Position numbers and translations under genes: made by a program | The notes under the pieces: generated by a model | Told to the model about the DNA's origin: nothing | Seen by the model: only the letters and a program-made list of their open reading frames with translations | Database searches by the model: none | Shown here: positions 1-64,000 of the stretch, piece after piece | How the letters are laid out: every line of letters starts with the position of its first letter | How positions within the stretch are numbered: position 1 is the first letter of the stretch | NCBI RefSeq assembly: GCF_051903065.1 | Contig: NZ_CP178438.1 | From: Escherichia coli | Lineage (GTDB): Bacteria > Pseudomonadota > Gammaproteobacteria > Enterobacterales > Enterobacteriaceae | Reading direction: 5' to 3' (one strand) | Length of the DNA stretch: 64,000 nucleotides

Positions 1-104
1 AAAAGGCGAAATACGGCGAATTAAATTTAAGCGGGTTCTTTTATCAGATTATCGTTGCTATTCTCAATTCATCGAAAACAGCCACAAAAACCAGGGGAAT
101 GTGA

Positions 105-710
105 ATGAGTATAAAAAATCTACCTGCCGACTATTTATTGGCTGCACAACAGGGTGATATCGATAAAGTAAAAACCTGCCTTGCGCTGGGTGTCGATATT
201 AATACCTGCGATCGTCAGGGGAAAACGGCAATTACGCTGGCAAGTTTATATCAGCAATATGCTTGCGTTCAGGCATTAATTGATGCCGGAGCGGATATTA
301 ATAAGCAAGATCATACCTGTTTAAATCCTTTTTTAATCAGTTGCCTGAACGGTGATTTAACGCTACTACGAATTATTTTACCGGCTAAACCCGATCTTAA
401 TTGTGTAACCCGTTTCGGCGGTGTCGGCCTGACGCCTGCCTGTGAAAAAGGTCACTTAAGTATTGTGAAAGAGCTTTTGGCGCATACGGATATTAACGTT
501 AACCAGACCAACCATGTAGGCTGGACGCCGCTACTGGAAGCGATTGTGCTTAATGATGGTGGTATTAAACAGCAGGCGATTGTGCAGTTATTGCTGGAAC
601 ACGGTGCCAGCCCGCATCTGACCGATAAATATGGCAAAACGCCACTGGAACTGGCGCGGGAACGGGGCTTTGAAGAGATTGCGCAGTTACTGATTGCCGC
701 AGGTGCATAA
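105..710 (+). CDS. yahD: ankyrin-repeat protein (201 aa)
   Basis: ORF with repeated ankyrin-like units (GKTAITLASL..ALIDAGADIN, GWTPLLEAIV..LLEHGASPHL); position upstream of yahEFG as in E. coli. Confidence 0.8.
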   Translation: MSIKNLPADYLLAAQQGDIDKVKTCLALGVDINTCDRQGKTAITLASLYQQYACVQALIDAGADINKQDHTCLNPFLISCLNGDLTLLRIILPAKPDLNCVTRFGGVGLTPACEKGHLSIVKELLAHTDINVNQTNHVGWTPLLEAIVLNDGGIKQQAIVQLLLEHGASPHLTDKYGKTPLELARERGFEEIAQLLIAAGA

Positions 711-749
711 ACCGGGAGGCTTGCTATCAACACACCAGAAAAACGGTGT

Positions 750-1613
750 GTGTGGGCGCTAACTGCGGATGCGGATTTTCTGGCGCAGCGGGGGCAAGGA
801 CAGGTTGAACAGGTCTTTGCCAGAGCGGTAAATATCGCACTCCCGGCTCGCCAGCAGTTGCTGACGCTGCTTTGTGAAGAGTACGACAATGCGCCAAACA
901 GTTGTCGGTTGGCACTCACTCACTTTGATGGTCTGTTCCGGCATGGTGATAAGGTTCAGTTTGACGATCAAGGCATTACGGTTGGTCAACATCTTCATAT
1001 AGAGATGAGTCGTTGTCGGCGTTGGCTGTCCCCAACCTTGCAAATGACCGCTGTGAATTTTCACCTTATCGCCTGGCAACAGTGGCACGACATTATTCAT
1101 CAGCACTTGGGGGAAAATGAAACCCTGTTTAATTATCGCGGCGATAATCCGTTTTATCAGGCGTTAAATAAAGAATTACATATTAAACGACGGGCAGTTA
1201 TTCAGACAGTAAACGATAAGCAAAATATCGCCTCAGCGGTCACCAGTATGATTGGGTTAGGGATTGGCCTTACGCCATCAGCCGACGATTATTTAACAGG
1301 TCTGGCGCTTATTTTATTTATTCCCGGGCATCCGGCGGAAAAATACAAAGAGGAATTTTATCTCGGTCTGCAACGCGGCAGAAATAATACCACATTATTA
1401 AGTGCTATAACGCTGGAAGCCGCATTACAACAACGTTGCCGGGAAAATATTCATCGTTTTATTCACAACATTATTTATGACATCCCTGGGAACGCAACTC
1501 AGGCAATAGAAAAAATTAAACATATTGGCTCCAGTTCCGGCTGCGACATGCTGTATGGCATGGCCGATGGTTGTGCGCTGAGCCAAACCTACGGAGGGAA
1601 TTATGTCAGTTAA
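750..1613 (+). CDS. yahE: uncharacterised protein (DUF2877-type), 287 aa; exact start uncertain
   Basis: 287-aa ORF; stop overlaps start of next gene (1603..1613), suggesting translational coupling; synteny. Confidence 0.7.
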   Translation: MWALTADADFLAQRGQGQVEQVFARAVNIALPARQQLLTLLCEEYDNAPNSCRLALTHFDGLFRHGDKVQFDDQGITVGQHLHIEMSRCRRWLSPTLQMTAVNFHLIAWQQWHDIIHQHLGENETLFNYRGDNPFYQALNKELHIKRRAVIQTVNDKQNIASAVTSMIGLGIGLTPSADDYLTGLALILFIPGHPAEKYKEEFYLGLQRGRNNTTLLSAITLEAALQQRCRENIHRFIHNIIYDIPGNATQAIEKIKHIGSSSGCDMLYGMADGCALSQTYGGNYVS

Positions 1614-3150
1614 AATAGTCATTAAACCGAATACCTATTTTGATTCTGTCTCGCTGATGTCTATCTCCACGCGTGCAAATAAACTCGACGGCGTCGAGCA
1701 GGCATTTGTGGCGATGGCGACCGAAATGAATAAAGGCGTGCTGAAGAATTTAGGACTGCTGACGCCGGAGCTGGAGCAGGCGAAAAACGGCGACCTGATG
1801 ATTGTCATCAATGGTAAATCGGGTGCGGACAATGAGCAGTTGCTGGCGGAGATTGAAGAACTGTTCAACACCAAAGCGCAAAGCGGCTCGCACGAGGCGC
1901 GTTACGCCACTATTGCCAGCGCCAAAAAGCATATCCCGGAAAGTAACCTGGCGGTGATTTCGGTCAACGGTCTGTTTGCCGCTCGCGAAGCGCGTCAGGC
2001 GCTGCAAAACGATCTCAACGTGATGCTGTTTTCCGATAACGTCTCAGTTGAAGATGAACTGGCGCTCAAGCAACTGGCCCACGAAAAAGGGCTGCTGATG
2101 ATGGGGCCAGACTGCGGCACGGCGATTATCAACGGTGCGGCGCTCTGCTTTGGTAACGCCGTGCGTCGCGGCAACATCGGTATTGTTGGCGCATCCGGCA
2201 CCGGCAGCCAGGAGCTGAGCGTCCGCATTCATGAATTTGGTGGCGGCGTTTCACAACTGATTGGCACCGGCGGGCGCGACCTGAGCGAGAAAATCGGCGG
2301 CCTGATGATGCTCGACGCCATCGGGATGCTGGAAAACGATCCGCAAACTGAAATTATAGCGCTGATTTCAAAACCTCCCGCGCCTGCGGTGGCCCGTAAA
2401 GTGCTGGAACGCGCCCGCGCCTGCCGCAAGCCGGTGGTGGTCTGCTTCCTCGGTCGTGGCGAAACGCCAGTGGATGAGCAGGGGCTACAGTTTGCCCGCG
2501 GCACCAAAGAAGCGGCGCTGAAAGCGGTGATGCTCTCCGGCGTGAAACAGGAAAATCTCGACCTGCATACCCTGAACCAGCCGTTGATTGCGGATGTGCG
2601 TGCGCGTCTGCAACCGCAGCAGAAATACATTCGTGGCCTGTTCTGCGGCGGCACGTTGTGCGACGAAACCATGTTCGCGGTGATGGAAAAACATGGCGAT
2701 GTCTACAGCAACATTCAGCCCGATCCGGAATTCCGCCTGAAAGATATCAACCGCAGCATTAAACACACCTTCCTCGACTTTGGCGATGACGACTTCACCA
2801 ACGGCAAGCCGCACCCGATGATTGACCCCACCAACCGTATCAGCCGCTTGATCGAAGAAGCGCGCGATCCAGAAGTGGCGGTGATCGTGATGGATTTTGT
2901 GCTCGGATTTGGATCGCATGAAGATCCGGTCGGCTCCACCATCGAGGCGATCAAAGAAGCGAAAGCGATCGCCGCTGCCGAAGGACGCGAGTTGATCATT
3001 CTCGCCTATGTGCTGGGTACCGATCTTGATACGCCATCGTTAGAACAACAAAGCCAGATGCTGCTTGATGCCGGAGTGATTCTGGCGAGCAGCAGCACCA
3101 ATACCGGATTGCTGGCGCGTGAATTTATCTGCAAAGGGGAGGAAGCCTGA
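1603..3150 (+). CDS. yahF: FdrA-like / succinyl-CoA-synthetase-alpha-like CoA-binding protein, 515 aa
   Basis: 515-aa ORF with Gly-rich CoA/NAD-binding-like segments (GIVGASGTGSQE); overlaps yahE end and abuts yahG start. Confidence 0.8.
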   Translation: MSVKIVIKPNTYFDSVSLMSISTRANKLDGVEQAFVAMATEMNKGVLKNLGLLTPELEQAKNGDLMIVINGKSGADNEQLLAEIEELFNTKAQSGSHEARYATIASAKKHIPESNLAVISVNGLFAAREARQALQNDLNVMLFSDNVSVEDELALKQLAHEKGLLMMGPDCGTAIINGAALCFGNAVRRGNIGIVGASGTGSQELSVRIHEFGGGVSQLIGTGGRDLSEKIGGLMMLDAIGMLENDPQTEIIALISKPPAPAVARKVLERARACRKPVVVCFLGRGETPVDEQGLQFARGTKEAALKAVMLSGVKQENLDLHTLNQPLIADVRARLQPQQKYIRGLFCGGTLCDETMFAVMEKHGDVYSNIQPDPEFRLKDINRSIKHTFLDFGDDDFTNGKPHPMIDPTNRISRLIEEARDPEVAVIVMDFVLGFGSHEDPVGSTIEAIKEAKAIAAAEGRELIILAYVLGTDLDTPSLEQQSQMLLDAGVILASSSTNTGLLAREFICKGEEA

Positions 3151-4568
3151 TGAGCCAGTCACTGTTTAGCCAACCATTGAACGTTATTAACGTCGGCATC
3201 GCCATGTTTAGCGATGACCTGAAAAAGCAGCATGTAGAAGTGACTCAACTCGACTGGACGCCGCCGGGGCAGGGCAATATGCAGGTGGTGCAGGCGCTGG
3301 ATAACATTGCCGATTCGCCGCTGGCAGACAAAATCGCCGCCGCTAACCAGCAGGCGCTGGAGCGCATTATCCAGTCGCATCCGGTGCTGATTGGTTTTGA
3401 TCAGGCGATTAACGTGGTGCCGGGCATGACGCCGAAAACCATTCTTCACGCCGGGCCGCCGATCACCTGGGAAAAAATGTGCGGCGCGATGAAAGGCGCG
3501 GTCACCGGAGCGCTGGTGTTCGAAGGACTGGCGAAAGATCTCGACGAGGCGGCTGAACTGGCGGCTTCCGGGGAGATCACCTTCTCGCCGTGTCACGAGC
3601 ACGACTGCGTGGGATCGATGGCGGGTGTTACCTCGGCCTCGATGTTTATGCACATCGTAAAAAACAAAACCTACGGCAACATCGCTTATACCAACATGAG
3701 CGAGCAGATGGCGAAGATTTTGCGTATGGGCGCTAACGACCAGAGCGTGATTGACCGCCTGAACTGGATGCGTGATGTGCAGGGACCAATACTGCGCGAC
3801 GCGATGAAAATTATCGGCGAAATCGATCTGCGCTTAATGCTGGCGCAGGCGCTGCATATGGGCGATGAGTGCCATAACCGCAATAACGCCGGGACGACGC
3901 TGCTGATTCAGGCGCTGACGCCGGGGATTATCCAGGCGGGCTATTCCGTCGCGCAACAGCGCGAAGTGTTTGAGTTTGTCGCCAGCAGCGACTACTTCTC
4001 CGGCCCGACGTGGATGGCGATGTGTAAAGCGGCGATGGATGCGGCGCACGGCATCGAATACAGCACCGTGGTCACCACCATGGCGCGTAACGGCGTCGAG
4101 TTCGGCCTGCGGGTCAGCGGATTACCGGGGCAATGGTTTACCGGTCCGGCGCAGCAGGTCATCGGCCCGATGTTTGCCGGTTATAAGCCGGAAGATTCGG
4201 GGCTGGATATCGGCGATAGCGCCATCACAGAAACCTACGGTATTGGCGGGTTTGCTATGGCGACCGCACCCGCTATCGTCGCGCTGGTGGGCGGCACGGT
4301 GGAAGAGGCTATCGATTTCTCCCGTCAGATGCGCGAAATCACCCTTGGCGAAAACCCCAACGTCACCATTCCGCTGCTCGGTTTTATGGGCGTGCCATCG
4401 GCAATCGACATCACCCGCGTGGGTAGCAGCGGCATTCTGCCAGTGATCAACACCGCCATCGCCCATAAAGATGCGGGCGTCGGCATGATTGGCGCGGGCA
4501 TTGTGCATCCACCTTTTGCCTGCTTCGAGAAAGCCATTCTTGGCTGGTGCGAACGTTACGGCGTCTGA
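3150..4568 (+). CDS. yahG: uncharacterised protein (DUF1116-type), 472 aa
   Basis: 472-aa ORF, start codon overlaps yahF stop (3150); synteny. Confidence 0.8.
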   Translation: MSQSLFSQPLNVINVGIAMFSDDLKKQHVEVTQLDWTPPGQGNMQVVQALDNIADSPLADKIAAANQQALERIIQSHPVLIGFDQAINVVPGMTPKTILHAGPPITWEKMCGAMKGAVTGALVFEGLAKDLDEAAELAASGEITFSPCHEHDCVGSMAGVTSASMFMHIVKNKTYGNIAYTNMSEQMAKILRMGANDQSVIDRLNWMRDVQGPILRDAMKIIGEIDLRLMLAQALHMGDECHNRNNAGTTLLIQALTPGIIQAGYSVAQQREVFEFVASSDYFSGPTWMAMCKAAMDAAHGIEYSTVVTTMARNGVEFGLRVSGLPGQWFTGPAQQVIGPMFAGYKPEDSGLDIGDSAITETYGIGGFAMATAPAIVALVGGTVEEAIDFSRQMREITLGENPNVTIPLLGFMGVPSAIDITRVGSSGILPVINTAIAHKDAGVGMIGAGIVHPPFACFEKAILGWCERYGV

Positions 4569-4581
4569 CCTACATGTTCAT

Positions 4582-5035
4582 GCCGGATGCGGCGTGAACG
4601 CCTTATCCGGCCTACGAATGGCGCAAGAATCTGTAGGCCTGATAAGCGTAGCGCATCAGGCATTTGTCACCATTGCCGGATGCGGCGTGAACGCCTTATC
4701 CGGCCCACGAATGGCACGAGAATCTGTAGGCCTGATAAGCGTAGCGCATCAGGCATTTGTCACCATTGCCGGATGCGGCGTGAACGCCTTATCCGGCCTA
4801 CGAATGGCGCAAGAATTGTAGGCCTGATAAGCGTAGCGCATCAGGCATTTGTCACCATTGCCGGATGCGGCGTGAACGCCTTATCCGGCCCACGAATGGC
4901 ACGAGAATTTGTAGGCCTGATAAGCGTAGCGCATCAGGCATTTGTCACCATTGCCGGATGCGGCGTGAACGCCTTATCCGGCTTACGAGTGGCACGAGAA
5001 TTTGTAGGCCTGATAAGCGTAGCGCATCAGGCAAT
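4582..5035. repeat. REP/BIME tandem array (about 5 units, roughly 94-bp period)
   Basis: Repeated units GCCGGATGCGGCGTGAACGCCTTATCCGGCCTAC ... GTAGGCCTGATAAGCGTAGCGCATCAGGCA read directly; palindromic REP consensus; ORF-track hits inside are artefacts. Confidence 0.9.
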
Positions 5036-5082
5036 TTGGCGTTGGTCACAACCCCATCACCCTCTGTAGCGGACATAACAAC

Positions 5083-6033
5083 ATGAAAGAGCTTGTGGTC
5101 GTTGCCATTGGTGGCAACAGCATTATCAAAGATAACGCCAGCCAGTCGATTGAGCATCAGGCGGAGGCGGTGAAAGCCGTCGCCGATACGGTGCTGGAAA
5201 TGCTGGCTTCCGATTACGACATTGTGCTGACCCACGGTAACGGGCCGCAGGTCGGGCTGGATTTACGCCGTGCGGAGATTGCCCACGAGCGCGAAGGGCT
5301 GCCCTTAACGCCGCTGGCGAACTGTGTGGCGGATACGCAAGGCGGCATTGGCTATCTGATCCAACAGGCGCTGAACAACCGACTGGCGCGTCACGGCGAG
5401 AAAAAAGCCGTCACCGTGGTGACTCAGGTGGAAGTGGATAAAAACGATCCGGGATTTGCCCATCCCACCAAGCCCATCGGCGCATTCTTTAGTGACAGCC
5501 AGCGTGACGAATTACAAAAGGCAAACCCTGACTGGTGTTTTGTTGAAGATGCCGGGCGGGGCTATCGCCGCGTAGTCGCTTCGCCGGAACCGAAACGTAT
5601 TGTCGAAGCACCGGCCATTAAGGCGCTGATCCAACAAGGCTTTGTCGTAATTGGCGCGGGCGGCGGTGGAATTCCTGTGGTGCGTACTGACGCGGGAGAT
5701 TACCAAAGCGTGGACGCGGTTATCGACAAAGATCTCTCTACCGCGCTGCTGGCCCGTGAAATTCACGCCGACATTCTGGTGATCACCACCGGGGTGGAAA
5801 AAGTGTGTATTCATTTTGGCAAACCCGAGCAGCAGGCGCTGGATCGCGTAGATATTGCCACCATGACTCGCTATATGCAGGAAGGGCATTTCCCGCCCGG
5901 CAGCATGTTGCCAAAAATCATCGCCAGCCTGACGTTCCTGGAACAGGGCGGCAAAGAAGTGATTATCACCACGCCGGAATGCCTGCCTGCGGCGCTGCGC
6001 GGTGAAACGGGCACCCATATTATTAAAACGTAA
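5083..6033 (+). CDS. yahI: carbamate kinase-like protein, 316 aa
   Basis: 316-aa ORF with amino-acid-kinase-family features (VVAIGGNSI N-terminus, C-terminal GG-rich segment); synteny. Confidence 0.85.
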   Translation: MKELVVVAIGGNSIIKDNASQSIEHQAEAVKAVADTVLEMLASDYDIVLTHGNGPQVGLDLRRAEIAHEREGLPLTPLANCVADTQGGIGYLIQQALNNRLARHGEKKAVTVVTQVEVDKNDPGFAHPTKPIGAFFSDSQRDELQKANPDWCFVEDAGRGYRRVVASPEPKRIVEAPAIKALIQQGFVVIGAGGGGIPVVRTDAGDYQSVDAVIDKDLSTALLAREIHADILVITTGVEKVCIHFGKPEQQALDRVDIATMTRYMQEGHFPPGSMLPKIIASLTFLEQGGKEVIITTPECLPAALRGETGTHIIKT

Positions 6034-6042
6034 GGACGTAAG

Positions 6043-7425
6043 ATGAAAGAAAATAATAGCCGCCGTGAATTTCTGAGCCAGAGCGGTAAGATGGTCACCG
6101 CCGCCGCGCTGTTTGGTACCTCTGTGCCGCTCGCCCATGCGGCAGTCTCTGGCACAACCCACTGCGACGCGAATAACGCCATGAAAATCACTGACCCGCA
6201 CTACTATCTCGACAACGTGCTGCTGGAAACTGGATTTGACTACGAAAATGGCGTGGCGGTTCAGACCCGCACGGCGCGCCAGACCGTGGAGATTCAGAAC
6301 GGCAAAATTGTCGCGCTGCGCGAGAATAAGCAGCACCCGGATGCCACGCTTCCGCACTATGATGCTGGCGGTAAGCTGATGTTGCCCACCACCCGCGACA
6401 TGCATATTCATCTCGATAAAACCTTTTACGGCGGGCCGTGGCGCTCGCTTAATCGCCCGGCAGGCACCACCATCCAGGATATGATTAAGCTCGAGCAAAA
6501 AATGCTGCCGGAGCTGCAACCCTACACCCAGGAACGGGCGGAAAAACTGATCGATCTATTGCAGTCGAAAGGCACCACCATTGCCCGCAGTCACTGCAAT
6601 ATCGAACCGGTTTCCGGCCTGAAAAATCTGCAAAATTTGCAGGCGGTGCTGGCGCGACGTCAGGCGGGCTTTGAGTGTGAAATCGTCGCCTTCCCGCAGC
6701 ACGGTTTGCTGCTGTCGAAATCGGAACCCTTAATGCGTGAAGCAATGCAGGCGGGTGCGCATTACGTCGGCGGGCTGGACCCGACCAGTGTCGATGGCGC
6801 GATGGAAAAATCCCTCGACACCATGTTCCAGATTGCGCTGGACTACGACAAAGGCGTCGATATTCACCTGCACGAAACCACTCCGTCGGGCGTGGCAGCC
6901 ATCAATTATATGGTTGAAACGGTAGAGAAAACGCCTCAACTGAAAGGTAAGCTGACCATCAGCCACGCCTTTGCGCTGGCTACGCTCAACGAGCAACAGG
7001 TAGATGAACTGGCGCATCGCATGGCGGCGCAGCAAATTTCTATCGCCTCGACGGTGCCGATTGGCACGCTGCATATGCCGCTCAAACAGTTGCACGACAA
7101 AGGCGTAAAAGTGATGACCGGCACCGACAGCGTTATCGACCACTGGTCGCCTTATGGTCTGGGCGACATGCTGGAAAAAGCCAATCTGTACGCGCAGCTC
7201 TATATTCGTCCTAACGAACAGAACCTCTCCCGTTCGCTGTTTCTAGCCACTGGCGATGTATTGCCGCTGAATGAAAAAGGCGAGCGTGTATGGCCAAAAG
7301 CGCAGGATGACGCCAGCTTTGTGCTGGTGGACGCCTCCTGTTCCGCCGAAGCGGTGGCGCGTATCTCGCCGAGAACCGCAACGTTCCATAAAGGGCAACT
7401 GGTGTGGGGGAGTGTGGCAGGTTGA
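6043..7425 (+). CDS. yahJ: amidohydrolase/deaminase-family protein with twin-arginine (Tat) signal peptide, 460 aa
   Basis: N-terminus MKENNSRREFLSQSGKMVTAAALFGTSVPLAHAA contains an S-R-R-x-F-L Tat motif followed by a hydrophobic stretch and AxA cleavage site; metal-dependent hydrolase-like HxH segment (DMHIHLD). Confidence 0.85.
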   Translation: MKENNSRREFLSQSGKMVTAAALFGTSVPLAHAAVSGTTHCDANNAMKITDPHYYLDNVLLETGFDYENGVAVQTRTARQTVEIQNGKIVALRENKQHPDATLPHYDAGGKLMLPTTRDMHIHLDKTFYGGPWRSLNRPAGTTIQDMIKLEQKMLPELQPYTQERAEKLIDLLQSKGTTIARSHCNIEPVSGLKNLQNLQAVLARRQAGFECEIVAFPQHGLLLSKSEPLMREAMQAGAHYVGGLDPTSVDGAMEKSLDTMFQIALDYDKGVDIHLHETTPSGVAAINYMVETVEKTPQLKGKLTISHAFALATLNEQQVDELAHRMAAQQISIASTVPIGTLHMPLKQLHDKGVKVMTGTDSVIDHWSPYGLGDMLEKANLYAQLYIRPNEQNLSRSLFLATGDVLPLNEKGERVWPKAQDDASFVLVDASCSAEAVARISPRTATFHKGQLVWGSVAG

Positions 7426-7801
7426 TGCGCATTTGAAACGCCTGCAACGGTGAATAGTAAGAGATTTAAGCCCCAGGGAGTGGGGCAATCTGAATATGAG
7501 TGTGTCGGCAGAAATGGACATTATCTTTGAGGAATATGCCCTTATTGACGTTGTGTAGATAACTATTTGTCTACGTGAAAAGATCATCAGTTTTGCCGAT
7601 TTTAGTCTTTTACGGATAGCAAATATCACACTTATAGGCGCTCGCCTTATGGGGAACGTTGCTGCTTTGTTTCATTCAGGCTCGCGGCATGTTGGGGCTG
7701 GATCGGGTGGTTTAAATATTGGCTATATTCAATGGACGCGTTTTGCCGCGATGACATATCAGGCGTCGCCAAATACACATAGCTAATCAGGAGTAAACAC
7801 A

Positions 7802-8851
7802 ATGAAGATCAAAGCTGTTGGTGCATATTCCGCTAAACAACCACTTGAACCGATGGATATCACCCGGCGTGAACCGGGACCGAATGATGTCAAAATCGAA
7901 ATCGCTTACTGTGGCGTCTGCCATTCCGATCTCCACCAGGTCCGTTCCGAGTGGGCGGGGACGGTTTACCCCTGCGTACCGGGTCATGAAATTGTGGGGC
8001 GTGTGGTAGCCGTTGGTGATCAGGTAGAAAAACATGCGCCGGGCGATCTGGTCGGTGTCGGCTGCATTGTCGACAGTTGTAAACATTGCGAAGAGTGTGA
8101 AGACGGGCTGGAAAACTACTGTGATCACATGACCGGCACCTATAACTCGCCGACGCCGGACGAACCGGGCCATACGCTGGGCGGCTACTCACAACAGATC
8201 GTCGTTCATGAGCGATATGTTCTGCGTATTCGTCACCCGCAAGAGCAGCTGGCAGCGGTGGCTCCTTTGTTGTGTGCAGGGATCACCACGTACTCGCCGC
8301 TACGTCACTGGCAGGCCGGGCCGGGTAAAAAAGTGGGCGTGGTCGGCATCGGCGGTCTGGGACATATGGGGATTAAGCTGGCCCACGCGATGGGGGCACA
8401 TGTGGTGGCATTTACCACTTCTGAGGCAAAACGCGAAGCGGCAAAAGCCCTGGGGGCCGATGAAGTTGTTAACTCACGCAATGCCGATGAGATGGCGGCT
8501 CATCTGAAGAGTTTCGATTTCATTTTGAATACAGTAGCTGCGCCACATAATCTCGACGATTTTACCACCTTGCTGAAGCGTGATGGCACCATGACGCTGG
8601 TTGGTGCGCCTGCGACACCGCATAAATCGCCGGAAGTTTTCAACCTGATCATGAAACGCCGTGCGATAGCCGGTTCTATGATTGGCGGCATTCCAGAAAC
8701 TCAGGAGATGCTCGATTTTTGCGCCGAACATGGCATCGTGGCTGATATAGAGATGATTCGGGCCGATCAAATTAATGAAGCCTATGAGCGAATGCTGCGT
8801 GGTGATGTGAAATATCGTTTTGTTATCGATAATCGCACACTAACAGACTGA
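7802..8851 (+). CDS. yahK: Zn-dependent NADPH aldehyde reductase (medium-chain dehydrogenase), 349 aa
   Basis: GVCHSDLH and GHEIVGRV zinc-ADH motifs, GxGxxG Rossmann segment (GVVGIGGLGHMG). Confidence 0.9.
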   Translation: MKIKAVGAYSAKQPLEPMDITRREPGPNDVKIEIAYCGVCHSDLHQVRSEWAGTVYPCVPGHEIVGRVVAVGDQVEKHAPGDLVGVGCIVDSCKHCEECEDGLENYCDHMTGTYNSPTPDEPGHTLGGYSQQIVVHERYVLRIRHPQEQLAAVAPLLCAGITTYSPLRHWQAGPGKKVGVVGIGGLGHMGIKLAHAMGAHVVAFTTSEAKREAAKALGADEVVNSRNADEMAAHLKSFDFILNTVAAPHNLDDFTTLLKRDGTMTLVGAPATPHKSPEVFNLIMKRRAIAGSMIGGIPETQEMLDFCAEHGIVADIEMIRADQINEAYERMLRGDVKYRFVIDNRTLTD

Positions 8852-8890
8852 AAAAATTAATAAATACCCTGTGATTTAACATATTAACTT

Positions 8891-8924
8891 CGCTCTCCAC
8901 TTAACTTTTTAGTTAAGGAGAGCG
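8891..8924 (+). terminator. stem-loop downstream of yahK (possible terminator)
   Basis: CGCTCTCC-ac-TTAACT-tttt-AGTTAA-GGAGAGCG inverted repeat 40 bp after the yahK stop; no clean T-tract, so intrinsic-terminator status is uncertain. Confidence 0.4.
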
Positions 8925-9093
8925 AAATAATATCAAAGTAGCAGTAAAACCTATAACGTAAATTCAAATTGTTAAATTAACTCCCTCCAGTACACAATAC
9001 TTCTCACGTTAGTTATGAGCGATTTCTGATAGTGCCTGGTTTAATTAGAGCTTTATTATCTGCGACGTTTATTTTTATTTAAGAGAGATCGCG

Positions 9094-9909
9094 ATGATAT
9101 CATTAAAAGCTCCGCGCAATAATTTGATGCCATATACGCAACAAAGCATACTTAATACGGTTAAAAACAATCAGTTACCAGAGGATATCAAAAGCTCCCT
9201 GGTTTCCTGTGTCGATATATTCAAGGTTTTGATTAAACAATATTATGATTATCCTTATGATTGTCGTGATGATTTAGTCGATGACGACAAACTCATTCAT
9301 CTCATGGCTGCCGTACGAGACTGTGAGTGGTCAGACGATAACGCACTCACCATAAATGTGCAGTTTAATGATTTCCCTGGATTTTATGACTGGATGGATT
9401 ACCCTGATCACCCGGTTAAGTTTGTTTTTCGCATACTTGAAAATCAAAAAGGGACAGTTTGGGTATATGACCAGGATGATGCGTTTCTTGATATTAAAGC
9501 AAATGTGCAGGCTGGACGCTTTACCGGGCTTAAGAAATTAGTGCAGTTTATCAATTCAGTGCGAACAGATTGCAAATGTATTCTTCTTGAACACCATATG
9601 CCTTTGCTGAGACTTTTCCCTAAAGGGAAAGAATGTATGCATGTGGAAAAATGGCTTCGCGAAATGTCGTCTATTCCAGAGACAGACGCGCCCATTAAGC
9701 AGGCGCTTGCGCATGGATTATTATTACACTTAAAAAATATCTACCCTGTTTTTCCTGAATCACTGGTGATGTTATTGCTCTCTGTTCTGGACGTAAAAAC
9801 ATACAGAGATGATGCGCGATTAAATGAATGGATATCTAATAGAGTGCAGGAATTAGGTGACAGATATTATCCTGTAAATAAGCACGTTAAAATCCGCTAC
9901 ACTCTTTAG
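9094..9909 (+). CDS. yahL: uncharacterised protein, 271 aa, AT-rich gene
   Basis: 271-aa ORF in a visibly AT-rich segment flanked by AT-rich intergenic DNA; no recognisable catalytic motif. Confidence 0.65.
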   Translation: MISLKAPRNNLMPYTQQSILNTVKNNQLPEDIKSSLVSCVDIFKVLIKQYYDYPYDCRDDLVDDDKLIHLMAAVRDCEWSDDNALTINVQFNDFPGFYDWMDYPDHPVKFVFRILENQKGTVWVYDQDDAFLDIKANVQAGRFTGLKKLVQFINSVRTDCKCILLEHHMPLLRLFPKGKECMHVEKWLREMSSIPETDAPIKQALAHGLLLHLKNIYPVFPESLVMLLLSVLDVKTYRDDARLNEWISNRVQELGDRYYPVNKHVKIRYTL

Positions 9910-10321
9910 TTCAGAAAGGGTTCCACCTGAAAGTTGTTATTCCACCAGAGAGTGAATGGCAATGCAGGTAATCATTTCATCTGTATATCTGTATGCCAAC
10001 TGGCATTCCATCTCTTTTTTCGCCGATATTTTGTTGTGATCGGCGACACTTCGCTTAAAAAAGCACCAGCAGTGGTTTCGCAGCTATGCGGTGTATAAAA
10101 AATGATCTCATGCAGATGTTTTGTGAATGTGTGGGTTGACATTCATATGAAAAAAATCATAATTCCATCATGTTTGTGTGGGGTCTTTTCTGTATCTTAC
10201 GCATCGCACTCAAGCCTGACAGAAAATATGCTGTAAGGCTCATATCAAAAACCGCCATTAGCTCATCAGGAAGAGCAGACGACAACCAGGATTGTTGTAT
10301 GGTACGGGGTTCGAGGCCTCG

Positions 10322-10567
10322 ATGGCGGTCCAACTTTTCAAAACTCTTCTGAATCAGATCCCCTTATTATCATCCCTGCAAAGTGGAACATTGCCATTGT
10401 TTGGCTATTCAGGACGGGTCAGACCAATGAAAAAAGCCCACACAGGGGAGAGTGGGCTGAAATGGGAAGCTAAAGACTCAAGTAAACTTATCGGAAATAA
10501 GGACCACGCATTACGGGGGCTATCATCGCCGATGGTCGGGATTCGGCAAATCAGGTTGATTACGTAG
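10322..10567 (+). CDS. yahM: small uncharacterised protein, 81 aa (start taken at MAVQLF)
   Basis: ORF 10292..10567; an internal ATG gives an 81-aa product matching the remembered size of yahM; weak support. Confidence 0.4.
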   Translation: MAVQLFKTLLNQIPLLSSLQSGTLPLFGYSGRVRPMKKAHTGESGLKWEAKDSSKLIGNKDHALRGLSSPMVGIRQIRLIT

Positions 10568-10583
10568 AGAGTAAATTATCTGC

Positions 10584-11255
10584 TCACCGCTGCGTCACCC
10601 CTTCGTAAATCAGGCGTAGCGCGAATACACCAATAATTGCACCAATAACCCGACTGGCAACGCGTTGCATACGCCCATAAGCACGACGCACAGCGGGCAA
10701 AGAAAACGCCTGACTAAGAAAAACTCGCCAGATAATTGATGCGAGCACAATCCCCGCCCAGGCCATTAAACGTGCCCATGTTGGTGTTTCGGCATTTAAT
10801 GTTACTGAGAAAATACTGATAAAAAATAAAACGGTTTGCGGGTTAGAGAGATCGGTAATTAATCCACGGCGAAAAAAGACATACCAGGGGGCGCTAATCG
10901 GTTGTTGTAGTGTGCTCATTTGCGGTGTTGACTGGCGGCGCATGCTGCACCACGCAAACCATAAGAGATAAGCGCCGCCGACGATTCTGATAAGCGAGAA
11001 AATCTCCTCACACTGCGTAATTAGCGTTGCAAGACCAAACAAACCCAATCCGGAATAAAATGCATCGCCCAGCGCCACGCCCAGCCCGGTCAGCACCCCT
11101 GCGCGTCGACCGGAAGCCAGGCTGGTTTGTACTACCACAAAGAGATTGGCTCCCGGATTAAAAAAAGTAATCACGAACAGTCCTACGGTCAGGTAAACGG
11201 CATGCAAAGGATCCATAGTGATTTCATCCATAAATAAGTGAACTAACTGCATCAT
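10584..11255 (-). CDS. yahN: LysE/RhtB-family amino-acid exporter, 223 aa
   Basis: Hydrophobic multi-helix protein of LysE-family length; synteny. Confidence 0.8.
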   Translation of the reverse strand: MMQLVHLFMDEITMDPLHAVYLTVGLFVITFFNPGANLFVVVQTSLASGRRAGVLTGLGVALGDAFYSGLGLFGLATLITQCEEIFSLIRIVGGAYLLWFAWCSMRRQSTPQMSTLQQPISAPWYVFFRRGLITDLSNPQTVLFFISIFSVTLNAETPTWARLMAWAGIVLASIIWRVFLSQAFSLPAVRRAYGRMQRVASRVIGAIIGVFALRLIYEGVTQR

Positions 11256-11401
11256 ATTTCTACCAAAAATAATCGGGTGCGAGAGAGATCACAAAGTGTC
11301 TTATTTCCGGTTACTGGCGTTTATGCCCTGACTGAACTAATTATTAATCAACCCAATAATGTGGGTGGGTGATAGTGTGATAACAACTCTGGAGCCGTAA
11401 T

Positions 11402-11677
11402 ATGAAAATAATCTCTAAAATGTTAGTCGGTGCGTTGGCGTTTGCCGTTACCAATGTCTATGCCGCTGAATTGATGACTAAAGCGGAATTTGAAAAAGTC
11501 GAATCGCAATATGAAAAAATAGGTGATATTTCAACCAGCAATGAAATGTCGACCGCAGACGCGAAAGAGGATTTGATCAAAAAAGCGGATGAAAAAGGGG
11601 CTGATGTGTTGGTACTGACCTCCGGTCAAACTGACAATAAGATCCACGGCACGGCGGATATTTATAAGAAGAAGTAA
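11402..11677 (+). CDS. yahO: small periplasmic protein (DUF1471/YhcN-like), 91 aa
   Basis: Signal peptide [22 protein letters not shown] followed by a short soluble domain. Confidence 0.8.
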
Positions 11678-11706
11678 TTCTGAACCCTATGTAAACATCC
11701 CCGATG

Positions 11707-12763
11707 GGCTTTGTTGAATAAATCGAACTTTTGCTGAGTTGAAGGATCAGATCACGTATCTTCCCGACAACGCAGACCGTTCCGTGGCAAAGCAAAAGTT
11801 CAAAATCACCAACTGGCCCACCTACAATAAAGCCCTCATCAACCGTGGCTCCATAACTTTCTGGCTGGATGATGAAGCTATTCAGGCCTGGTATGAGTCA
11901 GCAACACCTTCTTCACGAGGCAGACCTCAGCGCTATTCTGACCTTGCCATCACGACTGTGCTGGTCATTAAACGCGTATTCAGGCTGACCCTGCGCGCTG
12001 CGCAGGGCTTTATTGATTCCATTTTTTCTCTGATGAACGTTCCGCTACGCTGCCCGGATTACAGCTGTGTCAGCAGGCGGGCAAAGTCGGTTAATGTCAG
12101 TTTCAAAACGCCCACCCGGGGTGAAATCGCACACCTGGTAATTGATTCCACCGGGCTGAAGGTCTTCGGTGAAGGCGAGTGGAAAGTCAAAAAGCATGGC
12201 CAGGAACGCCGCCGTATCTGGCGTAAGCTGCATCTCGCCGTTGACAGTAAAACACATGAAATCATCTGCGCTGACCTGTCGCTGAACAACGTTACGGACT
12301 CAGAGGCCTTCCCCGGGTTAATCCGGCAAACCCACCGGAAAATCAGGTCAGCCGCCGCCGATGGCGCTTACGATACCCGGCTATGTCACGATGAACTGCG
12401 GCGTAAGAAAATCAGCGCGCTTATCCCTCCCCGAAAAGGTGCGGGTTACTGGCCCGGTGAATATGCAGACCGTAACCGTGCAGTGGCTAATCAGCGAATG
12501 ACCGGGAGTAATGCGCGGTGGAAATGGACAACAGATTACAACCGTCGCTCGATAGCGGAAACGGCGATGTACCGGGTAAAACAGCTGTTCGGGGGTTCAC
12601 TGACACTGCGTGACTACGATGGTCAGGTTGCAGAGGCTATGGCCCTGGTACGAGCGCTGAACAAAATGACGAAAGCAGGTATGCCTGAAAGCGTGCGTAT
12701 TGCCTGAAAACACAACCCGCTACGGGGGAGACTTACCCGAAATCTGATTTATTCAACAAAGCC
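11707..12763 (+). mobile_element. IS903-type insertion sequence (IS5 family), 1057 bp, intact
   Basis: 18-bp terminal inverted repeats GGCTTTGTTGAATAAATC (11707..11724) and its reverse complement (12746..12763); flanked by perfect 9-bp direct repeats TCCCCGATG (11698..11706 and 12764..12772); length 1057 bp matches IS903. Confidence 0.9.
11784..12707 (+). CDS. IS903 transposase (about 307 aa if GTG start at 11784; ORF open from 11739)
   Basis: Single long ORF filling the element; left-end DNA matches the remembered Tn903/IS903 end sequence; 307-aa size expected for IS903 transposase. Confidence 0.85.
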   Translation: MAKQKFKITNWPTYNKALINRGSITFWLDDEAIQAWYESATPSSRGRPQRYSDLAITTVLVIKRVFRLTLRAAQGFIDSIFSLMNVPLRCPDYSCVSRRAKSVNVSFKTPTRGEIAHLVIDSTGLKVFGEGEWKVKKHGQERRRIWRKLHLAVDSKTHEIICADLSLNNVTDSEAFPGLIRQTHRKIRSAAADGAYDTRLCHDELRRKKISALIPPRKGAGYWPGEYADRNRAVANQRMTGSNARWKWTTDYNRRSIAETAMYRVKQLFGGSLTLRDYDGQVAEAMALVRALNKMTKAGMPESVRIA

Positions 12764-12840
12764 TCCCCGATGCGTAAGTTTATCGGTGATCATCTATTGA
12801 AATTTATGCCGGATAAAGCGTTCGCGCTGCATTCGGCAGT

Positions 12841-14427
12841 TCAGCTTTTCAGCCGCCGCCAGAACGTCGTCCGGCTGATGCCTAAATAATTCGCCGCTGC
12901 TGTTTTATCGCCATTAAATTTCTCCAGTGCCTGTTGTGGTGTCAGTAAGCGTGGAGCGGGAGTTTTCGCCGACTCGCGCGCCAGTTCCGGCAGTAGCAGC
13001 TGCAAAAATTGCGGCGTTAAATCCGGCGTCGGTTCCACACTTAAAAATAGCGCCAGTCGCTCCATCATATTGCGCAGTTCACGAATATTGCCCGGCCAGT
13101 CGTAGTGCATCAGCACGGTTTCGCTTGCCTGTAATCCCTGGCGTAATGCGGCAGAAAACGGGGCGGAGAGCGCCGCCAGAGACACTTTCAAAAAGCTTTC
13201 CGCCAGCGGAAGAATATCCGCCACCCGCTCGCGGAGTGGTGGCAATTGCAGACGCAAAATACTCAGCCGATAAAACAGATCACGGCGAAAACGTCCTTGC
13301 TGCATATCTTCTTCCAGATTGCAGTGAGTGGCGCTAATGACCCGTACATCTACCGGAACAGGCTGATGCCCGCCGACGCGGGTGACCTCTTTTTCTTCCA
13401 GCACCCGTAACAGGCGAGTCTGCAAAGGTAGCGGCATTTCGCCAATCTCATCCAAAAACAGCGTGCCACCGTGGGCGATTTCAAACAGCCCGGCACGACC
13501 TCCGCGTCGCGAGCCGGTAAACGCCCCTTCCTCATAGCCAAACAGCTCCGCTTCCAGCAGCGATTCGGCAATCGCCCCGCAGTTGACGGCAACAAACGGA
13601 TGCGACTTTTTGCCCTGTCGCGCATCGTGGCGGGCAAAATATTCCCGATGAATTGCCTGGGCCGCCAGCTCTTTGCCCGTCCCCGTTTCCCCCTCAATCA
13701 ACACCGCTGCACTGGAGCGGGCATACAGCAAAATAGTCTGCCGTACTTGTTCCATCTGTGGTGATTGACCGAGCATATCGCCCAGCACGTAACGAGTTCT
13801 CAGGGCGTTGCGGGTGGCATCGTGAGTGTTATGGCGTAACGACATGCGCGTCATATCCAGCGCATCGCTGAACGCCTGGCGCACGGTGGCGGCGGAATAG
13901 ATAAAAATTCCGGTCATTCCGGCTTCTTCTGCCAGATCGGTAATCAGCCCCGCACCGACCACCGCTTCGGTGCCGTTAGCTTTTAGCTCGTTAATCTGCC
14001 CGCGTGCGTCTTCCTCGGTAATGTAGCTACGTTGATCGAGGCGCAAATTAAAGGTTTTTTGAAACGCCACCAGTGCCGGAATAGTTTCCTGATAAGTGAC
14101 AACGCCGATAGAAGAGGTGAGCTTTCCGGCTTTTGCCAGTGCCTGTAACACATCGTAGCCGCTCGGTTTAATCAAAATAACTGGCACTGACAGGCGGCTT
14201 TTCAGGTACGCGCCGTTAGAGCCAGCAGCGATGATGGCGTCACAGCGTTCGTTTGCCAGTTTCTTGCGGATGTAGGTCACTGCTTTTTCAAAGCCAAGCT
14301 GAATAGGGGTAATGTTCGCCAGGTGATCAAACTCGAGGCTGATATCGCGAAACAGCTCGAACAGGCGCGTTACAGATACCGTCCAGATAACCGGTTTGTC
14401 GTCATTCAGCCGTGGTGGATGTGCCAT
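12841..14427 (-). CDS. prpR: sigma-54-dependent propionate regulon activator, about 528 aa (start taken at MAHPPRL)
   Basis: AAA+ sigma54-activator motifs ([21 protein letters not shown]-like [12 protein letters not shown]) and C-terminal HTH; divergent from prpB. Confidence 0.85.
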
Positions 14428-14613
14428 AGCGCACCGCAAAGTTAAGAAACCGAATATTGGGTTTAGTCTTGTTTCATAATTGTTGCAATGAAACGCGGTG
14501 AAACATTGCCTGAAACGTTAACTGAAACGCATATTTGCGGATTAGTTCATGACTTTATCTCTAACAAATTGAAATTAAAGATTTAATTTTATTAAGGCAA
14601 TTGTGGCACACCC

Positions 14614-14629
14614 CTTGCTTTGTGTTTAT
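14614..14629 (+). promoter_or_regulatory. candidate sigma-54 (-24/-12) promoter of prpBCDE
   Basis: TGGCAC-accccTTGCt matches the TGGCAC-N5-TTGCW consensus, about 40 bp upstream of prpB and divergent from the sigma54 activator prpR. Confidence 0.65.
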
Positions 14630-14665
14630 CAACGCAAATAACAAGTTGATAACAAAGGATGGGCT

Positions 14666-15556
14666 ATGTCTCTACACTCCCCAGGTAAAGTGTTTCGCGC
14701 TGCACTGACTAAAGAAAATCCATTGCAGATTGTTGGCACCATTAACGCCAACCATGCGCTGTTGGCGCAGCGTGCCGGATATCAGGCAATTTATCTCTCC
14801 GGCGGTGGCGTGGCGGCAGGGTCGCTGGGGCTGCCCGATCTCGGTATTTCTACCCTTGATGATGTGCTGACCGACATTCGCCGTATCACCGACGTTTGTT
14901 CGCTGCCGCTGCTGGTGGATGCGGATATCGGTTTTGGTTCTTCGGCCTTTAACGTGGCGCGCACCGTGAAATCGATGATTAAAGCTGGTGCGGCAGGATT
15001 GCATATTGAAGATCAGGTTGGTGCGAAACGCTGCGGTCATCGTCCGAATAAAGCGATCGTCTCGAAAGAGGAGATGGTGGATCGGATCCGCGCGGCGGTG
15101 GATGCGAAAACCGATCCTGATTTTGTGATCATGGCGCGCACCGATGCGCTGGCGGTAGAGGGGCTGGATGCGGCGATCGAGCGTGCGCAGGCCTATGTTG
15201 AAGCGGGTGCCGAGATGTTGTTCCCGGAGGCGATTACCGAACTCGCCATGTACCGCCAGTTTGCCGATGCGGTGCAGGTGCCGATCCTCGCCAATATTAC
15301 CGAATTTGGTGCCACGCCGCTGTTTACCACCGACGAATTACGCAGCGCCCATGTCGCAATGGCGCTGTACCCGCTTTCAGCGTTCCGCGCCATGAACCGC
15401 GCCGCTGAACATGTCTACAACGTCCTGCGCCAGGAAGGCACGCAGAAAAGCGTCATCGACACCATGCAAACCCGCAACGAGCTGTACGAAAGCATCAACT
15501 ACTACCAGTACGAAGAGAAGCTCGACGACCTGTTTGCCCGTAACCAGGTGAAATAA
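14666..15556 (+). CDS. prpB: 2-methylisocitrate lyase, 296 aa
   Basis: PEP-mutase/isocitrate-lyase-family protein, correct size and position in the prp operon. Confidence 0.9.
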
Positions 15557-15571
15557 TAAACGCCCGTTGGT

Positions 15572-15868
15572 TGTATTCGACAACCGATGCCTGATGCGCC
15601 GCTGACGCGACTTATCAGGCCTACGGGGTGTACTGAACTGTAGGTCGGATAAGACGCATGGCGTCGCATCCGACAACCGATGCCTGATGCGTCGCTGACG
15701 CGACTTATCAGGCCTACGGGGTGAACTGAACTGTAGGTCGGATAAGACGCATGGCGTCGCATCCGACAACCGATGCCTGATGCGCCGCTGACGCGGCTTA
15801 TCAGGCCTACGGGGTGTACTGAACTGTAGGTCGGATAAGACGCATGGCGTCGCATCCGACAACAATCT
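15572..15868. repeat. REP/BIME tandem array (3 units, about 92-bp period)
   Basis: Three near-identical units ...GATGCCTGATGCGCCGCTGACGCGACTTATCAGGCCTACGGGGTG-ACTGAACTGTAGGTCGGATAAGACGCATGGCGTCGCATCCGACAAC. Confidence 0.9.
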
Positions 15869-15902
15869 CGACCCTACAAATGATAACAATGACGAGGACA
15901 AT

Positions 15903-17072
15903 ATGAGCGACACAACGATCCTGCAAAACAGTACCCATGTCATTAAACCGAAAAAATCTGTGGCGCTTTCTGGCGTTCCGGCGGGCAATACGGCGCTCTG
16001 CACCGTGGGTAAAAGTGGCAATGACTTGCATTACCGTGGCTACGATATTCTTGATCTGGCGGAACATTGCGAATTTGAAGAAGTGGCGCATCTGCTGATC
16101 CACGGCAAACTGCCGACCCGTGACGAACTCGCCGCCTACAAAACAAAACTGAAAGCCCTGCGCGGTTTACCGGCTAACGTACGTACCGTGCTGGAAGCCT
16201 TACCGGCGGCGTCACACCCGATGGATGTTATGCGCACCGGCGTTTCCGCGCTCGGCTGCACGCTGCCAGAAAAAGAGGGGCATACCGTCTCTGGCGCGCG
16301 GGATATTGCCGACAAACTGCTGGCATCACTTAGCTCGATTCTCCTTTATTGGTATCACTACAGCCATAACGGCGAACGTATCCAGCCGGAAACCGATGAC
16401 GACTCCATCGGCGGTCACTTCCTGCATCTGCTGCATGGCGAAAAGCCATCGCAAAGCTGGGAAAAGGCGATGCATATTTCGCTGGTGCTGTACGCCGAAC
16501 ATGAGTTTAACGCCTCCACCTTTACCAGCCGGGTGATTGCAGGCACCGGCTCTGATATGTATTCCGCGATTATTGGCGCGATTGGCGCACTACGCGGGCC
16601 AAAACACGGCGGGGCGAATGAAGTGTCGCTGGAGATCCAGCAACGCTACGAAACGCCGGACGAAGCCGAAGCAGATATCCGCAAGCGGGTGGAAAACAAA
16701 GAAGTGGTCATTGGTTTTGGTCATCCGGTTTATACCATCGCCGACCCGCGTCATCAGGTGATTAAACGTGTGGCCAAGCAGCTCTCGCAGGAAGGCGGCT
16801 CGCTGAAGATGTACAACATCGCCGATCGCCTGGAAACGGTGATGTGGGAGAGCAAAAAGATGTTCCCCAATCTCGACTGGTTCTCCGCTGTTTCCTACAA
16901 CATGATGGGCGTTCCCACCGAGATGTTCACACCACTGTTTGTTATCGCTCGCGTCACCGGCTGGGCGGCGCACATTATCGAACAACGTCAGGACAACAAA
17001 ATTATCCGTCCTTCCGCCAATTATGTTGGACCGGAAGACCGCCAGTTTGTCGCGCTGGATAAGCGCCAGTAA
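15903..17072 (+). CDS. prpC: 2-methylcitrate synthase, 389 aa
   Basis: Citrate-synthase-family protein; prp operon context. Confidence 0.9.
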
Positions 17073-17105
17073 ACCTCTACGAATAACAATAAGGAAATGT
17101 ACCCA

Positions 17106-18557
17106 ATGTCAGCTCAAATCAACAACATCCGCCCGGAATTTGATCGTGAAATCGTTGATATCGTCGATTACGTCATGAACTACGAAATCAGCTCTAAAGT
17201 GGCCTACGACACCGCACATTACTGCCTGCTCGACACGCTCGGCTGCGGTCTGGAAGCTCTCGAATACCCGGCCTGTAAAAAACTGCTGGGGCCAATTGTT
17301 CCGGGCACCGTCGTACCCAACGGCGTGCGCGTCCCCGGAACTCAGTTCCAGCTCGACCCCGTCCAGGCGGCATTTAACATCGGCGCGATGATCCGCTGGC
17401 TCGATTTCAACGATACCTGGCTTGCGGCAGAGTGGGGCCATCCTTCCGACAATCTCGGCGGCATTCTGGCAACGGCGGACTGGCTTTCGCGCAACGCGGT
17501 CGCCAGCGGCAAAGCGCCGTTGACCATGAAACAGGTGCTGACCGGAATGATTAAAGCCCATGAAATTCAGGGCTGCATCGCGCTGGAAAACTCCTTTAAC
17601 CGCGTCGGCCTCGACCACGTTCTGTTAGTGAAAGTGGCTTCCACCGCTGTGGTTGCTGAAATGCTCGGCCTGACTCGCGAGGAAATCCTCAATGCCGTTT
17701 CGCTGGCGTGGGTAGACGGTCAGTCGTTGCGCACCTATCGTCATGCGCCGAACACCGGCACGCGTAAATCCTGGGCGGCGGGCGATGCTACCTCCCGCGC
17801 GGTACGTCTGGCACTGATGGCGAAAACGGGCGAAATGGGTTACCCGTCAGCCCTGACCGCGCCGGTATGGGGCTTCTACGACGTCTCCTTTAAAGGTGAA
17901 TCGTTCCGCTTCCAGCGTCCGTACGGTTCTTACGTGATGGAAAATGTGCTGTTCAAAATCTCCTTCCCGGCGGAGTTCCACTCCCAGACGGCAGTTGAAG
18001 CAGCGATGACGCTCTATGAACAGATGCAGGCAGCAGGCAAAACGGCGGCGGATATCGAAAAAGTGACCATTCGCACCCACGAAGCCTGTATTCGCATCAT
18101 CGACAAAAAGGGGCCGCTCAATAACCCGGCAGACCGCGACCACTGCATTCAGTACATGGTGGCGATCCCACTGCTGTTCGGGCGCTTAACGGCGGCAGAT
18201 TACGAAGACAACGTTGCGCAAGATAAACGCATCGACACCCTGCGCGAGAAGATCAATTGCTTTGAAGATCCGTCATTTACCGCTGACTACCACGACCCGG
18301 AAAAACGCGCTATTGCCAATGCCATAACCCTTGAGTTCACCGACGGCACGCGCTTTGAAGAAGTGGTGGTGGAGTACCCAATTGGTCATGCTCGCCGCCG
18401 TCAGGATGGCATTCCGAAGCTGGTAGATAAATTCAAAATCAATCTCGCGCGCCAGTTCCCGACTCGCCAGCAGCAGCGCATTCTGGAGGTTTCTCTCGAC
18501 AGAGCTCGCCTGGAACAGATGCCGGTCAATGAGTATCTCGACCTGTACGTCATTTAA
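17106..18557 (+). CDS. prpD: 2-methylcitrate dehydratase, 483 aa (ORF open from 17097)
   Basis: MmgE/PrpD-family protein; second ATG has better spacing from the AAGGAA Shine-Dalgarno. Confidence 0.9.
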
Positions 18558-18596
18558 GTAAACGGCGGTAAGGCGTAAGTTCAACAGGAGAGCATT

Positions 18597-20483
18597 ATGT
18601 CTTTTAGCGAATTTTATCAGCGTTCGATTAACGAACCGGAGCAGTTCTGGGCCGAGCAGGCCCGGCGTATTGACTGGCAGACGCCCTTTACGCAAACGCT
18701 CGATCACAGCAATCCGCCGTTTGCCCGTTGGTTTTGTGAAGGCCGAACCAACTTGTGCCACAACGCTATCGACCGCTGGCTGGAGAAACAACCAGAGGCG
18801 CTGGCGCTGATTGCCGTCTCTTCGGAAACAGAAGAAGAGCGCACCTTTACCTTTCGCCAGCTGCATGACGAAGTGAACGCGGTGGCGTCAATGCTGCGCT
18901 CGCTGGGCGTGCAGCGTGGCGATCGGGTGCTGGTGTATATGCCGATGATTGCCGAAGCGCATATTACCCTGCTGGCCTGCGCGCGCATTGGCGCTATTCA
19001 CTCGGTGGTGTTTGGTGGATTTGCCTCGCACAGCGTGGCGGCGCGAATTGATGATGCTAAACCGGTGCTGATTGTCTCGGCTGATGCCGGAGCGCGCGGT
19101 GGCAAAATCATTCCCTATAAAAAATTGCTCGACGATGCGATAAGTCAGGCGCAGCACCAGCCACGCCATGTTTTGCTGGTGGATCGCGGGCTGGCGAAAA
19201 TGGCGCGCGTCAGCGGGCGGGATGTCGATTTCGCGTCGTTGCGCCATCAACACATCGGCGCGCGGGTACCGGTGGCGTGGCTGGAATCCAACGAAACCTC
19301 CTGCATTCTCTACACCTCCGGCACGACCGGCAAACCTAAAGGCGTGCAGCGTGACGTCGGCGGATATGCGGTGGCGCTGGCGACCTCGATGGACACCATT
19401 TTTGGCGGCAAAGCGGGCGGTGTGTTCTTTTGTGCTTCGGATATCGGCTGGGTGGTGGGGCATTCGTATATCGTCTACGCGCCGCTGCTGGCGGGGATGG
19501 CGACTATCGTTTACGAAGGATTACCGACCTGGCCGGACTGCGGCGTGTGGTGGAAAATCGTCGAGAAATATCAGGTTAGCCGGATGTTCTCAGCGCCGAC
19601 CGCCATTCGCGTGCTGAAAAAATTCCCTACCGCTGAAATTCGCAAACACGATCTTTCGTCGCTGGAAGTTCTCTATCTGGCGGGGGAGCCGCTGGACGAG
19701 CCGACCGCCAGTTGGGTGAGCAATACGCTGGATGTGCCGGTCATCGACAACTACTGGCAGACCGAATCCGGCTGGCCGATTATGGCGATTGCTCGCGGTC
19801 TGGACGACAGGCCGACGCGTCTGGGAAGCCCCGGCGTGCCGATGTATGGCTATAACGTGCAGTTGCTTAATGAAGTCACCGGCGAACCGTGTGGCGTTAA
19901 CGAGAAAGGGATGCTGGTGGTGGAAGGGCCGCTGCCGCCGGGGTGTATTCAGACCATCTGGGGCGACGACGACCGCTTTGTGAAGACGTACTGGTCGCTG
20001 TTTTCCCGCCCGGTGTACGCCACCTTTGACTGGGGCATCCGCGATGCTGACGGTTATTACTTTATTCTCGGGCGCACTGACGATGTAATTAACGTTGCCG
20101 GGCATCGGCTGGGGACGCGCGAGATTGAAGAGAGTATCTCCAGTCATCCGGGCGTTGCCGAAGTGGCGGTGGTTGGGGTGAAAGATGCGCTGAAAGGGCA
20201 GGTGGCGGTGGCGTTTGTCATTCCGAAAGAGAGCGACAGTCTGGAAGATCGTGATGTGGCGCATTCGCAAGAGAAGGCGATTATGGCGCTGGTGGACAGC
20301 CAGATTGGCAACTTTGGCCGCCCGGCGCACGTCTGGTTTGTCTCGCAATTGCCAAAAACGCGATCCGGAAAAATGCTGCGCCGCACGATCCAGGCGATTT
20401 GCGAAGGACGCGATCCTGGGGATCTGACGACCATTGATGATCCTGCGTCGTTGGATCAGATCCGCCAGGCGATGGAAGAGTAA
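18597..20483 (+). CDS. prpE: propionyl-CoA synthetase, 628 aa
   Basis: Acyl-CoA synthetase AMP-binding motif (YTSGTTGKPKG). Confidence 0.9.
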   Translation: MSFSEFYQRSINEPEQFWAEQARRIDWQTPFTQTLDHSNPPFARWFCEGRTNLCHNAIDRWLEKQPEALALIAVSSETEEERTFTFRQLHDEVNAVASMLRSLGVQRGDRVLVYMPMIAEAHITLLACARIGAIHSVVFGGFASHSVAARIDDAKPVLIVSADAGARGGKIIPYKKLLDDAISQAQHQPRHVLLVDRGLAKMARVSGRDVDFASLRHQHIGARVPVAWLESNETSCILYTSGTTGKPKGVQRDVGGYAVALATSMDTIFGGKAGGVFFCASDIGWVVGHSYIVYAPLLAGMATIVYEGLPTWPDCGVWWKIVEKYQVSRMFSAPTAIRVLKKFPTAEIRKHDLSSLEVLYLAGEPLDEPTASWVSNTLDVPVIDNYWQTESGWPIMAIARGLDDRPTRLGSPGVPMYGYNVQLLNEVTGEPCGVNEKGMLVVEGPLPPGCIQTIWGDDDRFVKTYWSLFSRPVYATFDWGIRDADGYYFILGRTDDVINVAGHRLGTREIEESISSHPGVAEVAVVGVKDALKGQVAVAFVIPKESDSLEDRDVAHSQEKAIMALVDSQIGNFGRPAHVWFVSQLPKTRSGKMLRRTIQAICEGRDPGDLTTIDDPASLDQIRQAMEE

Positions 20484-20486
20484 GGT

Positions 20487-21128
20487 ATTGTCGGATGCGT
20501 CGCGTGGCGCATCCGACACCATGCGCAGATGCCTGATGCGACGCTGACGCGTCTTATCATGCCTACAGGCCTGAACCGTAGGTCGGATAAGGCGCTCGCG
20601 CCGCATTCGACACCATGCGCCGATGCCTGATGCGACGCAGGCGCGTCTTATCATACCTACAGGCCTGAACCGTAGGTCGGATAAGGCGCTCGCGCCGCAT
20701 TCGACACCATGCGCCGATGCCTGATGCGACGCAGGCGCGTCTTATCATGCCTACAGGCCTGAACCGTAGGTCGGATAAGGCGCTCGCGCCGCATCCGACA
20801 CCGTGTGCCGATGCCTGATGCGACGCTGGCGCGTCTTATCATGCCTACAGGCCTGAACCGTAGGTCGGATAAGGCGCTCGCGCCGCATCCGACACCGTGC
20901 TCAGTGCCTGATGCGACGCTGATGCGTCTTATCATGCCTACAGGCCTGAACCGTAGGTCGGATAAGGCGCTCGCGCCGCATTCGACACCATGCGCCGATG
21001 CCTGATGCGACGCAGGCGCGTCTTATCATGCCTACAGGCCTGAACCGTAGGTCGGATAAGGCGCTCGCGCCGCATCCGACACCATGCTCAGTTGCCTGAT
21101 ACGACGCTGGCGCGTCTTATCATGCCTA
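20487..21128. repeat. large REP/BIME tandem array (about 6 units, about 640 bp)
   Basis: Repeated palindromic units GATGCCTGATGCGACGC-GGCGCGTCTTATCATGCCTACAGGCCTGAACCGTAGGTCGGATAAGGCGCTCGCGCCGCAT-CGACACC; ORF-track hits inside are artefacts. Confidence 0.9.
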
Positions 21129-21281
21129 CCCACTGTTTTTACACCGATAATTTTTCCCCCACCTTTTTGCACTCATTCATATAAAAAATATATTTCCCCA
21201 CGAAAACGATTGCTTTTTATCTTCAGATGAATAGAATGCGGCGGATTTTTTGGGTTTCAAACAGCAAAAAGGGGGAATTTC

Positions 21282-22541
21282 GTGTCGCAAGATAACAACT
21301 TTAGCCAGGGGCCAGTCCCGCAGTCGGCGCGGAAAGGGGTATTGGCATTGACGTTCGTCATGCTGGGATTAACCTTCTTTTCCGCCAGTATGTGGACTGG
21401 CGGCACTCTCGGAACCGGTCTTAGCTATCATGATTTCTTCCTCGCAGTTCTCATCGGCAATCTTCTCCTCGGTATTTACACTTCATTTCTCGGTTACATT
21501 GGCGCAAAAACCGGCCTGACCACTCATCTTCTTGCTCGCTTCTCGTTTGGTGTTAAAGGCTCATGGCTGCCTTCACTGCTGCTGGGCGGCACCCAGGTTG
21601 GCTGGTTTGGCGTTGGCGTGGCGATGTTTGCCATTCCGGTGGGTAAGGCAACCGGGCTGGATATTAATTTGCTGATTGCCGTTTCCGGTTTACTGATGAC
21701 CGTCACCGTCTTCTTTGGCATTTCGGCGCTGACAGTTCTTTCGGTGATTGCGGTTCCGGCGATCGCCTGTCTTGGCGGTTATTCCGTGTGGCTGGCCGTT
21801 AACGGCATGGGCGGCCTGGACGCCTTAAAAGCGGTCGTTCCCGCACAACCATTAGATTTCAATGTCGCGCTGGCGCTGGTTGTGGGGTCATTTATCAGCG
21901 CGGGTACGCTCACCGCTGACTTTGTCCGCTTTGGTCGCAATGCCAAACTGGCGGTGCTGGTGGCGATGGTGGCCTTTTTCCTCGGCAACTCGTTGATGTT
22001 TATTTTCGGTGCAGCGGGAGCGGCGGCACTGGGGTTGGCGGATATCTCTGATGTGATGATTGCTCAGGGCCTGCTGCTGCCTGCGATTGTGGTGCTGGGA
22101 CTGAATATCTGGACCACCAACGATAACGCGCTCTATGCGTCGGGTTTAGGTTTCGCCAACATTACCGGTATGTCGAGCAAAACCCTTTCGGTAATCAACG
22201 GTATTATCGGTACGGTCTGCGCATTATGGCTGTATAACAATTTTGTCGGCTGGTTGACCTTCCTTTCGGCAGCTATTCCTCCGGTGGGTGGCGTGATCAT
22301 TGCCGACTATCTGATGAACCGTCGCCGCTATGAGCACTTTGCGACCACGCGTATGATGAGTGTCAATTGGGTGGCGATTCTGGCGGTCGCCTTGGGGATT
22401 GCTGCAGGCCACTGGTTACCGGGAATTGTTCCGGTCAACGCGGTATTAGGTGGCGCGCTGAGCTATCTGATCCTTAACCCGATTTTGAATCGTAAAACGA
22501 CAGCAGCAATGACGCATGTGGAGGCTAACAGTGTCGAATAA
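21282..22541 (+). CDS. codB: cytosine permease, 419 aa (GTG start)
   Basis: NCS1-family multi-TM transporter; GTG start preceded by AAAAAGGGGGA Shine-Dalgarno; overlaps codA. Confidence 0.9.
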
Positions 22542-23814
22542 CGCTTTACAAACAATTATTAACGCCCGGTTACCCGGCAAAGAGGGGCTGTGGCAGATTC
22601 ATCTGCAGGACGGAAAAATCAGCGCCATTGATGCGCAATCCGGCGTGATGCCCATAACTGAAAACAGCCTGGATGCCGAACAAGGTTTAGTTATACCGCC
22701 GTTTGTGGAGCCACATATTCACCTGGACACCACGCAAACCGCCGGACAACCGAACTGGAATCAGTCCGGCACGCTGTTTGAAGGCATTGAACGCTGGGCC
22801 GAGCGCAAAGCGTTATTAACCCATGACGATGTGAAACAACGCGCATGGCAAACGCTGAAATGGCAGATTGCCAACGGCATTCAGCATGTGCGTACCCATG
22901 TCGATGTTTCGGATGCAACGCTAACTGCGCTGAAAGCAATGCTGGAAGTGAAGCAGGAAGTCGCGCCGTGGATTGATCTGCAAATCGTCGCCTTCCCGCA
23001 GGAAGGGATTTTGTCGTATCCCAACGGTGAAGCGTTGCTGGAAGAGGCGTTACGCTTAGGGGCAGATGTAGTGGGGGCGATTCCGCATTTTGAATTTACC
23101 CGTGAATACGGCGTGGAGTCGCTGCATAAAACCTTCGCCCTGGCGCAAAAATACGACCGTCTCATCGACGTTCACTGTGATGAGATCGATGACGAGCAGT
23201 CGCGCTTTGTCGAAACCGTTGCTGCCCTGGCGCACCGTGAAGGCATGGGCGCGCGAGTCACCGCCAGCCACACCACGGCAATGCACTCCTATAACGGGGC
23301 GTATACCTCACGCCTGTTCCGCTTGCTGAAAATGTCCGGTATTAACTTTGTCGCCAACCCGCTGGTCAATATTCATCTGCAAGGACGTTTCGATACGTAT
23401 CCAAAACGTCGCGGCATCACGCGCGTTAAAGAGATGCTGGAGTCCGGCATTAACGTCTGCTTTGGTCACGATGATGTCTTCGATCCGTGGTATCCGCTGG
23501 GAACGGCGAATATGCTGCAAGTGCTGCATATGGGGCTGCATGTTTGCCAGCTGATGGGCTATGGGCAGATTAACGATGGCCTGAATTTAATCACCCACCA
23601 CAGCGCCAGGACGTTGAATTTGCAGGATTACGGCATTGCCGCCGGAAACAGCGCCAACCTGATTATCCTGCCGGCTGAAAATGGGTTTGATGCGCTGCGC
23701 CGTCAGGTTCCGGTACGTTATTCGGTACGTGGCGGCAAGGTGATTGCCAGCACACAACCGGCACAAACCACCGTATATCTGGAGCAGCCAGAAGCCATCG
23801 ATTACAAACGGTGA
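22531..23814 (+). CDS. codA: cytosine deaminase, about 427 aa (GTG start at VSNNALQ; ORF open from 22516)
   Basis: Amidohydrolase fold with HxH metal motif (EPHIHLD); overlaps codB 3-prime end. Confidence 0.9.
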
Positions 23815-23852
23815 TCGGCTGGGCTGTGTGTTGACAAAGCGAGCGTAGTTTA

Positions 23853-23932
23853 TGCCGGATGCGGCGTGAACGCCTTATCCGGCCTACGTAGAGCACTGAA
23901 CTCGTAGGCCTGATAAGCGTAGCGCATCAGGC
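23853..23932. repeat. REP pair (BIME)
   Basis: GCCGGATGCGGCGTGAACGCCTTATCCGGCCTACG ... CGTAGGCCTGATAAGCGTAGCGCATCAGGCA between convergent codA and cynR. Confidence 0.85.
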
Positions 23933-23946
23933 AATTGTGTCAGTGG

Positions 23947-24846
23947 CTACCGTGATTCATTCTCGCCAACATCCGCACATTCCTCCAACGCCGTGTGCAA
24001 AAATGCCTTCGCGGCGGCTGTCTGCCAGCTATTTTTCCGCCGCAACAAAACCGCCGTTCTCTCCAGTAGTGGCGGGGCAAGAGAAATAGCTTTAAGCCCG
24101 TCATGTTGTGTGGCAATCGCTGCTGGTAACAATGTGGAAAGGGAAGTGCGGCGAATCAGCTCCAGAACCGCGCTAATTGAGTTCGCCTCAATGACCACCT
24201 GTGGATGCAGCCCCGCTTTCTCGCAGTAGTGGTCAATTTGCTCTCTGGTGGCAAATTCCGCGCTGAGCAGTACCAGTTTTTCATCATGCAAGCGACTCAA
24301 CGCCACCTGTTCACAGGCAGCCAGCGGATGATGTTGCGCCACGACTAACGCTAAACTTTCTGTCAGTAAAGGAATTGCCTCCAGCTCCGGCGAATGCACA
24401 GCCGCGAAGGCAATCCCAACGTCCAACTCGTCGCGGCAAAGCATATCTTCGATTTTCTCCTGCGACATTTCCTGTAGCTGGAGCGTGATGCCGGGGTAGC
24501 GCGCATAGAAATCCGCCATTAAGGGGCCGATAAAGTAGCTCGTAAAGGTGGGGGTGACGGCGATACGCAGCGATCCTCGCGTCAGATCGGCAACATCATG
24601 AATCGCCCGTTTACCCGCCCCCAGTTCCTGTAACGCCCGGCTGGCGTACTGTCGCCAGACTTCTCCTGCATCAGTGAGACGAATCGTTCGCCCGCTACGG
24701 TCAAACAGCGGCACGCCTAAACTCTCCTCTAACTGGCGAATCTGCTGGGAAAGCGCAGGCTGAGAGACGTGCAACGCACTGGCGGCACGGGTGAAGCTGC
24801 CATGTTCAGCCACGGCAAGAAAATAATTGATATGTCGAGAGAGCAT
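23947..24846 (-). CDS. cynR: LysR-type regulator of the cyn operon, about 299 aa (start at MLSRHINYF)
   Basis: LysR N-terminal HTH ([32 protein letters not shown]); divergent from cynT. Confidence 0.9.
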
Positions 24847-24955
24847 TCGCCAACCTATAAGTAAATCCAATAGAACTCATCATAAATGAGACTTTTACCT
24901 TATGACAATCGGCGAGTAGTCTGCCTCTCATTCCAGAGACAGACAGAGGTTAACG

Positions 24956-25615
24956 GTGAAAGAGATTATTGATGGATTCCTTAAATTCCAGCGCGAGGCA
25001 TTTCCGAAGCGGGAAGCCTTGTTTAAACAGCTGGCGACACAGCAAAGCCCGCGCACCCTTTTTATCTCCTGCTCCGACAGCCGTCTGGTCCCTGAGCTGG
25101 TGACGCAACGTGAGCCTGGCGATCTGTTCGTTATTCGCAACGCGGGCAATATCGTCCCTTCCTACGGGCCGGAACCCGGTGGCGTTTCTGCTTCGGTGGA
25201 GTATGCCGTCGCTGCGCTTCGGGTATCTGACATTGTGATTTGCGGTCATTCCAACTGTGGCGCGATGACCGCCATTGCCAGCTGTCAGTGCATGGACCAT
25301 ATGCCTGCCGTCTCCCACTGGCTGCGTTATGCCGATTCAGCCCGCGTCGTTAATGAGGCGCGCCCGCATTCCGATTTACCGTCAAAAGCTGCGGCGATGG
25401 TACGTGAAAACGTCATTGCTCAGTTGGCTAATTTGCAAACTCATCCATCGGTGCGCCTGGCGCTCGAAGAGGGGCGGATCGCCCTGCACGGCTGGGTCTA
25501 CGACATTGAAAGCGGCAGCATCGCAGCTTTTGACGGCGCAACCCGCCAGTTTGTGCCACTGGCCGCTAATCCTCGCGTTTGTGCCATACCGCTACGCCAA
25601 CCGACCGCAGCGTAA
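24956..25615 (+). CDS. cynT: beta-class carbonic anhydrase, 219 aa
   Basis: Beta-CA motifs (CSDSR, HSNCGA). Confidence 0.9.
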
Positions 25616-25627
25616 CCTTATTTTTAA

Positions 25628-26116
<489 letters not shown>

Positions 26117-26148
26117 CAGCCATGCGCAACCATCAAAAGACGTTCACG

Positions 26149-27303
26149 ATGCTGCTGGTTCTGGTGCTGATTGGTCTTAATATGCGACCACTGCTCACCT
26201 CCGTCGGGCCACTGCTACCGCAATTGCGCCAGGCAAGCGGAATGAGCTTTAGCGTGGCTGCCCTGTTGACCGCTCTGCCGGTGGTCACCATGGGCGGGCT
26301 GGCGCTGGCCGGAAGCTGGCTTCATCAGCATGTCAGCGAACGTCGCAGCGTCGCCATCAGTTTGTTACTGATTGCCGTCGGTGCATTGATGCGTGAGCTT
26401 TACCCCCAAAGTGCGCTGCTGCTTAGCAGCGCACTGCTTGGTGGGGTGGGGATCGGCATCATTCAGGCGGTGATGCCTTCGGTGATTAAACGGCGGTTTC
26501 AGCAGCGCACGCCACTGGTGATGGGGCTGTGGTCCGCGGCTCTGATGGGCGGCGGTGGACTTGGTGCCGCCCTGACGCCCTGGTTAGTTCAACATAGCGA
26601 AACCTGGTATCAAACACTCGCCTGGTGGGCGCTGCCTGCCGTTGTTGCGCTCTTTGCCTGGTGGTGGCAAAGCACCCGCGAGGTCGCCTCTTCCCACAAG
26701 ACAACAACCACTCCGGTTCGCGTGGTTTTCACTCCTCGCGCGTGGACGCTGGGTGTTTACTTCGGTCTGATTAACGGTGGTTACGCCAGCCTGATTGCCT
26801 GGTTACCCGCTTTCTATATTGAGATTGGTGCCAGCGCGCAGTACAGCGGTTCCTTGCTGGCATTGATGACGCTTGGGCAAGCCGCAGGAGCTTTGCTAAT
26901 GCCTGCTATGGCTCGCCATCAGGATCGGCGCAAACTTTTGCTGTTGGCACTGGCGTTACAACTGGTGGGTTTCTGCGGCTTTATCTGGCTGCCGCTGCAA
27001 TTGCCGGTATTGTGGGCGATGGTGTGTGGGTTAGGTCTGGGCGGCGCGTTTCCGCTCTGTTTGCTGCTGGCGCTCGATCACTCTGCGCAACCGGCTATTG
27101 CTGGCAAGCTGGTGGCGTTTATGCAGGGGATCGGTTTTATCATCGCCGGGCTTGCCCCGTGGTTTTCTGGTGTGCTGCGTAGTATCAGCGGCAATTACCT
27201 GATGGACTGGGCATTTCATGCGCTGTGCGTCGTTGGGCTGATGATCATAACCCTGCGTTTTGCACCAGCACGTTTTCCGCAGCTGTGGGTCAAAGAGGCA
27301 TGA
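26149..27303 (+). CDS. cynX: MFS cyanate transporter, about 384 aa (ORF open from 26122)
   Basis: 12-TM MFS-like hydrophobic protein, last gene of cynTSX. Confidence 0.85.
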   Translation: MLLVLVLIGLNMRPLLTSVGPLLPQLRQASGMSFSVAALLTALPVVTMGGLALAGSWLHQHVSERRSVAISLLLIAVGALMRELYPQSALLLSSALLGGVGIGIIQAVMPSVIKRRFQQRTPLVMGLWSAALMGGGGLGAALTPWLVQHSETWYQTLAWWALPAVVALFAWWWQSTREVASSHKTTTTPVRVVFTPRAWTLGVYFGLINGGYASLIAWLPAFYIEIGASAQYSGSLLALMTLGQAAGALLMPAMARHQDRRKLLLLALALQLVGFCGFIWLPLQLPVLWAMVCGLGLGGAFPLCLLLALDHSAQPAIAGKLVAFMQGIGFIIAGLAPWFSGVLRSISGNYLMDWAFHALCVVGLMIITLRFAPARFPQLWVKEA

Positions 27304-27331
27304 TGCGACGCTTGTTCCTGCGCTTTGTTCA

Positions 27332-27395
27332 TGCCGGATGCGGCTAACGTAGAACACTGAATTTGTAGGCCTGATAAGCGAAGCGCATCAGGCAA
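27332..27395. repeat. REP element
   Basis: GCCGGATGCGGC ... GTAGGCCTGATAAGCGAAGCGCATCAGGCA between cynX and lacA. Confidence 0.8.
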
Positions 27396-27405
27396 TTTTG
27401 CTAAT

Positions 27406-28017
27406 TTAAACTGACGATTCAACTTTGTAATCTCTGAAATAATATTGCTTATCCCGGTCGTTTATTTCGCGAATAACCCGGCAAGGAACGCCAGCAGCCA
27501 CGACGTTTGGTGGAATGTCTTTTATGACGACACTACCCGCGCCAATAACAGAATTATCCCCGATGGTGACGCCTGGATTAATGACCACATGACTTCCGAT
27601 CCAGACGTTATTGCCAATCGTTATCGGAAAAGAGTACATCTCGCCGTTTTTTCTCAATTCATGGTGTACAGGGTGTCCCGTAACGGAAAGAGTAACGTTG
27701 GGTGCAATCAGTACGTTATCACCGATCGTTACCGTGTAGTCATCGACAATGGTTAAATTGAAATTTGCATAAAAATTGCGGCCTATATGGATGTTGGAAC
27801 CGTAAGAGAAATAGACGGGGGGCTCTACCCAGGCGTTTTCCCCTACCGTGGCAAACATTTCTTTAATCAGGCTTTCTCTTTTTTCAACGTCGGATGGATG
27901 CGAGTGATTAAACTCATACATTAATGTTTTCCCACGAAGTCTTTTTTCAGGTAAGCCTTCGCACATATCGGTAAATAGCTTGCCTGCTTTTATTCTTTCT
28001 GTCATCGACATGTTCAT
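27406..28017 (-). CDS. lacA: galactoside O-acetyltransferase, 203 aa (start at MNMSMTERI; ORF track extends into the REP)
   Basis: Hexapeptide-repeat acetyltransferase; N-terminus matches the remembered LacA with a few substitutions. Confidence 0.95.
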   Translation of the reverse strand: MNMSMTERIKAGKLFTDMCEGLPEKRLRGKTLMYEFNHSHPSDVEKRESLIKEMFATVGENAWVEPPVYFSYGSNIHIGRNFYANFNLTIVDDYTVTIGDNVLIAPNVTLSVTGHPVHHELRKNGEMYSFPITIGNNVWIGSHVVINPGVTIGDNSVIGAGSVVIKDIPPNVVAAGVPCRVIREINDRDKQYYFRDYKVESSV

Positions 28018-28041
28018 TTCGCTCATTCCGTCCTGATATGT

Positions 28042-28075
28042 TGGTCGGATAAGGCGCTCGCGCCGCATCCGACAT
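28042..28075. repeat. REP element in lacY-lacA intergenic region
   Basis: GGTCGGATAAGGCGCTCGCGCCGCATCCGAC palindromic unit. Confidence 0.8.
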
Positions 28076-28082
28076 TGATTGC

Positions 28083-29381
<1,299 letters not shown>

Positions 29382-29387
29382 TTATTA

Positions 29388-32584
<3,197 letters not shown>

Positions 32585-33667
32585 TCACTGCCCGCTTTCC
32601 AGTCGGGAAACTTGTCGTGCCAGCTGCATTAATGAATCGGCCAACGCGCGGGGAGAGGCGGTTTGCGTCTTGGGCGCCAGGGTGGTTTTTCTTTTCACCA
32701 GAGAGACGGGCAAAAGCTGATTGCCCTTCACCGCCTGGCCCTGAGAGAGTTGCAGCAAGCGGTCCACGCTGGTTTGCCCCAGCAGGCGAAAATCCTGTTT
32801 GATGGTGGTTAACGGCGGGATATAACACGAGCTGTCTTCGGTATCGTCGTATCCCACTACCGAGATATCCGCACCAACGCGCAACCCGGACTCGGTAATG
32901 GCGCGCATTGCGCCCAGCGCCATCTGATCGTTGGCAACCAGCATCGCAGTGGGAACGATGCCCTCATTTAGCATTTGCATGGTTTGTTGAAAACCGGACA
33001 TGGCACTCCAGTCGCCCTCCCGTTCCGCTATCGGCTGAATTTGATTGCGAGTGAGATATTTATGCCAGCCCGCCAGACGCAGACGCGCCGAGACAGAACT
33101 TAATGGGCCCGCTAACAGCGCGATTTGCTGGTGACCCAATGCGACCAGATGCTCCACGCCCAGTCGCGTACCGTCTTCATGGGAGAAAATAATACTGTTG
33201 ATGGGAGTCTGGTCAGAGACATCAAGAAATAACGCCGGAACATTAGCGCAGGCAGCTTCCACAGTAATGGCATCCTGGTCATCCAGCGGATAGTTAATGA
33301 TCAGCCCACTGACGCGTTGCGCGAGAAGATTGTGCACCGCCGCTTTACAGGCTTCGACGCCGCTTCGTTCTACCATCGACACCACCACGCTGGCACCCAG
33401 TTGATCGGCGCGAGATTTAATCGCCGCGACAATTTGCGACGGCGCGTGCAGGGCCAGACTGGAGGTGGCAACGCCAATCAGCAACGACTGTTTGCCCGCC
33501 AGTTGTTGTGCCACGCGGTTGGGTATGTAATTCAGCTCCGCCATCGCCGCTTCCACTTTTTCCCGCGTTTTCGCAGAAACGTGGCTGGCCTGATTCACCA
33601 CGCGGGAAACGGTCTGATAAGAGACACCGGCATACTCTGCGACATCGTATAGCGTTACTGGTTTCAC
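32585..33667 (-). CDS. lacI: lactose repressor, 360 aa (GTG start)
   Basis: VKPVTLYDVAEYAGVSYQTVSRVVNQ HTH N-terminus; ends ...SRLESGQ. Confidence 0.97.
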   Translation of the reverse strand: MKPVTLYDVAEYAGVSYQTVSRVVNQASHVSAKTREKVEAAMAELNYIPNRVAQQLAGKQSLLIGVATSSLALHAPSQIVAAIKSRADQLGASVVVSMVERSGVEACKAAVHNLLAQRVSGLIINYPLDDQDAITVEAACANVPALFLDVSDQTPINSIIFSHEDGTRLGVEHLVALGHQQIALLAGPLSSVSARLRLAGWHKYLTRNQIQPIAEREGDWSAMSGFQQTMQMLNEGIVPTAMLVANDQMALGAMRAITESGLRVGADISVVGYDDTEDSSCYIPPLTTIKQDFRLLGQTSVDRLLQLSQGQAVKGNQLLPVSLVKRKTTLAPKTQTASPRALADSLMQLARQVSRLESGQ

Positions 33668-33702
33668 ATTCACCACCCTGAATTGACTCTCTTCCGGGCG
33701 CT

Positions 33703-33731
33703 ATCATGCCATACCGCGAAAGGTTTTGCGC
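33703..33731 (-). promoter_or_regulatory. lacI promoter (-35 GCGCAA, -10 CATGAT)
   Basis: Reverse complement reads GAATGGCGCAAAACCTTTCGCGGTATGGCATGATAGCGCCCGGAAGAGAGTCAATTCAGGGTGGTGAATGTG, the classical lacI promoter/leader; the -10 hexamer overlaps the stop codon of the upstream gene. Confidence 0.85.
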
Positions 33732-34657
33732 CATTCGGCGGGGCTGACGCCGAAGTGAGATTTAAAATGCTGACGCCAGGTCACAGGTGAGAGAAAACCC
33801 ACCTCAGCCGCTATCCGCTCAACGGGCAACTGACTGGATCCCAACAGTTCCTGGCTACGGCGTAAGCGTTCAGTAATGAGCCATTCGGCGATACTCGAAC
33901 CGGTCGCTTTCATAAAATGGCGAGTTAATGTGCGGCGACTCATCATTACTCGCTGCGCCAGCGAGTCGAGATCATGCTGTTGCGCAATGTTTTGCCGCAG
34001 GTAATCCAGCAGGAGGTTTATGCGTTCATCATGGGTATTTTTCGGCACCGGTTGCTCAATAAACTGCGCCTGACCGCCGGTGCGATATGGCGGTACGACC
34101 ATCCGTCGGGCAATATGGTTAGCATAGTCGCTGCCAAAATGTTGCCGAACAATATACAAACAGCAATCCAGCGCCGCGGCAGTACCGGCAGAGGTAATAA
34201 TGCCGTCATCGTCTACGTACAACGCGTTAATATCCAGATGTGTTTGTGAAAAACGTGCCTGAAATTCACGCTCGAACTCCCAGTGCGTGGCGGCACGCTT
34301 ATTTTTCAGTAAACCTGCATAGCCGAGCACAAACGTGCCCAGGCAAAGCCCGACAATCTGTGCGCCGTTATCCCGTGCGGTCGTTAAGGCTTCCAGCAGT
34401 TTTTGTGGCGGTTTTTGTGTAATTGTTCCCCAGTAAGGAATTATCACAATATCCGCCTGGATGACTGCGGTATAGTCATGGGTGGCGGTTACGGAAAACC
34501 CATCGGCAGAGTCCACGTTTCCCGGCTTTTCAGCGCAGATAATTACGTGAAAGTGTTTTTTCTCCGCCATTTTTTCGCTAAATACGATAAACGGTACGGA
34601 AAGGTGAAAAGGACTAAAACCGGCAACGGCGATAATGGCAACAGTTAGCGGGCGCAT
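33704..34657 (-). CDS. GlxA-family transcriptional regulator (DJ-1/PfpI-like domain plus AraC-type HTH), 317 aa
   Basis: N-terminal class-I glutamine-amidotransferase-like domain with conserved Cys context (IVGLCLGTFVL) and C-terminal AraC HTH (SLAQRVMMSRRTLTRHF ... VGFLSPVTWRQHFKSHFGVSPAEWRK). Confidence 0.8.
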   Translation of the reverse strand: MRPLTVAIIAVAGFSPFHLSVPFIVFSEKMAEKKHFHVIICAEKPGNVDSADGFSVTATHDYTAVIQADIVIIPYWGTITQKPPQKLLEALTTARDNGAQIVGLCLGTFVLGYAGLLKNKRAATHWEFEREFQARFSQTHLDINALYVDDDGIITSAGTAAALDCCLYIVRQHFGSDYANHIARRMVVPPYRTGGQAQFIEQPVPKNTHDERINLLLDYLRQNIAQQHDLDSLAQRVMMSRRTLTRHFMKATGSSIAEWLITERLRRSQELLGSSQLPVERIAAEVGFLSPVTWRQHFKSHFGVSPAEWRKTFRGMA

Positions 34658-34676
34658 AACACTCTTTATCTCCGAA

Positions 34677-35465
34677 TTAGAATGTCAACGTTTCACCATC
34701 TTCTGGTACGTTCACAAATTCGATAATTTGATTATCTCTGGCGTATTCCTTGAGCGCATCACGCGTCAGCAAACAGTGGTTTACGGCCTCCATATGTGTC
34801 GCGACAATTTGCGCTTCTGGCAGGGTAAAATGTGTTTTGAGAATATCTTCTGCTCCCATAATTATCGCGCCATGCCCCAGAACATGCGCAAATCCGGCAT
34901 TCAACACAACCACTTCTGGTTGGAAAGTTAGCATTGTAACCTCGACGTCGTCACGCCAGAGGGTATCGCCAGCGAGATAGAGCGTTTTCTCTGTCGGGTG
35001 CTGGAAAACAACGCCGCAGGCTGCGCCTAAACGCTTCGCCATAGCCGGGTCGGCATAGGTGCGATCGGAGCCGTGCTGCCCTGTCGTTTTATGCAGAGTA
35101 ATATCGCCAAATTTAGTCTCGTCGGTAAGTACGGTAAGATGCGTAAATCCTTGTTTATTCAGTGATTCAGCATCTTGCTCATTTTGCACATAAATCGGTT
35201 TATCTTTAGGGACGACGCGGGAGGCTGTTTCGTCCCAGTGATCTTCATGCAAATGGGTCACGATTAGGGCGTCAACGTTGAGTAACGTTGTTAAATCGCA
35301 CGGTAATTCTACCGTTGGATTGCGGATTTCTGCGCGTGCCGTTCCGGCAAAACCCGGATAACTTCCTTTAGGCGCAAGTAACGGGTCGATAAGAAATGTT
35401 TTGCCAGCGTATTGGATAATTTGGGTGGCATTACGAATTTGCGTAATTTTCATGATTTGCTCCAC
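34677..35465 (-). CDS. metallo-beta-lactamase-fold hydrolase, about 258-262 aa
   Basis: MBL zinc motif THLHEDH and downstream His/Asp ligand residues; tightly linked (19-bp gap) to the GlxA-like regulator. Confidence 0.8.
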   Translation of the reverse strand: MEQIMKITQIRNATQIIQYAGKTFLIDPLLAPKGSYPGFAGTARAEIRNPTVELPCDLTTLLNVDALIVTHLHEDHWDETASRVVPKDKPIYVQNEQDAESLNKQGFTHLTVLTDETKFGDITLHKTTGQHGSDRTYADPAMAKRLGAACGVVFQHPTEKTLYLAGDTLWRDDVEVTMLTFQPEVVVLNAGFAHVLGHGAIIMGAEDILKTHFTLPEAQIVATHMEAVNHCLLTRDALKEYARDNQIIEFVNVPEDGETLTF

Positions 35466-35567
35466 ATCACAGTATTGATGTCATTAGCGTAGCGTGCAGC
35501 CCGTACTGTGCATGTGGGCAAATGGGCGAATAACGATGAGAATGGGCCAAATTACACATTGGCGTAA

Positions 35568-36401
35568 CTAGCGTAAATGCACGCCGCTTCGCCGTCCGGC
35601 CACCAGAATAGCCTGCGATTCAACCCCTTCTTCGATCTGTTTTGCTACCCGTTGTAGTGCCGGAAGATGCTTTTCCGCTGCCTGTTCGATGGTCATTGCG
35701 CTCGCCATATACACCAGGTTCAAACAGCCAATCACCCGTTGTTCACTGCGCAGCGGTACGGCGATAGAGGCGATCTTCTCCTCCTGATCCCAGCCGCGGT
35801 AGTTCTGTCCGTAACCCTCTTTGCGCGCGCGCGCCAGAATGGCTTGCAGCTTTAACGGTTCTCGTGCCAGTTGATAGTCATCACCGGGGCGGGAGGCTAA
35901 CATTTCGATTAATTCCTTGCGTTCTTGTTCCGGGCAAAAGGCCAGCCAGGTCAGGCCCGAGGCGGTTTTCAGAAGCGGCAAACGTCGCCCGACCATTGCC
36001 CGGTGAAAGGATAAGCGGCTGAAACGGTGGGTGGTTTCGCGTACCACCATTGCATCAACATCCAGCGTGGACACATCTGTCGGCCATACCACTTCGCGCA
36101 ACAGATCGCCCAGCAGTGGGGCCGCCAGTGCAGAAATCCACTGTTCGTCACGAAATCCTTCGCTTAATTGCCGCACTTTGATGGTCAGACGAAAACTATC
36201 ATCGGAGGGACTACGCCGGACATATCCCTCTTCCTGCAGCGTCTCCAGCAGTCGCCGCACAGTGGTGCGATGCAGGCCGCTGAGTTCCGCCAGCAGCCCG
36301 ACGCTGGCACCGCCGTCAAGTTTATTTAACATATTTAATAACATTAGACCGCGGGTTAAGCCGCGCACGGTTTTGTATTCCGTCTGCTCATTGTTCTGCA
36401 T
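35568..36401 (-). CDS. mhpR: IclR-family activator of mhp genes, 277 aa (start at MQNNEQTEY; ORF open to 36482)
   Basis: IclR-type HTH and effector domain; divergent from mhpA. Confidence 0.9.
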   Translation of the reverse strand: MQNNEQTEYKTVRGLTRGLMLLNMLNKLDGGASVGLLAELSGLHRTTVRRLLETLQEEGYVRRSPSDDSFRLTIKVRQLSEGFRDEQWISALAAPLLGDLLREVVWPTDVSTLDVDAMVVRETTHRFSRLSFHRAMVGRRLPLLKTASGLTWLAFCPEQERKELIEMLASRPGDDYQLAREPLKLQAILARARKEGYGQNYRGWDQEEKIASIAVPLRSEQRVIGCLNLVYMASAMTIEQAAEKHLPALQRVAKQIEEGVESQAILVAGRRSGVHLR

Positions 36402-36591
36402 ATTAATTGACATTTCTATAGTTAAAACAACGTTGTGCACCTGGTGCACATTCGGGCATGTTTTGATTGTAGCCGAAAACACCCTTTCTATACTGAGCGC
36501 ACAATAAAAAATAATTTACATGTTTTTAACAAAATAAGTTGCGCTGTACTGTGCGCGCAACGGCATTTTGTCCGAGTCGTGAGGTACTGAA

Positions 36592-38256
36592 ATGGCAATA
36601 CAACACCCTGACATCCAGCCTGCTGTTAACCATAGCGTTCAGGTGGCGATCGCTGGTGCCGGTCCGGTCGGGCTGATGATGGCGAACTATCTCGGCCAGA
36701 TGGGCATTGACGTGCTGGTGGTGGAGAAACTCGATAAGTTGATCGACTACCCGCGTGCGATTGGTATTGATGACGAGGCGCTGCGCACCATGCAGTCGGT
36801 CGGCCTGGTCGATAATGTTCTGCCGCATACTACGCCGTGGCACGCGATGCGTTTTCTCACCCCGAAGGGCCGCTGTTTTGCTGATATTCAGCCAATGACC
36901 GATGAATTTGGCTGGCCGCGCCGTAACGCCTTTATTCAGCCGCAGGTCGATGCGGTGATGCTGGAAGGGGTGTCGCGTTTTCCGAATGTGCGCTGCTTGT
37001 TTTCCCGCGAGCTGGAGGCCTTCAGTCAGCAAGATGACGAAGTGACCTTGCACCTGAAAACGGCAGAAGGGCAGCGGGAAATAGTCAAAGCCCAGTGGCT
37101 GGTGGCCTGTGATGGTGGGGCAAGTTTTGTCCGTCGCACCCTGAATGTGCCGTTTGAAGGTAAAACTGCGCCAAATCAGTGGATTGTGGTAGATATCGCC
37201 AACGATCCGTTAAGTACGCCGCATATCTATTTGTGTTGCGATCCGGTGCGCCCGTATGTTTCTGCCGCGCTACCTCATGCGGTACGTCGCTTTGAATTTA
37301 TGGTGATGCCAGGAGAAACCGAAGAACAGCTGCGTGAGCCGCAAAATATGCGCAAGCTGTTAAGCAAAGTGCTGCCTAATCCGGACAATGTTGAATTGAT
37401 TCGCCAGCGTGTCTACACCCACAACGCGCGACTGGCGCAACGTTTCCGTATTGATCGCGTACTGCTGGCGGGCGATGCCGCGCACATCATGCCGGTATGG
37501 CAGGGGCAGGGCTATAACAGTGGTATGCGCGACGCCTTTAACCTCGCATGGAAACTGGCGTTGGTTATCCAGGGGAAAGCCCGCGATGCGCTGCTCGATA
37601 CCTATCAACAAGAACGTCGCGATCACGCCAAAGCGATGATTGACCTGTCCGTGACGGCGGGCAACGTGCTGGCTCCGCCGAAACGCTGGCAGGGTACGTT
37701 ACGTGACGGCGTTTCCTGGCTGCTGAATTATCTGCCGCCAGTAAAACGCTACTTCCTCGAAATGCGCTTCAAGCCGATGCCGCAATATTACGGCGGTGCG
37801 CTGGTGCGTGAGGGCGAGGCGAAGCACTCTCCGGTCGGCAAGATGTTTATTCAGCCGAAAGTCACGCTGGAAAACGGCGACGTGACGCTACTCGATAACG
37901 CGATTGGCGCGAACTTCGCAGTAATTGGCTGGGGATGCAATCCACTATGGGGGATGAGCGACGAGCAAATCCAGCAGTGGCGCGCGTTGGGCACACGCTT
38001 CATTCAGGTGGTGCCGGAAGTGCAAATTCATACCGCACAGGATAACCACGACGGCGTACTACGCGTGGGGGATACGCAAGGTCGCCTGCGTAGCTGGTTC
38101 GCGCAACACAATGCTTCGCTGGTGGTGATGCGCCCGGATCGCTTTGTTGCCGCCACCGCCATTCCGCAAACTCTGGGCAAGACCCTGAATAAACTGGCGT
38201 CGGTGATGACGCTGACCCGCCCTGATGCCGACGTTTCTGTCGAAAAGGTAGCCTGA
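36592..38256 (+). CDS. mhpA: 3-(3-hydroxyphenyl)propionate hydroxylase (FAD monooxygenase), 554 aa
   Basis: FAD-binding GxGxxG ([12 protein letters not shown]); mhp operon context. Confidence 0.9.
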
Positions 38257-38257
38257 T

Positions 38258-39202
38258 ATGCACGCTTATCTTCATTGTCTTTCCCACTCGCCGCTGGTGG
38301 GGTATGTCGACCCGGCACAAGAGGTACTCGATGAGGTCAATGGCGTGATTGCCAGCGCCCGCGAGCGTATTGCGGCTTTCTCCCCTGAACTGGTGGTGCT
38401 GTTTGCGCCAGATCACTACAACGGCTTTTTCTATGACGTGATGCCACCGTTCTGTTTAGGCGTTGGAGCGACGGCAATTGGTGATTTCGGCAGTGCGGCA
38501 GGAGAGCTGCCCGTGCCTGTGGAGCTGGCGGAGGCCTGTGCGCATGCCGTCATGAAGAGCGGGATCGATCTTGCCGTTTCTTACTGTATGCAGGTGGACC
38601 ACGGGTTCGCACAGCCGCTGGAGTTCCTGCTCGGTGGGCTGGATAAGGTGCCAGTTCTGCCTGTGTTCATCAACGGTGTCGCCACGCCGCTGCCCGGTTT
38701 CCAGCGTACCCGCATGTTGGGTGAAGCCATTGGACGTTTCACCAGCACTCTCAATAAACGCGTGCTGTTCCTGGGTTCCGGTGGGCTTTCCCATCAGCCG
38801 CCGGTGCCCGAACTGGCGAAAGCCGATGCCCATATGCGCGACCGTCTGTTGGGGAGCGGGAAAGATTTACCCGCCAGTGAGCGCGAATTGCGTCAGCAAA
38901 GGGTGATTAGCGCCGCTGAGAAGTTTGTTGAGGATCAGAGAACTCTGCATCCGCTCAACCCGATTTGGGATAACCAGTTCATGACTTTGCTGGAGCAGGG
39001 ACGCATACAGGAACTGGATGCCGTCAGTAACGAAGAGCTTTCCGCCATTGCCGGAAAGTCGACACATGAAATCAAAACCTGGGTCGCCGCTTTTGCCGCT
39101 ATTTCTGCATTTGGCAACTGGCGTAGCGAAGGGCGTTATTACCGCCCAATCCCGGAGTGGATTGCCGGATTTGGCTCGTTAAGCGCCAGAACAGAGAACT
39201 GA
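38258..39202 (+). CDS. mhpB: 2,3-dihydroxyphenylpropionate 1,2-dioxygenase (extradiol), 314 aa
   Basis: LigB-type extradiol dioxygenase size and context. Confidence 0.9.
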
Positions 39203-39219
39203 ATATGCAGGAGAAGATG

Positions 39220-40086
39220 ATGAGTTATCAGCCACAAACCGAAGCCGCCACCAGCCGTTTTCTGAATGTAGAAGAAGCGGGTAAAACGCTGCGCATCCAT
39301 TTTAATGACTGCGGACAAGGCGACGAAACCGTTGTCCTGCTGCATGGTTCCGGCCCGGGTGCTACTGGCTGGGCGAACTTCAGCCGCAATATCGATCCGC
39401 TGGTAGAGGCGGGCTATCGGGTGATCCTGCTGGATTGTCCGGGTTGGGGCAAGAGCGATTCGATCGTTAATAGTGGTTCGCGATCGGATCTTAATGCACG
39501 AATCCTGAAAAGCGTGGTGGATCAACTGGATATCGCCAAAATCCACCTGCTGGGCAACTCGATGGGTGGCCATAGTTCTGTGGCGTTCACCCTTAACTGG
39601 CCGGAGCGCGTCGGCAAACTGGTGCTGATGGGCGGCGGTACGGGCGGCATGAGTTTGTTTACGCCGATGCCAACCGAAGGTATTAAGCGACTGAATCAGC
39701 TTTATCGTCAGCCGACTATCGAAAACCTGAAGCTGATGATGGATATCTTCGTTTTTGATACCAGCGATTTGACCGACGCCCTGTTTGAAGCGCGCCTGAA
39801 TAATATGCTGTCGCGCCGCGATCACCTGGAAAATTTCGTTAAGAGCCTGGAAACTAATCCGAAACAGTTCCCGGATTTTGGCCCACGTCTGGCGGAAATC
39901 AAAGCGCAAACCCTGATTGTCTGGGGGCGCAACGACCGCTTTGTGCCGATGGATGCGGGTCTGCGTCTGCTGTCCGGCATTGCCGGTTCTGAACTGCATA
40001 TCTTCCGCGACTGTGGTCACTGGGCGCAGTGGGAACATGCCGACGCTTTCAATCAACTGGTGCTGAATTTCCTCGCACGTGCTTAA
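39220..40086 (+). CDS. mhpC: meta-cleavage product hydrolase (alpha/beta hydrolase), 288 aa (ORF open from 39157)
   Basis: GNSMGG nucleophile elbow (GxSxG). Confidence 0.9.
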
Positions 40087-41848
<1,762 letters not shown>

Positions 41849-41852
<4 letters not shown>

Positions 41853-42862
41853 ACGGTAAAAAACTTTATATCTCGGACGTCACGTTGCGTGACGGTATGC
41901 ACGCCATTCGTCATCAGTATTCGCTGGAAAACGTTCGCCAGATTGCCAAAGCACTGGACGATGCCCGCGTGGATTCGATTGAAGTGGCCCATGGCGACGG
42001 TTTGCAGGGGTCCAGCTTTAACTATGGTTTCGGCGCACATAGCGACCTTGAATGGATTGAAGCAGCGGCGGATGTGGTGAAGCACGCCAAAATCGCGACG
42101 TTGTTGCTGCCAGGAATCGGCACTATTCACGATCTGAAAAATGCCTGGCAGGCTGGCGCGCGGGTGGTTCGTGTGGCAACGCACTGTACCGAAGCTGATG
42201 TTTCCGCCCAGCATATTCAGTATGCCCGCGAGCTCGGAATGGACACCGTTGGTTTTCTGATGATGAGCCATATGACCACGCCGGAGAATCTCGCCAAGCA
42301 GGCAAAGCTGATGGAAGGCTACGGTGCGACCTGCATTTATGTGGTGGATTCTGGCGGTGCGATGAACATGAGCGATATCCGTGACCGTTTCCGCGCCCTG
42401 AAAGCAGTGCTGAAACCAGAAACGCAAACCGGCATGCACGCTCACCATAACCTGAGTCTTGGCGTGGCGAACTCTATCGCGGCGGTGGAAGAGGGCTGCG
42501 ACCGAATCGACGCCAGCCTCGCGGGAATGGGCGCGGGCGCAGGTAACGCGCCGCTGGAAGTATTTATTGCCGCCGTGGATAAACTGGGTTGGCAGCATGG
42601 GGCCGATCTCTATGCGTTAATGGATGCCGCTGACGACCTGGTGCGTCCGTTGCAGGATCGACCGGTACGAGTCGATCGCGAAACGCTGGCGCTGGGATAC
42701 GCTGGTGTTTACTCCAGCTTCCTGCGTCACTGTGAAACGGCGGCGGCGCGTTATGGCTTAAGCGCGGTGGATATTCTCGTTGAGCTGGGCAAACGCCGGA
42801 TGGTTGGCGGCCAGGAGGATATGATCGTCGACGTGGCGCTGGATCTGCGCAACAACAAATAA
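41849..42862 (+). CDS. mhpE: 4-hydroxy-2-oxovalerate aldolase, 337 aa
   Basis: DRE-TIM aldolase N-terminus ([13 protein letters not shown]). Confidence 0.9.
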
Positions 42863-42904
42863 TGATGACTGCCGAGAACGTGCATTTTGTATACCCATCC
42901 CAGC

Positions 42905-43060
42905 ACGACTGCCGGATGCGGCGTGAACGCCTTATCCGGCCTACGGGTGGCGTGAGAATTTGTAGGCCTGATAAGACGCGCAAGCGTCGCATCAGGCATC
43001 TGCACACGACTGCCGGATGCGGTAAACGTCTTGTCCGGCCTACATTTCGCCCGTAGGCAG
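42905..43060. repeat. REP/BIME cluster
   Basis: GCCGGATGCGGCGTGAACGCCTTATCCGGCCTAC ... GTAGGCCTGATAAGACGCGCAAGCGTCGCATCAGGCA ... GCCGGATGCGG. Confidence 0.85.
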
Positions 43061-43136
43061 TCATTAAATAGTTCTGATTACGCGGCTGGCAATGTATCAG
43101 TCGCGATTCACCTGCACTCGCAACGAGGTTCATCTT

Positions 43137-44348
43137 ATGTCGACTCGTACCCCTTCATCATCTTCATCCCGCCTGATGCTGACTATCGGGCTTTGTTTTT
43201 TGGTCGCTCTGATGGAAGGGCTGGATCTTCAGGCGGCTGGCATTGCGGCGGGTGGCATCGCCCAGGCTTTCGCACTCGATAAAATGCAAATGGGCTGGAT
43301 ATTCAGCGCCGGAATACTCGGTTTGCTACCCGGCGCGTTGGTTGGCGGAATGCTGGCGGACCGTTATGGTCGCAAGCGCATTTTGATTGACTCAGTTGCG
43401 CTGTTTGGTTTGTTCTCGCTGGCAACGGCGATTGCCTGGGATTTCCCCTCACTGGTCTTTGCGCGGCTGATGACCGGTGTCGGGCTGGGGGCGGCGTTGC
43501 CGAATCTTATCGCCCTGACGTCTGAAGCCGCGGGTCCACGTTTTCGTGGGACGGCAGTGAGCCTGATGTATTGCGGTGTTCCCATTGGCGCGGCGCTGGC
43601 GGCGACACTGGGTTTCGCGGGGGCAAACTTAGCATGGCAAACGGTGTTTTGGGTAGGTGGTGTGGTGCCGTTGATTCTGGTGCCGCTATTAATGCGCTGG
43701 CTGCCGGAGTCGGCGGTTTTCGCTGGCGAAAAACAGGCTGCGCCACCACTGCGTGCGTTATTTGCGCCAGAAACGGCAACCGCGACGCTGCTGCTGTGGT
43801 TGTGTTATTTCTTCACTCTGCTGGTGGTTTACATGTTGATCAACTGGCTACCGCTGCTTTTGGTGGAGCAAGGATTCCAGCCATCGCAGGCGGCAGGGGT
43901 GATGTTTGCACTGCAAATGGGGGCGGCAAGCGGGACGTTAATGTTGGGCGCATTGATGGATAAGCTGCGTCCAGTAACCATGTCGCTACTGATTTATAGC
44001 GGCATGTTAGCTTCGCTGCTGGCGCTTGGAACGGTGTCGTCATTTAACGGTATGTTGCTGGCGGGATTTGTCGCGGGGTTGTTTGCGACAGGTGGGCAAA
44101 GCGTTTTGTATGCCCTGGCACCGTTGTTTTACAGTTCGCAGATCCGCGCAACAGGTGTGGGAACAGCCGTGGCGGTAGGGCGTCTGGGGGCTATGAGCGG
44201 TCCGTTACTGGCCGGGAAAATGCTGGCATTAGGCACTGGCACGGTCGGCGTAATGGCCGCTTCTGCACCGGGTATTCTTGTTGCTGGGTTGGCGGTGTTT
44301 ATTTTGATGAGTCGGAGATCAAGAATGCAGCCGTGTGCCGATGCCTGA
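43137..44348 (+). CDS. mhpT: MFS 3-hydroxyphenylpropionate transporter, 403 aa (ORF open from 43092)
   Basis: 12-TM MFS; start at MSTRTPSSSSSRLM. Confidence 0.85.
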   Translation: MSTRTPSSSSSRLMLTIGLCFLVALMEGLDLQAAGIAAGGIAQAFALDKMQMGWIFSAGILGLLPGALVGGMLADRYGRKRILIDSVALFGLFSLATAIAWDFPSLVFARLMTGVGLGAALPNLIALTSEAAGPRFRGTAVSLMYCGVPIGAALAATLGFAGANLAWQTVFWVGGVVPLILVPLLMRWLPESAVFAGEKQAAPPLRALFAPETATATLLLWLCYFFTLLVVYMLINWLPLLLVEQGFQPSQAAGVMFALQMGAASGTLMLGALMDKLRPVTMSLLIYSGMLASLLALGTVSSFNGMLLAGFVAGLFATGGQSVLYALAPLFYSSQIRATGVGTAVAVGRLGAMSGPLLAGKMLALGTGTVGVMAASAPGILVAGLAVFILMSRRSRMQPCADA

Positions 44349-44449
44349 CGCGCCTTATTAAGCAGGGGCGAAAGGGACTTGCCCCCAATACACCCACGGC
44401 GTTTACAGGTATACTCGCTAAAAATTATTCAGCGGGTTTGGAAACAAAG

Positions 44450-44989
44450 ATGGCAAAACTTACCTTACAAGAGCAGTTGCTCAAAGCAGGATTAGTCACC
44501 AGCAAAAAAGCGGCGAAGGTCGAGAGAACGGCGAAAAAATCGCGCGTTCAGGCGCGTGAAGCTCGGGCTGCGGTAGAAGAAAATAAAAAGGCACAGCTTG
44601 AGCGTGATAAACAGCTTAGCGAACAGCAAAAACAAGCGGTGTTGGCAAAAGAATATAAAGCTCAGGTGAAGCAGCTTATTGAAATGAACCGGATCACCAT
44701 TGCCAATGGCGATATTGGTTTTAACTTCACTGATGGCAATCTGATTAAGAAGATTTTTGTCGATAAGCTCACACAAGCGCAGTTGATTAATGGTCGTCTG
44801 GCGATTGCCCGCTTGTTGGTCGATAACAATAGCGAAGGTGAATACGCCATTATTCCCGCCAGCGTTGCCGATAAAATTGCTCAGCGTGATGCCAGCAGTA
44901 TTGTGTTGCACAGCGCGCTCAGTGCCGAAGAGCAGGATGAAGACGATCCGTATGCCGACTTCAAAGTGCCTGATGATTTGATGTGGTAA
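44450..44989 (+). CDS. yaiL: DUF2058-type Lys/Glu-rich protein, 179 aa (ATG at 44450)
   Basis: MAKLTLQEQLLKAGLV N-terminus; charged coiled-coil-like region. Confidence 0.8.
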   Translation: MAKLTLQEQLLKAGLVTSKKAAKVERTAKKSRVQAREARAAVEENKKAQLERDKQLSEQQKQAVLAKEYKAQVKQLIEMNRITIANGDIGFNFTDGNLIKKIFVDKLTQAQLINGRLAIARLLVDNNSEGEYAIIPASVADKIAQRDASSIVLHSALSAEEQDEDDPYADFKVPDDLMW

Positions 44990-45007
44990 ACATAGATAAG
45001 TCGTGCG

Positions 45008-45112
45008 CAGATGCCTGATGCGACGCTATGCGCGTCTTATCATGCCTACGGCCTGCTACGGTTTATGGGCGAAGTGTAGGCCGGATAAGGCGTTCACGCC
45101 GCATCCGGCAGT
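45008..45112. repeat. REP pair
   Basis: GATGCCTGATGCGACGC ... GTCTTATCATGCCTAC ... GTAGGCCGGATAAGGCGTTCACGCCGCATCCGGCA. Confidence 0.85.
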
Positions 45113-45124
45113 CGTGCACTATTA

Positions 45125-45958
45125 TCAACGCATATTCAGTTTATTGGCGTGGTAGGCAATATGCTCGCCAATAAAACTGGAGACAAAATAATAGCTGTGG
45201 TCGTAACCCTCGTGATAACGGATTAACGTCTTGATATTCATCTCCTGGCAGATCTTTTCAAGATTTTGAGTCCGCAGCTGTTCTGCGTAAAAATCATCAC
45301 TCAACCCCTGATCAACCATGATTTCCGCAACGCGTTGACCTTGTGAAATAAGACTCACCGGATCGTAATCCAACCAGGCCTCTTTATTTTCACCAAGATA
45401 TGCGGCAAAGGCTTGCTGTCCCCACGGTACTTGCGATGGGGAGACAATGGGCGAAAACGCCGAGACGCTGACATATTCATCTGGGTTACGTAACGCCAGC
45501 ACCAGCGCGCCCAGCCCGCCCATAGAATGACCTGAGATAGACTTTCTGGTCGTTGCCGGAAAATGTTGCATCACTAAATCCGGCAGCTCGTTGCGGATAT
45601 AGTCATACATTTTGTAATGTTCATTCCACGGCGCTTGCGTCGCGTTCAGGTAAAACCCGGCACCTTGCCCGAGATCGTAACGGTCGGCATCTGCGACATG
45701 ACTGCCTCGCGGACTGGTGTCCGGCGCAACAATAATAATGTTGTGCTCAGCCGCGTAACGCTGCATCCCCGATTTAGTAATGAAATTCTGCTCATTGCAG
45801 GTCAGGCCCGAAAGCCAGTACAGCACCGGTAATTTTTCACCTGCAGCTTTTGGTGGGAGATAGACGGCGACATTCATTTCACATTTCAGTGATGCGGAAT
45901 AATGCCGATACACATTTTGCCAGCCGCCAAAGCTGGCATGTTTTTCAATGAGTTCCAT
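45125..45958 (-). CDS. frmB: S-formylglutathione hydrolase, 277 aa
   Basis: Esterase D-family, GHSMGG nucleophile motif. Confidence 0.9.
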   Translation of the reverse strand: MELIEKHASFGGWQNVYRHYSASLKCEMNVAVYLPPKAAGEKLPVLYWLSGLTCNEQNFITKSGMQRYAAEHNIIIVAPDTSPRGSHVADADRYDLGQGAGFYLNATQAPWNEHYKMYDYIRNELPDLVMQHFPATTRKSISGHSMGGLGALVLALRNPDEYVSVSAFSPIVSPSQVPWGQQAFAAYLGENKEAWLDYDPVSLISQGQRVAEIMVDQGLSDDFYAEQLRTQNLEKICQEMNIKTLIRYHEGYDHSYYFVSSFIGEHIAYHANKLNMR

Positions 45959-46050
45959 CAGTCATTATCTCACGGTTAATCCCCCGGACGGCTGCCCGGG
46001 GAGAGTATTAAGAACCCCGTCTGAAGTGGACGGGGTAAACCAGCGGGAAA

Positions 46051-47190
<1,140 letters not shown>

Positions 47191-47194
47191 TCAG

Positions 47195-47470
47195 CTATTT
47201 AAGATAGGCACGAACCAGTTCAATAGTGTCGTCAACGGATTGGCTGACTTCGCGGCTGTAGCAGTCATTTCGGTCAAACGTTTCCCGGATATGGCTTTCA
47301 AGCACTTCAGCCATCAGCCCGTTAGCCGCGCCCCGAACGGCAGCAATCTGTTGGAGTATGGCACGGCATTCGGCATCACCCTCCAGCGACCGTTCCAGAG
47401 CATCAATCTGCCCCCGAATACGACGAACTCGAGTAAGGACCTTTTTCTTCTCTTCCGGAGTACTGGGCAT
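47195..47470 (-). CDS. frmR: formaldehyde-responsive CsoR/RcnR-family repressor, 91 aa (ORF open to 47491)
   Basis: Small all-helical repressor preceding frmAB; start at [10 protein letters not shown]. Confidence 0.9.
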
Positions 47471-47496
47471 TTCGCACCTCATCATCTGCACGCAAT

Positions 47497-47545
47497 ATAC
47501 TATAGGGGGGTATGCTATATGTCAATGCATACCCCCCTATAGTAT
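47497..47545. promoter_or_regulatory. frmRAB operator: long palindrome with G6/C6 tracts
   Basis: ATACTATAGGGGGGTATGC-tatatgtcaat-GCATACCCCCCTATAGTAT immediately upstream of frmR; G/C-tract flanked by AT-rich inverted repeats is typical of RcnR/CsoR-family operators. Confidence 0.75.
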
Positions 47546-47629
47546 ATAACACTGGAGAATAATTGTTGTCCGAAGCCTAACCAGGTGAACGGTCCCTCAA
47601 GACAGATGGGGACCGTTTATGTGCTATTT

Positions 47630-48676
47630 TTATGCCGCATCCGCTAAAACAAACATCCCGTAAGGATGGATTTCGAGGTAATAGTGCTCACCAATATCGG
47701 GCTGTAAACGGGTGGCGTTTACTTGTAATAAAATCTCCTGTCCATGCCACTCTACGGTCACTTCGTACTGCGGCCCCATGTAGGCGACATGGCGAATAAC
47801 ACAACGCTGACTCTCTTCGCCGTGATTGCTTAAGGTGATGGCTTCCGGGCGAACGCCGACGGTGCCGCTACCTTGCGCCGGGAAATGCGCCGCGCGCGGC
47901 AGGCGATAACCGTAGATATCGACATACTCTTCGCTAAAGTTCGCCGGGAACAGGTTGGCGTCGCCCATAAAACTTGCCATAAATCGGGAGGCTGGCTGAC
48001 GATAGAGATCCTGCGGTGAGCCAATCTGCATGATGTGACCTTTATTCATCACCAACACAGTGTCGGACACCGCGAAAGCTTCACTTTGATCGTGAGTGAC
48101 GTAGAGCGACGTGATATTAAACTGCTTTTGCAGCTCGCGGATCTTATCGCGCATACTGCGGCGCAGGTTGGCATCGAGGTTACTTAACGGCTCATCAAAC
48201 AGCAGCACCTTTGGCTTGAGGATCAACGCGCGGGCCAGTGCCACACGCTGTTGCTGACCACCGGAAATCTGATCGACATAGCGGTCCTCGAAGCCTTCCA
48301 GATCCACCATTGCCAGCGCCTCCTTCACCCGCTGTTTCACTTCGCTACGCGAGACGCCAAGCATCTTCAGCCCGTAGCCAACGTTTTCACCCAGCGACAT
48401 ATGCGGGAACAGAGCGTATGACTGAAACACCATGCAGATATCGCGCTGTTGAATGGAACGATGCGTGACATCTTCGCCATCAATAAAAATTTGCCCTTCG
48501 CTCGGTTTTTCCAGCCCGGCAACCAGACGCAAAATGGTGGTTTTGCCACAGCCGGAAGGACCGAGCAGCGTCACCATTTGCCCTTGTGGAATGGTGAGAT
48601 TGATATTGTCGATAACCGTATTACTGCCGAATCGTTTAGTGACGTTGCGCAGTTCAACAAAATTTTTCTGACTCAT
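47630..48676 (-). CDS. afuC: ABC transporter ATP-binding subunit (AfuC-type), about 348 aa (ORF open to 48688)
   Basis: Walker [10 protein letters not shown], signature [15 protein letters not shown], Walker [12 protein letters not shown]; GGAG Shine-Dalgarno before the ATG at 48676. Confidence 0.8.
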
Positions 48677-48687
48677 AGTGCGCTCCA

Positions 48688-50766
48688 TTACGCCTGGTTT
48701 TTGGCTTTAGAACGGGAGATACGAGCTTCTCCGATCAGCCAGTCAAAGAGGAAAATAATCGCCAGCATCACCACGATCAGAATCGAACCATAGGCGATGG
48801 CTACGCCATATTCGCCGTCTTCAACGCGGTTAAGAATGTAGGCGGTTGCCACGCGGGTGTCCGGCGTGACGAGAAAGACGATGGCGCTGACCGTCGTGAT
48901 GGCCCGCACAAAGCTGTAGATCAGGGCCGAGAGAATGGCCGGACGCAGCAGTGGCAGTAAAATGTGGGTTATGGTTCGCAAGGAACCTGCGCGCAGGCTG
49001 AGTGAGGCTTCATCCAGCGATTTGTCGATCTGCCCCAGGCCTGCAATCCCGGCGCGAATACCCACCGGAACGTTACGCATCACCATCGAGATAATCACAA
49101 TTGCCGCCGTTCCGGTGAGATAAACCGGAGCGCTGTTAAAGGCAAGAATATACGAAACGCCCGCCACCGTACCCGGTACGGCAAAGCACAGCATGGTGGT
49201 GAACTCGATGGTCTTTTTGCCTTTGAATTGTTGACGCACCACCACCCAGGCGATGAGCAGGCCAAAGATAGCGGTAATGGGAGCGGCAATCCCGGCGTAG
49301 AGCAGGGTATCCAGCAGTGAAGGCCACGCGCCGTCGCTCATTCCCTGACCAAATAGCTTGATAAAGTTATCCAGCGTCAGGGTGTAGTCCACGCCCCAGT
49401 TCACCGTGAAGCTGCCGTAGAAAATGCTGCCGTAGAGCAGGGCGTTAAAGGCAATCCATATCGCAAGTATGGCGACCACGCTCCACACCAGGGTGACCGG
49501 TAGCGGCTGGACGTCGCCACGGTAGGATTTGCCGGAAACCGTGACGTAAGAGCGTTTACCAATCCACATATACTGGATGCAGAACACCAGCAGCGAGAAC
49601 AGCAGCAGGAAAGCGCCAAGGGTGCTGGCGGCCTGATAATCCAGCTGCGAGCCGGTAATATAGAAGTAAATTTGCGTCGCCAGTACGTCGAAGTTACCGC
49701 CAAGTACCAGCGGGTTACTGAAATCAGCCAGTGACTGTACCACGACGATTAAAAAGGCATTGGCGAGTGCGGGCTTCAACAACGGCACAAACACGCCGTT
49801 AAAGGTTTGCCAGCGGCTGGCGCGCAGGGTGTAGGAGGCCTCTTCCAGCGAGGGATGAATGGTTTTAATGGCCCCGTCGAGGATCATAAATGCCATTGGC
49901 GTGAATGCCAGAACCTGTGCCAGCCAGATCCCGGTAAAACCGTACAGCCAGTTGGTGTTGGTCAGCCCAAACCACTCCACCATAAATTCCGTAACATAGC
50001 CGGAGCGCCCCATCATGAGCGTCACGCCTAAGCCGACCACAAACGGTGGCGTAACGATGGGCAAAATGGAAAAGATGCGACCAATAATGGCGCTGCGTTT
50101 AGCGATGCGCGTGGTATAAATCGCCAGCACCAGGCCGAAGAAAGTACAGCCTATCCCCACCGCTATCGACAAGACGATAGAGTTGACGATCACCTGAACA
50201 ATATGTGCCTGCGAGAGCACGGTCATAAACGCCAGCGGGGCGAACTCTCCCGCGTCGTTGGTGAACATCGGGATAAAAATGGCGATGCTCGGCCAGACGA
50301 TAAAAATGCCAATCAGCGCCACAATCGCAATCAGTGAGCCGATCACGAAGCGGTCGCCACCCAGCCATTCGAGGCGGGTTAAGGCCAGCGTCATAATCGC
50401 GCCTAGTTCGACAAACAGCACGATGGCGGCGTAGCCTAAACCGCGTCCAACCACGGTGGCGCTGATGACGATAAACGCCATACAGAGCAATGCCCAGCCG
50501 GCATCGAAATAATGACGGCTACGTTGTTCGCGCGTGGCCTCACTAAACGGGCGGACCAGCAACAGGCTCGGGAGTAAATACCACAGCCAGCTGATATTAA
50601 AATGCGACCAGCCATAAGCCTCGAGGATCTCATCACTCGTGGACTCCAGCAGGCCATAATCGAGGCTCCAGCTCGGCAACAGTATAAATGCCAGCCAGCC
50701 CAGCAAAACCCAAAGGAAAATCGCATCCCGCTTTTTCACGGGATGGAGTGCAAGTGTCTGTGACAT
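48688..50766 (-). CDS. afuB: ABC transporter permease with duplicated membrane domain (AfuB-type), about 692 aa (ORF track starts at a TTG at 50817)
   Basis: Very hydrophobic roughly 700-aa protein with two permease halves; stop overlaps afuC start. Confidence 0.75.
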
Positions 50767-50834
50767 AGTAGTTCCGGTATGGTTGGCCGGGGCAGGCGTT
50801 TGTGCTGCACCCGGCAAATACGCCTAATGCGGGT

Positions 50835-51866
50835 TTATTTACCCATCTTCACTTCGCTGACCCATTTATTAATCAATGCCTTACGAACATCCGTGGAACC
50901 ATATTTATCCATGTCGTAGTTGATTAATTTCAGGTCGTCGAGCTTCAGCGAATTTGGCGACGTTTCGGCGGTGGTATTGGTCAGGATCTGATAAGACTTC
51001 CCTTTCTTCCACGCCAGTTCCTGAGCTTCTTTTGATAATACCCAGTCCACAAACAGTTTGGCGTTGTCGAGGTTGCGCGCGCCTTTCAGAATGCTGACGC
51101 CGCCAATTTCGTAGCCCGTACCTTCACACGGGGAAATCAACTCCAGCGGCGCGCCCTGTTCTTTTTCCAGCGAGTAGTCATGCAGGAAGCCAATACCAAT
51201 CGCCGTTTCGCCACGGGCGGCGTTACGTGCCGGGGCTATGCCTGATTTGGTGTACTGAGAGACGTTGGCGTTCAGTTGTTTTAGATAATCAAAGGCCTGA
51301 TCTTCCCCCCACAGCTGCGCAAAAGTAGCCAGGGCGGTGTAGGCAGTACCGGAACTTTGCGGATCGGCAATTTGAATTTCGCCTTTATATTCCGGTTTGG
51401 TGAGATCTTTCCAGCACTTCGGCACCGGCAGGTTTTTCTCTTTCAGACGATCGGTGTTTACGCCAAAACCGAGGATCCCCACATAAACGGCAGAGGACAG
51501 ATTCCCTTTCACTTTTGCCGGATCGCGGAATTTCTCCATGATCTGCTCAAGGGTAGGGGATTTATACGCCTGTAGCAGGCCCATCTCGCCAGCCTGCGAT
51601 TGCGGGTCTAAAGTGCCGCCGTACCAGACGTCAGCCTGGGGGTTTTTCTTTTCAGCATCGACTTTTGCCAGGGTGCTTCCGGAACCGTTGCGGATAAACG
51701 AGGTTTTTACATCATATTTCTCGCCAAACGCTTTGGTTTCGGCCTCACACATTTCATTGGTGGCGCTGCAATAGACCACCAGCCGGCCTTTTGCCTGCGC
51801 GGCACCCGTTAAAGTCGCCAGCGCAACGGCAGAAGCAATCAGAGTAGAGGTAAAGGTCATTTTCAT
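50835..51866 (-). CDS. afuA: periplasmic substrate-binding protein (AfuA/FbpA-type), 343 aa (start at MKMTFTST; ORF track extends upstream into the next gene)
   Basis: Signal peptide MKMTFTSTLIASAVALATLTGAAQA; start ATG overlaps the stop of the upstream MFS gene (ATGA). Confidence 0.75.
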   Translation of the reverse strand: MKMTFTSTLIASAVALATLTGAAQAKGRLVVYCSATNEMCEAETKAFGEKYDVKTSFIRNGSGSTLAKVDAEKKNPQADVWYGGTLDPQSQAGEMGLLQAYKSPTLEQIMEKFRDPAKVKGNLSSAVYVGILGFGVNTDRLKEKNLPVPKCWKDLTKPEYKGEIQIADPQSSGTAYTALATFAQLWGEDQAFDYLKQLNANVSQYTKSGIAPARNAARGETAIGIGFLHDYSLEKEQGAPLELISPCEGTGYEIGGVSILKGARNLDNAKLFVDWVLSKEAQELAWKKGKSYQILTNTTAETSPNSLKLDDLKLINYDMDKYGSTDVRKALINKWVSEVKMGK

Positions 51867-53179
51867 TGTTTTATCCTTCGAGCGTGAGTGGTGGTGATGC
51901 CCGCCATCAGTAACGGCATCAGCAGTAAACCCATAAGTACTGCGGCGACCGAGAGTAAACTGAACATTCCCGGCCAGCCGTAGCGTTCGATGACCAGCGA
52001 CAGCGGCCAGCCTGCCAGCGCCGCGCCAAGGTAAGCGAACAGGCCGAGAAATCCGGTGATTGAACCCGCCGCAGCTTTGTGCCCACACTCCACCGCCGCA
52101 AGTCCAATCAGCATTTGTGGGCCAAAGACGAAAAAGCCCACGGTAAAAAAGCACACTGCCAGCAGAGCGTAGTGATGAACCGGTGCCAGCCACAGTGCGG
52201 CGACTGACACCATCAACCCCAACGTGAACAGCAAAATCATTGGCGCTCGTTGCCCGCTAAACAGCAAATCCGATCCCCATCCGGCAAATAACGCGCCGAG
52301 TAAGCCGCCCACTTCAAACAGCATTACCGTGGCGTTGGCGCTGAGCAGGTTGACACCGTGGCTTTCCGTCAGCCAGATATTGCCCCAGTCGTTAAGCGCA
52401 ATCCGGATCACATAAACCAGTACATAAGAGACGCCCAGTAGCCAGATCAGCGGATTTTGCAGCATGGTGGTGCGCAACATTTGCCACAGCCCCATCGGCG
52501 GACTTTGTTGTTCCTGACGTAACTCCAGCGGATCGTGACGCCAGTGACCAACTGTCGGTAATCCCTCTTCCTGGGGCGTGCCTTTGAGTTGTAGCGTTAA
52601 CCAGATCCCTAATGCCATGCTGATTATCCCCGGTGTCAGCATCGCGGCCTGCCAGCCCCACCAGTGGGCGGCAAAGGCGCTAATCAGCGGAATAATCGCT
52701 CCGCCAATGTTGATCGACATATTCCAGCAGCCCCACCAGAAACCGCGCTCATTGCGTGAGTACCAGTGGGTCAGCAAGCGGGCACACGGTGGCCATCCCC
52801 AGCCCTGAAAAAAACCGTTCAGTGTCCAGACCACAAGCAGAAGCGTAAGTGATTCGCCAAAGGCAAACACCACGTTCAATAACCCGGTGGCGAACAAGCC
52901 GACGCCCATAAAACCGCGTTGTCCGTGGCTGTCATGCCACAGTCCGGCGGTAAATTTCGACAATCCGTAGCTGAGATAAAACAGCGAACCCAGCAGGCCA
53001 ATGTCGCCTTTATCCAGTCCGAGGTCGGTTTGTAGCGCCGGAAGGACGTAATTCACGCTTTTTCGCGTCAGATAAAATGCGGCGTAGCCAATAATCATGC
53101 ACATCAGCAATCGCGGACGTAATGCCCGGTAGCATTGATTAATTTCTCTCGCTGAACGCGCGTGCATGGTTGTCTCCAT
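51863..53179 (-). CDS. UhpC-like MFS sugar-phosphate sensor/transporter, 438 aa
   Basis: 12-TM organophosphate:Pi-antiporter-family protein of UhpC size, downstream of UhpB/UhpA-like genes. Confidence 0.75.
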   Translation of the reverse strand: METTMHARSAREINQCYRALRPRLLMCMIIGYAAFYLTRKSVNYVLPALQTDLGLDKGDIGLLGSLFYLSYGLSKFTAGLWHDSHGQRGFMGVGLFATGLLNVVFAFGESLTLLLVVWTLNGFFQGWGWPPCARLLTHWYSRNERGFWWGCWNMSINIGGAIIPLISAFAAHWWGWQAAMLTPGIISMALGIWLTLQLKGTPQEEGLPTVGHWRHDPLELRQEQQSPPMGLWQMLRTTMLQNPLIWLLGVSYVLVYVIRIALNDWGNIWLTESHGVNLLSANATVMLFEVGGLLGALFAGWGSDLLFSGQRAPMILLFTLGLMVSVAALWLAPVHHYALLAVCFFTVGFFVFGPQMLIGLAAVECGHKAAAGSITGFLGLFAYLGAALAGWPLSLVIERYGWPGMFSLLSVAAVLMGLLLMPLLMAGITTTHARRIKQ

Positions 53180-53251
53180 GTTGCTGACTATATGAAAATG
53201 AAAGTGAAAGGGGATGAGAGAAAATCCGGGATACCTAAGACTTTTTCCTGG

Positions 53252-54793
53252 TTATCCGGCGATTTGTTGCAAAAATGTGGGCAAGTTAACAATTACCCGC
53301 GTGCCGTGCTGTTTTTCGAGCGTTAAGTCGCCGCCCAGGGCGCTGACGCGCTCACGCATCCCCTGAATGCCAAATCCGGCCATTTTCCCGCTGGCGATCC
53401 CCACACCGTTGTCGCTGACCTCCAGATGCAATACCTCTCCCTGCTGGCGCAGGATAATCGTCACTTCGCTGGCTTCGGCGTGTTTACAGACGTTATTGAG
53501 CAACTCCTGCAATAACCGATACAAGGTAAAGCGCACCGTTTCGTTTTCTGGTGTGGAGTTCAGTTGATAGGCAAACTGGCAATGAATGCCGCGTTCACCA
53601 AAGGCAAATTCATTAATCAGATGCAACAACGCTTCGCGAAATGTCAGTTCATCAAGCGCGGGAGGCCGCAACTGGCGCAGCAATTGGCGGGTGGAGAGAT
53701 GAATGCGGCGGGCGAGCTCATTGATTTGGCTGGCTGCGGATTGAATTTGCGCCGGATCACGCGCCCGCTTCACCAGTTGCGACTGGATCTGAATGGCGGT
53801 GATGTTCTGACCGATTTCGTCGTGCAGCTCTCGCGCCAGGTTTTTTCGCGTGTCCTCCTCGGTGTGGATCAACTTTTCCGCCAATGCCCGCCGCGCTGCC
53901 AGCTCGGCCTCCAGCCGTTGTCGGTAATGGTGCAGGTTTAGCGCCAGATGTTGCTGGCGACTGATGGCAATGCCCAGGCCAATTCCCAGCAAGGCCTGGG
54001 TCGCGAGGAAAATCTCCAGCTCCACCAGGTTACTAAAGCCCACGCCAATCTGGCGGGCGATGGTGATCATCATGCTGCCCAAAAGCCCGGAGAGTACGCC
54101 ACCTTGCCAGCCAAATTTCCACGCCATCACCACATTGGGCAAAAAGACCACGATCAACAGCAGACGCTCAATTTCAGGTGACAGCACCATCTGAGTGCCG
54201 ATACCAATGATAAAAAACAGGCTACACCAGATGATTAAAGAGGTACGCAAGGGGGGATTATGCGTATCGAGTCCCAGGAGCTGGTAGCGATGCTGCTGGC
54301 GCAGAAACTCAAAGATAAGATAGACAAACGGCGTCAGTAATACGCCGCCGGTAAATGAGGTCAAACCCGGCAGCATTATTGGGCCTGACATAAAAGGGGA
54401 GAGCAGGGCGGTATTCAACAATGAAGCTGCCGTGACAGTGGCTAACAGCAACGTCAGACGCTGCCAGTAAAGTGGAAAACGGTGCCAGAAGTTTTGCGCA
54501 AGGAGGACAGGAAACAGGCTAATAACCGGCGTTGCCAGCATGAGATAACCGTTCAATAGCTGCTCACTATGGAGCCAGAACATCATCAGCAAAGGGGGGA
54601 GTACCAACGCAGGCCAGTAGCGGCGAGAGAGCAAAATAACAAGGGCGAGATAAACTCCCTGCGGGAGAAACAACACCGCCTGTTGACCGTTATTGGTCAG
54701 ATAAAAGCTGAGCGTCCACAGCATCAGCCAGCCGGTTCCCCAGGCCAACACAATAAACAGCGAAATCACCCAATGACGAAGATTGCGCGACAT
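53252..54793 (-). CDS. UhpB-like sensor histidine kinase, 513 aa
   Basis: N-terminal multi-TM sensor region, HisKA_3 H-box ELHDEIGQNITAI, ATPase region (VSDNGVGI). Confidence 0.8.
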   Translation of the reverse strand: MSRNLRHWVISLFIVLAWGTGWLMLWTLSFYLTNNGQQAVLFLPQGVYLALVILLSRRYWPALVLPPLLMMFWLHSEQLLNGYLMLATPVISLFPVLLAQNFWHRFPLYWQRLTLLLATVTAASLLNTALLSPFMSGPIMLPGLTSFTGGVLLTPFVYLIFEFLRQQHRYQLLGLDTHNPPLRTSLIIWCSLFFIIGIGTQMVLSPEIERLLLIVVFLPNVVMAWKFGWQGGVLSGLLGSMMITIARQIGVGFSNLVELEIFLATQALLGIGLGIAISRQQHLALNLHHYRQRLEAELAARRALAEKLIHTEEDTRKNLARELHDEIGQNITAIQIQSQLVKRARDPAQIQSAASQINELARRIHLSTRQLLRQLRPPALDELTFREALLHLINEFAFGERGIHCQFAYQLNSTPENETVRFTLYRLLQELLNNVCKHAEASEVTIILRQQGEVLHLEVSDNGVGIASGKMAGFGIQGMRERVSALGGDLTLEKQHGTRVIVNLPTFLQQIAG

Positions 54794-55422
54794 TAATGCC
54801 CCGCCAGCAGATGGTGGTCGAGCGCAAAATGTACCAGTTCAATGGTGCTATGGCAGTTCAGTTTTCCCAGCACATTGGCGCGATGCACATGTACCGTTTT
54901 ATGACTGAGTTCGAGTTTAAAGGCGATCTCTTTAACGCTGTCTCCTTTGACCAGTAAATCAAACACTTCACGTTCTCGTGGGGTGAGAATTTCCAGCGCC
55001 TGGGCGGGTTGCCCGCCGCCGCGTAAAGCCCGAATCGCATCGGCACAGAGATAATGCCCGCCCAGCCCGACCGAGCGCACCGCCTGTACTAACTCTTCCG
55101 GCCCACAGCGTTTGGTTAAATACCCGCTGGCACCGGCATCCAGCGCGCTTTGCACAAAGGTTGGCGCGTCATAAATGCTAAGAATAATGGCGCGAAATTG
55201 CGGTTTTTGTGCACGCAGGCGCTTAAGCAAACTGAGGCCGTTTTCGTCCGGCATGGCAATATCAATGACGGCAACATTGACGTCATCACGGATTAATGCC
55301 GACCATGCCTGCGCGGCACTACTGTACTGACCAATGACCTCCAGATCGTCTTCCAGAGAGAGTAATTGTGCGAAGCCAGAGCGCACCACCACATGGTCAT
55401 CCACCAGCACTACCCGAATCAT
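54793..55422 (-). CDS. UhpA-like NarL/FixJ-family response regulator, 209 aa
   Basis: Receiver domain (VVLVDDH ... VIDIAMPD) plus C-terminal LuxR-type HTH; stop overlaps kinase start. Confidence 0.8.
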   Translation of the reverse strand: MIRVVLVDDHVVVRSGFAQLLSLEDDLEVIGQYSSAAQAWSALIRDDVNVAVIDIAMPDENGLSLLKRLRAQKPQFRAIILSIYDAPTFVQSALDAGASGYLTKRCGPEELVQAVRSVGLGGHYLCADAIRALRGGGQPAQALEILTPREREVFDLLVKGDSVKEIAFKLELSHKTVHVHRANVLGKLNCHSTIELVHFALDHHLLAGH

Positions 55423-55724
55423 ACTTTTCTTCTCTTATTATCTAATTCTCCTATCATGCATCACGGCGCGGCGCTGGCAATCAACCAGCGACAGATATGG
55501 AATGGATGTAACAAAATGGCAATAATTTGCCGGAGCGCGCACATCTTATCTGGCTTGTGAACCGGCGGGATACGTTCGCCAAAACCGCAAAATGCGCAAA
55601 CTCGCTAACCATTGCCGATTTTTTTCTAAAAACGCTTTGTTCTTAACAAGACCTTTTAATTCCTTTATCAAACTGACCCGCAACGAAATACTGCTCCCAT
55701 AACAAGACAGGGGAGCAGACAATC

Positions 55725-56687
55725 ATGGCAATTTCATCGCGTAACACACTTCTTGCCGCGCTGGCATTCATCGCTTTTCAGGCACAGGCGGTGAACGTCA
55801 CCGTGGCGTATCAAACCTCAGCCGAACCGGCGAAAGTGGCTCAGGCCGACAACACCTTTACTAAAGAAAGCGGAGCAACCGTGGACTGGCGTAAGTTTGA
55901 CAGCGGAGCCAGCATCGTGCGGGCGCTGGCTTCAGGCGACGTGCAAATCGGCAACCTCGGTTCCAGCCCGTTAGCGGTTGCAGCCAGCCAACAGGTGCCG
56001 ATTGAAGTCTTCTTGCTGGCGTCAAAACTGGGTAACTCCGAAGCGCTGGTGGTAAAGAAAACTATCAGCAAACCGGAAGATCTGATTGGCAAACGCATCG
56101 CCGTACCGTTTATCTCCACCACCCACTACAGCCTGCTGGCGGCGCTGAAACACTGGGGCATTAAACCCGGGCAAGTGGAGATTGTGAACCTGCAGCCGCC
56201 CGCGATTATCGCTGCCTGGCAGCGGGGAGATATTGATGGTGCTTATGTCTGGGCACCGGCGGTTAACGCCCTGGAAAAAGACGGCAAGGTGTTGACCGAT
56301 TCTGAACAGGTCGGGCAGTGGGGCGCGCCAACGCTGGACGTTTGGGTGGTGCGCAAAGATTTTGCCGAGAAACATCCTGAGGTCGTGAAAGCGTTCGCTA
56401 AAAGCGCCATCGATGCTCAGCAACCGTACATTGCTAACCCAGACGCGTGGCTGAAACAGCCGGAAAACATCAGCAAACTGGCGCGTTTAAGCGGCGTGCC
56501 TGAAGGTGACGTTCCGGGGCTGGTGAAGGGGAATACCTATCTGACGCCGCAGCAACAAACGGCAGAACTGACCGGACCGGTGAACAAAGCGATCATCGAC
56601 ACCGCGCAGTTTTTGAAAGAGCAGGGCAAGGTCCCGGCTGTAGCGAATGATTACAGCCAGTACGTTACCTCGCGCTTCGTGCAATAA
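55725..56687 (+). CDS. tauA: taurine ABC transporter periplasmic binding protein, 320 aa
   Basis: Signal peptide, SsuA/TauA-family; first gene of tauABCD. Confidence 0.9.
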   Translation: MAISSRNTLLAALAFIAFQAQAVNVTVAYQTSAEPAKVAQADNTFTKESGATVDWRKFDSGASIVRALASGDVQIGNLGSSPLAVAASQQVPIEVFLLASKLGNSEALVVKKTISKPEDLIGKRIAVPFISTTHYSLLAALKHWGIKPGQVEIVNLQPPAIIAAWQRGDIDGAYVWAPAVNALEKDGKVLTDSEQVGQWGAPTLDVWVVRKDFAEKHPEVVKAFAKSAIDAQQPYIANPDAWLKQPENISKLARLSGVPEGDVPGLVKGNTYLTPQQQTAELTGPVNKAIIDTAQFLKEQGKVPAVANDYSQYVTSRFVQ

Positions 56688-56699
56688 AAGGAGGCGCAG

Positions 56700-57467
56700 A
56701 TGCTGCAAATCTCTCATCTTTACGCCGATTATGGCGGCAAACCGGCACTGGAAGATATCAACCTGACGCTGGAAAGCGGCGAGCTACTGGTGGTGCTGGG
56801 GCCGTCCGGCTGCGGTAAAACCACCCTGCTGAATCTGATTGCCGGTTTTGTGCCTTATCAGCATGGCAGCATTCAACTGGCGGGTAAGCGTATTGAGGGA
56901 CCGGGAGCAGAGCGTGGCGTAGTTTTTCAGAATGAAGGGCTACTACCGTGGCGCAATGTGCAGGACAACGTGGCGTTCGGCCTGCAATTGGCAGGTATAG
57001 AGAAAATGCAGCGACTGGAAATCGCGCACCAGATGCTGAAAAAAGTGGGGCTGGAAGGCGCAGAAAAACGCTACATCTGGCAGCTTTCCGGTGGTCAACG
57101 TCAGCGGGTGGGCATTGCCCGCGCGCTGGCGGCGAATCCCCAGCTGTTATTACTCGACGAACCGTTTGGTGCGCTGGACGCCTTCACCCGCGACCAGATG
57201 CAAACCCTGCTGCTGAAACTCTGGCAGGAGACGGGCAAGCAGGTGCTGTTGATTACCCACGATATAGAAGAAGCGGTGTTTATGGCGACTGAACTGGTTC
57301 TGCTTTCATCCGGCCCTGGACGTGTGCTGGAGCGGCTGCCGCTCAACTTTGCTCGCCGCTTTGTTGCGGGAGAGTCGAGCCGCAGCATCAAGTCCGATCC
57401 ACAATTCATCGCCATGCGCGAATATGTTTTAAGCCGCGTATTTGAGCAACGGGAGGCGTTCTCATGA
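56700..57467 (+). CDS. tauB: taurine ABC transporter ATPase, 255 aa
   Basis: Walker [10 protein letters not shown], signature [15 protein letters not shown]. Confidence 0.9.
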
Positions 57468-58291
57468 GTGTGCTCATTAATGAAAAACTGCATTCGCGGC
57501 GGCTGAAATGGCGCTGGCCGCTCTCGCGTCAGGTGACCTTAAGCATTGGCACGTTAGCGGTTTTACTCACTGTATGGTGGACGGTGGCGGCGCTGCAACT
57601 GATTAGCCCGCTGTTTTTGCCGCCGCCGCAACAAGTACTGGCAAAACTGCTCACCATTGCCGGACCGCAGGGATTTATGGACGCCACGCTGTGGCAGCAT
57701 CTGGCAGCCAGCCTGACGCGCATTTTGCTGGCGCTACTCGCGGCGGTGTTGATCGGCATTCCGGTCGGGATCGCCATGGGGCTAAGCCCGACGGTGCGCG
57801 GCATTCTGGATCCGATAATCGAGCTTTATCGTCCGGTGCCGCCGCTGGCTTATTTGCCGCTGATGGTGATCTGGTTTGGTATTGGCGAAACCTCGAAGAT
57901 CTTACTGATCTATTTAGCGATTTTTGCGCCGGTGGCGATGTCGGCGCTGGCAGGGGTGAAAAGCGCGCAGCAGGTTCGCATTCGTGCCGCCCAGTCGCTG
58001 GGTGCCAGCCGTGCGCAGGTGCTGTGGTTTGTCATTTTGCCCGGCGCGCTGCCGGAAATCCTCACCGGATTACGTATTGGTCTGGGTGTGGGCTGGTCTA
58101 CGCTGGTGGCGGCGGAGCTGATTGCCGCGACGCGCGGTTTAGGATTTATGGTTCAGTCAGCGGGTGAATTTCTCGCGACTGACGTGGTGCTGGCGGGGAT
58201 CGCGGTGATTGCGATTATCGCCTTTCTTTTAGAACTGGGTTTGCGCGCGTTACAGCGCCGCCTGACGCCCTGGCATGGAGAAGTACAATGA
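57464..58291 (+). CDS. tauC: taurine ABC transporter permease, 275 aa
   Basis: Hydrophobic permease overlapping tauB and tauD ends. Confidence 0.9.
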
Positions 58292-59139
58292 GTGAACGTC
58301 TGAGCATTACCCCGCTGGGGCCGTATATCGGAGCACAAATTTCGGGTGCCGACCTGACGCGCCCGTTAAGCGATAATCAGTTTGAACAACTTTACCATGC
58401 GGTACTGCGCCATCAGGTGGTGTTTCTGCGCGATCAAGCCATTACGCCGCAGCAGCAACGCGCGCTGGCCCAGCGTTTTGGCGAACTGCATATTCACCCT
58501 GTTTACCCTCATGCCGAAGGGGTTGACGAGATCATCGTGCTGGATACCCATAACGATAATCCGCCAGATAACGACAACTGGCATACCGATGTGACATTTA
58601 TTGAAACGCCACCCGCAGGGGCGATTCTGGCAGCGAAAGAGTTACCTTCGACCGGCGGCGATACGCTCTGGACCAGCGGTATTGCGGCCTATGAGGCGCT
58701 CTCTGTTCCCTTCCGCCAGCTGCTGAGCGGGCTGCGTGCGGAGCATGATTTTCGTAAATCGTTCCCGGAATACAAATACCGCAAAACCGAGGAGGAACAT
58801 CAACGCTGGCGCGAGGCGGTCGCGAAAAATCCGCCGTTGCTACATCCGGTGGTGCGAACGCATCCGGTGAGCGGTAAACAGGCGCTGTTTGTGAATGAAG
58901 GCTTTACTACGCGAATTGTTGATGTGAGCGAGAAAGAGAGCGAAGCCTTGTTAAGTTTTTTGTTTGCCCATATCACCAAACCGGAGTTTCAGGTGCGCTG
59001 GCGCTGGCAACCAAATGATATTGCGATTTGGGATAACCGCGTGACCCAGCACTATGCCAATGCCGATTACCTGCCACAGCGACGGATAATGCATCGGGCG
59101 ACGATTCTTGGGGATAAACCGTTTTATCGGGCGGGGTAA
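58288..59139 (+). CDS. tauD: taurine dioxygenase (Fe/2-oxoglutarate dependent), 283 aa
   Basis: TauD/TfdA-family size and HxD-containing segment (WHTDVTF). Confidence 0.9.
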
Positions 59140-59152
59140 TACGAGAGTGGAC

Positions 59153-59240
59153 GGTCCCCTCGCCCCCTTGGGGAGAGGGTTAGGGTGAGGGGGCGTTCAC
59201 CGTGCTTTCAACAGGTTAACTCCCCCTTTCTGAGAGGAAA
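59153..59240. repeat. GC-rich G-tract/C-tract imperfect palindrome between convergent tauD and hemB
   Basis: CCCCTCGCCCCCTTGGGGAGAGGGTTAGGGTGAGGGGGCG ... CTCCCCCTTTCTGAGAGG; resembles a dispersed intergenic palindromic element and may act as a bidirectional terminator. Confidence 0.4.
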
Positions 59241-59245
59241 CAAAA

Positions 59246-60220
59246 TTAACGCAGAATCTTCTTCTCAGCCAAATCCAGCGCAAAGTAGCTGAAAATCAGA
59301 TCCGCACCCGCACGCTTAATCGAACCTAAGCTTTCGAGCACCACTTTCTCTTCATCTATAGCACCCGCCAGCGCGGCGAACTTAATCATCGCATACTCAC
59401 CGCTCACCTGATACGCGCCAATCGGCAATTCAGTACGTTCACGCAGCTCACGCACGATGTCGAGGTACGCTCCAGCAGGTTTAACCATCAGGCAGTCTGC
59501 GCCCTGGGCTTCATCCAGCAGTGATTCACGAATCGCCTCGCGACGGTTCATTGGGTTCATCTGATAGCTTTTGCGGTCGCCTTTTAATGCGCTTCCGGCA
59601 GCTTCACGGAACGGACCATAAAAGGAAGAGGCGAACTTGGTCGAATACGACATAATCGCCGTATCTTTAAAGCCCGCAGCGTCCAGCGCCTGACGAATCG
59701 CCTGTACCTGGCCATCCATCGCGGCGGAAGGGGCGATGAAGTCTGCACCTGCAGCAGCTGCAACCACGGCTTGCTTGCCTAAATTTTCCAGAGTCGCGTC
59801 GTTGTCGACGCCATGCTCGCACAGCACACCGCAGTGACCGTGAGAAGTGTATTCACAGAAGCAGGTGTCTGACATGACAATCATTTCTGGCACGGTCTGC
59901 TTGCAGATGCGCGACATACGCGCCACCAGTCCATCTTCCCGCCAGGCATCGCTGCCGGTTTCATCGGTATGGTGAGAGATGCCGAAAGTCATCACGGAAC
60001 GAATACCGGCGTTGGCGATGCGTTCAATTTCGCGTGCCAGATGTTTCTCTGGAATGCGCATCACGCCAGGCATGGCTTCAACGGCTTTGTAGTCGTCAAT
60101 TTCTTCTTCAACAAAGATCGGCAACACCAGGTCGTTAAGGCTAAGTGTTGTCTCTTCAAACATAGCGCGCAGCGCAGGAGATTTGCGCAGGCGACGAGGG
60201 CGTTGGATTAAGTCTGTCAT
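59246..60220 (-). CDS. hemB: porphobilinogen synthase, 324 aa (ORF open to 60253)
   Basis: [27 protein letters not shown]-terminus; active-site Lys and Cys-rich zinc site ([12 protein letters not shown]). Confidence 0.95.
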
Positions 60221-60745
60221 GGTCTGCCTGATGTTTGTGGAATTAAGGTGCACAGTATACCTGAAGCGGGGCAGGAGTGTTTTACGAAAGTTGTCACGAT
60301 GTTGACAAGAAGAGAATGAAAGAGAGACCAGGGCATCTTTGTAATAGAAATAGCAATAACTTCATATTCACTGAAAATATTTTTTAATTTTTATTTATAG
60401 GTGCTGGTTATTATTTTTGCCAATTTGGTTGAACTGTCAAAAATTGAATTACTTAAAGTTCATTGCTTATTGATACATTATTTGTCTGATTTGTTGTTTT
60501 GGTATTTTTAGGATCTATAATTCAAAATTAATGATTTCATTAACGTGTTGAAATGCAGTGTTTTTGTCAACTTATTCTTTGTGCGTATAGATATTTTTAT
60601 ATATGTCCGCAATCGGACTTAGGGGAAAGAATAATTGAACCATTCCTCTATAACGCCGCATAATCGTCAACGCGAAACATAAGATGTTTTCTATGCATTG
60701 ATAATTGATGGATCAACTTATTACGTCCCTGAGGAGGGATGACAA

Positions 60746-63688
<2,943 letters not shown>

Positions 63689-63710
63689 TATTCTTCACTC
63701 CGAAGAAATA

Positions 63711-64000
<290 letters not shown>

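Follow-up and report, generated by a model that had tools for sequence, protein, structure and literature searches.

The closest described system is the frm promoter (Pfrm) of Escherichia coli K-12, in which Denby et al. (2016, Sci Rep 6:38879, PMC5146963) described a large inverted repeat of tandem ATAC-N9-GTAT sites, i.e., tandem type I FrmR sites, centered at -29 from a start site that these authors termed “predicted.” FrmR binds Pfrm with a Kd of ~220 nM and dissociates from it on exposure to formaldehyde, and in vitro transcription from Pfrm is repressed by FrmR and relieved by formaldehyde (PMC5146963). Later work with the same sites, published in 2024, demonstrated that the constitutive promoter J23100 becomes subject to FrmR-dependent repression once it carries the two ATAC-N9-GTAT sites, and that a truncated native Pfrm with both sites, but without the DNA upstream of them, loses repression by FrmR (PMC11127321).

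Two other operators of this family are also informative. The Salmonella frmRA operator (Osman et al. 2015, 2016; PMC4528141, PMC5016687) contains a C6 tract with flanks that form a T/A-rich inverted repeat, and binds two FrmR tetramers even though it is, by its published description, a single C6 site on a 33-bp probe; this binding is weakened by formaldehyde, and is abolished by mutation of one T/A-rich flank (PMC5016687). The RcnR operators of E. coli rcnR-rcnA (TACT-G6-N-AGTA) are tandem type I sites, two per promoter, in which AT-rich inverted half-sites surround a G/C tract, and are bound by a tetrameric DUF156 repressor that is released by its effector (PMC5146963).

A Pfrm-type operator in the 64-kb window

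Our repeat search of the window, i.e., the whole 64-kb stretch of E. coli DNA that was analyzed, identified a 53-bp perfect palindrome at 47495-47547, centered on position 47521 and belonging to neither strand. The palindrome comprises two 21-nt arms that are 100% complementary (arm 1, 47495-47515, ATATACTATAGGGGGGTATGC; arm 2, 47527-47547, GCATACCCCCCTATAGTATAT) and that are separated by an 11-nt spacer, with a G6 tract located at 47505-47510 and a C6 tract at 47532-47537. With spacers of up to 40 nt allowed, these arms form the longest perfect inverted repeat of the window, the next longest being 13 nt, and 30 dinucleotide-preserving shuffles of the window gave maximum arms of just 9-12 nt; analytically, ~6e-7 arms of 21 nt or longer would be expected by chance. 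The first-pass annotation had described a 19-bp arm with a perfect inverted copy 11 bp away, and its perfection and spacing hold, whereas its length does not, since the 19 nt are the inner part of a 21-nt arm, with each arm extending 2 nt further outward. This annotation had also placed the palindrome upstream of frmR, which is correct: the gene is encoded on the minus strand, its ATG is at 47470, and the palindrome ends 24 bp before it. The distance of about 85 bp that the annotation gave to the afuC stop proved close, with 82 nt between the palindrome end at 47547 and the fbpC/afuC stop codon (47630-47632). The second-longest perfect palindrome, with 13-nt arms at 32473-32507 (minus strand), corresponds to the lac promoter-operator region (…TGTGTGAAATTGTGAGCGGATAACAATTTCACACAGG…ATGACTATGATTACGGATTCACT), and the window therefore includes lacO1 and the start of lacZ. 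Searched separately against Rfam with a permissive cutoff, the segment 47100-47750 gave only hairpin-shaped chance matches to eukaryotic miRNA families, at 26.8 bits against gathering thresholds of 73-100.

The pattern ATAC-N9-GTAT matches the 64 kb only twice, and these two matches are the two arms, with one 17-bp site in each. On the frmR coding strand (minus), the distal, promoter-upstream type I FrmR site occupies 47529-47545, reads ATACTATAGGGGGGTAT, and starts at -75 from the ATG, and the proximal type I site occupies 47497-47513, reads ATACCCCCCTATAGTAT, and starts at -43. Each arm has the composition ATAC-C6TAT-AGTAT, or its complement, and the two sites are in inverted orientation with 32 bp from start to start; the frmR coding strand over the palindrome region reads ...TTATATACTATAGGGGGGTATGCATTGACATATAGCATACCCCCCTATAGTATATTGCGTGCAGATGATGAGGTGCGAAATG. 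Each arm is thus a complete small dyad in its own right, and the “extended palindrome” is in fact two operators in inverted orientation. This arrangement differs from that of the RcnR operators, where the sites are 15 bp long with centers 19 bp apart, as the FrmR sites are 17 bp long, with an additional TATA that separates the G/C tract from one half-site, and are placed in inverted orientation on either side of the -35, ~32 bp apart.

A consensus scan of 47150-47950 found one sigma-70-type promoter on the frmR strand, TTGACA-17-TAGTAT, which matches the consensus at 10 of 12 positions. Its -35 hexamer (TTGACA, 47520-47525, minus strand) is located within the spacer of the palindrome, and its -10 hexamer (TAGTAT, 47497-47502, minus strand) lies 17 nt away within the proximal arm. 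The distal site ends 3 bp before the -35, and the proximal site extends over the promoter spacer to include the -10. The earlier suggestion that the palindrome lies over the probable frmRAB promoter is thus in agreement with our scan, although the overlap of operator and core promoter elements is a prediction from consensus matching, as is the start. This predicted transcription start falls at 47489-47492 (minus strand), 6-8 nt past the -10, and would be 47492 if the center of the palindrome is at -29, as Denby et al. state (PMC5146963). The leader from this start to frmR would be short and would contain a Shine-Dalgarno-like ribosome-binding site, GAGGTG, which is read from the sequence at 47475-47480 (minus strand), 4 nt before the frmR ATG. 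A promoter facing away from frmR was also considered and rejected: the mirror -10 has no -35 (ATATGT is found at the 17-nt position), and the promoter scan of the plus strand was empty.

The operon behind this promoter encodes the cognate DUF156 repressor. frmR (47195-47470, minus strand) encodes a 91-aa protein that scores 189 bits against the NCBIfam equivalog NF008464 (cutoff, 133) and matches E. coli FrmR (PDB 5lbm) with E=4e-55; the sensing residues Pro2, Cys35, and His60 are all present in its translation. Salmonella FrmR is far more distant (PDB 5lcy, E=7e-25). Downstream, also on the minus strand, are frmA, encoding S-(hydroxymethyl)glutathione dehydrogenase (46051-47160, TIGR02818), and frmB/fghA, encoding S-formylglutathione hydrolase (45125-45958, TIGR02821), and the gene upstream of and co-directional with frmR is fbpC/afuC (47630-48688, minus strand, NF008513). 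All four proteins, FrmR, FrmA, FrmB, and FbpC, exceed the curated equivalog cutoffs of NCBIfam.

The locus is the same as K-12 Pfrm, and carries the same large inverted repeat of tandem ATAC-N9-GTAT sites. Over ~100 positions the two sequences differ at 2, 47514 and 47491, with both 17-bp sites and the -35 and -10 hexamers being identical. At 47514 the window has a G where K-12 has a T, which changes the arms from 19 nt in K-12 to 21 nt in the window and the spacer from 15 to 11 nt; the second difference, 47491, is near the predicted start. In addition, the upstream neighbor is fbpC in the window and yaiO in K-12. As in the Salmonella frmRA operator, the sites have a C6 tract with T/A-rich inverted repeat flanks. 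The first-pass annotation had likened the geometry to operators bound by CsoR/RcnR-family repressors such as FrmR, and this is borne out by the near-identity to K-12 Pfrm, by the identity of the downstream gene as frmR, and by the published binding. In both its sequence and its conservation upstream of frmR, the element is a type I CsoR/RcnR-family (DUF156) operator of the FrmR subtype. We are therefore highly confident that the palindrome is the FrmR operator-promoter of the frmRAB formaldehyde-detoxification operon (Pfrm), an operator already published for K-12, and hence a feature that was already known. The element itself was known beforehand; what we add is the comparative picture, the allele frequencies, and a singleton spacer inversion.

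Conservation of the FrmR site across species

We scanned 80 FrmR loci, using one genome per species and ranging from Escherichia to the Alpha- and Betaproteobacteria. The exact ATAC-N9-GTAT site has a density of 10.07 per kb within 100 nt upstream of frmR, compared with 0.015 per kb in the remainder of the same 80 loci, a ~670-fold enrichment just upstream of frmR. The exact site was found in 65 of the 80 loci, and 75 of the 80 contain it with at most one mismatch. The inverted two-site form is present mainly in the Enterobacterales and Aeromonas, and is imperfect in Deefgea; two-site loci have a spacing of 32-35 bp, and every two-site Enterobacterales locus has TTGAC in its spacer. The arms are perfectly complementary in Escherichia and in a plasmid-borne type whose interior is CTCCAC, with up to 4 mismatches elsewhere, and the two sites of Erwinia are arranged as direct repeats. 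Most of the distant taxa contain a single site. For example, the frmR promoters of Brucella/Ochrobactrum, Pseudorhodoferax, Lysobacter, and others resemble the window in having a 17-bp ATACT-C-rich-AGTAT site directly before frmR, but differ from it in having just one such site and no long palindrome; in the Brucella/Ochrobactrum group, this site and a -35-like TTGACA hexamer share one base, the last of the hexamer. The G6/C6 tract is variable outside Escherichia, with interiors such as CTCCAC and CCCAC, and since it is not kept there, perfect extended symmetry is dispensable for the function of the family as a whole. The overall pattern fits two protein-binding sites rather than an obligatory hairpin.

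Among loci L008, L010-L013, and L020, one near-identical frmR upstream region is shared by Citrobacter, Klebsiella, and Maribrevibacterium, and another by Edwardsiella (on a plasmid, e.g., Edwardsiella anguillarum plasmid NZ_CP006665.1), Enterobacter, and Morganella. Such near-identity in unrelated genera indicates horizontally mobile frmR modules that carry their own operator variant, with CTCCAC in place of C6.

Alleles of the operator within E. coli

The region was found in 5409-5415 of 5426 complete E. coli genomes. Its 73-nt core is the same as that of the window in 2867 of 5409 genomes and shows 1-3 differences in a further 2535; arms of 21 nt are thus the commoner state, and the 19-nt arms of K-12 represent a minority variant. 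In a comparison over 301 nt, E. coli strain 88-3493 showed 100% identity to the window, and O157:H7 strains showed 99.0-99.3%.

One genome departs from this pattern. In E. coli FJ_Ec_21 (NZ_CP143627.1; L083:151-223, equivalent to 47485-47557 of the window), the 15 nt that separate the 19-nt arms are an exact inversion of those in the K-12 allele and read GCATTGACATATAGA on the plus strand, which moves the -35 TTGACA to the opposite strand. As a -10-like TAGTAT is present in both arms, and only the 11-15-nt spacer with the -35 is asymmetric, inversion of the spacer would reverse the promoter: in FJ_Ec_21, frmRAB would be left without its -35, and a mirror TTGACA-17-TAGTAT promoter would face away from frmR. 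Flipped-spacer queries on both allele backgrounds gave a full-length match only in FJ_Ec_21, i.e., in 1 of ~5,400 genomes, and the flip is a singleton and not a polymorphism. Either a genuine template-switch inversion or an error of assembly may account for it. We consider it very unlikely that the palindrome, besides serving as the operator, acts as a rare invertible switch of the promoter for formaldehyde detoxification, driven by recombination or template switching.

A variable cassette adjoins the promoter

The segment between the frmR promoter and tauA occurs in at least four states among E. coli (47573-55586 in the window, and L086:3174-3239, L001:6070-10617, and L085 in the loci compared). 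In the window, it is a variable cassette of ~8.0 kb (47573-55586, with no strand assigned) that contains fbpC, an ABC permease, a substrate-binding protein, a uhpC-like gene, a sensor kinase, and a response regulator, and that starts 16-25 bp past the distal arm. In K-12, this position is occupied by yaiO through yaiS; in ST131, frmR is directly beside a divergent tauA, with 66 nt containing a single REP element instead of the cassette; and in strain EC29, there is an ISEc20 insertion at the cassette position. fbpC adjoins frmR in 450 genomes, and yaiO does so in 4279, as in K-12.

The ST131 intergenic region is 100% identical to the window over 47400-47562, and the match resumes from 55587, while a multi-strain alignment shows a common but more divergent stretch that continues up to 47572; the cassette is present in some strains and absent from others, with its junctions at 47563-47572 and 55586/55587. 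The first-pass annotation had proposed that the promoter is also the boundary of an island, and homology with strains that do not contain the fbpC cassette indeed stops at 47562-47572. We did not find the classical hallmarks of a mobile island, with the GC content of the cassette (0.52-0.55) being like that of its flanks, no integrase or transposase among its six annotated genes, and no flanking direct repeats seen at the two junctions when these were read by eye. Rather than a classical island, this is a variable replacement cassette that sits between frmR and tauA.

Several smaller features of this region were also observed. Just past the junction, K-12 and the window share a weak similarity (GTGAA...) that may be due to chance. 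On the cassette side of the junction, 13 nt past the fbpC stop codon, a 9-bp perfect inverted repeat with a 12-nt loop is present at 47588-47617 (AACGGTCCC / GGGACCGTT); since no T-run follows it, this is not a canonical intrinsic terminator. REP-type repeats elsewhere in the window, at 20531-21129 and 45013-45049, are 86-92% identical over 36-37 nt to the REP element located between frmR and tauA in ST131, with six copies clustered at ~20.5-21.1 kb.

Between the palindrome and the cassette is a 25-bp stretch (47548-47572, minus strand; CGGAyAAawwTTATTCTCCAGTGTT on the coding strand) that is common to all Escherichia contexts, whatever the adjoining cassette. Its outer 10 nt (47563-47572) are homologous, yet divergent between cassette types. 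The loss of repression from the truncated Pfrm that retained both sites implies that two sites may not suffice in the native context, and this 25-bp stretch may matter, e.g., for DNA wrapping or as an UP-like element.

Alternative explanations for the palindrome

A perfect palindrome located between two co-directional genes could act mainly as RNA or DNA structure, i.e., as a terminator or processing hairpin in read-through from fbpC, or as a cruciform, rather than as a protein operator. The predicted energetics are in keeping with such a role, as the perfect 21-bp stem has a DNA folding energy of -21.5 kcal/mol (z = -7.4), the palindrome hairpin dominates the predicted fold of the 193-nt RNA from the fbpC stop to frmR, and our terminator scan found no convincing intrinsic terminator in the gap between these genes. 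The same scan found no T-run after the palindrome stem, however, and its sole terminator-like match (47668-47654) is located inside fbpC; the predicted start is downstream of the palindrome, meaning that the frmR mRNA would not contain the hairpin. The palindrome is also kept equally in ST131, where the upstream neighbor is the divergent tauA and there is consequently no co-directional read-through, and most of the distant frmR loci contain one site without a long hairpin, with the Erwinia sites being direct repeats. Taken together, we regard a mainly structural role as exceedingly improbable. We also judge it very unlikely that the palindrome is a target for recombination or insertion, or the end of a mobile element, that lies behind the variable cassette. 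In favor of such a role, a mere 16-25 bp separate the distal arm from the junction of the 8-kb cassette, E. coli genomes show four or more states here (the REP-bearing empty site, yaiO through yaiS, the fbpC cassette, and ISEc20), and the inverted spacer in one genome shows arms able to recombine or template-switch. Against this, the palindrome is on the conserved side of the junction in every state, including the empty site; neither the far end of the cassette nor the rest of the window contains a second copy; the palindrome accompanies frmR in distant taxa and on plasmids where this cassette is absent; and the cassette itself has an unexceptional GC content (0.52-0.55) with 0 of 6 annotated genes encoding an integrase or transposase.

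The similarity of the FrmR sites to those of RcnR (TACT-G6-N-AGTA; PMC5146963) raises the question of whether another regulator, i.e., RcnR or a different CsoR-family protein, uses this operator, or whether it serves a divergent promoter, given that the distal arm, by symmetry, contains a mirror -10-like TAGTAT on the plus strand. There is no plus-strand gene beside the palindrome, though, and the 17-bp FrmR site with its extra TATA is distinct from the 15-bp RcnR site. Moreover, FrmR binds Pfrm ~16-fold tighter than an unrelated promoter fragment (Kd of ~220 versus ~3600 nM; PMC5146963), and a loss of repression on deletion of frmR, already reported, also argues against control by another regulator. 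This explanation is extremely unlikely, and the FrmR operator-promoter of frmRAB is the reading that we adopt.

A model for control of frmRAB and its implications

By identity with the K-12 sites, the sites in the window would be bound directly, and in a formaldehyde-reversible manner, by FrmR. FrmR tetramers at both sites would occlude RNA polymerase, which would repress frmR, frmA, and frmB, and the repressor would thereby autoregulate its own expression. Formaldehyde forms Pro2-Cys35 methylene bridges in FrmR that remodel its DNA-binding surface, and the remodeled FrmR would leave the DNA, allowing the operon to be expressed. The exact start, the stoichiometry on the two-site DNA of E. coli, and whether one tetramer bridges both sites, on which Denby et al. 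speculated, are the parts of this model that we infer.

Through this element, E. coli regulates its main pathway of formaldehyde detoxification, and widely used formaldehyde biosensors have it as their core part. Mutations in frmR that de-repress frmRAB lead to formaldehyde and methenamine resistance in urinary isolates (PMC13029678), and mutations in the operator would be a second, so far unreported, route to formaldehyde/methenamine resistance.

Follow-up and report, generated by a model that had tools for sequence, protein, structure and literature searches.

Gene content and genomic setting of the island

The window, a stretch of 64,000 nucleotides of Escherichia coli DNA, contains six co-directional open reading frames on the minus strand. 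E. coli records that match it exactly or almost exactly carry them as annotated genes, and they encode a response regulator, a histidine kinase, an MFS protein, a periplasmic binding protein, an ABC permease and an ABC ATPase (Table 1). They occupy a segment that differs from K-12 and whose borders lie near those (47546..55724) given by an earlier sequence-only reading, which had placed all six genes where they are indeed found. Its statement that K-12 carries other genes at this site is likewise in agreement with the K-12 annotation, in which yaiO, a transferase gene, IS2, yaiP and yaiS occupy the interval between frmR and tauA.

Table 1. Features of the island, with positions in the window
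Feature	Position	Strand	Basis or remark
Segment that differs from K-12 (O-island 20 in EHEC)	47563..55686	.	Homologous to K-12 up to 47562 and again from 55687
Candidate fusRK promoter, weak, sigma-70-like, TTGCCA-16-CATGAT	55453..55480	-	Consensus scan only, 9/12 matches
Response regulator FusR (Z0463), REC + LuxR/GerE HTH, UhpA paralogue	54793..55422	-	99.5% to WP_000621918.1
Histidine kinase FusK (Z0462), MASE1 + HisKA_3 + HATPase_c, UhpB paralogue	53252..54793	-	99.2% to WP_000089287.1
CRP-like site TGTTAACTTGCCCACA within the 3'-terminal part of the kinase gene	53276..53291	-	Columns of the uhpT CAP site
Imperfect dyad CCAGGAAAAAGTCTTAG, proposed regulator site	53235..53251	-	Family consensus CTAGGAAnnATTCCTAG
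Conserved TCTCATCC box, -35 region	53212..53219	-	Spacing and uhpT match
TATAGT, putative -10 hexamer for z0461-afuABC	53187..53192	-	In register with uhpT TACAAT
UhpC-like MFS protein Z0461	51863..53179	-	52% identity to UhpC, 29% to UhpT
Periplasmic binding protein AfuA (Z0460 by position)	50835..51866	-	AfuA structures 4R72-75; PDB entry 8X1A
Fused two-domain ABC permease AfuB (Z0459)	48688..50766	-	99.0% to WP_000084161.1
ABC ATPase AfuC (Z0458 by position; legacy FbpC, 'ferric')	47630..48676	-	NCBIfam PRK11432
Hairpin, where the transcript likely ends	47589..47617	-	Starts 12 nt past the afuC stop

The same six genes are found between frmR and tauA in O157:H7 and O145:H28. More precisely, O-island 20 of O157:H7 (EDL933 and Sakai) shares with the window the chromosomal site and the six genes, whose products are 99.0-99.8% identical to Z0463 (FusR), Z0462 (FusK), Z0461 and AfuA/B/C, and the accession numbers WP_000621918.1, WP_000089287.1 and WP_000084161.1 link the O157:H7 locus to Z0463, Z0462 and Z0459 (afuB), respectively. 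With 99.2% and 99.5% identity and the same flanks, FusK and FusR are orthologous to Z0462 and Z0463. O-island 20 has been described as the home of FusKR and AfuABC (PMC4546632). Since the six genes are those of O-island 20 between frmR and tauA, the object is already known, and both its identity with the published fusR (Z0463)-fusK (Z0462)-z0461-afuA-afuB-afuC locus and the identity of the transporter can be taken as nearly certain. The island itself is thus nothing new, its transporter having already been studied by structure and in vivo, and the new detail is a conserved uhpT-like promoter. Nevertheless, the host of the window, a 100% match to a human faecal isolate from Ecuador, is no O157 strain. 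In the same line, whereas the system has been called 'EHEC O157:H7-specific' (PMC11644481), its spread is wider, the island being carried by 518 of 5426 complete E. coli genomes.

Outside E. coli, 80 Enterobacterales species loci were sampled, of which the 78 with enough flanking sequence were informative, and all 78 keep the order regulator-kinase-MFS-binding protein-permease-ATPase on one strand. This order is also that of the Vibrio cholerae group, where VCA0682-VCA0687 have the same domain architectures, although protein identity is 42-76% and the MFS and binding-protein genes, which overlap in the window, are separated by 112 nt. The V. cholerae system is reportedly induced by hexose-6-phosphate via the UhpA homologue VCA0682, a finding attributed to Moisi et al. 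2013 (J Bacteriol 195:1800). Besides, the V. cholerae orthologue VCA0686 is part of a characterised hexose-6-phosphate uptake system (PMC4101255). By the gene order kept in the 78 loci and in Vibrio, the sensor and transporter modules are a conserved functional unit, and the core idea of the sequence-only reading holds.

The sensing trio and the importer

The products of the three upstream genes find their top family matches in UhpA, UhpB and UhpC, with identities of 48%, 35% and 52%, as the sequence-only reading had anticipated. FusR scores highest with the NCBIfam UhpA model (193 bits, below the equivalog cut-off of 258) and shares with UhpA an identical phospho-acceptor motif and an identical recognition helix, KTVHVHRAN. 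FusK carries the Pfam domains MASE1 (5e-60), HisKA_3 and HATPase_c with intact H, N and G boxes, and matches the UhpB model over its full length at 380 bits, below the equivalog cut-off of 408, so that it is best classified, from these scores, as a paralogue of UhpB and not as an equivalog. Of the NCBIfam models, Z0461 passes that of the UhpC subfamily (587 bits, cut-off 564) and fails that of UhpT (214 bits, cut-off 497); it keeps the equivalents of R46 and R275, and in place of the UhpT-specific D388, K391 and K294 it shows the changes seen in UhpC. By its sequence, Z0461 is accordingly of the sensor (UhpC) type rather than of the transporter (UhpT) type. Its translation likely starts at the ATG at 53167 and not at 53179, a GGAG and this second ATG being kept across genera and the ST69 copy being annotated at 434 aa.

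The window thus resembles the canonical UhpABC-UhpT system in its trio of regulator, kinase and MFS sensor, in their domains and in the 1-nt overlap between regulator and kinase genes, but identity remains limited to the values given above, and the output differs, being the Pi-linked antiporter UhpT in the canonical system and an ATP-driven ABC importer in the window. The location of the sensor gene differs as well: uhpC belongs to the uhpABC unit, whereas z0461 lies inside the putative regulated unit. Island-positive strains possess both the canonical and the island system.

Regarding the importer, legacy annotation would make of afuABC a ferric-iron ABC transporter (the Fbp/Afu 'iron(III) transport system'), a view that databases perpetuate with names like 'ferric ABC transporter ATP-binding protein FbpC' or 'iron(III) transport system substrate-binding protein'. 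This assignment hardly deserves credence in view of the binding protein, which matches the sugar-phosphate-bound AfuA structures (PDB 4R72-75) with an E value of 1e-168 and the PDB entry 8X1A with 2e-173, and true ferric-binding proteins, with which the sequence-only reading had envisaged that it might cluster, at about 1e-12 only. AfuA of Actinobacillus pleuropneumoniae (PDB 4R72-4R75) aligns over the whole length, and all of its ligand residues S37, T150, H205, D206 and E229 are retained as S62, T174, H229, D230 and E253 (5/5), these positions being invariant in an alignment of 11 sequences and carrying an HD...E motif instead of the HA...A of the pyridoxal-phosphate paralogue P5PA. AfuA is hence predicted to bind hexose and heptose phosphates. 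The A. pleuropneumoniae AfuABC (Sit et al. 2015) also has the fused permease and the ATPase of the window. In AfuB, two BPD_transp_1 domains span residues 210-399 and 500-677, and the dedicated ATPase encoded directly downstream, in a conserved order, passes NCBIfam PRK11432 (700 bits, cut-off 496), with 99.7% identity to the O157:H7 protein and 94% to AfuC of K-12. These features are those of an AfuABC-type importer, as first read from the window. Mutational data show the importance of the ligand residues, and AfuABC has been shown to be no iron transporter but to restore growth on G6P and F6P (PMC4546632). In that work, binding and transport of G6P, F6P and S7P, but not of Fe3+, were shown for the A. 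pleuropneumoniae and Citrobacter rodentium proteins, which confirmed that the C. rodentium O-island 20 orthologue transports sugar phosphates (PMC4546632). Among Pasteurellaceae, one locus was examined, that of Gallibacterium anatis: there afuABC stands alone, no Uhp-like genes accompany it and an acid phosphatase gene comes next.

Promoter elements and probable transcription units

The 72-nt gap between the kinase and MFS genes appears to carry a promoter in register with that of E. coli uhpT. The comparison was made on 80 sequences, namely the window, 78 species loci and Vibrio. The dyad, an imperfect palindrome in E. coli and the sole exact match in the 64-kb window, is found in 80/80 of them with at most 3 mismatches over the 14 half-site positions; in V. 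cholerae it also lies upstream of the MFS gene (CTAGGAAATATTCCTAG). Its centre, near -64, precedes the -10 hexamer by about 51 nt, and in the uhpT alignment the dyad falls on the core of the inverted repeat (offset -59 versus -60). The TCTCATCC box follows 15 nt past the dyad in 77/80 and precedes the -10 hexamer by 27 nt in 79/80, uhpT having TCTCA at the identical offset of -27, and a TAnnnT hexamer occurs at a fixed distance in 79/80. No good -35 hexamer was found in the -35 region of this promoter. Transcription of z0461-afuABC would thereby start near 53180. Farther upstream, the CRP-like site, centred about 40 nt from the dyad centre and near -104, shares columns with the uhpT CAP site GTGATGCATCTCAC in the ungapped alignment, its conservation across genera being ambiguous because it overlaps conserved codons (VNLPT).

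When the two promoters are aligned without gaps and anchored on the -10 hexamer, 58 of 131 positions are identical, as against 33.7 +/- 5.0 in shuffles, none of which (0/20000) reaches 58, and register 0 is the best among all shifts within +/-45. With the start placed as above, the arrangement is that of a uhpT-type target promoter, whose inverted repeat lies near -64 and whose CAP site lies near -103, the TCTCA keeping its offset and the -35 being weak. This conserved uhpT-like promoter suggests that the sensor switches the importer on.

The remaining junctions are short or overlapping. The regulator and kinase genes overlap by 1 nt in a TAATG at 54793 and the MFS and binding-protein genes by an ATGA at 51863..51866, both as described in the sequence-only reading, and 68 nt separate the binding-protein and permease genes. 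The TAATG overlap that it had also described between permease and ATPase genes does exist at 48688, but the next ATG, at 48676, is the PGAP choice, is kept across genera and is preceded by a GGAG Shine-Dalgarno sequence inside 'ATGGAG'; afuC thus probably starts at 48676, in which case the TAATG start would not be the real one and the junction would be an 11-nt gap. Between the MFS and binding-protein genes, which overlap or nearly abut, no conserved promoter was found. At the 3' side, the stem-loop that had been noticed beyond afuC is real, with a perfect stem of 9 bp (centroid -17 kcal/mol, z = -1.9); having no U-tract and receiving no call in the terminator scan, it can plausibly serve as the 3' end, though not as a canonical terminator. 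In most other genera examined, an unrelated strong hairpin or a classical terminator lies at the same place.

Since conserved promoter elements lie in the kinase/MFS gap, the likely layout is one of two transcription units, fusRK and z0461-afuABC, with the regulator activating the second. The sequence-only reading had instead proposed that there is probably a single operon, with all six genes transcribed from one promoter located upstream of 55422, ahead of the regulator gene. The genes are indeed co-directional with short or overlapping junctions, and the terminator scan revealed no convincing terminator between kinase and MFS genes, so that read-through is possible. Nevertheless, a single operon is very unlikely because of the uhpT-type promoter conserved between these two genes: the non-coding dyad, the TCTCAT box and the -10 hexamer recur at near-fixed spacing in 80/80 kinase/MFS gaps and are in the uhpT register, and the canonical system likewise separates the regulated promoter from that of the regulatory genes. 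Upstream of fusR, a weak candidate promoter was recorded, and sigma-70-like sites in the region are no more numerous than in shuffles in the consensus scan.

A proposed sugar-phosphate circuit and the published fucose model

The explanation that best fits the whole, with a probability of about 0.7, is a Uhp-like system in which an ABC importer replaces the UhpT antiporter as output. The regulatory mechanism that it implies for z0461-afuABC is favoured with somewhat less assurance. The UhpC-like Z0461 would detect an external sugar phosphate and signal to the MASE1 kinase FusK, which has no periplasmic sensor domain of its own and would phosphorylate the UhpA-like FusR. FusR-P would in turn bind the dyad (53251..53235), about 64 nt upstream of the presumed start, and activate together with CRP a promoter devoid of a -35 element, thereby driving z0461-afuA-afuB-afuC as one translationally coupled unit. 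AfuABC would then import glucose-6-P, fructose-6-P and sedoheptulose-7-P at the cost of ATP. Because the sensor gene z0461 sits inside the induced unit, the circuit would involve positive feedback, and fusRK would form a separate upstream unit with possible low-level read-through. We infer activation rather than repression of z0461-afuABC, as well as its inducer and its dependence on CRP.

This mechanism is in tension with the literature, which depicts an EHEC-specific fucose sensor repressing z0461, whereas the sequence displays a Uhp-like trio beside a sugar-phosphate importer and a promoter of the uhpT activator type. The ligand had been regarded as not established in the sequence-only reading, thereby overlooking the published, albeit debatable, claim that FusK/FusR responds to L-fucose, with ler, z0461 and the fuc genes as targets (PMC4546632, PMC11644481, PMC6199705). 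In EHEC, FusKR is described as repressing, and not activating, z0461 and the fuc genes, and z0461 as aiding fucose use (PMC6199705, PMC11644481). According to this model, FusK senses L-fucose directly, its autophosphorylation depending on the sugar by the literature account; FusR-P represses ler, the fuc genes and z0461, whose product would improve fucose import as a sugar transporter; and AfuABC is a neighbouring nutrient importer under its own control. It draws on Pacheco et al. 2012 as relayed in reviews and other secondary sources (PMC11644481, PMC4810492, PMC6199705) and on independent genetics, a 2026 study having found that fusKR is needed for the fucose-dependent repression of the LEE (PMC12976359).

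As an account of the island, the fucose model appears rather unlikely. The six genes stay together in all informative species loci and in Vibrio, including genera such as Rahnella, Brenneria and Photorhabdus, which are not known to be LEE-carrying attaching/effacing pathogens. Z0461 passes the UhpC model and has UhpC-type instead of transporter-type residues, and a MASE1 kinase of the UhpB type requires an MFS partner for sensing. Moreover, translation of afuA is coupled to that of z0461, the promoter is built like an activator-dependent one with the dyad near -64 and not over the core promoter, and the motif reported for ler, a gene absent from the window, is unlike the conserved dyad. The two models can nonetheless coexist if EHEC co-opted FusR for the control of the LEE. 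In bovine gut contents, Z0459, Z0461, Z0462 and Z0463 are each among the genes up-regulated in EDL933.

Going further with the Uhp-type reading, it may tentatively be proposed, with more doubt than confidence, that FusK/FusR/Z0461 is primarily a sensor of external hexose or heptose phosphates whose main and ancestral output is the activation of z0461-afuABC through a uhpT-like promoter, the link with fucose and the LEE in EHEC being either co-opted secondarily or an indirect consequence of metabolism. The island would then be an old module of Enterobacterales and Vibrionaceae that K-12-type E. coli have lost, and not something that EHEC gained recently. Since FusR and UhpA share their recognition helix and the dyads are similar, cross-regulation of uhpT and afuABC may occur. 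If the activation model is true, a much-cited two-component system linked to virulence would have its primary signal and output redefined, and the control of AfuABC, a colonisation and transmission factor of C. rodentium, would be explained. Finally, cross-talk with UhpA and uhpT would be predicted, with a bearing on fosfomycin uptake.

Identity and surroundings of the island

Between frmR (47195..47470) and tauA (55725..), the ORF list of the window contains six co-directional minus-strand ORFs, which are also annotated in RefSeq records that match the window identically or at 99.5% identity, in agreement with the six-gene island proposed in the sequence-only reading. Comparison with K-12 maps the segment unlike that strain to 47563..55686, close to the 47546..55724 that had been proposed. 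At this site, as anticipated, K-12 carries other genes, annotated as yaiO, a transferase gene, IS2, yaiP and yaiS. The six products are 99.0-99.8% identical to proteins encoded between frmR and tauA in the O157:H7 strain Xuzhou21, three of whose accessions correspond, in a supplementary table for EDL933, to Z0459 (afuB), Z0462 and Z0463; Z0461 is entered there as 'UhpC'. Since afuABC of EHEC sits on O-island 20 (OI-20) with the fucose-sensing FusKR (Sit et al. 2015, PMC4546632), this placement, the protein identities and the Z-number mapping identify the island of the window as OI-20, an object already known. The initial description, accurate except for small start-codon points, had missed both OI-20 and FusKR.

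The window matches at 100% an E. coli human faecal isolate from Ecuador. An 'OI-19-encoded virulence regulator OvrA' is annotated in the matching genome at window positions 33704..35453, between lacI and mhpR, together with an MBL-fold hydrolase. The OvrA annotation means that a second EHEC-named O-island is present in the non-O157 background of the window.

With regard to the flanks, a mere 38 nt separate the right junction from the tauA start codon downstream of it; the junction falls within the 302-nt regulator/tauA spacer (55423..55724), the remainder of which has no similarity to the 615-nt AT-rich yaiS/tauA spacer of K-12. The two spacers being dissimilar, strains with the island must control tauA through a region different from that of K-12-type strains. 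Just outside the left edge, a long inverted repeat (ATACTATAGGGGGGTATGC ... GCATACCCCCCTATAGTAT, 47497..47545), common to K-12 and located just upstream of frmR, overlaps a strong promoter-like site, TTGACA-17-TAGTAT, and is presumably the frmRAB promoter with the FrmR operator. Finally, the stem-loop noticed at 47589..47617 does fold (about -17 kcal/mol, z = -1.9). A canonical intrinsic terminator is not supported, since the U-tract is absent and the terminator scan made no call here. Since unrelated hairpins or terminators occupy the matching position in most other genera examined, a 3'-end role nevertheless stays plausible.

The sensor and transporter halves

The assignment of the first three genes to a UhpA/UhpB/UhpC-like trio is borne out by their best NCBIfam matches. 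The regulator FusR is 48% identical to UhpA (model UhpA, 193 bits, below the cut-off of 258) and the kinase FusK 35% identical to UhpB (model UhpB, 380 bits, below the cut-off of 408), while the MFS protein Z0461, 52% identical to UhpC and 29% to UhpT, passes the UhpC model (587 bits for a cut-off of 564). The recognition helix of the regulator, KTVHVHRAN, is identical to that of UhpA, and the kinase displays MASE1, HisKA_3 and HATPase_c domains with intact catalytic boxes. Besides, the MFS protein retains the two arginines common to UhpT and UhpC and bears UhpC-type residues at the UhpT positions D388, K391 and K294. Canonical uhp genes are also present in island-positive genomes.

As to the transporter, the binding protein hits the solved structures of AfuA (4R72-75) with an E value of 1e-168, and 8X1A, a protein 99% identical to a Vibrio metoecus/V. 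cholerae-group cluster representative, with an E value of 2e-173. The five AfuA ligand residues defined by mutation, S37, T150, H205, D206 and E229 (PMC4546632), correspond to S62, T174, H229, D230 and E253 and are all conserved, whereas P5PA, the pyridoxal-phosphate paralogue, departs from this set at two positions; a pyridoxal-phosphate binder is thereby ruled out. These residues also speak against AfuABC as an iron transporter, a poorly supported view given that true ferric-binding proteins match the binding protein just near 1e-12. The permease contains two BPD_transp_1 domains, and the ATPase passes an NCBIfam model still bearing a legacy 'ferric' name. Binding and transport have been established for the AfuABC systems of A. 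pleuropneumoniae and C. rodentium (PMC4546632). On the basis of these similarities, the transporter half is supported as a putative AfuABC-type sugar-phosphate importer, as had been proposed.

Both the regulator/kinase and the MFS/binding-protein overlaps reported earlier were found again (see the table). The permease/ATPase overlap is present as sequence but was not retained as the ATPase start: PGAP picks ATG 48676, whose GGAG Shine-Dalgarno is kept across genera, while the upstream ATG (48688) exists solely in the E. coli, Citrobacter, Klebsiella and Serratia group. That ATG and the annotated MFS start, ATG 53179, both read ATGGAG, and the latter provides the GGAG for the conserved MFS start ATG 53167. 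Both were thus rejected as starts, since the GGAG serves the next in-frame ATG and genera beyond one clade lack the upstream ATG; the MFS protein therefore probably has 434 aa rather than 438 aa.

Gene junctions and candidate regulatory elements of the island
Feature	Position	Strand	Remark
Regulator/kinase junction	54793	-	TAATG in common, 1-nt overlap
CRP-like site TGTTAACTTGCCCACA	53291..53276	-	Aligned with the uhpT CAP site; overlaps conserved codons
Dyad CCAGGAAAAAGTCTTAG, family consensus CTAGGAAnnATTCCTAG	53251..53235	-	Kinase/MFS gap, species comparison
Box TCTCATCC	53219..53212	-	Kinase/MFS gap, species comparison
TAnnnT hexamer, TATAGT	53192..53187	-	Kinase/MFS gap, putative -10
Kinase/MFS junction		-	Gap of 72 nt
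MFS stop/binding-protein start	51863..51866	-	ATGA in common
Binding protein/permease junction		-	Gap of 68 nt
Permease stop, then TAATGGAGCGCACTATG		-	TAATG (48688) present

A putative uhpT-type promoter in the kinase/MFS gap

Regulatory DNA was sought by comparing 80 species loci. At the MFS/binding-protein junction, this comparison revealed no conserved element or block, the two genes overlapping in the E. coli, Citrobacter, Klebsiella and Serratia group and being separated elsewhere by a widely varying spacer; a promoter at this place, analogous to the own promoter of uhpT, was therefore rejected. In the kinase/MFS gap, the dyad, box and hexamer of the table recur across 80 sequences (the window, 78 species loci and Vibrio): the dyad has at most 3/14 half-site mismatches in all of them, 15 nt separate it from the box in 77, and the box-to-hexamer distance is 27 nt in 79. 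When this region and the E. coli uhpT promoter are aligned without gaps, with the -10 hexamers as anchor, 58/131 positions are identical, compared to 33.7 +/- 5.0 for shuffles (0/20000 reaching 58), and register 0 is the best among all shifts within +/-45. In this alignment, the dyad falls on the inverted-repeat core of uhpT (offset -59 vs -60), and TCTCA stands at -27 in both promoters. Because of its overlap with codons, conservation of the CRP-like site alone proves nothing. In the uhpT promoter characterised by the Kadner laboratory, the centres of the UhpA element and of CAP lie at -64 and -103.5, a geometry that the window promoter would share if transcription starts near 53180, the predicted start site.

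These conserved elements inside the gap argue against a single six-gene operon, which is poorly supported, and the promoter placed upstream of the regulator in the sequence-only reading was probably mis-assigned. The 64-kb window contains no second exact copy of the dyad, for instance for fusR autoregulation, and a 1-mismatch match at 21408 is consistent with chance. A resemblance of the published FusR site at ler to the dyad likewise found no support (6/14 half-site mismatches, which 20% of shuffles attain).

Distribution, proposed relay and the fucose model

A one-genome-per-species scan gave 80 Enterobacterales loci, in genera including Citrobacter, Klebsiella, Raoultella, Enterobacter, Serratia, Buttiauxella, Rahnella, Yersinia, Erwinia, Brenneria and Photorhabdus. 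The order regulator-kinase-MFS-binding protein-permease-ATPase, on one strand, is kept in 78/78 loci with enough upstream sequence, and the locus of the V. cholerae group agrees in all six genes and their domains. Together with the family matches and the AfuA ligand residues, this conserved order supports the core of the initial interpretation, namely the coupling of a Uhp-like sensor to a sugar-phosphate importer of the AfuABC type. The single Pasteurellaceae locus examined, from Gallibacterium anatis, has afuABC alone; Uhp-like neighbours are absent and a class B acid phosphatase gene follows on the same strand (L088 12411..13118), a different pairing for a sugar-phosphate importer.

Within E. 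coli, the island occurs in 518/5426 complete genomes, with frmR/tauA flanks in 449 of the 518, and 68 genomes carry a copy at 90-95% identity. In the sole member of this band inspected, O15:H18 ST69 (L089 5023..12815), all six genes recur at 94% identity at another chromosomal site, next to a tyrosine integrase, IS66 remnants and iha, with homology to the window stopping at 47608, within the hairpin. This separate copy lies on an integrase-associated island. Beside mmuPM, K-12 (L003 6001..7406) has an afuC, 94% identical to that of the window in protein and 85.5% in DNA, and an afuB truncated at its 5' end and cut by IS1, a remnant of a second, divergent afu cluster. When E. coli genomes were searched with window 47546..55724, some part of the query matched at 47 places on plasmids (53 with a longer query).

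FusKR has been described as restricted to O157:H7 or recently acquired, possibly from Enterococcus (PMC11644481, PMC4810492), with which the distribution data do not fit. A recent EHEC-specific horizontal acquisition is not supported for the frmR/tauA copy, as in 27/80 species the regulator gene and tauAB remain divergent, the arrangement of the window; this copy has the appearance of an old Enterobacteriaceae locus that K-12-type strains have lost.

In the proposed relay, Z0461 would detect an external sugar phosphate and pass the signal to FusK, and FusR-P would bind the dyad and, with CRP, activate z0461-afuABC, hexose and heptose phosphates then being imported by AfuABC. As z0461 lies within the induced unit, positive feedback would result. 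The V. cholerae orthologues were reportedly found by Moisi et al. in 2013 to be induced by hexose-6-P via a UhpA homologue; further literature searches on VCA068x gave no regulatory detail. These orthologues are a characterised hexose-6-phosphate uptake system (PMC4101255). In EDL933, Z0459, Z0461, Z0462 and Z0463 are each among the genes up-regulated in bovine gut contents.

According to the published EHEC model, FusK senses fucose and FusR represses ler, z0461 and the fuc genes (PMC6199705, PMC11644481), a model backed by a 2026 genetic result (PMC12976359). That it constitutes the whole story appears unlikely to us. The relay and the fucose model differ as to what the primary signal is and whether z0461 is activated or repressed, yet both can hold if EHEC co-opted FusR. 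What this analysis adds is the conserved uhpT-type promoter and the breadth of conservation, which together open the conflict with the fucose model to a direct test.

Follow-up and report, generated by a model that had tools for sequence, protein, structure and literature searches.

The GC-rich element between tauD and hemB of Escherichia coli is a catalogued BoxC repeat copy and one of two common alleles of the gap

Introduction

BoxC, first described in the 1990s and rediscovered in 2000 as the potential intrastrand triplex (PIT) element by Hoyne, Maher and colleagues (PMC4666352), is a family of short, GC-rich intergenic repeats, present in E. coli and some relatives, that has been catalogued under the names BoxC, PIT, TMECO and HPG1, the naming sources being Bergler 1992; Hoyne, Maher et al. 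2000 and 2002; Holder et al. 2015 (PMC4666352); and Kaplan et al. 2016 (PMC5100583). TMECO elements follow the pattern CCCTCNCCC-N3-6-GGGNGAGGG-N3-GGGNGAGGG[G/T/C/-] and count 23 strict copies in strain MG1655 (PMC4666352). An old K-12 GenBank record tabulates 33 BoxC repeats, which are 51–59 bp long. BoxC copies are commoner upstream of ORFs (PMC4666352). Oligonucleotides of the family adopt hairpin, quadruplex and intrastrand triplex structures in vitro (PMC4666352, PMC5100583). The evidence for the triplex, which is of the purine-motif type, comes from circular dichroism (CD), NMR and primer extension, and in-vivo DMS footprinting did not detect it (PMC4666352). A role in ‘genomic instability’ was proposed for the family by Holder et al. 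(PMC4666352), in whose summary of Hoyne and Maher 2002 the PIT elements had neither promoter nor terminator activity.

REP/BIME elements resemble BoxC in being short, GC-rich, imperfectly palindromic, intergenic, multi-copy and often located between convergent genes. However, the two families share no sequence similarity, and BoxC copies number in the tens whereas REP copies number in the hundreds. Intrinsic bidirectional terminators likewise place a GC-rich stem-loop between convergent genes. Moreover, Dar and Sorek 2018 describes Rho-dependent transcripts that end just after stable stem-loops devoid of a U-tract, with rut sites immediately downstream.

Here, we analyzed a GC-rich element that lies between the convergent genes tauD and hemB within a 64-kb stretch of E. 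coli DNA (hereafter, the window). An earlier note, which was based on the letters of the window, had suggested that this element belongs to a dispersed repeat family other than REP, that it can form a stable imperfect hairpin or a G-rich structure, and that it might serve as a bidirectional terminator. We show that the element is a BoxC copy that alternates in E. coli with an unrelated, shorter hairpin allele, and we weigh the functions that have been or could be ascribed to it.

Results

The gap between the two genes measures 106 bp (59140–59245); the tauD stop codon ends immediately before it and the hemB stop codon occupies 59246–59248 (Table 1). In strain MG1655, hemB is annotated with a length of 975 nt at 388,753–389,727, as mapped to the window by alignment. 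An 801-bp stretch around the element had a match in 5,424 of the 5,426 complete E. coli genomes, where the annotation names tauD and hemB, and was 99% identical to MG1655. Both strings that had originally drawn attention to the gap are present in it, CCCCTCGCCCCCTTGGGGAGAGGGTTAGGGTGAGGGGGCG at 59156–59195 and CTCCCCCTTTCTGAGAGG at 59220–59237. The small ORFs that mechanical calling places across the gap are only 26–35 amino acids long, start with TTG or GTG and overlap tauD or hemB. Current RefSeq annotation contains no feature in the tauD–hemB gap.

Table 1. Features of the tauD–hemB region, in window coordinates
Feature	Position	Strand	Basis or remark
tauD (taurine dioxygenase) CDS	58288–59139	+	ORF list; annotated tauD in matching E. 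coli genomes; left gap boundary
Rho-dependent termination peak	58992 (= MG1655 388,499)	-	hemB strand, antisense inside tauD (PMC7815308)
Full BoxC unit (core plus conserved flanks)	~59144–59203	+	15-copy alignment; edges approximate, within a few bases
Predicted long imperfect hairpin	59147–59200	+	outer stem GTGGACG (59147–59153) / CGTTCAC (59194–59200)
36-nt core	59157–59192	+	CCCTCGCCCCCTTGGGGAGAGGGTTAGGGTGAGGGG; identical to TMECO no. 5 and HPG1 no. 13
C-block	59157–59165	+	CCCTCGCCC
Loop	59166–59170	+	
G-block 1	59171–59179	+	GGGAGAGGG
TTA between the G-blocks	59180–59182	+	
G-block 2	59183–59191	+	GGGTGAGGG
Single-copy remainder, including CTCCCCCTTTCTGAGAGG	59194–59245		one place per genome; 59194–59203 overlaps the approximate BoxC 3' flank
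hemB (porphobilinogen synthase) CDS	59246–60220	-	ORF list; right gap boundary

The GC-rich element is the catalogued BoxC/PIT/TMECO/HPG1 copy of this locus. Its 36-nt core aligns with MG1655 388,664–388,699, and these coordinates as well as the sequence are those of TMECO no. 5 in Table 1 of Holder et al., where the copy is classified as type A, with one mismatched triad, on the sense strand (PMC4666352). It is also HPG1 no. 13, for which a midpoint of 388,688 on the + strand is given, 31 nt after tauD and 54 nt from hemB (PMC5100583). A regular expression for the published TMECO pattern matched 59157–59191 on the + strand, and the HPG1 sequence GGGAGAGGGTTAGGGTGAGGG was found as an exact match at 59171–59191 with a C-rich 5' flank. 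The suggestion of a dispersed repeat family other than REP was therefore correct, and the family is BoxC. At least two catalogues already include this exact copy, and no function has been demonstrated for the family since it became known in the early 1990s. With other BoxC/PIT/TMECO elements it shares the 36-nt sequence, the genome position, the intergenic location, the multi-copy nature and the family flanks; the core does not differ at all, but most copies have GAACAGGCCAGCAC as their 3' flank where this one has GGCGTTCACCGTGC. It stands alone and not in an inverted pair of a type-A and a type-B copy. Compared with the HPG1 motif, described as a G-quadruplex/hairpin/duplex switch, there is no difference either, as this is the same object seen from a G-quadruplex viewpoint.

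The contrast with REP that the earlier note had drawn was also confirmed. The REP consensus GCCKGATGCGRCGY...CTTATCMGGCCTAC matches the window at 11 places, all of them outside 59140–59245. These matches include two tandem arrays, one of three copies with 93-bp spacing (15589–15810) and one of seven copies with ~94-bp spacing (20531–21129), and an isolated perfect REP on the minus strand at 42962–42997. No Rfam covariance model matched: the best hit, an unrelated eukaryotic element, scored 17.5 bits (E 0.67), below the threshold of 40.

Next to identity, copy number supports the repeat nature of the element. In BLAST searches, a 56-nt query (59150–59205) located a median of 18 places in each genome (range 1–34), with matches in 5,425 of the 5,426 E. 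coli genomes. Within the 64-kb window itself, GGGAGAGGGNNNGGGTGAGGG occurs once compared to 0.02 occurrences expected. We then retrieved 14 further K-12 loci, in which the published TMECO pattern served to locate the copies. All 15 K-12 copies, including the one between tauD and hemB, are intergenic, and the latter is overlapped by no annotated feature. Aligning the 15 type-A copies revealed conservation beyond the 36-nt core, with a 5' flank of G.GC.CG.ACGGTC, in which ACGGTC is invariant or nearly so, and a 3' flank of GAACAG.CC.GCAC. The window copy has kept the 5' flank as GTGGACGGTC, and its 3' flank is a minority variant. The unit is thus approximately 56–60 bp long here, in agreement with the repeat lengths in the old K-12 GenBank annotation. 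As a side observation, the yjdP–phnP gap of MG1655 (L014, 131–160) contains a truncated type-B-like copy, CCCCTCACCCCAATGGGGAGAGGGagaaaa, which consists of the C-block and one G-block only; it lies ~40 nt upstream of a full type-A copy in head-to-head orientation and is omitted by the strict pattern.

The part of the gap beyond the unit is not repetitive. The stretch 59194–59245 is confined to the 3,602 genomes with the BoxC allele, at one place in each of them. The earlier note had treated CTCCCCCTTTCTGAGAGG as part of the repeat element, which our data contradict: it is single-copy sequence of this locus. We also considered whether CTCCCCCTTTCTGAGAGG might be the remnant of a decayed inverted pair, in which the type-A copy once faced a type-B copy, as is the case at five K-12 loci. 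CTCCCCCTTTCTGAGAGG starts 27 nt after the core, which is the spacing seen in the fepB–entC, ygfF–gcvP and alx–sstT pairs, the A-rich tail behind it resembles the tail of the partners, and a multiple alignment was likewise suggestive. However, the local alignment against four partners scored 12, compared to a mean of 12.6 for shuffled sequences, with 1,465 of the 2,000 shuffles scoring at least as high as the real sequence, and 59194–59245 is single-copy. With a score at the level of shuffled sequence and a single-copy stretch, a type-B origin of CTCCCCCTTTCTGAGAGG is unsupported, and we consider a decayed pair improbable.

Folding predictions depended on the extent of the sequence and on the strand. 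For the whole gap (106 nt), the + strand RNA gave -44 kcal/mol, which is not exceptional (z -1.5). For the 58-nt unit 59146–59203, the + strand RNA reached -36.7 kcal/mol (z -4.0), and none of 200 shuffles was as good; the stable imperfect hairpin that had been expected was thus borne out by RNA folding, for this unit and strand. The corresponding + strand DNA gave -14.9 kcal/mol (z -2.4), and the - strand (hemB-sense) RNA showed a weak fold of -24.7 kcal/mol (z -1.4). As read directly off the sequence, the predicted hairpin joins the C-block to G-block 2, with one G.T/G.U wobble among the pairs; the flanks lengthen this stem, and G-block 1 is located further inside. The - strand folds less well because wobble pairs become mismatches on the complementary strand. 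The stem between the C-block and G-block 2 is kept in all 15 copies of the family consensus fold. No compensatory changes were seen in this 15-copy fold, since the copies are nearly identical. With regard to the alternative of a G-rich structure, the four-G-tract pattern GGGN3GGGN3GGGN3GGG has a single match in the window versus 0.01 expected, and the G-tracts of the element fit a G-quadruplex motif, so that part of the earlier suggestion is plausible as well. When single-stranded, the G-rich (+) strand would accordingly be expected to fold back into the long imperfect hairpin or, judging from the in-vitro work on the family, to adopt a purine-motif triplex or a G-quadruplex instead.

Comparison across genomes revealed that the tauD–hemB gap is dimorphic in E. 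coli, with ~3,600 genomes (about two thirds) carrying the 106-bp BoxC allele and 1,819 genomes (about one third) carrying a 39-bp allele. The short allele, GGGAGAAATGCCGGGTTGGATAACCCGGCATAATGATCA, is unrelated to BoxC (examples are L017, 201–239; L018, 200–238; and L020, 563–601). It contains a perfect, GC-rich hairpin of 10 bp, ATGCCGGGTT-GGAT-AACCCGGCAT, for which the two strands fold equally well (z -3.0 and -3.8). The replacement of one allele by the other spans exactly the distance from stop codon to stop codon. To cover outgroups, we then searched a single genome of each species for a HemB C-terminus pattern. The 39-bp hairpin was present in E. albertii (L022; hemB 3' end 90% identical to the window), in E. 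whittamii (L088; 94%) and in two divergent Escherichia lineages, L028 (92%) and L073 (96%). Escherichia sp. E1V33, whose hemB 3' end is 98% identical and therefore within E. coli-level divergence, carries the BoxC type. Because the outgroup Escherichia all carry the hairpin allele, the sequence comparison identifies the 39-bp hairpin as ancestral and the BoxC allele as derived within E. coli in the broad sense. The top stem pair of the hairpin is T-A in E. coli and A-T in both E. whittamii and L028, and this one compensatory change suggests that the 39-bp hairpin is maintained by selection. The 106-bp allele was 94–100% identical in every row that we sampled across the ranking of the ~3,600 carrier genomes.

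Rare longer alleles of 157 and 204 bp also exist, in which one or two extra 51-bp tandem units are present (E. coli WG5::TT12A, L016, 201–357; Escherichia sp. E1V33, L086, 3579–3706). Each unit opens with the 5' flank of BoxC, followed by the beginning of the C-block (GAGTGCGGACGGTCCCCTC...), and in E1V33 the second G-block is also truncated. Such tandem alleles fit the published variability of TMECO loci, which does not by itself demonstrate that structure is the cause.

Consensus scans of the gap predicted neither a promoter nor a terminator, and the same was true for the 39-bp allele. The tauD gene is expressed only under sulphate starvation. As LB and M63 glucose do not induce it, Term-seq data from these media are silent on tauD 3' ends. 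In the MG1655 Term-seq tables for these two conditions (Adams et al. 2021, PMC7815308), no 3' end is listed between 388,400 and 388,899, and the lack of a curated hemB 3' end may merely reflect low expression or calling thresholds. The TERMITe supplements mention neither hemB nor tauD. The sole entry of the Term-seq tables in this interval is a Rho-dependent region on the hemB strand (Table 1). At its peak, 86 reads upstream and 33 downstream were counted without bicyclomycin (BCM), and 146 and 213, respectively, with BCM (PMC7815308, Supplementary file 2). Read-through therefore increased with the drug, at a Rho score of 3.8 (p 2e-9; PMC7815308); the score uses 800-nt windows, which makes the position coarse. 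Because this region lies beyond the element, transcription on the hemB strand appears to pass the BoxC copy before Rho stops it ~165 nt further on, inside tauD. The location of the Rho region also implies that hemB transcripts run ~250 nt beyond their stop codon and thereby overlap tauD at its 3' end.

Discussion

Taken together, we consider it very probable that the element is a derived BoxC copy that persists as a passive or selfish repeat and is not a bidirectional intrinsic terminator. Its identity, copy number, predicted folding and allele history come from the analyses above and from the cited papers, and we infer that it most likely has no dedicated function. According to this scenario, BoxC and ~50 bp of unique sequence would have been acquired jointly within E. 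coli, in place of the ancestral perfect hairpin of 39 bp. At most, it would then provide a very stable stem-loop that begins 8 nt after the tauD stop codon, in the 3' untranslated region of the tauABCD mRNA. By analogy with REP stem-loops, this structure could slow 3'-to-5' exonucleases, and we infer a possible role in RNA stability from this likeness: the BoxC copy may work like REP as a stem-loop in an mRNA 3' untranslated region. That the copy is passive is not provable from sequence, and the fact that BoxC replaced a hairpin apparently kept by selection leaves room for functional substitution.

The idea of a bidirectional intrinsic terminator, in which the GC-rich hairpin would stop RNA polymerase arriving from both tauD and hemB, draws on the site between convergent genes, on the very stable stem-loop predicted for the tauD-sense RNA and on the position of BoxC where the ancestral 10-bp hairpin, equal on both strands, used to be. 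Nevertheless, neither strand has a run of U after the stem (the + strand goes on with CGUGCUUUCAAC), the hemB-sense RNA folds no better than shuffled sequence (z -1.4), the Term-seq tables give no 3' end within the gap, and Rho-dependent termination on the hemB strand peaks ~165 nt past the element. In addition, reporter assays on the family reportedly revealed no terminator activity; these negative assays of Hoyne and Maher 2002 concern the family and not the tauD–hemB copy. In contrast to intrinsic bidirectional terminators, the BoxC copy has no U-tract or A-tract flanks, folds asymmetrically with respect to the strand and coincides with no mapped 3' ends. We therefore regard the terminator proposal of the earlier note as highly unlikely and the copy as an ordinary one, with no evidence that it ends transcription in both directions. 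We also judge an exonuclease barrier that acts without termination to be unlikely. According to this idea, which follows what is described for REP elements and Rho-dependent transcripts, the steady-state 3' end set by the BoxC hairpin would be that of the tauABCD mRNA or of Rho-terminated hemB transcripts trimmed back to it. It would suit the predicted -36.7 kcal/mol stem-loop so close to the tauD stop codon, as well as the Rho-dependent region downstream on the hemB strand, an arrangement that resembles the Rho-dependent transcript ends described by Dar and Sorek 2018. However, no 3' end is found at the element in the curated MG1655 Term-seq tables, whose conditions did not induce tauD, the hemB-sense fold is unremarkable, and copies of the family are not preferentially placed downstream of genes but lie more often upstream of ORFs (PMC4666352).

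The structural properties of the family raise the further question of whether BoxC acts at the DNA level, with a transient triplex or G-quadruplex on the G-rich strand stalling replication and promoting local rearrangement. In vitro, triplex formation and polymerase stops in primer extension were observed for the family, and loci that carry it are more variable than controls. The tauD–hemB gap is itself polymorphic, with alleles of 106, 39, 157 and 204 bp, and the 51-bp tandem units of the two longest have the BoxC 5' flank and the initial C-block bases at their start. On the other hand, the triplex went undetected by DMS footprinting in vivo, presence/absence variation is expected of any mobile or recently gained repeat irrespective of a structure-driven mechanism, and the 106-bp allele is highly stable, as judged from the 94–100% identity in the rows sampled among ~3,600 carriers. 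A non-B DNA element is thus about as doubtful to us as an exonuclease barrier. Lastly, the ancestral hairpin was probably a 3'-end structure for hemB and/or tauD. It is conceivable, if rather improbable, that BoxC has been retained as its substitute, for example as an exonuclease barrier upstream of the Rho site. If this were true, the 3,600 genomes with BoxC versus the 1,819 with the hairpin would offer the first clean test of a BoxC effect on neighboring transcripts.

For the passive BoxC copy that we favor, the significance is small, and its value is limited to annotation and to a natural comparison of two alleles. The element deserves the BoxC label, given that RefSeq records are blank at this position and sequence scans will otherwise flag it again and again. 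The dimorphic alleles and their distribution among outgroups are a small addition to the published record, and the two common alleles provide a natural comparison for the effect of BoxC on termination or mRNA stability.

Beyond Escherichia, the gap looks different again. In Citrobacter (L021, L033, L034, L043, L058, L064, L079 and L096), where tauD and hemB are also convergent, REP-like palindromes containing …GGCGAAGCCGCCATCCGGCA… are found downstream of hemB, and BoxC and the hairpin of Escherichia are both absent from these gaps. Palindromic elements of different kinds thus occupy this gap in different genera. Furthermore, half-BoxC-like hairpins (CCCCTCTCCCCGAAGGGGCGAGGGGAC and CCCTCTCCTGCGGGAGAGGGC) were observed ~200–260 nt downstream of hemB in Enterobacter sp. 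RIT418 (L089) and downstream of tauD in the Citrobacter-like L093 and L095. In these other genera, they may be related to the C-block/G-block hairpin of the BoxC family.
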